Shown here one piece after another: positions 1-64,000 of a stretch of DNA of 64,000 bases. The position numbers were made by a program, and so were the translations under genes. Below the pieces are notes generated by a model that saw only the letters and a program-made list of their open reading frames with translations, was not told where the DNA came from and made no database searches. Every line of letters begins with the position of its first letter. The first letter of the stretch is position 1. The stretch covers positions 7,327,425 to 7,391,424 of the forward strand of contig CP154954.1 in NCBI GenBank assembly GCA_039621445.1, written 5' to 3'. Source of the DNA: Euglena gracilis (taxonomy: Eukaryota).

Positions 1-3000
1 GGAGAAAGCACGGGAAGAAGTGGCGGCGGCAGAGGAGGCGAAGAAGGTGCGGAAGGTGGTGGTGCGGCCGTGGCAGCACCTCCCGAACCGGCCGTTCACG
101 GTCGGCCGGATGGAGCACCGTGGGGGGTGCTACCAGCTGCTGATGGACGTGGAGGTGGAGGCAGGCGGGATGAAGGTCCAGACGAAGGCGTTGATCGATC
201 CGGGGGGGCAGACCTCCCTCGTGAAGAAGGAGCTGTTCCCGGAGTCGGTGTTCCACGCGGCAACAAGACCCTTGGTGCTGCGCACGGTGAGCGTAGAAGC
301 ACTACCCGGAGGACAACGAGAAGCAGAGCTGAAGCTGTCCTTCGCGGCCCAGACTGATGACGAGGAGCGGAGACCGAGGACGTGGACGACGAAGGTGGTG
401 GCGTACGACGGCTGCATCAGCACGGATATGATCCTGGGGTATCCGTGGCTGCGGGAGAACCGGCTGGAGGTCCAGCCATGGCGCGACACCTTGCAGCTCC
501 ACGCGGACCCAAAGTGGATCCTGAGGCGGCGTGGAGACGAAGAGAAGAAGGAGGAAGATGATGATGAAGACGAAGACGAGCTGGACGGCTACCTCTCCAC
601 GGTGAAGAAGATGCGGCAGCTGACCACGGACGAGGGCACAGACCGAGTAGTGGCGATGATGCTGAAGGAGGCCGAAGAAGCGGCGAAGGCGGTGCGAGGG
701 GTGGTGGAGACGGAAGATGATGTCGACCATCCCTTGGCGCGGCAGCTGCGGGACGAGATCATCAACGAGTTCGAAGGCCGGGTGTTCCGTGAGCGGGTCT
801 GGCCGTGTCCCCCGGCGCGGGGCACCCATGGGAAGGCAGTGCTGAGGCTGAAGCCGGGAGCAACCCCGGTGGTGGGCCGGATCATCAACCTCAAGGGCGA
901 GCGGCTGGAGGCCCTGAGGGAGATGGAGCGGGAGTGCCTGGCGGACGGCAAGCTGGAGGCGGGGCGGGGGCCGTGGAGGGCGGCCGCCTTCCCCATCCGC
1001 AAGAAGTCGGGCAAGTGGAGGCTGGTGTGCGACTACAGCTTGACCAACAAGATGCTGCAGATGGACTCCTACCCCCTACCGCTGACGGAGGACATCGTGA
1101 GCGAGCAGGCGAAGTGCGAGATCTTCTCGACGGTGGACCTGCGGGACGCCTTCCACCAGGTGGCCATGGCGGAGGAAAGCCGACCCATCACCAACATCCA
1201 CCTGCCCGGCGGCCTCTGGCAGTGGACCGTGGTGCCCCAGGGCATCAACGTCGGTCCGGCGCTGCTCCAGAGGGACATCGACGCGACCTGCCGCAACGTC
1301 TCCGCCCACACCCCACCCCTACTTTGACGACATCCTGGTGAGCACGAGGCGGCTGCCGGGGTGGAGCGACGAGGAGCTGATCAGGCGGCACGCGGGGGAT
1401 CTGCGCGAGACCCTGCGGGCGCTGGAGGCGGATCGGTGGGTGGCGGATAAGAAGAAGGCGCAGCTGTTCCGCAAGAGGGCGGAGTTCGTGGGGCACGTGC
1501 TGGTGGAGGGCAAGCGCGTGCCCGCGAGCGGCAAGCTGGCGGCGGTGCAGCGGTGGCAACCCCCGGCCAATGTGATGAGTTTGCGCGCTTTTCTCGGCCT
1601 CTGCAATTATTATTCAGGGTATGTACGTATGTACTCGGAGCTGGTCGCCCCCCTGCAGGAGAAACTGAAGCTACCGCGGGATTTGTCCCGGGCAGGCAGC
1701 AAGCACCCCATCGGGTGGTCCGCGGCCGAGCTGGAGGCATTCGAGAAGCTGAAGGCAGCGCTGGTGGCGGACCTGGAGCTGTGGCACGTGGACATGAACA
1801 AACCGTTCGTGTTGCGCACGGACGCCTCTGACTATGCGGTGGGCGCTGTGCTGGAGCAGCTACCGAAGGTGGAGGGCATCCCCTCGGTGGAGGAGCTCCT
1901 GAAGCCCGGGGCGACGGTGGCGCTGCGCTTCATGAGAAGGAAGCTGACGGAGGGGCAGCGGCTGCGGTGGGACACCCGCGAAAAGGAGACGTACGCGGTG
2001 GTGAGCGCGCTGGACAAGTGGGGCGGCTACATCACCGGGCAGAAGGTCCTGGTCCTGACGGACCACCGGTCCCTGGAGAGCTGGTACAAGGAGCACGTCT
2101 CCCGGGGATCGGGACCGCAATGCCGGCGGGCGAGGTGGCACTCCAAGCTGAACGAGCACACGGTGCAGGTGGTGACGCGCTGTCGCGGTGGGCGTACCCG
2201 GCCAGCCAGGAGTACCGAGACTCCTGCTGGCACTGGACGGCAGCGGACGCCGAGGAGATGGAGCAGCATATCCGAAAGAAGAAGGCCGCGGAGCGCAGCT
2301 GCCGGAAGGCAGTACACCCGGTGGATAAGGTGTGCCCCCTCCCAACCGCAAATGCGGCATCCCCATCACCGCCAGCCGGGACACCGGCAGCCACGGCGGC
2401 ATCGGCCGGGACACCGGCATCCGAGTCGCGCCCGCCGGGATTCCGGCAGCCGGAAGTCGGGCAATCCGACCGCCGCCCCCACCGAACCCCACCACGCCGT
2501 CTGCGACTGCAGCACTGACCGTGCGAGCGCCCAGTGCGACAGCGCTGGCATCGCCCGGGCAGCCCGAGCAGGTGCAGCACCCAGCGTTGTCCGCGCAGCC
2601 CAAGCAGCAGCAGCAGCCCGCCACACCACGCACCGTGCAGTTTTCCGTACGGCCAGCCGCGGCACGGGCAGCAGCACCCGCCGTGCGATCCCTGTCCGCC
2701 GAGCAAGCACGGTCCACGCCCGCGGCCAGCGCACGCAGCATCCCACCGTCCGCAGCGATCGCCGTGACAACCCGAAGCCATGCGGCCGTCAAGCCGCCCG
2801 GTGCCGCCGTCCCGAAGAAGCCAGCCGGGAGAGTGGTGCCGTCGGCCGGCCCACGCAAGGTGGGGGGGCACCCCAGCCCTCCCGCCGTGCCGCCTGTGCC
2901 GTGCCGTACCGGTGGCAGCCGCCGTGCCGCCTGTGGCAGCTGCCGTGCCGCCAGCTGCGGCCACCCCGGCCGCAGCCCCACAAGAAGAGGACCAGGACCT

Positions 3001-6000
3001 GATGGCGATGGACTGGAGTGATGCGTATGAGAAGTGCCCAACGTTCAAAGAGCCGTGGCAGGCCATCAAGCGCGGCCGGCCATGGCCCACCGGCTACCGG
3101 AAGGAGGCAGGCAAGCTGGTGAAGGATTCCGCCTGGTGCGTGCCGGATGCCCTGACCGAGCGGGCAATCCGAGAGCAGCACCGGGCGTCGGGGCACGTCC
3201 GTGGTGAGCGCCTCCTCGATGAGGCCAGCCGGAACTTCCAGTTTGCGGTGCCCTCCCGAGCACGCGAGCTGGCGGGCAAGATTCTGGCTGTGTGCGAGCT
3301 CTGCCAGGCGTCGGAGCACCCACACCAACCCCTCCGGCTCGGCATCAGGCCACGCCAGTGCCGCCCCATGTGATGTGTTCGGTGAGCGTGGATCTGTTCC
3401 AGATGCCTGAGGTGGAGGTGGAGGGCGGCAAGCTAATGAACGTGTTCGCAGCATGCATCGATCGGCACTCCGGCTGGGCGATCGCAACCGTGCACCACAC
3501 CCGCGGGCTAACGGCGGAGGCGGTGGCTAAGGCTATGTATGAGCAGTGGGAGCAGTTCGGCGTGCAAAGCGTCATCACGTCGGACAGGGGCCCCCACTTC
3601 GTGGGGGCCTGGTGGAGGGCAATGTGCGCAAGACTGGGCGTGCGCCATGCCTTCTCCCAAGCATACCACCACGAAGGCAACGCCCGTGCGGAGGTCCTCG
3701 GCGCGCAGACCCAGAAGCGGCTGAAGAAGATGAAGGCGGCGGAGGGCGTGGAATTGCCGGAGGCGCTGCCGCGGGCCCTGCGGACCCTGCATGACAGTGC
3801 TGGGCCCAGCGGCATGAGCCCCTTCCAGGTGCTCTTCGGCCGCGATCGGTGGTATGGCGGGGTACCGTATCAGCCGCCCACGCGAGCCGAGGACGCGGTG
3901 GCCTTCTTCGAGCGCATGCAGGACATCGATCATCGTGTTGCGAAGATCCTGAATAAGGAGCACGGCAAGACAGACGAGGCGGTCAACAAGCAGAAGAAGG
4001 AGCTGCCGGAGCTGGAGATCAACGACAAGGTCTGGTATCTCCGCCCGCGCACCCGCACCGGCGAGAAGCTGGAGACGTACTGGATTGGGCCGTGCGTGGT
4101 GGCAGAGCGCACCAGACGTACGTGCTCCAGATGGAGGATGGCCGGAAGCAGGTGGCACACCGATCCCAAATCAAGAGCTACCGCCACGATCCAGCGCTCA
4201 TGGGGCCACCACTCCGTCTCTTCCACTTCCGCCAATCCAGGCCGGAGGAGGGTTCACGGCTGGACGAGTGGGAGGTGGAGGCGGTGGTCACCCACCGGCG
4301 CGATGCCAACAGCGACCTAGAGTTCCTCGTCAAGTGGCTGGGGTACGAGGAGAAGACGTGAGAGCCGCTGCGGCACTTCTTCCACCGGTACGCCTCCCCC
4401 ATCGTGTCGTACTTCGTCGAACACGACATTGAGGAGGACATCATGAAGTACCTTTCGAGGTTCCCGGAGGAAGCCCACATCGCCATCTGCCACGCCGTGG
4501 AGATTGAGAAGGAGAAGGAGAAGGAGTTTGGGCTGTCCTGGGAGGAGCCACCAGAGGAGTGGATGTTGCAGGACCCCGAGGACGGAGATGTATTTAGAGA
4601 AGGTGATGATTCTGGTGGCGACGATGATGCAGGTGATGGAGGAGACGAAGGAGATCGACACCAAGAAGACGGAGGAGATGCTACCACGGCGGGTCCCCAA
4701 CAAGCGGCCCACACCAGATACCCGGTCAGGGTCCACAGGCAGCCCGCGGGCGGCGAGCACCCCGTCTCCGTGCGATCCGCGTCTGCGAGGGATGCGCTCT
4801 CCCGCGCTTCCCTTGCCCCAGCTCCACCGTCCACCACCCCATCACTTCCCATGTCGCACGCGTACCCACCCCGCAGTCCAGGCGTACCTCAGAGACCCGG
4901 TCCCGAGTCTCCCCTGCCCCCACGGGTAGGGGTTCCCGCCCCCGCGTGTCGACCCGCAGGGACGCCCCAGCTCGGGATCCCCCCCCCCACCGGGGGGCCC
5001 CGTTCTCGTGCACCCCCATGACCCGTCCCTGCGGCGAGGGGGCACCACCACCGGAGGCGTGCCCCTGCATGGCCACGGTGCGACCCGGCCCTTCCTTCCC
5101 AACAAGGAGGCCACCCCTGCCCCCTGCCCACACCCCATGGGGAAATGGAAAAAGCCTGGCGTCAACCTGGGATTTTCTCCATGGTGGTCGTGTTCCAGTT
5201 CATCTTTCTGTTCCTTCCCCTCGCCTTCGACGCTCAGGAAAGGCGGCTGGCAGCGCGCGCGCAGGAGCTGAGCTGTCGTCCAGGAGATGCGGTGACGTCG
5301 GCGGCAGCTGGCTCACGCCCTACTGACCTGATGGATACTGTGGAGGCTCTCACCCACCAACCCAACCGCTTACTGGTGTGCCACCCATCCCCTCTCATCC
5401 CCAACCGAAGCTGAGCCACGGTGAGCCCGGACAGAGGCCGAGCCAGGAGAAGGGAGACCGGAGATAGCCCAGAGAAGAGAGAGAGAGGAGAGGAGAGGAG
5501 AGCGACGAAGCACGGGGGCGAAAGCCCCGGGGAGAGGCGAGCAAAGAAGGAGAGGAAAGGAGAAGGAAAGGGGACCCAAGGGGGGAAACCCAACCGACCC
5601 CGGGGGCAAAGGGGGCAAAGGGGGCCCAGAGGGGACCCAGGGAAGACCAAAGGACCCGGACCGGGGGCACCCAAGAGCGGCCCAGGGGGGCCGCCCAGGA
5701 CCACCCGGGGCCGGGGGGGGGGACGCACGGCCCAGGGGGGCCGGCAAAAAGAAAAAAAAAGCGGCCAGGGGGCAGCGCCCACACCCCGGGGGGGGGGGAC
5801 CCAAGAGCCCCCCAGGGGGGCCGCCCACGCCCCCGGGGGGGGGGGTGGGGGGGGCGCCAAAAAGCGGCACATGGGGGCCGCCCAGACCCCATGGGGGGGG
5901 GCGCCGAAAAGCGGCCCAGACCCGGGGGGGGGGGGGGGGGAGGGGGCACGGCCCGGGGGGGCCGGCAAAAAAAAAAGCTGCCAGGGGGACCGCCAGCCCC

Positions 6001-6422
6001 AAAGGGGGGGGGGCAACCGAACCCAGACAGGAGCACCCACCAAGAAGAGCCAAGGAGAGCCAAAGCCCGAGCCCAGCCAATTCCTGAGGCCAGCCCGCAA
6101 GGCCGGACGACGTCAGCAGCGACGCTCACCGAACGCCTGCGGAGCACGGCCAGGGATTGGCTGGCGTCCACCCCCACCCGGACCACAGGAGCCCGCCCGC
6201 AGCCGGCACGCCAGGCAGCGGCGCAACGAAGGACCGGGGAGCCCCGGCCAGGCTCCTGTGGCAGGGGGGCGAGAGAGGCAGCGGCCAGGCCCGGCAGCCG
6301 GAGGCAAGGCCGAGGAAGGGGAGAGTTGGCGGACCGGCCGCTGCACCTTCCATTGCCATTGTTGTATATAGCGAACCACTGCGTTAATTCAGCATAAAAA
6401 TAGCGCAAACCGCTCTCTAACA
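1..6422 (+). mobile_element. Degenerate Ty3/Gypsy (chromodomain-containing) LTR retrotransposon, 5' part outside window
   Basis: PR-RT-RH-IN-chromodomain order in 1-4420. The right boundary is tentative: an AT-rich segment at 6360-6422 ends in ...CTCTCTAACA, resembling an LTR 3' end, but no second LTR is available to confirm it. Confidence 0.85.
20..4420 (+). pseudogene. pol: Gypsy pol polyprotein (protease, RT, RNase H, integrase, chromodomain), frameshifted
   Basis: Protease ALIDPGG...ILGYPWL. RT KWRLVCDY, DLRDAFHQV, PQG and YFDDILV (~1320, after a frameshift). RNase H TDASDYAVGAVL, EKETYAV, TDHRSL. Integrase HRASGH..CELC, VDLF, SDRGPHF, GNARAE and GPY/F-like IGPC. Chromodomain WEVEAVVTHR..EFLVKWLGYEEKT*EP, with TGA at 4359-4361 replacing the conserved W. 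Frame breaks near 1318, 2170, 2450-2910, 3350 and 4110. Confidence 0.92.
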
Positions 6423-6919
6423 GTTCTGTTTTTCACTGCAGGCTCCCTCTCTTTACCTGTGGTTTCAATTCAAGATTGTGCCTGCTGAATCAAGACCAAG
6501 GTCAAATTATATCAATTTTCAAGGCAATTCAAAGAAAGGAACTGGATCCAAGGAAGTACAAAAGTTCAAAAAAATCAAAATCCCAAGGGCGGAGCAAGCA
6601 AGGGATTACAAAAAAGATTGGTTATCTGCTGGCGCAGGAGAGCAGTACAAGCCCAAAAGGTGTTGGTGCTGGGGTATCTGATGCCTAGGGGAGGGCAACC
6701 AGGCCTTTTCCTAAACCCCCCCACTGCCGGAAGGGACGCCAAGCCGGACTCCCCACTCCAACCACTCCCCAAAAAGGAGGGCCTTTGGTCCCCGGGAAAA
6801 AATCCTACGTGGGAAGGGGAGTATCCCGAACCTACCCCTCTCCCCAGAGCCCATCGCGCCTACACCCCACCTCGCCGGTGCCCCCTCACGGACCCCCGGG
6901 AGTGAAGGCTGGGCAAAAA

Positions 6920-9900
6920 CAACATCGTTCGGGAAACTGTCTTTTCTGAAAAATTGAAGGGTTTGGTGAACGATGTTCAGGTTTAGGGTATAATCCCCTG
7001 GGTCCCTTTGCTCCCCGGTCAGGGAGTCTGCCAATTGCTCTCTTGTGGGAACCTAAACCACCTGCAAATTGGTTTGCTTTTTGCTTGCTTTTCCTGACAA
7101 TGATACAGAAGGGTTTTAAGACGGAATTTAGGTATGGCTTTCTGTCTCCCCATTTTGTTAAATAACTTACAGCCACCTTGCTGTCCACATGAAGTGTTAT
7201 TGTTTGTCTTGGTTTGGCCAGACTTTTTACTGCTGACATCAACTCCTTTTGGTTGATGTGAAAGATGTGCAGGTCCCCCCAAAAAACCTGCACTTTTTGG
7301 CCTGAGGTTTTGTCCACCCCCCCCCCCACTGCCAGGTTCTGCTGTCTGAGAACAGTTCCTGAGAGGCCTGGGATTGAAAAGCTCTGCCCACACCTGGCTG
7401 CAAAAACGCTTTTAACTCCATAATTTGATCTTTGACCCCCTGGGGAATGGTTAGGGTGTGCTCCCAACCCCACTTTGTGTGCAAATCCACCATTTTTGCA
7501 AAGTTGATCTGTCAGAATTTTGAGAAATGGCATTGAGACTAAATAGCTTCTGACCTGCCCCACAAGAAAAAGAGTTTTTTGCTCTTTTTGTAGCTGGCCT
7601 TTTGGCTTTTTTTTTTTAGTTTTCCAGCCTTGTGGGTTTTTGCTCCATTTCTTGGCCCCTGGGGCTCCCTGATTTCCAGTCATTCATCTTGTGAGGTTTT
7701 TACTCCCTGCTGTCCCTTTTTTTTCTGGGGGTTTCTCTCGCCATGAACCTTTGCCTTTCTTCTTTCTCCCCCTCTGCTTTTCATTGTCTTGCAAACATGC
7801 TTTTTTCCTTTCATCTCTTTTCAATTTCCCACACTTTCTTCTCTTTCTTCCCATCCTTCTTGTTTTCTTTAAGTATGAGAGTCTTTTCCTTCCAGTCTTC
7901 CTTTGTTTTTTGCTTCTTTTTGACTCCCTTTTTCTGGAAGAAATTTTTCCCTGCTCGTCTCTCTCAGATTTGTGCTGTGAGCACTTTGCCTGGCTCCTTT
8001 CTTAAGGATTTTAGTCTTTCCTGTGGAATTTCCAGCTGGCCTTTTTTAAAATTGACCCACTGGCCCAAATGCCTTCTCTCCTGTGTGGATTCCCGACAGG
8101 ATTTGTGGAGGTTTAATCTGAAACCTGCCAGGTCCTGTTTTTTTTCTGCCAAATGCTGGGCTGCTGTCTTTTTGCTGGGGGGTAACTGCAAAATGTCGTC
8201 CAGGTAGATGAAAACTACCTTTCCCTCCTTTCTCCGTTTTCTTTCCCAGACTCTCATGAGTTAAAGCTGATGCCGATGCAAGCAGCTTGAAATTGCCAGG
8301 TTTCTCCCCCCACCTGCATGCAAACATGCTTATTCAAGCTGCTGCGCAGCTTCAGATGAAAATAAGCATCTTTCAGATCAATTTTTCCACAAAACCAACC
8401 TTTTCTTAAACATGGGAAGATATTTCCCACGTGCTCCAGGCTGAACTTCTGGGGGGTGAAGTGGAGATTTAACTGTCGACAGTCTGAAATCGGTCTCTCC
8501 TTTGTCTTTTCCCCTTCTTTTTTTGGAAATGATGAAGTAAGGGTGCAAAACGATTTGCATCCTCTGGGGGGATTTGCTTGGGATTTGTTGCCCCTGCACA
8601 TTCGTATTCTCTCAGAATTTTCTGGGCAGTCATTGTTTCTTGGTTGGTTTTGAAGGGAACTTTTAAGGACATTTGAGGGGGGAGGGGAAGATCTGCCATA
8701 AACCCTCCCCTTACCAGGTTTAATACCTCTCTGCTGGCTCCTGCCTTAACCCAATGGGGAATGCTGGCCTGCAGGGCTTTGTAAGGGGGTACCCCTGGGT
8801 GTAATGTGTCTGGGGATTCCACAGGCCCCATCGCTGAGTCCTTCTCCCTGCCTGCCCCATCACTAGGGTCACCCATGGCAGCACCATCACTGGGGCTGCA
8901 GCTGGCCCTGCCATATGGCTTTCCAAAGGCAGGCTTTCTCCCTGTTTTTTTGAATGATGGGGGAAGGTCTGTGTCTGCACTGGGGAGGTACATATAAGGC
9001 TGGGATGATTATCTTCTGGGGGGGCCTGTCTGAGCCAATCTTGGCCCCCCCCCCCAAGGGCTGATGCGGTGTGGATGGACTTGATTGTATTGGCCACCAT
9101 TTGCCTTCAGGGCCATTTGGCCTCCATTGGCACTCAGGCCTGCTTGGCCTCCATTGGCCTTCTCTCCAGAACTTCTTGTCTCTTGTCTGTCCCTCTTGAT
9201 TCCCCATATAGGCCACCTTGGCCTGTTTTTGGCATTAGCTTGCTGCTCCTGGGGGGTTTGTGTCTGAAATTGCTGGGGGGAAAGTTCGACATACCTTTCC
9301 CCAATGGGATCTTTCCAGCATGGGGTACTGGCTGCCATATCCTTGCCCCTGGACCCACTGCCCTCTTGAATGATGGCTGCCATAACATTGATGCTGGACC
9401 CCAGGTCCTTTTGGATGATGGCTGTCACAGCCTTGATGTTGAATTGAATCCCTTGGGTTTCTGATATTTGTTGAAAGGCTGCCATAGCCCTTGCCTTGTC
9501 CCCTGGAAGGGGAGGACATGGAAAAAGGGGGGAGTTTGTTGGACCTGTGATGGTATTTCCCTTCGGTCTTCTTGTCTTCCTCACCACAGTTGTCCATGGT
9601 CCATGGCAATTCTCATGTTGGGTGGGGGATTTTGAAATCTCTGATGTGGTGGGCGGTGGGGGGGGTTGCGATGGCAACGGACTGCCGTGTTGCTGCCGCC
9701 CCTCCAGCTTCTGCAGCTGCTGCTGTGTCTCCACCTTCCCCAGCTTCAGCTGCCTTCTTGGAATATCTTTGAAGTCCTTCTTGGCAGTTTGGCTTTATTT
9801 GAGATTCATTATTCATGAAAGTCCAGTTGTTGACCTAGTTTTAGTAAGTGCAAGGCTTCTGGTATTAATTCCAGTTGAACTCGAAGAGTTGAATTCGTCC

Positions 9901-10160
9901 TCCAGAAAGTTGAAGGTCCGAAAAAAGTCCCGTCCACCAGTTGATAAAGTAATGGACTTCGTGAATATGGTACTCCTCATAAAAATTCCACTTGAACTCG
10001 TAGAATTAAAGTTCTTTCTCCTTGAGGTCGAAGGGCAGAATTAGGAATCAGCCAACTCTGGCAACAAAAAACAGTAAGAAGCACCTCCCGCACACAAACT
10101 CCAAACACAACAGCCAGCAAGGAAAGAAGTACCTCACCATCTCGCAGTGCGGAGCCCGAA
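6920..10160 (-). mobile_element. Degenerate DIRS/Ngaro-type (tyrosine-recombinase class) retroelement fragment: gag-like ORF, RT, RNase H, start of MT domain
   Basis: RT motifs RPISDCRQLN..FSLE, KIDLKDAYFHL and FIYLDDIL (8195-8206). RNase H LFSDS..WGG, HINQKEL, LHVDSKVAVSYL and WVPT..LADSL, then DYTLN..DVVFA, typical of DIRS pol. Upstream Pro/Gln-rich gag-like ORF at 9009-9816. No recombinase was seen. Confidence 0.8.
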
Positions 10161-10309
10161 TGGTCCACAGCTCCCCTACTCCAAGTCCGATTCAGCACTT
10201 TGGCTGTTTATCTTTTTCTTGTGTGAGTCGATCGCGCGCAATGCGCGGACCGAATTGCGGTCGTCCTCCAACGAGGTCTCGGAGTACTCATCCACCTCCC
10301 TGCCCGATA

Positions 10310-10900
10310 CCTCGGGCTCCGCACTTTTGCCATTGTGAGGCCATGTCTTGATCGCCTGGCGGTTTGTTGTGATTGTTCTGGTGTGCGTGGTTAGGAGTCC
10401 CTGCTTAGTGCCGTTTTTCCGTCGGAGTTGGCTGATTCCTAACTTGCCCTTCGACACCCAGAAGAAAGTAAAAGAGTTCACGAACGAAGTAGTTCCGAGA
10501 AAAAAAGTCAATGTCAATTCAATATCCAGAAGAACACGAACCAGACGAATAGCAATTGAGAACAATGCCGTGGAGCAGAAATTGGAATTTTTTGGCAGCG
10601 ACCGTCCTGGAGCAGTGGCCCCAGCAGCTGGAGACCTTGGAGATGCGGTCAACCCACGGCAAACCGTAGCATTTCTCCCCCCCCCCAGACCCCCACCCCA
10701 GAAATTTCCCAGCCCAACCACCCCCCAGTGACGGCCACGGTGCTTGGACCACTGTGGCCTGAAAGCCCAGAAGACAGAAGTCAGCCCCAACCCTTCGTGG
10801 GCAAAGGAGGGGCCACGGGTGCCCAAAATACTTCAGATTTGAACAACCAAAGGCCACACATCAGGGGAATTTCCCCCAAAGGCGCCCAGTCGCCTGTGCA
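10310..10900 (+). mobile_element. Second, truncated copy of the DIRS-like 5' region and gag N-terminus in opposite orientation
   Basis: 10426-10455 is the reverse complement of 10027-10057. The + frame reads QQLETLEMRSTHGKP..DGHGAWTTVA*KPRRQK, matching QQLQKLEGRQQHGSP..NCHGPWTTVVRKTRRPK of the minus-strand gag. Confidence 0.75.
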
Positions 10901-10934
10901 GAAACTGGCAAAAAGATGGGAAGATGTAATCACT

Positions 10935-11320
10935 TTGGGGTTTAGTGTCTGGGAGGAGGAAAGAAAGTCATGCGAGTTCGTACACAGCACAGTGGTTGAA
11001 AAGTGAGGGAAGGAGGGCAGTGTGGTCTGTCGCCCAAGCTGCCGCAGCGTTCGGCCTCGTCTGGGTGCTATCTTGCTTTCTCTATGGCTTTGGCTACTCC
11101 CGCAACGGGAGTAGCCAAAGGGCCGCATGGTAGGGGTGCTCCTCTCGCACTCATGCTGTATACCCGCAATGCCCTCTTTTCAGTGTGACGGTTCTCTGTT
11201 TGTTTAAGGGTTCGGATTATTTCTCCCCCCAGGTCGACTCGACTGCACAGTGTCTAATTGTTGCAAGTGAAAATCCCAGTGGACCTCAGATGGGGGTCTA
11301 GGGGAAGGTTAACCCACCAC
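10935..11320 (+). pseudogene. Inverted duplicate of the last intron end, last exon and 3' flank of MAPEG paralog B
   Basis: Clearly alignable to the reverse complement of ~16885-17295. Encodes [24 protein letters not shown], then loses the frame. Confidence 0.85.
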
Positions 11321-11776
11321 CAAGGACAGCCCACATGGTTGGGCACAAAATTAATTTGTTGTGGTCTTTGGATGGTAAAAGTCCTTTAACTTCAGAAAGA
11401 GTGAACTCCCTTACCAAATAAATTTTGCAAGAGGTGGGGGGTGGACACCACCCACTGGAAACCTCACAGCACCAGAGCGTCTGGGGTTTTATGGTGGAAA
11501 AATGCTGGTTTGCAAGTGGAAGAAGTCCAGCAGTCCAGCAGCTGGGTCAGTGGAAAAATTTGGGGCCTTCCAAGCTCATTTTTTGCGACACGGTGTCGTT
11601 TCAAAAATTCAAAACAAATGGCCCAAAGGGGGTGCACAGTACCTCACCATCTCGCAGTGCGGAGCGCGAATCATACATCTCTCTAAGGCTTTGCGAACCC
11701 TCCGCAGGTGGGGCAGCTGCAGCCAGCGTCGATTTGGGCCCAGCACAGCCGCAGCAGCCCCTCCCCCCGGGGGGGG

Positions 11777-12059
11777 TGGTGCGATTCCGGGGTCCAACCC
11801 CTTTCTGAGGTCCTTTGGAATCTTTTATCACTGCAGTGCAACTTTCTTCTGTAACCTTGCAAACGCCCTCAGAGCTGGGCCTGGTCCCTTAAAAGGACCT
11901 CTCGCAGGCCAAAATTGATCGTTTCAGTAAAATCCTTCGCCAGTTCCAGATATAATATCTCAATGTGTTGCAGGCATTTTACACAGTGAATTAGGATTGG
12001 CCAGTTCTACCCAGAGCGCTAACATACAGAAACAAGCTGGCCGCCATCTACAGCTTATA
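11777..12059 (-). repeat. 3' LTR (283 bp, TATAAG...CACCA)
   Basis: Direct repeat of 13391-13673; terminal bases slightly mutated. Confidence 0.92.
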
Positions 12060-12070
12060 CTCCCCCTCCC
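12060..12070 (-). promoter_or_regulatory. Polypurine tract
   Basis: GGGAGGGGGAG abuts the 3' LTR and is preceded by a GACAGCC/GGCTGTC hairpin (12073-12094). Confidence 0.85.
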
Positions 12071-12364
12071 ACGACAGCCACCAGGGGGGCTGTCAGAGAA
12101 ACTTCAGGGCTTCAATGTTGAAAAATCAAAAAAATCGTTGTAAGCATTTTGGGCAAAGAAAGCCACATCCGTAAACATGGGGGGGGCATCCTTTGCGAGC
12201 CACCTGTGAGCATCAACCTTAGAGCCCAACAGTAGCATCGAAAAGGAGTCCCCAACAGGTTGGAAAGTGTCTTCGGGGGGCCAAGGAGCATCCTTACTGG
12301 GCCACCTGAGAGCATCCCAATGAGCCCTTACAGGAGCACCAACAAAGAGCCCACAAGGCACCAC

Positions 12365-13391
12365 TCACTCTTTCTTTGCCTTCTTTCTTCTGCTCCTCCT
12401 TTTCGATGAAACGGTTCTTGCCCAGGTGCCATCAAGTTCTTCAGGAGTGTAGGTTTTTCCCTCCTCGATCATCTCCTCCTCATCTTTTTCTCCGTCGAGA
12501 AGGTAGGCCCACAGGCCCCATCTTGTACCTGGAACTGCACCTTGGGGAAGTTCAAAAATTGGAGCCACAGCTGTATAGTAGTACTTCTTCACAATGTGGG
12601 GCTGGAGATCCTGCCAAAATTCCTGATTCCTCCAATCTGGACAAACGAGCACCACCCTGGGTTTGTCTTGCTTCAGCTTTTTAATCACCTCTGGGAGCCT
12701 TGAAAAAGGGGGATTCATCCAAAGAATCTTTCCCTTTGGCCACTTCACAGCAAATGCATACAAATGCTTTCCCCCTGGAACCAAACCATTCCTCAAACTG
12801 GTGGTTAAACTCATCAGCAAAACAGTCCACTTGGGGGGTTACCTGCAACCTTAGCATGATGTCGTTAAGGAAGCTTTTCTTCACACTGTACTTCTCAGAG
12901 GTCCACTTCTCAGATCCTTGAGTTTGAGTTGCGACCACTGAAATTCCCCACCTCAGGAGCCACTCCTGATCCACACAGGGGGCATCAACAGAGGAGGTAC
13001 TTCTGTTGAGTGGCTTCAGCAATTCTCCTTCCTCGGCATTCTTTCTGACCTTTTGCCAATTCTTCTTCTCATGATCTTTGCACAAATCACATTCACAACC
13101 AGCTTGAAACATACCATACATCTCCAGTGAAATGGGCTTGGATCTTCTCAATCTTCTGGCCATAAAAACTGTCAAACATTCTCCCATGAACAATTCCCCA
13201 AAGTGACCAGGATAATCATCTGGACGTTGATCATCTGGGTTCTGGGCCAAAACTTGCACATGTCTGATCCAGTCCCCTTTGCCATTTCCATTGACATTTC
13301 GAATGTCAGCTGGAGTGTCACGCCAGATCTGAATCCGACTGTGCTCTCTGGTCACAGAAGCCTGGGTGCTATGCACACCCTCGTCCACCAT
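12365..13391 (-). CDS. Dam-like (phage/DIRS-type) DNA N6-adenine methyltransferase, one +1 frameshift near 12780
   Basis: Reads YSVKKSFLNDIMLRLQVTPQVDCFA (SAM-binding motif region), WFG/PGG..AFAVKW, ILWMNPPFSRL (catalytic NPPF) and VVLVCPDWRNQEFW. N-terminal CECDLC; C-terminal KRRSRRKKAKK. Removing one base in GGTTCCA joins ORFs 12681..13445 and 12365..12820. Confidence 0.85.
13378..13390 (-). promoter_or_regulatory. Primer-binding site, probably tRNA-Ala
   Basis: TGGTGGACGAGGG abuts the 5' LTR. It is complementary to a tRNA 3' end ...CUCGUCCACCA, as in yeast-type tRNA-Ala (recalled, not searched). Confidence 0.75.
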
Positions 13392-13673
13392 GTTGCGATT
13401 CCGGGGGCCAACCCCTTTCTGAGGTCCTTTGGAATCTTTTATCACTGCAGTGCAACTTTCTTCTGTAACCTTGCAAACGCCCTCAGAGCTGGGCCCGGTC
13501 CCTTAAAAGGACCTCTCGCAGGCCAAAATCGATCTTTTCAGTAAAATCCTTCGCCAGTTCCAGATATAATATCTCAATGTGTTGCAGGCATTTTGCACAG
13601 TGAATTAGGATTGGCCAGTCCTACCCAGAGCGCTAACATACAGAAACAAGCTGGCCGCCAGGTACAGCTTACA
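13391..13673 (-). repeat. 5' LTR (283 bp, TGTAAG...CAACA)
   Basis: Direct repeat of 11777-12059 with about 10 substitutions counted by eye; canonical TG/CA ends. Confidence 0.92.
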
Positions 13674-16477
13674 GGGGGTGCTGCTAGCCCTAGCGGCAAG
13701 CCCCTTATTGGGGGTCCAGCCCAAAATGTTTCGGCGCAAAGCGCCGAAATTTTTTGAAAAGCTGCGTTCAATAGTGGCCAAAAATGGGCTTTGCGGGGCA
13801 TTTGGGGCATTTTGGGGGGTTTAAGACGCACGGTTTTTCAAAACTGTGTTTTGCAGGCCATTTTTGGGCATTTTCCGATTTCAGTCCAGCCCTCCCCGGT
13901 TCGCCCTCTTTGTCCATTCCTCCCCCATCCGCTTTTTTGGGAGTCCGAGGCACGGACCTCTGGGCTGATGAACAGTGCAAGTAGAACTTGATCAACCTTT
14001 CTTACCCTACCCAACTGCATTTTTGGTCGGCAGCGGAAAATTTTCGGGTCCCCAAACCCCCACTCCAGATTTCCGCCCGGAATGTTGAGCAAGGAACGGG
14101 ATCCTGAAATACGGGCGAACCTACCTCCGGAGACAAAACAAACGCGCTGTGAGATGTACCCCAGCAAAAAACACACCATGAACTAACCGCCGGCACAAAA
14201 AAGCAGTACTTCACCGCGCCCTTGTGCCTCGCCCTCCTGGTCATTTCCCTTTCCCCGGAGTGCCTTACCCCCACCCCAGCGCGCCAAAGCAATTCGTACT
14301 TCCTCGAGGCAAGCCGACAAGGAAAAACAGGACACCGAAGGCGAAGCACAAAGACATTAAGAGGCCATGCCTTGCTCGCCTTTTGCCGGCAAGCAAGGCA
14401 TGGCCTCACAATCAGGCTCCCCCGGGGGGGGTCCTTAAGCAATCGGCTAGACACTGGAAAAAGGGGACTAGCTAGACCCCCTCCCCCCCGGGGGGGGGGG
14501 GTCCGGGGGTCCCCCGGACTGGAAAAAAAATTTTCCTCCGGCGCTGCGGGTGAGGATGAGGTTTTTAATAGGTTTTTGGCTGAATTTGTTCCAAAAATTT
14601 CCAAAAATGGCCAAAAACGGGCATTTTTGGCCATTTTTGGGGGTGCCAAAAAAAATTTCGGCGCTTCGCGCCGGTCACTGTTAAAAAATTTTCCACTAGC
14701 TAGCCCTGCTAGCAGACCCCCCCCCGGGGGGGGGGCTGCTAGAAAACCCACTAGCCAAATTTGGACTAGCTGCAGTCCAGCCCCCCCCCCGGGGGGTACT
14801 GCAATCCCTTAAGCAAATGCCTGCTCACAATGGCGGAGCCCGTGGTGTCCACAACACACCGCAGGCGAGCACGGCGTTGAAAAGGTCAAAGGCGTTGAAA
14901 AAAATGAAAACAAATTGTGTGCGAAACGATGTTTTTTGGCCTCCCGGATCCGGAAAAAGCTGTTTTTGAGCCGAACTTTGCACCAAAAACATCCACCCCA
15001 AACGTCCCCCACATCCACCCACACATACCCGCAGACGCCCCACTTTATGCCATTTGTGAAAAAAAAAACCAAAAGACGGAAGTGCGGAAATTTTGCCCAA
15101 ATCAAAAACGTAAAAAACCCACAAAAAACGCTTTTGGCCTCTCTCTGCCCTGGGTCGGCAGGAAATGATGGTTTCAGCACCGAAGCATGCACTGATGGGG
15201 ATGTCTTGCCTTGGGGATGTCACGTTGAAAAAAGTATGTAATGCCAAAAGCATAATAAAAAAAAAACAACGAAGGACAGTCTGCAAGCTGCAGCAAACGT
15301 TCAACGCGGGGAACAAAAATAGGGAGAGAAAATGCTGCCACTTTCATACAAGGTGAAAGACATGCACCAGGAAAAAATCATTCTGGTATATGGCATGGGC
15401 AAAAACATCTTTCGGTGAATCATCAGAACTTCATTTTCAGAACAATTTTGACAGCATTGTATTTTTTCTGAAATAGGGTAAGTGGTTGTTGGTCAGGATA
15501 TAGGGTTTGGTTAGTCAATGGTCTGTTAGGGTTCATTAGTGTAATGGTTAATGATGCAATGGGGTTGGGTTGGTTTTCTTCAGGCCGAAATTAGGCCATT
15601 TTTAACCCGAAACGCGATTTGAAATGTGGCAAATATTTTAGTCCAACATTAGTTTCGGGGCCAATGAACCAAAGCTGGAAGAATTGAAACAGTTACCGAA
15701 CTAATTAACCCCACATGAGTGGACAATCTCTGGGAGTCCGTTTATCGGGTAGCTGTAAATTCTTTTTCATGGCTCACTAACCCTAAGAATTTTCCACAGA
15801 AACGTTTTTGGAGATTATGAATTTTGGGATGAATTGAATCATGAGTTACTCTTTTCCGAAATCATGTACTCCTGTGTTAAAAGCAGTTTATAAATGCCGA
15901 ATATTGCAGTTTTTCAGGATACTAACCCATATCACGAAACAAGCTTCGGCACATAACCAACATCTAGTATGCCGTTGCCAACTTTCTCTTGATCAATCAA
16001 AATGGGGACATACCTTTGGCTGCGAATTTTCAAACGATACAAATTGAGATTCCAAATCACATTTGTAGTTGCAATAATATAACATTCAATACTCGATGAT
16101 GTGCAAAACTGTGGACAATTTCTGTGATGCATTTGCTCAAAAGACAAACAGCAAAACTCCATCGAAAAAGATGTGGGAATTGTGATCACAGAAGGAATGG
16201 AGTAAGCATCTGGTCAAATTTGGGAGTTGGCATCTCTGTTCAAATCCTGGCCACCTGGTCACCACTTTAAGCAACGCATTGGGGGCTGGGAGAATCGCCG
16301 AACCGGCGTCTACACTAGTTCTGCCATAACAGCCCCCGCATACAGGGAAAGGAACATCAGGGGCAGAGTGCCCAGATGCGGGCAGGCAGTGAGTTTGAGT
16401 TTGAAAAAGCTTGAGGTGTTAAAAAGAATGGTTGAGAATTATGCAAAAGAAAACTGTTCTACAAAGTTGCAAAGAAA

Positions 16478-16895
16478 ACCTGCCCCCAAAATTTAAACAA
16501 CAGCTCCAAAATTAAGCAACCCCAAATTTAAGCAACCCTTGAGGTCGAACCGACCAATACCCAAATTTAAGCAACCGCCAAATTTAAGCAACCACCAGAC
16601 TTCAGCGCAAAATCCAAATTTATGCAACCCCTGAAAATGCAGTAAAATCAAAGGTATATTAAGAAAATTATCCAACCATCCAACCAACCAACCATCAAGA
16701 ACACAAACATCCAAATTAGCAAATTTGCACATTTTTGGGAGGGTTTGAAAACAAAACCTTTTCCTCAAAAAATGTGTCCTGTATTGAAAAAAGAGATTGT
16801 GTTGTTGACCAAGTCGTCCTAGTTTAAGTAACCCTTCGGCCAACACAATGAAACCCAAATTTAATCAACGGGTTGCTTAATTTTGGGGGTGGGTC
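16478..16895. repeat. MITE-like repeat with AAATTTAAGCAACC units
   Basis: Several AAATTTAAGCAACC copies, with an inverted end GTTGCTTAATTTTGGGGGTGGGT. Confidence 0.55.
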
Positions 16896-17029
16896 AACCT
16901 TCCACTAGACCCCCATCTGAGGTCCACTGGTATTTCCACTTGCAAAAATTAGACACTGTGCAGTCGAGTCGACCTGGGGGGAGGGGAAATAATGCGAACC
17001 CTTAAAAAAAAGAGCGAAATGCGAACCCT

Positions 17030-20000
17030 TTAAACAAAAAGAGAACCGTCACAGCGAAAAGAGGGGAGTGCGGGTACACAGCCTGAGTGCGAGAGGAGCA
17101 CCCCTACCATGCGGCCCTTTGGCCCGCTGCGGGAGTAGCCAAAGCCATAGAGAAAGCGCGACAGCACCCAGACGAGGCCGAACGCTGCGGCAGCTTTGGC
17201 CGGAGACCACACTGCCCTCCTTTCCTCCCTTTTCAACCACTGTGCTATGTATGAACTCACATGGCTTTCTTTGTCCTCCCAGACACTGAACCCCGAAATG
17301 AAGAAACACATTGCACATTGTTTCCAGTCGAATGATGTGCAACCATCTGAAGCGCACCAAAATAACTGGTCATAGGCATGGAGGGGGTTCAGACTCCAAA
17401 ATCCTTCGTCAGGCCGGCAGTCAGCTCCTGGACCCCAGCTCCTGGACCCCCCCTCAAGAGAAAATATTGGTGTGAGGGTTTGGGCAAAAAACCCTAACCT
17501 CTTGGCAGTGGAGGGAAATATAAAAACACATCTGGGGGTACACTTGTGAATTTCCTCACAAATTGCACCGCCATCAAACATCAGCGGGCAGACACATCTG
17601 GGTTGTATCATGTTACTGCAGCCTCGCTGGGGAACAGCAAGCCGTCCACCACCATGAGAATTTGAATGGGCGCCCAAGACTCCAGGGTGTTGCTCCCAAG
17701 GCAGCCTGGGGCTTGGGGGGGGGTGAGCATGCCAGCACATACACCCAGGACGTTTCAACATGTGATGCTGCGGGAACAATTGGGGCAGATGAGACCGAGC
17801 ACTGAACGATACTCCAAACCTTGACATTTCAAAAATTGTTCGTCCGTGTGATCAATAGATTAGCATATTGCCAAAATTAAACCACTGGTGAGGATTAAAA
17901 TTAGAGTCAGGGTAAAGAAAAGGGTTAGGGTTAGGGAACAGCATTCACAGGGGCAAACACCGCCATACACTTTTTCAGACAATGGGGGGTGCAGGTTTGC
18001 AGAACACCTCGTTTTTGTGGACGCTGGTCTTGCCTTAGAAGCCACCAGGATTAATAAATTTTTGTGCCATTACGCAACATGCCAACTCAAAACATCTGGG
18101 GTTTATAAATCAACAATTCAATGATGGCCCAAAATAACCACAAAACGCCTCAAATTGGCAATTTTTTTTGGCAAATTTGGTCAAAAAATGACTTTTTTTT
18201 TGATGATGGTCGGTCTCAAAAAGTTGCCAAAAAGCCAGTTTTTGGGTGGTTGTGGCTGAAAACAAATTCCCGGTGGTTTTCCTTTTTCTTCCCCAGCATT
18301 CCCCAGAAGCGCAAAATCGGGGTTTCGATTGGTTGAAAACTCTGCAAAAGTAACGAGACATCCAACACACACAAAAACATCAACAATCAAAGGGGATTAT
18401 CTGCGCACGAGATGCAAAAAATCTGAATGGTGAAAAACTTCTCCCATGAAACCACGCAATATCCCAATAGCGTGCTGAAAAACAACGCAAATTCTTGAAT
18501 TCGCGAATTTTCGCAACCGAGATGACCGAGATGGCTTCCCAAAAGAAATCAAATCTTCATCTTAACATGACACGAAGCATGAAAAAAAAAAACGGTTAAC
18601 CCAAAAAATGATGGAATTTCAGGCTTAGAGACACAAAAAAACAAAAAAAAAAACAAAACAAATAAAAAAAAAACAAAAAAAAAAAAACAAAAAAAAAAAA
18701 AAAAGAAACAAGAAAGTTTCACGCAACGGACCCAAAACAAACCCCCAAAAATATTTGGGTTCGGCTTCATCTTTATCAAATTTGATTAAAATCAGCATTT
18801 TTCAATGGATAAGAAAATCTTCAACAGGAAAATAAACAGCTGTATGTAAGTTTTCATTTCCTTGAATTGTGTTTCAGGTGAGTTCCCCAACAAAATGACA
18901 AAAACATGTCCAGGACCAATTCAGGGGAGGAGTTTCCAGAATCAAGACTTTCCCCACACCATTGCTTACCGACCGGGGTCACTTTCCAATTTCAAAAAAA
19001 CCAGTCATTCACTATTCAAAAAAAAACCCCGGGAGGTCGGTCACTTTGGCCACTCGGGCCAAATGGCCTAAACTCAATGGATTTTGGCCAAAAATACAAA
19101 ACAAAGTGGCCTTCGGTGCCGGGTTGCCTGCGCTGAAGGCCAAGCCACCTTTGCCTTTCCTGCCCTTCCTGCCATTCCTGGCCGACCCTAATCCTGGGGA
19201 GGTCTGGAGCCAAAAACCAGTCAGTCACTCCAGTCACCCCCAGGGGGGGGGGGTCGGACACACCTTAAGCAATGGTATGCCCCAGATCCCACTCGTCAGG
19301 CAAGGAGCGTGTGCTACGGACTCTGTCCCGTCCAGGGGGGGGGGTCGGACCCCCCTTTCCCTCCTTGGGGAGTGAGGCCACAAACAGCCGACCTGTCTCC
19401 GTCCCTCCTGTAGAACAAAACCCACCAAAAAAAAATGCCAAAAAAAAGAACTAAATGGAACCTGTCCCAACTGATTGGTTCAGTAACAAGAATTGCCTTC
19501 AATGTCTCAACACATTTAATTATTATTTTCTTTGTGGGCATGTTTTCTTCTTCAGACACTTTCACCTGGCGTTATCACGTGACTTTAATATGGCTCTTTA
19601 AAATATGAGCAGGAATAAACCCTCTCCCTAACCATCAAACTGACTCAATTTCAACTCAATTTCAATTCTTGACACTCAACCTCTCATGCTGTGCTGATCA
19701 CTGAACGAGAAATCAAAAGGCGAGCTGATGACCAACACACAAGAAAAAAATCGAACTGGAACTTCGAGTTTGCCCTGATTTTGATGTGCCCGCTGCACGG
19801 AATTGAACTTGTCATGGTCCTTGTGGTCCTTGTCACCGGCACGAGTTCGCACAACCCATCAAATCACCTTCAGAGACGCTTTATTGGGAGAAATTTCTGT
19901 TCTTTGACCTTTGATGACTGCTCAAACGTTCCACTAGCATCTGTGTTTCACCCCTCTTTCCTAACTAAAAACAGAAACCTCAATAATAATGCAGTTTCAG

Positions 20001-20647
20001 GCCTGTCCCATGCTTGCATTTTGGTTTGCAGACTATGGTAGCTGCTGGGTGAAATTTCTCCGCCACTTGGACAGATTTATCAATTTATTTTTCTCCTTCT
20101 TTTTACAAAACCTTTTGAGGAATCTCCAAAACTTATGTATGTATATGTATATATACACGTATACATATATATGTATATATGTATATATATGTACATATAC
20201 ATACATATACGTATATATGTAAACCCCCCCACTTACTAACCCCCCCCCCCACTTACTAACCCCCCCCACTTACTAACCCCCCCCTCGGGCCGACCAACCA
20301 AACCGGGACATATAAACCCCCCCCCTTCGGGGAAAGAAAATGAAAGCCGCCGGGGCCGATTTTTTTGGCCTCAAACCACCCAAAAACTGATTTTTGGCCC
20401 TTTTTTTGAGATCGACAATCATCAAAAATGCTATTTTTGACCAAATTTACCAAAAATTGCCATTTTGAGGGGGTTTTGGGGTCATTTTTGGGGTTCGGAT
20501 TTTCACCAACAATTCCGGGACTTATAAACCCCCCCCCCACTTACTAACCCCCCCCCTTCGGCCGACCAACCAAACCGGATCCTACTAACCCCGGGGGGTT
20601 TATAAGTGGGGGGGTTTACATATACACACACATGTGTGTATGTACAT

Positions 20648-20698
<51 letters not shown>

Positions 20699-20705
20699 CA
20701 CATAC

Positions 20706-20789
<84 letters not shown>

Positions 20790-20791
20790 GC

Positions 20792-20851
<60 letters not shown>

Positions 20852-21877
20852 GTATACGTATACATATACATATCCATACACACATATACATATACATACA
20901 CACATACGTATACATGACATATACACAAATACATATACATATACCTATACATATACACACACATATATAAGAGCGTTGATGCGCTGCCATGATAACATGT
21001 GGGTGGGGAGTGGCAGAACATGAAATGTTTTCCAACATCGCTGATGCTCGTTCGTGGGCAGCGTAAAGCGTTGGGTACGGTACCTTGTACTGCTTGCGTG
21101 CTCTGACCACAAGGGCCATAAGGTAGATATTCAGGATATGATGCAACTTCTTCCCACACGAGGGAGGGGGGCTCAAACTTCAGTGCATATTTAATTTAGA
21201 CCCAAATGTTTAGACCCAAATCTTCATCCATGCTGGCACTTTTGAAACAAAATGCCCCAAATTCGTTCAGTATCAAAATAAAAAGCAGGGGCAAAAAGGC
21301 TTCAATGTTTTTTGCAGACTCCTAAAAATGAACAAACTTGTTACAAATGAGCCGTCGACACAGGATGCACGCATGTGTGTGTTTATGTGCGTGCATGCAT
21401 GAACATTTGTTAGTCCAGGAGACATCTGTTTCTTAGACGATCAAAATGTTTTCGATACAAAGCCAGCAGCGCAGAACATGGCAGGTAGGGAAATCTCCGG
21501 ACCCTTTGGGATCAAGGAATAGGGGGATATGGAGACGCCCCCCACCTAAATAGTCGCATGACCCATCTTTGGACAGTTGCAAATGCGAGCACCCCCCTCT
21601 ATGGGGTCCGGTTCTGGACCCAACTACCCCCGCTGGGTGGGGGGGTCTTCTGAGTTAAAAAAAAAAACCCTGACAAGACAGTGACAGGCGAGTGGGGGTG
21701 GTCTGGACACCTTGGTCAAGGATGGACATCTTTATATCGAACCTTTTCTTGTTTGCACAAAAAGAAGGGCTAGGAGGGTTTTTTCAAAACAAACTCAAGC
21801 AGTGGCATCCCCAGGAACCATGACAATCCAATCACCAGCAACACATAGCCGAAATCTTTTGGGATGGGGACGGACAT
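17030..21877 (-). CDS. MAPEG family / microsomal glutathione S-transferase 3-like, paralog B (5 exons)
   Basis: Exons ~21877-21812 ([22 protein letters not shown]), ~21131-21060 ([24 protein letters not shown]), 19834-19781 ([18 protein letters not shown]), 17691-17629 ([21 protein letters not shown]) and 17197-17030 ([22 protein letters not shown]..). The MAPEG motif FNxxQRAHQNTLE is restored by splicing. The extreme C-terminus may be frameshifted. Confidence 0.88.
20219..20619. mobile_element. MITE-like element inserted in a TA-rich microsatellite
   Basis: TIR GTAAACCCCCCC(C)ACTTA / TAAGTGGGGGGGGTTTAC, internal ACTTACTAACCCC repeats, TA/TACA repeats on both sides. Confidence 0.7.
20620..20968. 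repeat. (CATATA)n microsatellite
   Basis: Directly visible. Confidence 0.95.
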
Positions 21878-24821
21878 TGAGGGGGATACGGATCCTGGGA
21901 GAAAGGAGACAAATTATGGAAGCTGTGTTTGTTTGTGCATGGCGAAAAATGAATGACTCCGACCGTTAAAATGAAACTTTGATCCTGTTATTTTGTTACG
22001 CTTCAACTCACTGTTCATTTACAAAAAAAATGTTATATGGGGGAAAATACATTTTTAGATTTCAAAATGAAGGCATAAGAAACAAACAAATTTGAAAACC
22101 TGCAAAATTGATATAAAACAATGTGTTTCCTCAAAATTTGCAGTTCTGTCACAATAAATAAAGACTGTAATTGTGGCAATAACCCTAACCCCATCCATTA
22201 CGGACCGCAGTAGGAGTATTTTGAGGTTAAGATGAGAGATTCATTTAATGACCTCGGGCCAAAAAGGGTTTTTGGCCCTTTTCCTGGGCCAAAAATCCAC
22301 CACCCAACTTTTTTTCTTCAAAAACCCACCCACCCAAAACCCCCTGGGGGCTCTACCCCCACCCACCCACCCACCTACCCAAAACCACCCAGAATCACAC
22401 CAAAGGCCTTCATCCGAGCTGGACTGACAAATGCCACACCCAACCCCAGGGAGTATAAAAAAAAACAACTCTAAGCACATTCAAGGGAAAGATCACCGAA
22501 AAAAGGGTCATGTAAATTTCAAAAAAAATGGGTCGACTTCGGGGAAGAAGTCACATCTGGCATCCTTGGACCATCGCCCATCCACCCAGACGTCAAAAGA
22601 TATATTTTTCGACATCTTGTCTTTCGAGTTCGACCCCTGGACCGGCAGTTGGCTGCTTAGGGCGGTGTTCAAGGGGCGGTCGTCATGGGGGAGAAAGAAG
22701 GGACCCCCCTGGTCCGGAACCCCTACGCATGGGGGAGTCCTGACTCTCTCTCTCTCTGATCAAGCAAAAGAGGGACACACCGTGACTCCAAACCATGGAT
22801 ACCTTGACTTGAACGAAACCCTCCCCTGGGGGTTCTCCTCAAATCAGGCCCTGCCTTCCAGATTGACCGGTCTGGCCAGCAAGAAATCCCAATCAGTTGA
22901 TTTTAACGCTGTATGGGTCGGCTGCGTTTCAGATCGCATCGCAGGACCCAGACGCAAGCGTAGAGGCGAAAACAGAGACGAACCATCTTCACTGCAAACA
23001 CAAATAGTCTGCCAACGGTCAGCCTGATCACTTGCGTGGCGGGCCGTACCAAGAATTTTTGAGTCCAACCCTGGGAGGAGGCGGTCTAAGCACTCAATCT
23101 ACCAACCCAGGGGGATCCTGGGGAGGCTTTCAATATCTGAGAAGATTCAGTACCCCCCCCCCCCCGAGCAATTGACGCCCCCGGGAAATTGACGCCCCCG
23201 GGCAATTGTCACCCCTAGCTGTGCCGGCCAATTTTTCACCCCGGGAAATTGTCACCCCCCTCCGTGCTGCCCATCTTCTCGCCGACACGACAGCCAAATG
23301 GGTTTAGTGTAAGATGGCACTGGAATTGCATTTGAAGGCTTTCAGCATCTGAGAACGTTCATACCAAACTGAAAACAAATAGAACGTATCAGACCAGACT
23401 GATTCCCTGCAGTGTGTTCAAAAGAAAAAAAGAAAAATAATCTTAAAAAAGGGACTCTTGAAATACCTCCCACCCAACTGCCGCACGTGCAAAAATGAAG
23501 AAAAAAAGTCGCAACTGGGCGGCATGGAGAAGGGGCTACTCCCCAGAGAGTGTGAGAACTTCCTGGGAGGGCTGAAACCATGGTTTGATATTGTGGGACA
23601 AAGGCAAATTTCAGCTTGACAGGGCAAACAATTGAGGGGCAGCAATCAACAATAACCCCCCCAAATTTCATATGATTATTATACCCGCCCCCCCCTCCTT
23701 GTCATACGACCGGGTTCCTGCAACCTGTGACCGGGGGGGGGGGGGTGGTCGTAACCCCCATAACCTGCAACCTGCGACCGGGGGGTGGTCATAAATGAGG
23801 GGGCGGTCGTAGGTAACGTGGTGTTAAATTTTTTCGCAACCTGCAACCTGTGACCGGGGGGGGTCATAACACCCCCATGACCTGCAACCGGTGACCGGGG
23901 GGTGGTCGTAAATGAGGGGTGGTCGTACGACTGGGGGGGGGGGGTAATTCATAAGGGAGAAATTAGGCCCAAATTCAGCCTAACTTTGACCGAAAGCGGT
24001 TCCACCAAAACTCCACCCCATTTCAAAATTACAAAAAAAGTGAGATATTGCCGGAAGACTGGCCTTAACTCTAACTCTATTCCCCTGAAATAACCCCAAC
24101 TTTCCGAATTCTTTCTGGGTGGAACTACAGGGCCCTTCCCCTTGGATGAACTGCATGCCCCCCGTGGATGGCACAGGCTCAAGCTGAACAATTTATTTTG
24201 TCAGAAAAGGTTGCCTTTTGCCTTCGCCTCAGACCATAAATTCACTCAGTTCACTCAGTGACTCCCCGGGTGGGGGGACTTTTTTCCGGGCCCAAACCCA
24301 CCCACCCACAATCCCCCCCCCTCCCCCAAGAGGGTCAACCACCCATCCAATCAAATCCAGCCAAATACAGCCAAAAACACTAAAAACATTTACTGGCCCA
24401 GCCTTTTGGTCGGGCAAAAACCTGACCCATGGTGCACCCCATGGGGGCCCGGGGCCCAACCCACCCATCCACTCCCGAAAACCCCCTCGGGGGAGGGCTC
24501 ACACAGCTGTTAAATGAATGATACTTTTCAAAATCTATTTCTGTCTGGCATTTAAATTTGGTAAACAAGGGGCTCTACATTTTTGAATTGTTTTCACAGG
24601 CGGAGTTCATATTTGGGGTTGTCCCAGGAGGGTTACGGTCGGAGGATCTTGTTTAAGATCCTAAAAATAAACAGCAAATACCTTGAATATAGTGTGCCCT
24701 GTGAACTCCCCTTTGCTGTGCAAGTCTTCTGACACACAAATGCCTTATGCAAAATGCCAAAAATACAACCACAGCCATATGGCATATAGCACTTAGCACA
24801 TAAATGTATGGTGTATGGCAC

Positions 24822-25068
24822 TAACCCCCCCGTAATAGAAGCACGGGGCCGCTACAAGCGCAAGGTCCAAATAAAAGCGCACCCCCCGCCGCCGAAGGCG
24901 GCGGTCCGCTACAAGCGCACCCCCCCCCCATTTTGATGGGATTTCTAAAGAAAATCAACCGACAACAAATCGCGCAGATAGGGTCCAAATAGAAGTGCAC
25001 CCCCCGCCGCCGGAGGCGGCGGTCCACTATAAGCGCACCCGTGCTTCTATTAGGGGGCGGGGGGTTTA
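24822..25068. mobile_element. MITE-like element
   Basis: Inverted ends TAATAGAAGCACGGG / CCCGTGCTTCTATTA, with internal CCGCTACAAGCGCA repeats and GCCGCCGAAGGCGGC hairpins. Confidence 0.65.
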
Positions 25069-25306
25069 ACTACAGTGATATGGCGGATGGCACTATCTCG
25101 AAATATTTTGAGGTTGTTGTAAGGATGCCTCCCTTTGCGGGGCCGCCCTTCACAACAATCAGGTAAAGGATCGCCGGCCTGAAAATTTCAGACGTTGCTT
25201 GATTCAACTACCCCAGGTTGCATTCACCGCCACAAGCCTTGACCCAATAGATGAAATTGGACGCTGCAATATCCAACGGTGGGAAAAAAATTCCTGTGCT
25301 CAGCCT

Positions 25307-28090
25307 TCACACAAGCTTCGCCAGGGCGGCTCCGACGTAGAGGGCGAGGAACATGAGCGGAAACGAGCCCAGGGCGGAGAGGTACGCCCCCGCCCGCCGC
25401 CCCTGCGGCCCGCCGCTGGCGTAGCCCCAGCCGTACAGGAAGCGCGCCGCCACCCACACGAGGCCCAGCGCCGCGGCGGCCTTGGGGCAGGGCTGCCGGG
25501 CGGAAGGGGGCAGGGGCCTGGATGGCTCCCGGCTGAGGAAGAGAGGGCTCTTCGAAATGCGGAGGCGATAAGTCTGGGTCTCCGGCACAAATTGTTCTGA
25601 TCCGATACACCACGCATGCCGTATCCCAAGGAGCCTGCAGGTCTGCGAGGTATGGGTACCTTCAGGCGTGAATCCTTTTGGGTCCCGGTTGGGAAGACGA
25701 AACAACACAAAACAAGCGCATTCCCCTCAGAAATGGCCATTTTAGGGGACCCAGCACCTTGATGCCATAGCACTGCCCACCCCAAAAGCCCAGAGTGCAA
25801 TAACGCCTTACTCCAACTTTCCCATTTAGTATTTAACTTTGAACTCCGAAAAATGCTTCCAGACATTTTTTGAACCTGCAGATACCAAACGTGGTCCAAA
25901 ATGGCCAAAAAAAAAAGCCAAACAGGCCAAAATTTGCTGGTTGGCAGGAAACCAGGCAAAAAAGAGAACGGAAATCAACTGCAGATGGGGTACTGGTGGA
26001 AATTTGTGAAAATTTCACATTTGGAAATGATCTTCTCACGCGGTGCACGCGGTGCGCCACGCGGTGCACGCGTTGCGGAAGCATCTCCATTGCAGGCTGT
26101 CACTCAATGCTGTTGCTGTGCATCCCCATGCATTTCTACGGTCTTTACATCACAAAATGAGTGTAGATTTGAGAATTGCCCTCCTTGGATTTGTCTTTTT
26201 CCCATCTGTGCCCATACGTGAACAGATTGTGCCAGCCCCCCCTCCCCCGGCTGTCAAAGCCCAATAACCATTGGAAAAGCCTGGGAAATTGTCAGGCTTC
26301 CCAGCACAAGCCAATTTGTCACGGTCGGGGTGGGGTGCACCACGGATCCAATTTTTGCCAGGTCGAAAGCCAAGCCGGAAATTGTATTTCAGCGTTTTCG
26401 GTCGATTTTGGCTGGAGTTAGGGTGGGTGGGTGGGTGGGTGGGTGGGTGGTGGGCCCAGGGGGGGGGGGTCGTGGGTGTGTGGGTTTTCGAAAAAAGTGG
26501 GTGGGTGAATTTTGGCCAGGAAAATGCTCCCACCCCCGGGGAGCCACTAAGTGAATCTGTGCTGGCGACAACACACAATTCAGGCCTCGATTAACATTTC
26601 ACTGACTTTCACAACCCATTGGTTTTTGGAAAAAAGAAATATCTGAATCGTGTGGTTGGTGAACGCCAGCTTTTCAGCACCTAATATACAATTGTCAGGA
26701 ATTACAGTTAAAGAGTTAGCAGTTTGGCGTTAATCCCCAAAATAGACCGTGAAAAAGTAACACCCATACCCGCTGCCCAAATTTAAACCCCCTGATGATG
26801 CCTTAGACCAGCGCCCACGCTCGGCGGCCCCCTCGGGGAACAGCAGCCCGTCTACCAACATCAGGATCTGGACGGGCCCCCAGGACTCCAGCGTATTGCG
26901 CCCAGGGCAGCTGGGACAGAGCAGCGAGAGGGGCGGAAATGCGTGCAATTTATGACCCCGACCAAGGCCAGTTAAGCCATGGGGATGAGACAAGATCTCA
27001 TTCAAATTTGAATTCATGCGAAGAGCACCACAAATCAAGGTTGACAAGGTTGGCTGCTGTGATCCGGGAGTCCCAGCTGGCCCATCAACAGGGGGGGGGG
27101 CAGGAATTGGCAGTGCGGCTGGTTCCAGACGCCGGTGAGAGGGATGACGCTTCGGTAGGGGGAGGGTGTCTGCCACAATGAGCCATTCCCCAGCCGGCCC
27201 TGGCCTTGGTGAGCGCGCTGGACGGAGTTGAACTTCTCGTGCTCCTTGTGCTCCCTGTCCCGGCATGGGCCCGTCCCACCTTGGCAGGGCCCCCAATGAC
27301 AAAAGCCCAGGTGCCCCAGGAAAATGAGTCCCGTGACTGCTTTCCAAACCCTCCCAACATTTTCGTCACTCTCCGACCAGGCAAATGGATGGTGATGGGG
27401 AGGCCCTCTGCGCACAGGGGGGGGGGAGAGGTTGGATATTTTCAAGGGGTTTTTGGGCATCAATAAGTAGTACTGGAGGCATTTGGCCAGTAGGAAGGGT
27501 GGCACGCCAAACCTGGTGTGCCACCAAACGAAGATATGGAGGTGGGAAATGTGTATTCGAATATGGAGTGGTTCCGTTCCATGTTAACATAACCAAAAAA
27601 ATCAGAATTCTGCAACAAAAGTCTATTTTTCCCCATTCACTCAAAGGGTGTGGGCCTCTTACCACCTGACTGTTGAGCCACGTGAGCAGTTCAGAGCGAA
27701 TCGGGGCGTTTATGATGAGATGAACAACCAAATATTCCATTGCAAAGTTAAGGTGGCGAAACAGTCTGGAAACAAATCACCCCATTCCACACCTATCATC
27801 CTTCACATCACATGAGCCATGGTTTTAATATGCCCAAACGGTCCCACAGGGTCCCACCTCACACATGTGCAACAAAACTGAAAAGCTGTAAGCTATCGTG
27901 CAGAAAGATGGTTGGTTGTGAGGAAGATGGTGTTTAGGGAGAACCCATGGGCGGCATACAGCGCCGGGTATGGCACATTGTACTTCTTGCGGGCGTTCAT
28001 CACGAGGGTCATCAGGTACAGGTTGAGGAACCAGGAGAGGCCGATCACCAGCACCACGTACCCATACTCGTCCGGGATGGAGACAGCCAT
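25307..28090 (-). CDS. MAPEG family / microsomal glutathione S-transferase 3-like, paralog A (4 exons, 143 aa)
   Basis: Exons 28090-27953, 27259-27206, 26897-26835 and 25483-25307 join in frame: [90 protein letters not shown]. Confidence 0.93.
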
Positions 28091-29493
28091 TTCGGGTGTG
28101 TTGGAGGGGAGATGAACGCACTGTGCGAGGAGGCGAGCGTGGACGACGTGGTGGGGAATGGGCCGTGATATGTTTAACGTGTGGTCAGGTGGCATGTTTT
28201 TAGAGTACTTTGAACTCGGTCCCATTTTCAAGTCTTTTCTTTTTTCTGCAACGAGGTGTTTCTTCTTACACTTGGGGAGGGGTGAGGGAGTCCCCCACCC
28301 ACCCACCCACCCACCCACCCACCCAGGGATACCACCTACGACCCCGGAGGGAGTGGAAGCACTTCTTGGGTACCACTTTCAATGTTTCAAAAATTCTGGC
28401 GCTTTGCACCAAAAAGAAGAAAAAACGCCCAAATCCACTTCACCCCACCCCCTGAAGGAGGGAGGAGGCTTGCATATGGACATTTGGCAGCTTTCTTGCC
28501 TCGCTCAGTCCACTCAGCACTGAGGACGCTGACATCTTCACAGGTTTGCAGTTGGAAACATCCTTTGAGATCCAAGGTAAACTCTGACAAACGACCAGAC
28601 CACCGGGGGGGGGGGGAGGACTTCCACCCTTCCAAAAAGAAGTCGCTCGCTTTCTTCTGGAAAACCAGTCAGCCTTAACACTCAGGGGTCAGCCACTTTG
28701 GAATCCAAGGGAAATTTGACCACATTTTCCGAATCCTTCGGCGGCGGGTCACTTTAGCGGAGGGGGGGTCCGGGCCAAAGAAACAGTCAGCCATCTGAAA
28801 AAACCAGTCACCCTATGGGGGGGGGGTCGGCCAGTGATTAAGTGATTGGGGGAGACTTGCGGTCAGTTAGTGACCCCCCCCCAGGGTCAACCACCCACCC
28901 ACCCACCCACCCAAATTTCTGCGATTACACGTGATTAACTGGGGGTCCCGGATTGATGAACAAAACTTTTCAAAGAAAAATCACGTCGTTGATGAATAAT
29001 ATGTCCTCGTTGGAAATCTTGGGTCGAAATGGCAAAGTGCCAAGGGGGGCCCTAGGTGGGGTCCTATTACCCTCACCCCCCCCTCAAAGTGGCCACCCTC
29101 CAGGCACCGTGGGAGTATGACCAGATAACATTCCCACGGGAGGACTTGAGGGATAAATAATTTCTTAACCAAAGATTGACATAATTTCATCGGCTCTTAT
29201 CCAGTGTGATGGAATTCTAGGCAATTCTCAGATGTGCGTTGAAGGGGGTGGCCTCATCGTTGAATCATCGTTGGACAAAGGATGTACAAAAGTGTGAACG
29301 GCAGACGTCACAGAGGAAGGGGAGAGACACAACCGTGCTAGCCATTGAGAGGCGGCACTCTATGGAGTGTGACGCGGTGTCTCTCATGCTGCCAAAAAAA
29401 AGCTGATAGCTCAGGCAGGAAGGAACAGAACAGAACAGAACAGAAGGGAGGGAGACCGACCATGTTTGACAATGTGACCGGTCTGTGTCCCGG

Positions 29494-32400
29494 TCACGTG
29501 GCAGGCTGGCTGTAGTAGCGGTGCACGGCGTAGCCCACGCCCACCAGGAGGAGGGTTAGGGTTAGGGTTAGGGTTAGGGTCCACAGCGCGGCGACGCCCC
29601 CGGCCGCCACGAGGAGCAATCCGATGGTGAGCTGTTGTTGCTGGCGGGCGAGGAGCAGCAATGCGTCGGCGGTGGGGGAGGGGGAGGGGCCAGGCCGGGC
29701 CCTTCGTGTAAAACGATGCAGACCGCGAGATGGGTTGCCTGCATTCAAATCCCCAATTACCCTGGCAACCCTTGCCCCCAAATAGGCCGGTGAGGGGGGT
29801 GAGCCAAAAAAAAGACGGTTCCAGAACGAGGCACCTATTTGGGGGGAGGGAACATTTCGCAAAACGGGCTGAGTTGGCCAGAATTACATCCATGAGGAAA
29901 TTGAAGGAAATCAATGGATCTCAATCATACTTGATCTCAAATAAGGAATAATACATCCAAATCATCCAAAATTTTTGATCCTCCCAAATATTTTACCCTA
30001 AGAGATAGCGACAAAGATAACGTACCTAGAAAATGAAAATAAAAAAACAGCCCAAGCATTTTTGATTTGTTACTTTTGCCTGTTTTTTTTTCTTCAAAAT
30101 ATTTCCTTCCCACCTGGCCATGGCTCTTTGGATGCTTTCTCACTTGGCCTTGGTGAGAGGGTGACGGGAGCAATGTAAATACGCAAACCTCTTGTTCCTT
30201 TCAGAACCGCCATGGAAAGGCATGTTTTTTTGCAACGAAGACCTCCGGTGAACAAGAAACTGGTTGACCAAGAACTTACTGAGACAAATATCAACTGACT
30301 TATAAAATATCTGCACTCAGAGGGGTGTATGTTGAACCGCCACAGTCATTCTATTTGAATCTTGGATATGCTGAACAGAGAACTCGACACTGTGTTTCCA
30401 CTGTTTACCTTTCTTGTTCTTGAATTCCTCTCCTGGAGTCGTATGGAGCTGGAGTGAGTACAATCCGGGGCATAAAAATTTGTACGTTTGTTGAGCATAA
30501 AGGTTTGGACGGCCCCAAAAAACTTTGAAATTATTTTTGACACCATTCTTGTCTCCAGGAGCATGATATAAGTCCAGTGCGCTGCAAACATCATTACAAA
30601 GACCAGGGGTTGCTTTCAACAGCGAGTGTGGCCCCGGCAAGCCGCCTTCAGAAATTGAAGGCGGGAGGGCGTGCTACCATACAGCTTGGCAACTTGTGCA
30701 GAGGTTATGGATGCAAAGGCCTGCACCAACGCCTCCCAAAGGGTGTCCTTAGGATTAAACACTTTACCGCAACTGTATTGGAAAGCTGCTTCCGAGAGTA
30801 TTCAGACCAGGTGAGTTGCATCAAAGATGTCACTGACGTCATCCGAACAAAACCCTATGTTCATTTAGGGCTCGTTGCTGGAAACCTGGGACAGGTATTG
30901 TTTTTTTCTTTTCTTCTTGAACAGGCCCAGGACCAAAAAAAAAACCATTTCTGGGTTCCCCAGAGTGTTTTCCTTTGGCAATCGCCAGGGAGGTCCTTAA
31001 GCAAAAAAAATCCTGTCCCAATGCACTTCAACTGAAAAATAAGCATTTTGGCCGGGGAAATTTTTTGAAAATTGCTTGAAAAAGGAACCCAAAATACATC
31101 ATTTTTTGATGGGAAACCACATTTTTCCCAAAAAAAATCTCCAAAATTATAGGATTGAAAATTGTTAGTTACCAGGAGGGGGATCAAAAAAGGCAGGTCA
31201 AAAAAATGGGACAAATTTTGGAGCATTCAAATTTTACTGAGAGTTTTTCTCTTTGGAAATTTTTCGGATTTTCAATGGCATCTTGCTTCAAAAACCTCTC
31301 AAAATCAAAATTTTGAGAAATATTGAAATTTTGGAAGGTGTGAAAAAAATGGGGTTTGGGGGTTTTGGGGGGACCCCCGATACGGGTCCCAAAATAGGTC
31401 AAAGTTTTGTTACAACCTTGCACACCAATTTTGGTAAATTTTTTGGAATAGGAAATTACACTGCATTCACTGAAACATCAAACCGTCAAGAGAAGTAAAT
31501 GTTGAATATTGGTGAGTTGTACACATTGCATACACAGTTAAAACTGGCCAACACTTACTCTCGTTATAGTATGTGTGTAGCAATAAATTCAATTAAAGGA
31601 AGTTCAACTTCCATTTTTTGACTTTGAAACTTTGAAATTGTGAGAACAATTTTACGGGTTTCAAATTTGACTGTGGTATTCTTCTTCTGATGTACTTCCA
31701 TATGCGAATTTGTCTGACTGGCCCTTCTGTGACCTTTGGGTCTCAAAAATCCCAAGGTTATGTCAAAAATTTTAAATTTTTTGACATTTTTGTTCAAATT
31801 ATCCTTTTGTGCAAATTGCCAAAGAGCAACGCCCTGTTTTGACCTCTCAATGAGGCACTCTGCGATTGCAGTTAAAACCCTTTAACCCAAGCCAATTCAC
31901 GCCCGGGACGGTGAAAAAATTCTTTTAAACTTACATTTTTTGCACATTTTTGTGCATTTTTCCAGAAATGTGCACTTTTGTGCACAACTTTTTAAGGCCT
32001 GGTCACTGTGTCCCCCCCCCGTGCTCACTGGCTGCAAAAAATATGCTGCCTTGAAAAAAGTTGCTAAATCATACTGATACCCCTGGGTATTAAATGAACG
32101 TTGGTTTTGTACAGGGGAAAAAGAGGGGGGGTTCAACTCCCCCCCCCAGGGGGAGGGAGGCCCCCCCCCTCTCAGGGCCGGGGGGTTCCCCCCCCATGCA
32201 ACCAAGATCTTTTCCTTTCCCAGCGCTTTGCGCCGACAAACCAAGGTTTTAATCATCTGTTTTGTCATTTACAGGAAAAAAATGTTTGAAAGTACAATTT
32301 TACGCATAGGCGTCGTTTGGAACTCAGTTTCACCTGCCCAAATCGTTCCTCCAGCATCCCAAATTGAAGAGTCAACCATCACAGCTCCAAACAGGCTGGC

Positions 32401-33880
32401 ATAAAAGGCATTTAGAATGTTTCCTTTGCACAATCACGCAAACCGTTGCTGTGCACAATTGCACAAAAGAACAATGTTTTTGCTGCAATGTGGGTCTCAA
32501 CATTAGTGGCTAACCTGCTACCGAGCCAAAATGGTAACTGGTGAAAATCCTCGAGAGTTTTCAGAGTTCTCTGACAATGCGTTTCAACCTGAAAAAACCA
32601 CATACACTCCTTTCACAACCAAACTCAAAAGCTTCCGCGGGGCTGTAAGCCAACATCGTCACTGCCTGGTGTCCATACCAGAACTCCCATTTTGCAAAAC
32701 CATTGATGTTGTCAATCAATACCAAAACGTGGCCCTTCCCGCTGGGTTTTACCGCCGTAAAACGGTGAAGACAGAGGGCCAATGCGCAAAAAAACACAAA
32801 GACAAAACTCGCGTTCCATTCCACAAATGCGCAAGGAGACAAAACACAACAAACGAAATGCAACATCGGACGTCAAAGGGCCGGGGGCTTGCAATTCTAT
32901 AAATTTATGACATTTTGATGACTTCAAACGAACTCAAAATTGGACCATATGATAATGCAGACACACGCATGTGCACACACCCACACCCACACACCCACAC
33001 ACCCACACCCACACCCACATGCAAAAAGCCCACAAGGGGTGATTTTGATCGAACAGAGAGGGGCAGGGTCTGTGTGGAATGGCTGGGAATCGCGGCTGGC
33101 GGGGCTCGTCCATCGCAAGGCTCCAGGACGTTGTAGTCGGGTCCCTTCCAGTGTTTTTTTTAAAGACCCCAGGGGGGAGCGGTTCCAAAACCCTCCACAC
33201 ACCCAGCCTGGGAGCCGCACACAGGGGGGAGCCCCCACAACTCGAGCCATCTCAGGGCATTTCCCTAAAAAATTTTGGCGCTTCGCGCCAAAACCCCTCC
33301 AGCCTGGTACCCCCCCCCAGGGGTGCTGGGCTTCCCACACACCCAGGGTATTTTTTAAGACTGGGGGGGGGGTCCCCCCACCCACCCCTGGGGGGGAGGG
33401 TCCGGGGGACCCAACCCACCGTTACCCAAAATGGCCAAAAAAAAACTGCGAAAAATGCTAAAAATAGCACCCTTTTCAAAAAAATTTCGGCGCCGTTGGC
33501 GCTGAAAAGTGTATACCACCCCCCTCTGTGCGGAGCGGTGAGCAAAATCACCACGGTTCTTATGCCTCGGCTTGGTCCTCATTCATTAGGACGGGCGGCC
33601 GCCCGCTTTTGTTCTGTGGCTTGTTGATGGCAGGGGCATTTACGGGGGAAGTCCAACAACCATTAACCTTGCAGGCGGGGTTACACGGGTAATTTTCAAC
33701 AAAGACATTTGGGGGAATGGTGGGTGGGGGTGGGGGGACTCGGGTTTCGTGCCCTGGCTGAGGAGGTGGCTTCTTCCAAACGGGTACCTTCGGCTTTGGA
33801 CGTAATATGCAGGAGCCCCCACTGCCGGCGCCAAGCTCACCGCCACAAATAGCAGCATGCGTTTGAGGCCCCTCTGGCGG

Positions 33881-33912
<32 letters not shown>

Positions 33913-36900
33913 AACAAAAAAAAAAAAAAAAAAAAACAAAAAAAAAAAAACCAACAATGAACAAAAATGCAAAATATGAAATACTAAATAAACAGAAGAG
34001 AATGGTGCAAAAAAGCAGTGAAAAGAAAGGTATAACTGGAAGACAAATGAACACACACTAACGGCAACGTCACATTCGTGGAACTTTGTTTCTTTCTGTC
34101 GTGACGGAAGCCTGGGACAGGATAAAATCGATCCTGCCACCCACGCAATGACACAAGATATGTTCCCCTTACGTTTGGATGATATGGCCACGAAAGATTG
34201 TCAATGCAGTACAAAATTGTTACAGAAAAAAAATGAGAAAATCTTATTTCTAACGCAGGAGGGATGTGGAATGGAATGGAAAGGAAACGCAAAACGGATG
34301 GCAAATGCATCTTAATCTTAGTTCTAGGGTTAGGGTTAGGGTCTAAATCTTAGTTCCTGGTCTTGGACAGGGAGCGGGAGATATTGGGGTGAATTGGGGT
34401 GCCCCGCAATTTGACTGGAGAGCCTTTCACTCCCAGTGGTTCCCCCCCCCACCAAGGCCTGTCGGCGCTTCATGGTTGACATCACATGGGTCCACACTTC
34501 ACAAGAGAATGAGAATTGCTTCAATTTGGAGAAGCAGCTTTGAGCAAGTGAGAAGTGTGGAGCGGGCTGCGAAAATAAACCCCAGGCAGGCACTACCCCC
34601 TCTCGAAAGTCCAGCGAAAAAACGGTTGTATGTTCCCCAGAGTCCGCTTCCCATTAGAACCTGCCTCTGGGAGGGAGGGGGCGGTTTGCGCGGGGGCCGA
34701 GGGGCAGCCGAGGGGCGGGGGGGTGATTGCGGCCCGCACGGCCCGCTGCAGGGCGGCGACGTCCAGCGGCTCCGCCCCCTCCGCGGCCGCCGGGTCGGGC
34801 GCCAGCGCTGCGGCCGCCTGGGCGGTCCACGCGTGGCGCTGGAGGAGCTCCGCCAGCAGCCCAGCGGTCCCCGGCAAGGGAGGGACACCCGGCGGGGGTT
34901 GGAAGCCGGCATTTGTTGGCACGCGTCCGACAGCGAACTGGGAAGCCAAGCTGGGGGGGGACAAAAGCTGCGTTCGGTCAGAAAAAAAGTCGGGGGAATA
35001 CCATTACTGAATGACAAGAGGCCTCACAAGAAGTCCAGACAGTACACCCAATTACGAAAATAATGATGCATTTTGACCATTTCTGCGAAAGTTATTCTCG
35101 TGGAGTCAGTCATGTCACGTGGGGAACTTTTGGCAACTCCTTGCCGACCTCCCCCCCCAGGGAGTGAGCCAAAATCAACTCAACTGTCTGCCTAGCCCTT
35201 GGTCTCATTCAGTAGGACACGGCGCCGCTGTTCTGTGGTGTTGATGGCAGGCATTTACTCCGGGGAAGTCCAAACCATAACCCTTGGGGGCGGGCTTCAC
35301 AAGGGTATTTCAGCAAAGCACATTGGGGAATGGGGTGGGGACTCGGTCGTGCCTGGCTGAGGAGGTGCTCTGCCACGGTACCTTCGTCGGCTTGGACGTA
35401 GTGCAGGAGCCCCCACTGCAGCGCCAAGCTCACCGCCACGAGCAGCAGCATGCAGTGAGGCCCCTCTGCGGAAAAAAGCCAGCACCTCATCCGTCAGCCA
35501 TCCAGCAGATATCCCGCAACCTGATTCAACCCTCCAACCAACTCGGGACACAACCTCAAGCGTATTTTTGAATACGGCCATCATGCGCCCTTCACTCAGA
35601 TGTGTGTTGAAGCGGCACCTGTGGGAACGGCCAGTGGAGCTGCGGCCTCTGTCCCCGCAGCCGTGGCCGCCTCCCCTGCCGCGAGGCTGGGGCGGCCGCT
35701 CCGCGGTGAGGCCACTGGGCTGGGCCAACGGCAGGCTGTGGCACGTCGCAAAGGCAAAAAACAAAAAAGTCCACACAGCGTGGCTGCACTTTCGGTGTTG
35801 AACGAGATCTCTGTGGAGCGATATGAGAGCTTACTCTGCTACTGTGCAGGATGGCCGGTCAACCTTCTTTCAAGAATGGGGTGCATGACAGGTTGTGGGC
35901 CTCTGTCCTGACCCTAACCCTAACCCTGTCCTGACTACGACTGCAACCCCAAACAACAAGTGACCGCGAACTGTGGGGTGCTCCAATTCTCAGCATTATC
36001 ATTCATTCTGTTTGAGTCATGGCACAAAGTGGGGCCCCTATACCCCCCCCCCCCATACCCCATACCCCCCTATACCCCCCCATACCCCACTCCCCCTACC
36101 CCCCCCCCTGCCCCCCCATCCCCCCCCCTCCCCCAAAACTTTTTTTGCCCGGAAGCGTTTTTTTTGGTCTCCTGGACCCTTTTGTGGTCAAATCGCGGGA
36201 CGTGTGCAACTGTTCGAGTGCCCCCGGACCCCCCCCCCGGCAAAAAAATAACCTCATCCTTGACTACCGATCTGTTTTTGTGGCCAAATTGCGCTTTGTG
36301 GTCAAATCGCGGGACGTATGCAACTGTTCGAGTGCCCGGGGGTGGCCCCCCCCCCCCCCCCCCCGGACCCCCCCCCCAAAAAAACATAACCTCATCCTTC
36401 TCGACCGATCTTTTTTTGTTGCCAAATCGCGTTTTGTGGTCAAATCGCGGGACGTATGCAACTGTTCGGTGGCCCGGGGGGGGGGGCTCCCGCCCCCCCC
36501 CCCCGGACCCCCCCCCGGCAAAAAAAATAACCTCACCCCTTGTCTACCGATTTTTTTGTGGCCAAATCGCGCTTTGTGGTCAAATCGCGCGACGTATGCA
36601 AGTGTTCCTGGGGCCATAAACCTCATCAACAACATCTCCAAACCCTTCCCCCATACCCCCCCCACCCCCCAGATACCCACATACCCACCCCCATACCCCC
36701 CCCCCATACCCCCCCCCGGGGGACCCCCCCCCCCCCCCCCCCCTACCCCCCCATTCCCCCCCCATACCCCCCCATACCCTAGGTATGGGGGCCCCACTTT
36801 GTACCATATGTGTTCTGTTTGGTCCGACAACAGCCTGGCTGGGCCTTGCGGCCGGACAAGCCCTTCTTCTGAAAAGCGCAGGGCGTGGCTTCGCAGAATG

Positions 36901-39900
36901 CAAAGGAATGCTTCAATGCTGTTGGCAATGACACAAACTGAATTAATGCCCAGGGCAAGGCTAAAAGCATTGATCTGCGGGGGCTCGACTCTCAAAACTT
37001 TTGTACGGACAGCAACTTCAACCTGTAGGTAATTGATAGCAAAGCAATCAACAACCTGCTTAAATAACTGCCTTTTTTCTGCACTCAAATTTCCCCTGCA
37101 CTTGCCACCCCCTTCTCATTATTAAATGACAAATTTTGATGAAAATGGAAAATTCTTCTGCCAAAACGCGATTAATTGAACATTGTAGAAAATGCAAACA
37201 TCTTCTTATGGATATTCGAAGACAGGGTATTTCCGTAGCTCATGTATTCTCGTTTGCAATTCCCACCTTTGAAGAAAGAATGATCACAACATAGAATTTA
37301 CACACATTAATTCCAAATGTGCCCGGAGAAAAAAAATTCGGACTAACCTGTGCGGCACATCTCGCACTTCAGGACTTTTTTTCTGGCGATGTGTGCATTT
37401 GCGCAAATGAAAATGAAAATGACGGAAACTGGCTCCCAAAAAAAACCACAAAAATGTGAAAAAGATGTGATGTGATGTGGTTCCCCAAGACGCGAAGATG
37501 GAAGAAAATACCTTGGCGGTTAGGGTGTCTCAGAGCAAATGATAAACACAAATAATACCCCCCCCTCGGGGTCCAACTTCAGCGACACCCCCCAATCTCA
37601 GGCCGACGACCCGGATTTTGCCCTAAAAAAACACGTAAAAATAACAACTTCTGACAAAAAAATACAAAAAAATCGGAAATTTTTCTGGATCATCTGAATT
37701 TTCTGCTGGATCATCTGACGCCTCCAAAAATGCTGAATTTCATGAGAAAATACAAAAAAAAATGACCCAAAAGGAGGTTTTTGGGTGCTATTTTGGGTCC
37801 TTGGGACTTCGAAAAATTTCGAAAATTTTGGGGTGCTATTACCCCCCCCCCAAATAATAACCCCCCTGGCCGGGACTTCGGGCGAAAAAAAAATACCTCG
37901 GGGGGGGGGGGTGATTTGGGGGTTTATCACAGCAGACAGCGTAAATAACACCCAGCACGTGTCTTTAGAATCTTCCGCTGGCTGCCTCATTAATGAGATG
38001 TTGCTGGAACGGTTTGGTGAGATGTGACCAACCCTGAAACGATGCTTTGAACCCTGTCTTTGCAAAAAATTTGTGGTCGGTGTGTGCATTTGCGCAAATG
38101 ATTGGTGTGCATTTGCACACACCGACCACTTGTGCAACTGGGCTGTACGTGTCAGCTGAAATTAGTGTGTTTGCAAAATTGTGAGTTGTGCAAACATCTG
38201 TCTGGTTGGCTTGCGCCAGGCTTGTTTTTACCAACATGGGGGTTCCGTGGTATGGGGAGCCTGTCCACAGCAGGCACACCCCCTCGTTTTTGGATCCTGT
38301 CGCCTGCCGGTCAAGCCAATTTTCCCTTGAAAATGACCAATTTGGGGGCCTGGCGCCTTCGGCGCCAGAGGGGGGGAGCGGGGGGTGGGTGTAACTGACC
38401 ACCCCCCCCCCCCCCCCCCCGCTTGCCCATAGCAACTGGGGGGGGGTGCGGGCATTGCTGCCGTTTAAATCTCCATATATGCGAGATATTTTGTAGAAAT
38501 TTTAAACCCGAATTTAGGCATCGGCAATCAAGCATTGTTAAAAACCATTTATGACCCCTTAAACGTCAAATAATAAATAAAAATTAATAGCTGCATTTCC
38601 AGGGTTTCTCCAGGAAAACTGCGTTTAAAATTGATCTTCACCCCCAGCATTCAGTCCGAAAATGACGCACATACATTGGCTGAAAATTGACGTGTCAGCT
38701 GACTGATGCACAGACACGCTTTTTTCGACCTCAGAAATATCTTCCAACACCACCACCTTGAGCCCGACAACTCCACACGCTGTTCACCGTTTCCAATCTT
38801 CTGTTCCACACGCTGCTCTCCATTTCCATTCTTCTGTTGTTTCAGAAATCTCTGATATTAAGGCTTCAAAATTCAAATAAATTTTGGTCGGTGTGCCCAA
38901 TTTCCCTAAACAGCCACTTCAATGGTTAATGTGCGCATTTGCGCACACCAATCACAAAAATAAATCCCAGCAATACTCAAAAAAGGGGGTCCAGCACCAT
39001 AAGAACACAAAGGAGGGAATACCAAAATTTTATCACATTCATTTTTCCAGCTCGAAACACGCTGACATAGGAGGCACTTGCTTGTTTTTTTTTTAAAGCG
39101 GTCGGTGTGCACTAATGTGACATCGTTTACCGACATCATTTACGTTTCTGTGGTCATGTTATGTACGTTATGTATGTCTTTGGGTGCCACAGAGCCTGAA
39201 ACATCAGTGGGGCATTGATGGACAATTTGCCACTGAAATCAACTGGTAACTTGTGGTAATCCTCCTGTGTTCTGTATCCCCGTCATCAACCACCGGTGAC
39301 CACCAACCACCGGTGGTCATCAACCACAGAATTCTCGAACAATCAATTTTAATAACAATACGAGAAAAACAGAAAACTTACACCCCCAATTTCCTGTGTG
39401 ACCAGGTTGCGTTCTGGAGGCACCTCTTTTCTTCCTTTCTGAAGTTTCAAGTCCCGATGTGGAAATGTTGAACTTGGTTACAACAGGAGCGGAATTTCAC
39501 GTGCCACAAATACAATCTTCTCACTTTGGAGAGGTCACGCCAGGGGGGGGGGGGTCATGCCATGCCAACCACGCAAAAAAACAACAACCAAAATTGGCCA
39601 AAGATTCGGGACTGACGGGGCCAAAAAAAAAGGGGGATTCGGTCGGGTTTCATCAAAGGCGTTCTCCCTTATGCTCAAAGTTCTTGTAAATGCATCGCCA
39701 AAATCAACTTCTTCGACATATGACAAAAATATGCTTATTGACCAAAAAAAAGCTTACGTGCAAGATGCGCAGCCTAAGACCCCACAGACACACCCGCATA
39801 CCGGGGGGGGGATTGAAGCTAGAAAAAATTAGAACCGACAAAATTGGAAACCGAAACCGAAAAAATTGGTGCCAAACCTGAAAACTTTTTTTGCAAGATG

Positions 39901-42900
39901 ACTGGAAAAAAGGTCGCTTCAAAGCAACCGGGGCACGAGGAGGCACAAACCTTCGTAACGGCCCAGAAAAAAATGGCAGGATTTTCAAAAAAGGGCCGGA
40001 AAAATTTGGCAGGATTTCTGTACGCCAATTTTTTCCCAATCAAATTTTTCGGCCTCCAACCCCCCCCATATATATGTATACACACACATACATACACATA
40101 TACATATGTGTATGCATATGTACATATACATATACACAGACAATCGAGATTTGAATCTGTTCACTTTGCCTCTAAACAGGCGAGTCACCGGGGTGGGGCA
40201 GCCAACGAAAGACATCAGAAAAAAATATTCCATGCTTTTAAAGGCACCACATACAAATAAATATCCCATCCTTCAAAATGACACCGTGCCTGTTTGGGGG
40301 GCACAGGCACCATTTTGTGAGGGTAGTAGGGTATGCATCACTGTGACCCCCAGCTGGACACCCAAGGGGCAAGCCACACCTCCCGGCGCTTCACCCAGCC
40401 ATCGGGGCCAGGCGAGCCGACTGCGGGGCTGGCGGGCCGGCGGCACGCGAGGGCGTCCGTCACCATCCCCAGCGCCACTTCCAGCCACAGGTCGTAGCTG
40501 CGTGCCAGCTCCGCCAGTGCTTTGGACTCTGACCAGGGGGAGCGGGAAAGCGGAGGAGACCCGTGCCTGGGTCTCAACAATGCAACACACTGAATTCTTG
40601 GGAGTGCCTCACTACCCCCCCTCCCCTTTGTCCAACGACCACCCCTTTATAATGACCACCCCCCGGTCACAGGTTGCAGGTAATGGGGGGCGTACGACCA
40701 CCCCCCCCCTGGTCAAAGGTTGCAGGTTTCAAAAAAAAATTGACGGTTTTACCCAGCGGTAGATTTCCCACCTCCCCGCTACAGGATTTTTTCTGCTATG
40801 TTCCGCCCCCCAGCAACGTCAGAAGGCTGCTGTGCAAATGCTACACCGAAGGGGTGCAGGGCAGGCACTATTCCGCGGGCACGGTATAGAAGCCTTTCTG
40901 CCGGTGATACAACAATTTTCGGGATAAAATCCCATCGATCAGATCCTTTGTGAGGTAAAGGTTCCCGTTGAAAACGTGCGCCAAACTCCAAATTCCACGT
41001 GTTGCTTTTTGCAAACAACACCACCTTTTTGGAATCTGGCTCTGGCGCTGTCGTTCATGACACCCCCTCAGGAGCAGCCGCTGTGTTTGGGCTTACCTCC
41101 TTTATGATTTTTTTCCCGCTTTTCGACGAGCGTGAGCCTTTGCCCCCTTTATGATGACCACCCCCCGGTCACAGGTTGCAGGTGATGGGGGCGTACGACC
41201 ACCCCTCCTGGTCATAGGTTGCAGGTAAATGGTCGTTGGACAAAGGGAGGGGGGGGTACCTGGCTAGCCGATGAAATGCTTGGTAAAGGCAGCAGAGAGT
41301 TATGAAATCCTCCTGTTGCAGGTGGCATGAACATGCAACAACGCGCAGACAAAGCATGTTTCTGGATGAACGAACCACACTAGAGACGTTTCATTATTAA
41401 AAAAAAAAAACCATCAACATATCCCATTCTTTCTTATTTTTTTATAACTTAATTTACAGCATGTGTGTGGTGGGGGGGTGGGTGGTGGGTGGGTGGGTGG
41501 GTGGGTGGGTGGGTGGGTGGGTGGGTGGTGGGTGGGTTTGTGTGATACCTAGAACCATAATATAGCTTATGAGCTGTATTTCTGGATGATCTGCGTGTCA
41601 TTTTCCAAGGAGTGGTACAAGGGTACTACCCCCCCGAAAAAAGAAGGTGCATACAGCTTTAATAAACCATAGCGTTGTCAATATAACGATGTTGAGCTCA
41701 AAATGAAGAAATACATACAGCACATGTGCTCTACCCAGTTGCCCTTTTAGAAATGTGGCTTATATACACCCAAACACACAACAACGTCAAAATCAACATC
41801 ATGACAACAACCAATAACTACGTGCACACATAAACACACACACACACACACACACACCAATGATACGGCGCATCATGGTGCTCTTCACAAAGTGGAGGCC
41901 GCAATAGATGTCCAGCACCACCTCCCCCTCCAGCACCTCCCGCCAGCACAACAACGTCTCCGCACGGAAGCAGTCGCCATACATGACCTAAAGACAGGAT
42001 GTCAACCCGCCATAACCCAACCGAAAAGCAAATCACACTGAAAAAAAGCATCCTTAATGCCGACACTACAATCAGTTCCTCTTATGCCTTCCTTTGGAAG
42101 CATCTATCCCTTTTTTCCAGCGACTTCGGTGCTGATGCCTTGGTCAAACCATACGAGTTTTTAACCCGCATCTTCCCCTGCGGGACACCAGACCAGGTAC
42201 CACCTTCAACTTCGGTCGTCTGTCTTCCTTTTTTTTCTTTTTTTTCTTTGTGTTGTGGGACTTGTAACCATTGGGTGGGCGAAACAGAAACGTTGAAAAT
42301 TGGGGGGAGAAACAGCAAGCGAGTGTGACAATGTAATTGCAGGTGGGGATGGTCCGGACCCCACTTCGGCAAAGGGGGAGGAGTCTGGCAGAAACCTCTA
42401 AATCTGTCCTTATATCAAACCTGTTCGAAACCTGCATATCAAAACCTGGATCGTCCCAATGAAGCGGAAAAAACGTCGGAGGCTTTCTTTTAATTCGCCT
42501 TCACAGGATGGGACACTGTGGAAGCGAAATGACAGACACTGGTACCAACTGTTCGCAGGGGATATTGAAGCATAATTCAAAAATGATAGAAGAGTTGCGA
42601 ACATATCGGAAAACTGATATCAGGAGTGTTCACATTGCTCTTGGAGGGGGCTTGGAGAAAAACCAAAAATTTTGGGAATATGCTGATTCCAAAAAAAAGA
42701 AATTATAAAAAATGAAGAGAAAAGCAAAAAAGTTGGAGAAAAGTTTGGCCCAGAGGGAAAAACCTGGTCTAAAATGCAGATTTTTTCCAATCATTTCGCA
42801 GCAGAAACTCGGAAAAAAAAAGCAAAGACCGACCACAAAAAAAGCAAACACCGGCTTTCACCAAAACAAAAATAACACAAAAAAACGTGCCTGCCCCCCC

Positions 42901-45900
42901 TCCTTGTGAACCATTTGAAAAAATGGGCAGAATGAATTGCATACTCCATTCCAGTTCTATCAATAACGAAGGAAGAAAAATTAAAATATGAGGGGAAGAC
43001 CAAAAAAAGTCATGCAAATTGAAAAACTTAATTTAGGTTGACGGGGGGGGGCAACATAAAAGATGGTTCTAATAATCTGGCGCCCCTGTTTTATTATGGC
43101 AAAAAAATCCTCAACAGCACTGAAAGTAATGCCAAAATAACCTGGCGGGGGGAAATGAAAACACTGTTCAAGTGATATGGTAGTCCTCCACTTTGTATTT
43201 GTGGGGGGGGGGGTGTTCCCCCAGTGTAGACACGGTCCCAAGGCAACCTCGGGGGTGCGGGTGGCACTCTGCACCACAAGGGTCTTGGTCTCTGGCAGCT
43301 GCAGGTAGTAAAATGCATGGTGTTCGTATGCGGACACCCACGTCCGCTTCGGCATGGAGACCTCTGTGGAAAAGACGGCCTGCGGAAAAAATATAGGAAT
43401 GCGAAATGGTTTGGAATGCGCATCTGCCCGTGTGATATGCATACTATGTGTACCTTTTGGGTTGTGTTACACTGGGTGGCCACTCAAATGAGGTCCTTGG
43501 GCTGCCCAAACAAATATCCAGCATTGCCCCCAGGGGGTTTCTTAAGGACCCCCCCCCCGGGGGGGAGGGTCCATCCTCTGGCTGGCAAAAAGGCTGCTGG
43601 CTGGATTTGAGCTGGCTGGCTGGACCCCCCCGGGGGGTGGGAGGGAGGGGGGAGGGGGGGGTCCGGGGCTGGAGGGGGCTGGACTGGGCTGGGTTGGTGA
43701 AAAACAAAAATTTCTAAATTTCTAAATTTCTAAAAAAAATTTTTGGCCATTTTCGACATTTTGGTGGATGGAGCTAGATCAAGGCTGGGGGGCTGTGATG
43801 GATGGAGGAAGCTGTGGTGAGGGGAAAAAATGCAGGGATAGGTGACCTGGGCAGCCCAGTTGGCTGGCCAGCCTGCGGCCGGCTGGCCCGCCGGTTCGGC
43901 CTCAGGCGGGACCGGCCTACACTTTATTTCACTGGGCCCCGGGGGGGGGCTCCCACCCCGAATTTGGGCTGCTGGCTGGATTTGAGCTGCCCCCCCCCCC
44001 CCCGGGGATAGGGTACCCTCCGGCTTAAGAAATCCCCCTGATTGCCCCTTGTCGCTAATTGCGGGGGGAGGGGTGCCTTCCCATAGCAGGCACACCTCCT
44101 GGGGGTCGGTTTTAGACCCCTGTGCCAAGCCAATTTTCCCTGGAAAACGGCATTTTTGGTCTTCGGCGCCGGGGTGACCATAGCACTACCCACCCCAAAA
44201 TCCCCCCTGGGGGCCCTGCCTGCCCATAGCCCCCACCCCCCCCAGGGGTTGCACTTCCTTAAAAAGAAGTCTGGCGGAGGAACATGATTTTTTTCAGGAG
44301 ACCTGCTTGTGGGGCGTTCGTAAGAAATACTACCAGGGAAAAGAAAAAAGCCTGTACCAAAACCCTTTTTATTATTATTAAATATTATGAGTGTTGGGTT
44401 GGATTTCGTTGATGTCAATGAAAAACACCTCAAGAAATCAATTTCTCATCTTTCTGGCCATTTTCTTTATTATTTCTGGACCCAGACCGCCTGGTACACA
44501 CCTAGACACCCCCCAGGGGGGATTCAACGTGTGTGTGCGCCCCCCTGCGGATGGGGGGGATGCGGATCAGACCCAGACTTCCTGGTGCTGATTCTTCCTG
44601 CGGCTGTTGCAAATAGGAACAACCCCGCAGTTCTTGAGAAAAAATTAAACCTTCGGAAAGACGAAATTACTGAAAATTTGTTGTACAGATGACAACAAAA
44701 TGATTTTTGTTTGTTTGTGAAGAAAAAAAAAAACAATAATGATAAGACTGAATAATAATAAAAATAAGACTTTGCATCTGAGATTTACACCAAAAACATT
44801 CGGAAATACGATTCCTCTGAATTTATTGGCTTCTTGGAGGTCTCCACAAATGCATCCAAAAAAATAAATTCCGATTAAAATCCGATTCCACCAAATTCCG
44901 ATTTTTAGATGTGCATTTGTATCAGGTGAGGAATTACCACAAATAGTGGTGTGAGCTGCACACAAACACAATGGCTCACCTGCCGGCTGCCAGCCCATGC
45001 CCCCTGCCCTTCCGGGAGCGATCGTTCTGCCCATTCCTGCACCTCAACTACCTTGTCACCCTGCCGCTGGTGGTACGCCGACCACAAGCACCGCCGAGGT
45101 TTTGGTCCTGGACTGTATTGAGTTGCCATCCGTCCAGTGCATTCACCCAGATTCTTTGTCACCAGACATTTTCCTCAGGGGGATCCAAAAAATTCAAACG
45201 TTCTGCCGTTAAATTAAAAACAAACAAGCAGCAGACAAAAGTGAGGCATTAAAAAGCACGTACAATGTTCCTTTTTTCCGTGGATGCAGAAAAAGGCACT
45301 GTATTCCAGGAGGTCCAGGGTGGAGATGCTTGTTTGTGAAAAAGGCAGAGCTGGAGTCGAATAGAGCGGCGAAGACATCCTCCAGCCGGACCCCTGCACA
45401 GTGAGACGGTGTGTGACTCTCAAAAAAAAAAAAAAAAACACCAAACATCCCAAATAGGAAATACAAACAACATCCGGACATCGTGCACAATATACTGGGA
45501 TTTTATGGTACATGCAAATGTTTGCATCCCATCCCCCCATTCATGAATCATCTATCGATGCAAACAAATCTATGTTGATATAATACCGCGAATAATCGGA
45601 CACAGGTGGCTCACACAAAAATCAATCCAATCTGAGACATGTCTATTCCATATGACAACAATGTCAAAAACGCATGGGAGGCACACTCTGCGATACCTTT
45701 AGGGAACGAGACATTCATTTTCATCGGCTTCTTCAAGATGTCTGCCACCGGGCAGCCACGTGCACCCGCACAAGAAGATAAGACCCCGCCCACTAACCCG
45801 ATTTGAAATGGTTCTGATTTTTGTTTGGTGGTCGGTGGTGTATAGATCTGTGGATATGAAATCATTTTCCTCCTTCTAAGAACCAAAAACAATTCTTCAA

Positions 45901-48900
45901 CGCGGGTCCATGCGCAGAAGCCAGCCTCTCCAACACTGTTCACCGCCTCTTCGATCGAAGTAATTGAAGGGTTTGGCTGTAGCAATGGGGCAAGCGGAGG
46001 ACACAACATCCAAGGCCTTTCACAAAAACTGAGAGAGAGGTTAAAAAATTAGAGATGAGGTTGGAGTTGCTACATCAAATTCCATTCCTGTTCTGGAAAA
46101 TGGAAAACAAATTTATCTTTAGCAATTTTTCATCCTGTTCACATCAAAATGGAGTATAAACAATTTCCTCGACGATCAATAAGGAAATCAAAGCAATGGG
46201 ATATCATGGAAAGCGATGGGATTTAGAAACTCATTGTAATAAGAGGGAATAGAAAACAGCCGACACGCTATGGCACGCCATTAAGGTTTGCACATGCCAG
46301 TTGACAACAGTTTCATTTGTGTTACTTAAATCTCAAATATGAAAGAGAGTGCCTGTTTCAGCGTAATCCCTGCAACACATGACCGCCAAAATAAGACACC
46401 TTCTCGGGATATTGAGAAAAAAAAACCCAAATTTTTTTAATTATTTTTTTGCCTTTTTTACATTTGTTCACAATCACATTTTTGAGAAAATTCGTGCTTG
46501 TTGCCATAATTGCTCTGGCCCTATTTTTTTATCTTTTTACGGGTAAGTTTTTTCAATATAAATGTTTTGGCAAAAATGCACAAACCGTTAATTTTTTAAG
46601 CAATGGACCCAAAAACAGACCCACGTCTTTGGGGAGTTTAAATGAGGCAAATTTTGTTTTCTGGGTACGCGTCAAAACCCCAAAAATTTTTCTTTTTGGG
46701 ACCCCCTGTTTGGAAAAAAAAGTTTTTCTCACCAACACAGCCCTTTTTTTTATGGCTTCTTGCAAGAAATTTTACAAAGCTGTGGTCAGGAGTTCAATAC
46801 CAGATTTGACCTCATCATCGAACGGGCAAACGTACAAATTTGTATTGTCTCAAGCAGCCATTGCTGAGGGGCTTGTGAACCATGTACCTAGTGACCACAT
46901 CGAAAGGATACGAAATTCGCAACCACTCCATGACTTTGCTTAGGCGGCTCGCTCTTAAGGTTTTTTTGGGTCGATTTGCGCATTTTCGCACACCGACCTT
47001 TTTTTTTTTTGATTTGGGCGCTGGCGTTGTGGGGGCCGCCGGGGGGGGGGGGGGGGGTCAAAAACAAACGCTCATTTTCGGCTCAAAAACAGGTTTTCTG
47101 GGTCCGGGAGACCATAAAACATCGTTTCGGGCAATTTTTTTTCGACTTTTTTTTTTTACCAAAAATGACCGAAAATGGCTAAATCAAAACAGGTCAAAAC
47201 TGTACAAAATGGCCAAAATCGACCGAAAAATGGCCGTAACTCGGGCCCGGCGGGGAGTTGCGGGGAAATCAAAATACTTGTAGATTGGGCATTTCAAGGC
47301 TTCAAATCTAGGTCTCCGGACGTTTCCTTTGATTCCCCACCATTTTCGAGAAATTTCAGACAAAGGTGAATGCGTCACCCAGCAAGCTTTGATTGTTGAG
47401 CTTCCCTTCGACGCCGTGAATGATGACTTCGGAACAGAACTCATGGCAAAAGCCAGTGTTCTTCATGTGCTCGACCATTGTTTCCCGTGGTTTTCTCTCC
47501 TCGTCAATGGAGACCCAAAATTTTGACTTTTGGGACCCCACCAAAATTCTTGGGCCGATTTTGGGACCCCCCCCCAAAGACACAAAAACAAAACCCAAAC
47601 TTGAGTGAGGTGAGACGCTGCTGCCGCGGGGGACACGGCACACTTGGATCGCAGGCGTGCGACTGATGGAAGACGGCGGGGTCGCTTTGAACCGCCGCTG
47701 ATGCTTGCTTGCCTTGCCCTTTGCTTCCAGGCTGAAGGCGGTGGGAGGCTGCCGTGAATCATGGAATGATAACCTAAGAATATTTCACGTGAACCCCTCA
47801 CCCCTATTTGGCCGCCCTTCGGACAGCCTGGACCCCCTTCCTGCCAAGTCAGGGGGTGGGGACAATTTGGAGTGGGTACGCATGACCCCCTGTTGGTTGG
47901 TTGGGCTCGAGCGGATTGGGGGGGGGGGCAAAAAGGGGGGGTCACGTTACCTCTGTTATGAGGCACCCACGGCCACTCCCCATTCTGGTGCTCTGGTCAG
48001 CTTTGGTCGGCCGCAATCGGCCCTGGTTGGCCCCAGGCATATAACCCGGCGAGTTGTGGTGGGGGGGGATTGAATAATGAAAGTGAGAGCCTGTTGAGGG
48101 GGTGTCGCCATTTGCAGCCGGCTCGGTGTAAAACCACCACACAAATATTTCGACATCTCACTGGAAAATGCCAGGGAGAGGCCTTGCCAAACTTCTGCTG
48201 CAGTTTGGCGCTGCTGCCAACCCTCCCGCTGCCCAAGTGGCTTTTAGGAGGGTGGAAAATACATTCAGAAACCTTGGAACCCCAAAAAGAAATTCCAAGG
48301 GCTGTTGTCCCAGGGGAAGGGCGACGCAGGGCATAGTTTCTTGTTGTGGGGGTCTAATTCTTGACTATTTTGGTCAGTGTACATCATTTTGGCAACGTTT
48401 TTGGGCAACTTTAGACCATTTCCCCAATTTCAACCATTTTAAACCCTCGGACAGGCAAAACACATGATCGACTGACAACATGCACAGCCAGCCTGGTCGC
48501 CAACGTCGGTCCAAAATGGAAACCTACCACATGAGGCCCAAAAAGAATACATCGACCCTATCGGTCCTTGTCACCCTTGTCGACCTGGAGCAGCCGCAAA
48601 TGGCTGGTTCTCATGAAAAATGGAGGAAGACAAAACCACGACAAATGCATAGTACATAATAAGCATCTGAAATTGAAAAGAAGATTAATGGAAAAATACA
48701 CACAGCTGCTATTAATGGCACATGGAACAAAAAACCTTAACTTTCTCATTCATTTATGCTGGCATCCGCGGTACAAAATGGCAAACCCATTTTCTGCACG
48801 TTGCTCCTCAGCCACCTCTTGCGAAGACTGCAAGCAACAAAGAGCAGTATGTTAGCAAAATCCCAGCCAGTTTTCAGGACATGGGGTTACTGGATCAATT

Positions 48901-51531
48901 ATTTGTCATGAAAATGTGGTCAAAAACTTACTCCCCAGCCCGTCCATAACGTCCACCATTGGTGATTATGTTGAAACAGGGGGTGCTTTCCCAACATAAT
49001 GCTTGAGTGCTAACAAATGCTGACACAGATTTTGGAGCAAATTAGGGTGCCCCCATGAACAAAAGGAACGTGCACAAACCCCAGCGAGCACCAGCCCAAA
49101 ACGGCAAGGGGCACACCCCCTCATTGTCGCTGGAGCTGCCACTGGACCGCACCCGCATGGACCCCGCATCGGACTCAGCCCCGGCGTCCGACAACCCCGC
49201 CGTGGTGGACAGCTCGGCGGCCAGTGGCGGGTCGGGGGCGTTGGCCCGCTGGTGTTCACGGTGCGCCTCGCTGAGCATGGCGAGCGCCTGCGATCGGAGC
49301 CCAATGTGTTGCTGCCAGATGTTTAGGATTTCCGAGGCCGTGCCAAACACATACTGCCATTCAGCCATATCCAATAAAAAGACCGTTGCGCAACAGGGAT
49401 TGGCAGGGTTAACCAGCAATGCTCCAGGGTCAGGCTGGGTCAGTGCTTTGGAATGCCTGGGCAAGTAGGCACCCCCCCCCCCGGGGGGTGCCAAAAAGTG
49501 TCCAAAAATGGCCTTTTCTGGGCTCCCGGCACCTTCGGCGCCTTGCCAGGCACCCCCGGGGTGGAGTCGGCACTGCCTTAAAACTCAGCCGGTCCAGCGT
49601 TCTTCCAAACCAGGAATGTACACCAACCATTTGTGAGACGCAAACACACCTTGTCGCGGGTGAGGAAAGAGGTGAAGAAATGTGTTTGCCCATCGACGGT
49701 GGTGACGGTGATGGCATTGTTGAACAGGTCCAGAGTTTTTGCCTCCCGGATTGCTTGGATGGCCGGATAGCCCAGCAGGAGCCGCGGCCCCAACATGAGT
49801 AAAACGCGAGGTGGCACTGACGTGAGGCAAATGACACAATATTGACTGAAGACAGGTGTTCCCAATTAATCACAGATGCAGGCAGAGGGAGGAGACCATA
49901 ACACCGAACGACAGACAGAACGGAATAATATTTCCTTAAGGCTGATTTTTTTAAAATGCTGCCATCAAAATGTTTCTTCATTTTGATGGAGCCAGTTTTC
50001 ACTTCAAAATGGGCAAACAACAAGCCCAGTTGTGAAAGACAATGAAAAATGTGGTCAAATACTCCAAATTTAGTACAACTTCAAATCAGTGAATGGGCCG
50101 GAAGCTTTTTTTTTTATAAGACAACGCTTTTTATTGAAATTGAAATATGGATTGCATTTGAAACCATAAAGATAGATAGAAGACATTCTCGAATCCCCCC
50201 GCGGAAAATGTCATGTGGCAAGTGACAATCTACCATGCAGGTTTGTGGACTAACTGCACGTGCTAAAATGGTTGGTGATGGCCTCATCGGAGTTACAGCT
50301 TTTTGGGTAGGGGTAGACATCACCGTCACAAACATTTCTGTGCTTTAATAACTTCTTGACTTTCATATTTTCAACCAGGGTGCTGAATGGAAGAGGGTTA
50401 CCGCTAAAAAAAAAAAGGCTGGTCTGTACCATATGACAATACTGATTAATTTCTAATAATCAATTATAAATGCGAGCCCTTGAACAGGAGTTGACTCCAA
50501 TCTGGGATTCAGACTGTCTGAGACTTCGATTTTACAGAGGTTGCTTTGCAAGGAATTCGGACTCAATTCAAACACCGCTAATTTTGCCCCCACCGCGACC
50601 ACAACACACTCACTCGGGGTCAACACACCCGCAGCACGTACATGCGCCCTTGCCGCAGGAAGCTCTTCTGGTATGCGCATGCGAAATCCTCCACCAGTGG
50701 TTCCGGGACAGGGAGCTCAAACAGCCGCTGAAGCTGCATTTCCTGCAGCGCATAATAGGGGTAAATGGCGGGGTGGGTGTCAGTAAAACCGATCCGTCAA
50801 TCACAAAACTTAGCCTGGGAAAAAATTCAACCAATTATGCACTCAGCTTAAAGAAAACACTTTTCCAGGCAGGAATAAACCCGACCACCCGCTTCTCCTT
50901 TTAACCCCCTCCCTGGGTCCACACTCCCAAACCATGACCGATAACCCCCCCCCCCTGTTCGGTGGTCGGCCCAGATGGGGGGGGGGGGTTGTACGTGGAG
51001 GCTGAGTGTGTAACTGGATGGGGTACAAAAGTGCCCCCTATTCGGTAAATTCATGGTTTTTTTTTGCCAAAACCTCAGAAACTGGCATGCCCACCACAGC
51101 GGTTCGTTTTTTCGGTACACCGTGTGATTTTCTGGCACACTTTTGCCTCTTAGTCTTTCATCCTTTTTCCCTGTTGGGGCATCCTATAACCACCAGGGGA
51201 TTATAAAAGGGGTTTACATTGATACAAATAAGTCCCCTATGCCTTTGGTACAACCAAATCCCTGTTCAACCATCACAGCGCCCAGTGTCAAGATTCAAGA
51301 GTCAGGAGTTTTACACCCGACTGCACAGGGCACTTTACGCTAACCAGCATGTGGCACCTTCTCTGATCGCTCATCATATGAAAGCGTCCTGCTCTTCCCT
51401 GCCTTCTTTTCATCCTTCTTGGCATCCTTTTTCTTCTCCTCCTCCTTGTGGCTTGCTTCTTTTTTCTTATCTTCCTCTCTCTGGCTGCATTCCTTCTTCT
51501 TTTCCTCTTCCTTCTGGCTGGCTTCTTTATC
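29494..51531 (-). CDS. GRAM + VASt domain membrane protein (LAM/Aster/GRAMD1/VAD1-like sterol transfer protein), multi-exon; ends uncertain
   Basis: GRAM: 50742-50629 EMQLQRLFELPVPEPLVEDFACAYQKSFLRQGRMYVLR, and 49816-~49630 CHLAFYS..IREAKTLDLFNNAITVTTVDGQTHFFTSFLTRD. VASt: 45394-45336 VRLEDVFAALFDSSSAFF, 45079-44980, 43379-43248 ..LVVQSATRTPE, 41987-41858 VMYGDCFRAETLLCW..LHFVKSTMMRRII, 40529-~40400 ESKALAELARSYDLW. Hydrophobic exons lie at ~35466-35355 and ~29670-29494; their assignment to this gene is inferred. K/E-rich exon at 51531-~51345. Confidence 0.82.
29552..29580 (+). repeat. Interstitial telomeric repeat (AGGGTT)n
   Basis: Nearly five perfect units inside a GC-rich coding-like segment. 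Confidence 0.9.
36019..36807. mobile_element. MITE-like element with four internal tandem units
   Basis: TIR ATGGCACAAAGTGGGGCCCC / GGGGCCCCACTTTGTACCAT. The core TTTGTGGTCAAATCGCGGGACGT recurs at ~36181, 36295, 36433 and 36573. Confidence 0.75.
40613..41258. mobile_element. MITE-like element with TA ends; related sequence at ~23680-23950
   Basis: TIR TACCCCCCCTCCC(C)TTTGTCCAACGACC / GGTCGTTGGACAAAGGGAGGGGGGGGTA, internal CCGGTCACAGGTTGCAGGT repeats. Confidence 0.75.
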
Positions 51532-52838
51532 CTGCGGGGACCAGATGACCACACCAATGCTGTTGTGCAACAAACACATTTTTGCACATTCGAAAAATCA
51601 CCAAACCAGAAGGCAATACTGGTTGGAGTGGCATTTTGGACAATACAGACTCTGTGACCAGGGGCGAGGGGGTGCCTTGCACTCTAGCGTGCTGTCCATA
51701 ATGGGTCCTCAATTTGTTTTGGGCCCGACCCAGGCATTTATTTTCATGGCATTTGGCATTGGCAGAACAGTCCGGAGCACTTTCGGCGTTGGAGGGGTGC
51801 TCTAACGCAACCCACTCCAAAACCTGACTGCAACAAAAAAAGAGTTGAAAATACAAGCTCATCCATAGCTTCCTTAAAAAGAGTTCAGATTAGCAAACAA
51901 TTTAGCACACCGTCTCAGCAGTCATCCAGGGATCATCTGTGCAAAGCACAAACAATCATTTGGGGAGAGGGCTTGATCTGAGAAGAGGGCAGTCGTCACC
52001 GTTTAAAACATTCAAATATTGGTATTCTTTGGCAGGTGCAAAAACGTCAGCGAACAGTGTTCCAGCCTGCTACACCCTCCAGGATTTTTAACAAATCTCC
52101 TGCCAGGAGGGGAAAATACGCACTGTTGACATTTTACAACTCGCAAACTACACAGAAAAACAACAAGAAGAAAGGTGCTGGATGGCACCAAAAAAATGGT
52201 AAAATCTGGAGACAACACCCCCCAAAACCAGCAAAAAACCATTTTGACTTGTTTTAGGACCCTCTCACACATAGAAGGATTTTTTTCTGACGAAAATTTC
52301 AACAAAATATTACATTTTTTGTTTTTTTTCTAAAAAAAAAAACCCTCAAAAAAAAAAACGCCCCCTTGGATCTTTCAGCAGCCGACCCAAGGAGCATGAC
52401 CAGGTGCCTTATTTAGTGGGTTATAGCTAGGTTCCCTGCCAACATCAAGCCAAATTATTTTCCCCCGACTGCCGAGGCATCATGGAGATAACCACGTCGT
52501 TGAGATTTGAATTTACTCATTTTGATTGCTATCACTATTTTGTTTCTTCTTCTTCTTGTTCTTCTTTGTTTCTTCTTGTTTCTCTTTTCTTTTCTGTTCA
52601 GTAGAAAATTCTCAAGCAATTGCAAAGAACTCAAAGCATAAAATCACAAAGCTTTCCCTGACAGACAACGGGGGAAGCAACGAGCTGCAGTGGCGACAGA
52701 AAGAGTAACACGGAAGGGTCGGCCCCTGAAACGGCCGCGAGCTCAGCAGAGCGCTGGGCAATGCCCAAAGGGCAGGGTCAGTGGGTAATGAGAGTAGAGG
52801 TGGGGGGATAGAGCCACAGCGGGGCCACCCGGGGTCTG

Positions 52839-62414
<9,576 letters not shown>

Positions 62415-62499
62415 GCACCGCGGGGGCGGCCCGGCGCGGTGCGGTGAGCAGGCACAAAAAGGGAGGGGCTGCTGGATTCGGGCAGGTGGAGAAGGGAAG

Positions 62500-63955
62500 A
62501 GAAAGCAGCACTTTGTCCCTCGCGCGGCGCAAAAGCCCAGTGTCAGCGGTTTGTCTCCAGAAATTGCTCTTTACGGCGGTGAAGGGAATGATAACGGTGA
62601 TGATCATCACAATGGTTACCTGAATCATTAGGACAAGCACAAAAGCCCGTGCTACCGCACAGGCCCTATTTTACTGACACAGGGTGGATGCACGGGACGG
62701 AGCCGGATCCAAGCGCAGCAGCCCACGGTGTGTTTCGGATGCCAAACCGACCCCTACGCATGGAATCGCGTTGGCATTCGCCGACAGCGCGGGCGTAGGC
62801 CGTTACATTGCTCCCGTTAGTAGGTGGGTAGACAATAGTAACAACAGTAATAATAGTAATAGACAATATAATACAAATGAGCAAATGGCAGGAAGCAATC
62901 ATATCAATTTACTTGTTGCACAGTATCCTATTTCAAACCAAATAAAATGTACTTTTTCTGGTTTGTCCACCAAGAAAATACACTTCCTCTCGGTGGCTTT
63001 GATCAACATATTCCTATGAAGAATATCTATAATCCAGGTTTTGATGTAGGGCCAAATACAAGGAAATTTGTGACCGGGAGGAGGGGGAGGGCTGAAACCT
63101 AGGGGTGTATAATTCAGGGATTATTCGGGGGGAGGGTGCTCACTTGGGCACAATGAAAAGAACAGAAAAAAATCATCCAACCCAATCAAAATATACCCAG
63201 CCGGAATCCCTTATCACACTCCCCAACATCACACACCCTGCCTCCCTCGCATCAAGCAAAAAAATGAGCAAATATGGTTGCTGAGCGTTGGTTTGTGCAA
63301 AAAAATGACGTTACGCGCGTTTGTGCATACGTCAAGTGCGTGCGTGCATGCACGAGCCTATCTATGTCTATCTACGTATGTATTATAGCCTATGCATGCA
63401 TCTACTGGAAGCAGTGGCTGGGGGGTTATGGATACTGGGGAAGAAGTTGCCAGAGACAAGCATGACACCCCACTCCACGAGTCTGGAGAAGACTCACCAA
63501 ACACAACCATCACCAGGGGGGGTCAATAGACGCGACACAGAAAAAAAAAACGCAAATTGCTTTTGTATGCAAAATCCTTTAGGAGGTCCGGGATGCAAAA
63601 ATTTTCTCCTGGAGAGGACTGAGGTAAATTTGGCCAAAAGTTTGCCAATTTTTGTCATTTCTTGCATTTTGGTCAAATATTACATATTTTCATATAAATT
63701 GAAAATTTTTCTTTGCAAAAAAATGGAAAAATTTGACAAACTTTTGGGGAAAAAAAGCCAAGAAACAAAAAACAACAACAAAAAAGCAGACCCCCCCCCC
63801 CTGCCATCACCAGCCAAACCCCACGAGGGCGACGTGACGACGTGACGAGGCACCACCACCAAACACCCCAACCACGTCATGAACCAACCCACTGCAACCT
63901 CAAACTCTGCCAAGGACAACAGCCACAGGAAACATGACGAGGACCAACCCAGCAA
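62500..63955 (-). CDS. Possible exons of a further membrane-protein gene (partial)
   Basis: Hydrophobic, coding-like segments at ~62500-62620 (VTIVMIITVIIPFTAVKSNFWRQ, after a TTCAG acceptor) and ~63850-63955. No family recognised. Confidence 0.25.
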
Positions 63956-64000
63956 GCAAAAGAAATCAGACAGGGGGAAGGGAATGCAGAGAATAAACTT

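What the first reader, a model, noticed from the sequence alone, without database searches (positions are those of the whole stretch)
11777..13673. Miniature LTR retrotransposon whose only cargo is a Dam-type DNA methyltransferase
Seen: two 283-bp LTRs (about 10 differences), a PBS (TGGTGGACGAG) flush with the 5' LTR, a PPT flush with the 3' LTR, and GGGGG on both flanks. Inside are only ~1.3 kb, encoding a VDCFA / NPPF / VLVCPDW methyltransferase in the element's sense orientation, with no gag, RT or integrase. Known: this MT type is a normal pol domain of DIRS (tyrosine-recombinase) elements and resembles phage Dam; cytosine MTases occur in some algal retrotransposons. I do not know of a TRIM-like integrase-class element that carries a stand-alone NPPF MTase. 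Inference: a non-autonomous element mobilised in trans by a Gypsy helper and carrying an adenine-methylation function, which could mark or protect its own cDNA or alter host chromatin.
Basis: partly seen in the sequence, partly recalled or inferred. Interest (0 to 1): 0.88.

Follow-up and report, generated by a model that had tools for sequence, protein, structure and literature searches.

The report
Mini LTR retrotransposon carrying only a methyltransferase
A 1.9-kb retrotransposon with all the end signals needed for copying, but no copying enzymes, carries a single gene for a Dam-type adenine methyltransferase, and that stand-alone gene layout recurs in many distant relatives.

Summary
Window 11777-13673 (minus strand) is an LTR element. 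It has two 283-bp LTRs with 10 differences, a TGG-starting primer site flush with the 5' LTR, a purine tract flush with the 3' LTR, and GGGGG on both flanks. Contigs of the uninterrupted host repeat confirm the boundaries. The 1.33-kb interior holds one ORF, broken by one frame change. It comprises a four-Cys module, a DIRS-type Dam-like N6-adenine methyltransferase (VDCFA, NPPF) and a basic tail. No gag, RT or integrase was detected.

This is unlikely to be a one-off deletion. Forty-six of 109 domain-covering relatives end right after the same basic tail, and they cluster apart from PR-DAM-RT polyproteins. Diverged copies in two DNA runs keep both LTR/interior junctions. Listed differences between copies affect 10 codons synonymously and 6 non-synonymously.

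Best reading: a non-autonomous, single-gene "DAM-only" LTR element mobilised in trans. The helper, the enzyme's activity and its substrate are untested.

A May 2026 preprint already describes Dam domains inside autonomous Gypsy-like elements and% of eukaryotic Dam genes "orphans". This element is therefore a new variant of a known kind. No genome was held, so no genome-wide census was possible, and whether the stand-alone relatives also carry LTRs is unknown.

The parts
13674..13678 (-). Upstream copy of the putative 5-bp target-site duplication (GGGGG on the plus strand)
   Evidence: Sequence. Empty-site joints 11776->13674 and 11776->13677 in X1 contigs. It lies in a G/C run, so the length is uncertain.
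13391..13673 (-). 5' LTR, 283 bp, TG...CA. CCAAT is at LTR position 60, a TATA-like TATTATAT at 103 and GATAAA at 231.
   Evidence: Promoter and poly(A) roles are inferred from motifs only.
13380..13390 (-). Primer-binding-site-like TGGTGGACGAG flush with the 5' LTR. The ORF's ATG (13391-13389) straddles the LTR end and this site.
   Evidence: Sequence. The tRNA partner could not be tested: no tRNA in the window and no genome held.
12681..13391 (-). ORF frame A: Met start, disordered N-terminus, Cys module, linker and first half of the DAM domain up to the frame change. The last ~30 codons are out-of-frame read-through.
   Evidence: A family profile built without the window row matches profile positions 36-138 (E 1.2e-20).
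13017..13202 (-). Conserved four-Cys module (G-x-C ... C-x-C-x2-C; residues about 64-125, Cys 71, 98, 100 and 103). Fold and function are unknown.
   Evidence: Alignments. AlphaFold block pLDDT 84-94 over residues 71-120. No fold match: best Foldseek E 0.2, best VIA Z 3.2.
12491..12905 (-). Dam-like N6-adenine methyltransferase domain, split over two frames, with VDCFA at 12816-12830 and NPPF at 12704-12715
   Evidence: Pfam Dam on the frame-B piece alone: E 0.0026, 17.9 bits, below the 28.1 cut-off. Both pieces match the family profile contiguously. Relatives pass Pfam's cut-off.
12740..12800 (-). Interval that holds the single frame change between frames A and B
   Evidence: Profile positions 137/138 meet here. 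The one contig covering this place in each of runs X1 and X6 differs in length by one base at 12780 (table 4).
12365..12838 (-). ORF frame B: second half of the DAM domain, an acidic stretch, the basic tail SSKRRSRRKKAKKE (12368-12409) and the stop codon (12365-12367)
   Evidence: Family profile positions 137-267, E 5.6e-54. 559 library proteins at E<=0.001.
12071..12364 (-). Non-coding 3' region with no family hit
   Evidence: Pfam finds nothing for the 86-aa frame at 12104-12364.
12060..12070 (-). Polypurine tract GGGAGGGGGAG flush with the 3' LTR
   Evidence: Sequence.
11777..12059 (-). 3' LTR, 283 bp, TA...CA, 10 differences from the 5' LTR
11772..11776 (-). Downstream copy of the putative target-site duplication (GGGGG on the plus strand)
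   Evidence: Sequence. Empty-site evidence.

Best explanation
This is a structurally complete copy of a non-autonomous, single-gene LTR retrotransposon, a 'DAM-only' LTR element. It keeps every cis signal of an integrase-class element: LTRs with promoter-like motifs, a primer-binding site, a polypurine tract, and an insertion with a short target duplication. It has no gag, protease, RT, RNase H or integrase. It must therefore be reverse-transcribed and inserted by the proteins of an autonomous LTR element in the same genome, most plausibly a Gypsy-type one. Its only gene encodes a protein of about 365 residues. That protein has a small four-Cys module, a DIRS-derived Dam-like N6-adenine methyltransferase and a basic tail that looks like a nuclear-localisation or nucleic-acid-binding signal. 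This copy carries one frame change, so it cannot make the full protein, but the gene layout belongs to a large and old lineage.

Shown here: the element's anatomy, the insertion boundaries, the existence of other copies, the family layout, and the methyltransferase fold of an intact relative.

Inferred: transcription from the 5' LTR with translation from the first AUG after the TATA-like box; packaging and trans-mobilisation by a helper; and methylation by the enzyme. The substrate could be the element's own replication intermediates (cDNA, RNA:DNA hybrid or RNA) or the new insertion. That would favour the element's expression or persistence, as the 2026 preprint proposes for DAM-LTRs.
For: Anatomy and boundaries:
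- The LTRs, PBS, PPT and flanking duplication are as described.
- Empty-site contigs and an in-window paralogue fix the insertion boundaries.
- In the LTR, CCAAT and a TATA-like box precede the ORF. The only ATG after that box is the ORF start.

Coding content:
- Only Dam is found in the interior ORFs.
- A family profile built without the window row matches frame A at profile positions 36-138 and frame B at 137-267. The gene is therefore whole apart from one frame change.

Family layout:
- 559 library proteins match at E<=0.001, and the best 150 were listed.
- Of those 150, 109 cover the domain core. Of the 109, 46 align through the basic tail and end within 60 residues, 43 end soon after the domain, and 20 continue for more than 60 residues.
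- The tail-ending label is clustered on the tree: 21 changes against a shuffled mean of 35.4, reached by 0 of 500 shuffles. Polyprotein forms (PR-DAM-RT in P0025 and P0040; DAM plus C5-DNMT in P0068) fall in other clades.
- Twelve of the 109 also carry the upstream C-x-C-x2-C motif (alignments).
- Stand-alone relatives sit on contigs of 1.07-2.36 kb. Polyprotein relatives sit on contigs of 2.6-6.6 kb.

Other copies:
- Contigs 3-10% diverged from the window cover the interior in runs X1 and X6. Two or more variants overlap the same place.
- One contig spans the 3' LTR/interior junction (11990-12100) and one spans the 5' LTR/PBS junction (13346-13505).
- One contig leaves the LTR's outer end at 13674 into unlike sequence.
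- LTR depth is similar to interior depth (all).

Selection: the 18 listed differences in the ORF affect 16 codons, 10 synonymously and 6 non-synonymously.

Methyltransferase identity:
- Pfam Dam scores above the 28.1-bit cut-off in P0151 (36.1), P0090 (32.5), P0068 (31.7) and P0025 (28.8).
- TIGR01712 and phrog_111 are the only other family hits with a functional name.
- The AlphaFold model of P0003 has block pLDDT 92-98 over residues 71-210.
- Its best fold matches are N6-adenine methyltransferases. The cap adenosine methyltransferase 6irx_A gives Z 11.2, rmsd 3.0, 135 aligned. T4 Dam gives Z 8.6, rmsd 3.0, 109 aligned. E. coli Dam gives Z 8.2.

Possible helper type: the window's own Gypsy/chromovirus (1-~4400) has PR and RT 32-37% identical to those of the DAM-bearing polyprotein P0025.
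Against: - Only this one copy has been seen with both LTRs. No genome was held, so copy number, independent target duplications and a partner element with the same LTR could not be counted.
- The DNA around the stand-alone relatives could not be fetched. Whether they are LTR-bounded is unknown.
- The only related locus recovered, L001, is of the polyprotein DAM-RT-RH type.
- The tree rests on 100 columns and is poorly resolved. The window row sits in no starred clade.
- The synonymous/non-synonymous count uses the 18 ORF positions among the 40 displayed rows of a table that leaves 110 more unshown. It mixes several contigs.
- The target duplication lies in a homopolymer run.
- The window copy is frameshifted.
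- The window's ORF pieces alone do not reach Pfam's Dam cut-off.
- The preprint reports that eukaryotic TE Dams expressed in Dam-deficient E. coli did not raise 6mA. Enzymatic activity of this family is therefore unproven.
Confidence: 0.6

Rival explanations
1. It is a recent internal-deletion derivative of an autonomous DAM-bearing LTR element. That parent would be a Gypsy with a separate or fused Dam gene. The deletion kept the LTRs and the Dam part and amplified a little, with no long-term existence as a DAM-only lineage.
For: DAM-bearing Gypsy-like polyproteins exist among the relatives (P0025 and P0040; L001) and in the preprint. No genome-wide census was possible. Relatives' contigs are short, so downstream pol ORFs could have been cut off.
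Against: The ORF has its own ATG at the LTR/PBS boundary and its own stop after a basic tail. Forty-six of 109 relatives, at 30-50% identity, end at the same tail. Polyprotein Dams lack the tail and fall in other clades. About 300 nt lie between the stop and the PPT, and the one frame tested there (12104-12364) has no Pfam match.
Confidence: 0.15
2. The stand-alone Cys-module/Dam/basic-tail proteins are a cellular (domesticated) gene family. This locus is a host gene or its mRNA captured between the LTRs of an unrelated element.
For: Many relatives are complete single ORFs with no TE domain. The preprint finds 46.1% of eukaryotic Dam proteins without TE features. The genomic contexts of the relatives are unknown.
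Against: The start codon coincides with the last base of the LTR and overlaps the PBS. Other, diverged copies keep both LTR/interior junctions. The preprint's ancestral-state reconstruction places orphan Dams within TE branches.
Confidence: 0.12
3. It is a fragment of a tyrosine-recombinase (DIRS/PAT-like/Ngaro) retrotransposon. Those elements normally carry this methyltransferase, and their split direct repeats would mimic LTRs.
For: The methyltransferase type is the DIRS one. A weak RNase H-like ORF lies nearby at 6886-7683 (Pfam E 0.044).
Against: The termini are TG...CA. A TGG-starting PBS and a PPT are flush with the repeats. There is a flanking duplication and exact empty sites. The sequence after the 3' repeat does not repeat the sequence before it (read). 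There is no RT, RNase H or tyrosine recombinase between the repeats.
Confidence: 0.03

Closest known systems
DAM-LTRs: Ty3/Gypsy-like LTR retrotransposons with a DIRS-derived Dam domain (Fernandez-Moreno et al., bioRxiv 10.64898/2026.05.21.726589; results, discussion, introduction and one methods section read)
   Same: The same eukaryotic TE Dam family is carried by an integrase-class LTR element. Relatives of the window's ORF include PR-DAM-RT and DAM+DNMT polyproteins like those the preprint describes.
   Different: In DAM-LTRs the Dam is a domain of, or sits beside, a pol with RT and integrase. Here there is no RT, integrase, protease or gag between the LTRs. The Dam is a separate gene with its own start, a Cys module and a basic tail. 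The preprint classifies elements by protein domains, so an element like this would count among its 46.1% 'orphan' Dams. The word 'non-autonomous' does not occur in its main text. Its supplements could not be seen.
Methyltransferase domain of DIRS1-like tyrosine-recombinase retrotransposons
   Same: The same Dam-like domain (Pfam PF05869), with a D-x-F-A-type motif followed by NPPF/NPPY.
   Different: DIRS elements have RT/RH-MT and a tyrosine recombinase, inverted or split repeats, and no target duplication (recalled from Goodwin and Poulter; the papers in the listing were not read). None of these features is present here.
Non-autonomous LTR retrotransposons: TRIM, LARD and TR-GAG (TR-GAG: Chaparro et al. 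2015, PMC4350172, seen only as a reference entry; definitions recalled)
   Same: LTRs, PBS and PPT are present without pol, so a helper is needed. TR-GAG elements also keep exactly one ORF.
   Different: TRIMs and LARDs have no conserved ORF. The single ORF of TR-GAG is gag, a replication protein. Here the single ORF is an accessory DNA/RNA-modifying enzyme, and no gag-like fold or profile was found.
Retrotransposons that carry cytosine methyltransferases (de Mendoza et al. 2018, PMC5890265; abstract seen)
   Same: A retroelement carries a nucleic-acid methyltransferase as accessory cargo.
   Different: Those enzymes are C5-DNMTs in coding-competent elements. This one is an N6-adenine-type enzyme in a pol-less element.

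Membership tests
Integrase-class LTR retrotransposon (structural definition) | Two direct long terminal repeats | tested here: met
   283 bp each with 10 differences.
Integrase-class LTR retrotransposon (structural definition) | TG...CA termini | tested here: met
   The 5' LTR is TG...CA. The 3' LTR is TA...CA, one change in the second base.
Integrase-class LTR retrotransposon (structural definition) | PBS next to the 5' LTR, complementary to a host tRNA 3' end | tested here: inconclusive
   TGGTGGACGAG is flush with the LTR. No tRNA gene is in the window and no genome is held, so complementarity could not be checked.
Integrase-class LTR retrotransposon (structural definition) | Polypurine tract next to the 3' LTR | tested here: met
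   GGGAGGGGGAG at 12070->12060.
Integrase-class LTR retrotransposon (structural definition) | 4-6 bp target-site duplication | tested here: met
   GGGGG on both flanks. Empty-site contigs and an in-window paralogue agree. The exact length is uncertain because the site is a homopolymer run.
Autonomous LTR retrotransposon / DAM-LTR of the 2026 preprint | RT (and integrase or protease) in the same ORF as the Dam, or within the element | tested here: not met
   Pfam finds only Dam in the interior ORFs. tblastn with 150 relatives, including PR/RT-bearing ones, finds PR/RT only in the separate Gypsy at 1-4400.
TRIM (terminal-repeat retrotransposon in miniature; definition recalled) | Very short, non-coding interior | tested here: not met
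   The interior is 1331 bp and holds an ORF of about 365 codons.
TR-GAG (definition recalled) | The single ORF encodes gag | tested here: inconclusive
   No gag profile. The N-terminal model has no fold match: Foldseek E>=0.2 and VIA Z<=3.2. The module was not predicted on its own.
Dam family (Pfam PF05869) / eukaryotic TE Dam clade | Profile match at the curated cut-off | tested here: inconclusive
   The window's frame-B piece scores 17.9 bits against a 28.1 cut-off, and frame A has no hit. The domain is split by the frame change. Relatives pass: P0151 36.1, P0090 32.5, P0068 31.7, P0025 28.8 bits. Both window pieces match the family profile contiguously.
Dam family (Pfam PF05869) / eukaryotic TE Dam clade | Catalytic (D/N)PP(Y/F) motif | tested here: met
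   NPPF at 12704-12715. N, P and P are invariant or nearly so in the alignments.
Dam family (Pfam PF05869) / eukaryotic TE Dam clade | Class I SAM-methyltransferase fold of N6-adenine enzymes | tested here: met
   Tested on the intact relative P0003, not on the window's broken ORF. Block pLDDT is 92-98 over residues 71-210. 6irx_A gives Z 11.2, rmsd 3.0, 135 aligned. T4 Dam 1q0s_A gives Z 8.6, rmsd 3.0, 109 aligned.
Dam family (Pfam PF05869) / eukaryotic TE Dam clade | Adenine-N6 methylation activity | not testable with these tools
   The preprint reports no rise in 6mA on expression of TE Dams in E. coli.
DIRS-order retrotransposon | Tyrosine recombinase, RT/RH, inverted or split terminal repeats, no target duplication | tested here: not met
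   No such domains lie between the repeats. The repeats are direct, with a PBS, a PPT and a flanking duplication.

The most novel reading that the evidence does not exclude
DAM-only LTR elements are an old, self-sustaining lineage of 'satellite' retrotransposons. They have discarded every replication gene yet keep an adenine methyltransferase under purifying selection. If so, a good share of the 'orphan' Dam genes of eukaryotes are such elements and not decayed remnants. The enzyme would then have to pay its way. It could mark the element's own RNA, RNA:DNA hybrid or cDNA. The closest solved fold is an RNA cap N6-adenosine methyltransferase, which fits the lack of dsDNA activity reported for TE Dams in E. 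coli. Alternatively it could serve Dam-less Gypsy helpers in trans, making helper and satellite a two-part system.
Probability: 0.3. Interest if true: 0.8.

Novelty: new variant of a known kind. Interest (0 to 1): 0.58.

Why it matters
Non-autonomous retrotransposons normally keep only cis signals or, at most, gag. One that keeps only a nucleic-acid-modifying enzyme, with signs of selection on it, would show that the enzyme itself helps a retroelement spread or persist, independently of the replication machinery. It would give a compact natural test case of 1.9 kb and one gene for what TE-encoded Dam enzymes do. The 2026 preprint left that question open after negative E. coli assays. It would also change how the 'orphan' half of eukaryotic Dam genes is read.

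Tried and rejected
Searches that gave nothing or could not be run:
- Whole-genome search: no genome is held.
Neither was retried.
- Frame A, near-length word search: none of 82 candidates passed.
- Frame B, 'longer' search: only P0002.
- Metagenome scan 1: 58 pattern matches, none confirmed.
- Metagenome scan 2: 132 matches, 1 locus (L001). It is a polyprotein-type DAM-RT-RH with no terminal repeats on its 2.8-kb contig.
- Viral contigs: 56 matches, none confirmed.
- PDB sequence search with the family profile: 0 hits at E<=1.
- Fold searches for the N-terminal module: nothing above Foldseek E 0.2 or VIA Z 3.2.
- Rfam: 0 matches. tRNA scan: 0 genes.
- The two ESM Atlas calls (37, 72) gave no usable host taxon. 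The host stays unknown.

RNA: no RNA holder was listed. Two RNA runs were laid, with about 5-6% of each read. They placed 43 and 36 reads, nearly all on the flanking repeat. In one run, a depth of about 1.4 lay on 12334-12521, and none of its laid reads was 99% or more alike to the window. This says nothing either way about expression.

Readings rejected:
- Programmed frameshift. Contigs of other copies differ in length by one base in the frame-change interval, and all relatives are single-frame.
- DIRS split-repeat reading (see rivals).
- Second-residue bias of relatives as a sign of a PBS overlapping the start codon. By eye, 11 of 29 second residues have G-starting codons, which is no enrichment.

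Literature: searches for a pol-less LTR element carrying only a Dam found none. The preprint's supplements were closed and may list such cases.

One call failed on a strand slip and was not repeated.
Full report
**What is there.** On the minus strand, window 13673->11777 has the full anatomy of an integrase-class LTR element.
- Two 283-bp direct repeats differ at 10 positions. A 31-nt word from them occurs twice in the window and in none of 100 shuffles.
- The 5' LTR begins TG and ends CA. It is followed at once by TGGTGGACGAG.
- The 3' LTR (TA...CA) is preceded at once by GGGAGGGGGAG.
- Both outer flanks read GGGGG on the plus strand.
- The flanks belong to an extremely abundant host repeat. 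Summed contig word depth is 10^4-10^6 on the flanks, against tens to about 2,000 over most of the element.
- Contigs of that repeat without the insertion join 11776 to 13674 or 13677 with 3-5 letters between. An in-window paralogue at 14650-14740 aligns across the joined flanks.

The boundaries are therefore real insertion boundaries. Because the site is a G/C run, the length of the duplication cannot be fixed.

**The cargo.** The 1331-bp interior has one sense ORF in two frames.
- A profile of 45 relatives, built without the window row, matches frame A at profile positions 36-138 and frame B at 137-267. The gene is complete apart from one frame change, located within 12740-12800.
- The ATG uses the last base of the LTR and overlaps the primer site. 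It is the only ATG downstream of the LTR's TATA-like box.
- The protein has, in order: a disordered N-terminus; a confidently predicted small module with four conserved cysteines and no fold match; a linker; the methyltransferase domain with VDCFA and NPPF; an acidic stretch; and the basic tail SSKRRSRRKKAKKE.
- Pfam reports nothing but Dam for the interior frames tested, sense or antisense.

**The enzyme.**
- The frame-B piece alone gives a sub-threshold Dam match: 17.9 bits against a 28.1 cut-off. The split domain explains the low score.
- Intact relatives pass the cut-off: P0151 36.1, P0090 32.5, P0068 31.7 and P0025 28.8 bits.
- The only other family hits with a functional name are phage N6-adenine methyltransferase models, both below their own cut-offs.
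- The model of the closest intact relative used, P0003, is confident over the domain. Its best fold matches are N6-adenine methyltransferases.
  - The vertebrate cap adenosine methyltransferase gives Z 11.2, rmsd 3.0, 135 aligned.
  - Next come Erm/KsgA rRNA enzymes at Z 8.4-8.8.
  - T4 Dam gives Z 8.6, E. coli Dam 8.2 and M.TaqI 8.0.
- Rows within one Z unit are tied. The fold says 'adenine-N6 methyltransferase', but it does not settle whether the substrate is DNA or RNA.

**Not a one-off.**
- The library search found 559 proteins at E<=0.001, 111 of them at E<=1e-10. Of the best 150, 109 cover the domain core.
- Of these 109, 46 align through the basic tail and stop within 60 residues, 43 stop soon after the domain, and 20 continue further.
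- Where checked, the continuing ones are PR-DAM-RT or DAM+C5-DNMT polyproteins (P0025, P0040, P0068 and P0143).
- On a poorly resolved 100-column tree the tail-ending label is clustered: 21 changes against a shuffled mean of 35.4, reached by 0 of 500 shuffles. Whole clades of 17 and 32 rows contain no extended form. The window row groups loosely with P0001-P0004.
- Twelve of the 109 also carry the upstream Cys motif.
- Stand-alone relatives lie on contigs of 1.07-2.36 kb, and polyprotein forms on contigs of 2.6-6.6 kb. That fits short elements or transcripts but proves nothing.

**Other copies in the host.**
- Logan contigs of two DNA runs cover the interior with pieces that differ from the window by 3-10%. 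Two or more variants overlap the same place.
- One piece spans the 3' LTR/interior junction and one spans the 5' LTR/PBS junction. One leaves the LTR's outer end into unlike sequence.
- LTR depth is close to interior depth, so there is no sign of a large excess of solo LTRs or of other elements with this LTR at 90% identity or more.
- The single contig that covers the frame-change interval in each run differs from the window in length by one base there.
- The 18 listed differences inside the ORF fall in 16 codons, 10 synonymous and 6 not. This is a small, selected sample, but it leans towards purifying selection.

**Context and helper.** The window opens with a degenerate 67%-GC Gypsy/chromovirus carrying PR, RT, RNase H, integrase and a chromodomain-like end. 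Its PR and RT are 32-37% identical to those of the DAM-bearing polyprotein P0025, but it has no Dam. Its LTRs could not be defined, and nothing links it to the mini-element's LTR. The helper is unidentified, and 'Gypsy-type' is an inference.

**Literature.** A May 2026 preprint (10.64898/2026.05.21.726589) was read in part: results, discussion, introduction and one methods section.
- It shows that the DIRS-derived Dam has moved several times into autonomous Ty3/Gypsy-like elements.
- 46.1% of eukaryotic Dam proteins lack TE domains. The authors read these as remnants or annotation gaps.
- TE Dams did not raise 6mA in E. coli.
- Its classification is by protein domains, so a pol-less LTR element would be called an orphan. 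The term 'non-autonomous' is absent from its main text.
- Four further searches found no description of a DAM-only LTR element. Supplements were closed.

**Verdict.** The most likely account is a non-autonomous, single-gene LTR retrotransposon lineage carrying a Dam-type methyltransferase and mobilised in trans (confidence 0.6). The rivals are a recent deletion derivative (0.15), a captured or domesticated host gene (0.12) and a DIRS fragment (0.03). It is a new variant of a known kind. Three things remain open: the family-wide LTR structure, the helper, and the enzyme's activity and substrate.

Noticed in passing
window 1-4400 (plus strand): A degenerate Gypsy/chromovirus of about 67% GC, cut by the window's start. 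It carries PR, RT, RNase H, integrase and a chromodomain-like end with in-frame stops. Its PR and RT are 32-37% identical to those of the DAM-bearing polyprotein P0025, but it has no Dam domain between PR and RT.
   Followed up: partly
window 11300-11776 and 13674-14100: The element sits inside a hyper-abundant host repeat. Summed contig word depth is 10^4-10^6 in two DNA runs. The repeat contains C-run/G-run palindromes, GCTAGC and a CGGCGC..GCGCCG hairpin motif. Related pieces recur at 14460-14800.
   Followed up: partly
window 11777-13673: The element is CpG-depleted. Observed/expected CpG is 0.34 (0.26 in the interior), against 0.60 and 0.71 in the 2 kb on either side and 0.91 in the Gypsy at 1-4400.
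   Followed up: no
window 12104-12364 (minus strand): By eye only, the 3' non-coding region holds two similar units of roughly 100 nt, each containing GATGC-type words. Read in frame they give D-A-P/D-A-L peptides. Relatives carry repeated R-L-x-x-D-A motifs inside their linker regions. The repeat-finder call for this region failed and was not repeated. The meaning is unknown.
   Followed up: no
window 6886-7683 (minus strand): A 265-aa frame with a weak RNase H match (Pfam E 0.044). By eye its motif pattern recalls DIRS-type RNase H. It may be a remnant of a tyrosine-recombinase retroelement.
   Followed up: no
window 10930-11133 (plus strand) and 17030-17851 (minus strand): Two similar MAPEG-like exon-sized stretches. 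Pfam MAPEG scores E 1.4e-05 on the second. They suggest a duplicated gene fragment or a repeat-borne exon.
   Followed up: no
proteins P0068 and P0143 (library hits): P0068 combines the Dam domain with a C5 cytosine methylase match and a retroviral-type protease. P0143 shows a Dam profile match plus, by eye, similar C5-methylase and protease motifs. Both resemble the dual-methylation 'EpiLTR' architecture of the 2026 preprint.
   Followed up: partly
window 20060-21000 and 54300-55800: Long TATACA/TATATG-type microsatellite arrays.
   Followed up: no
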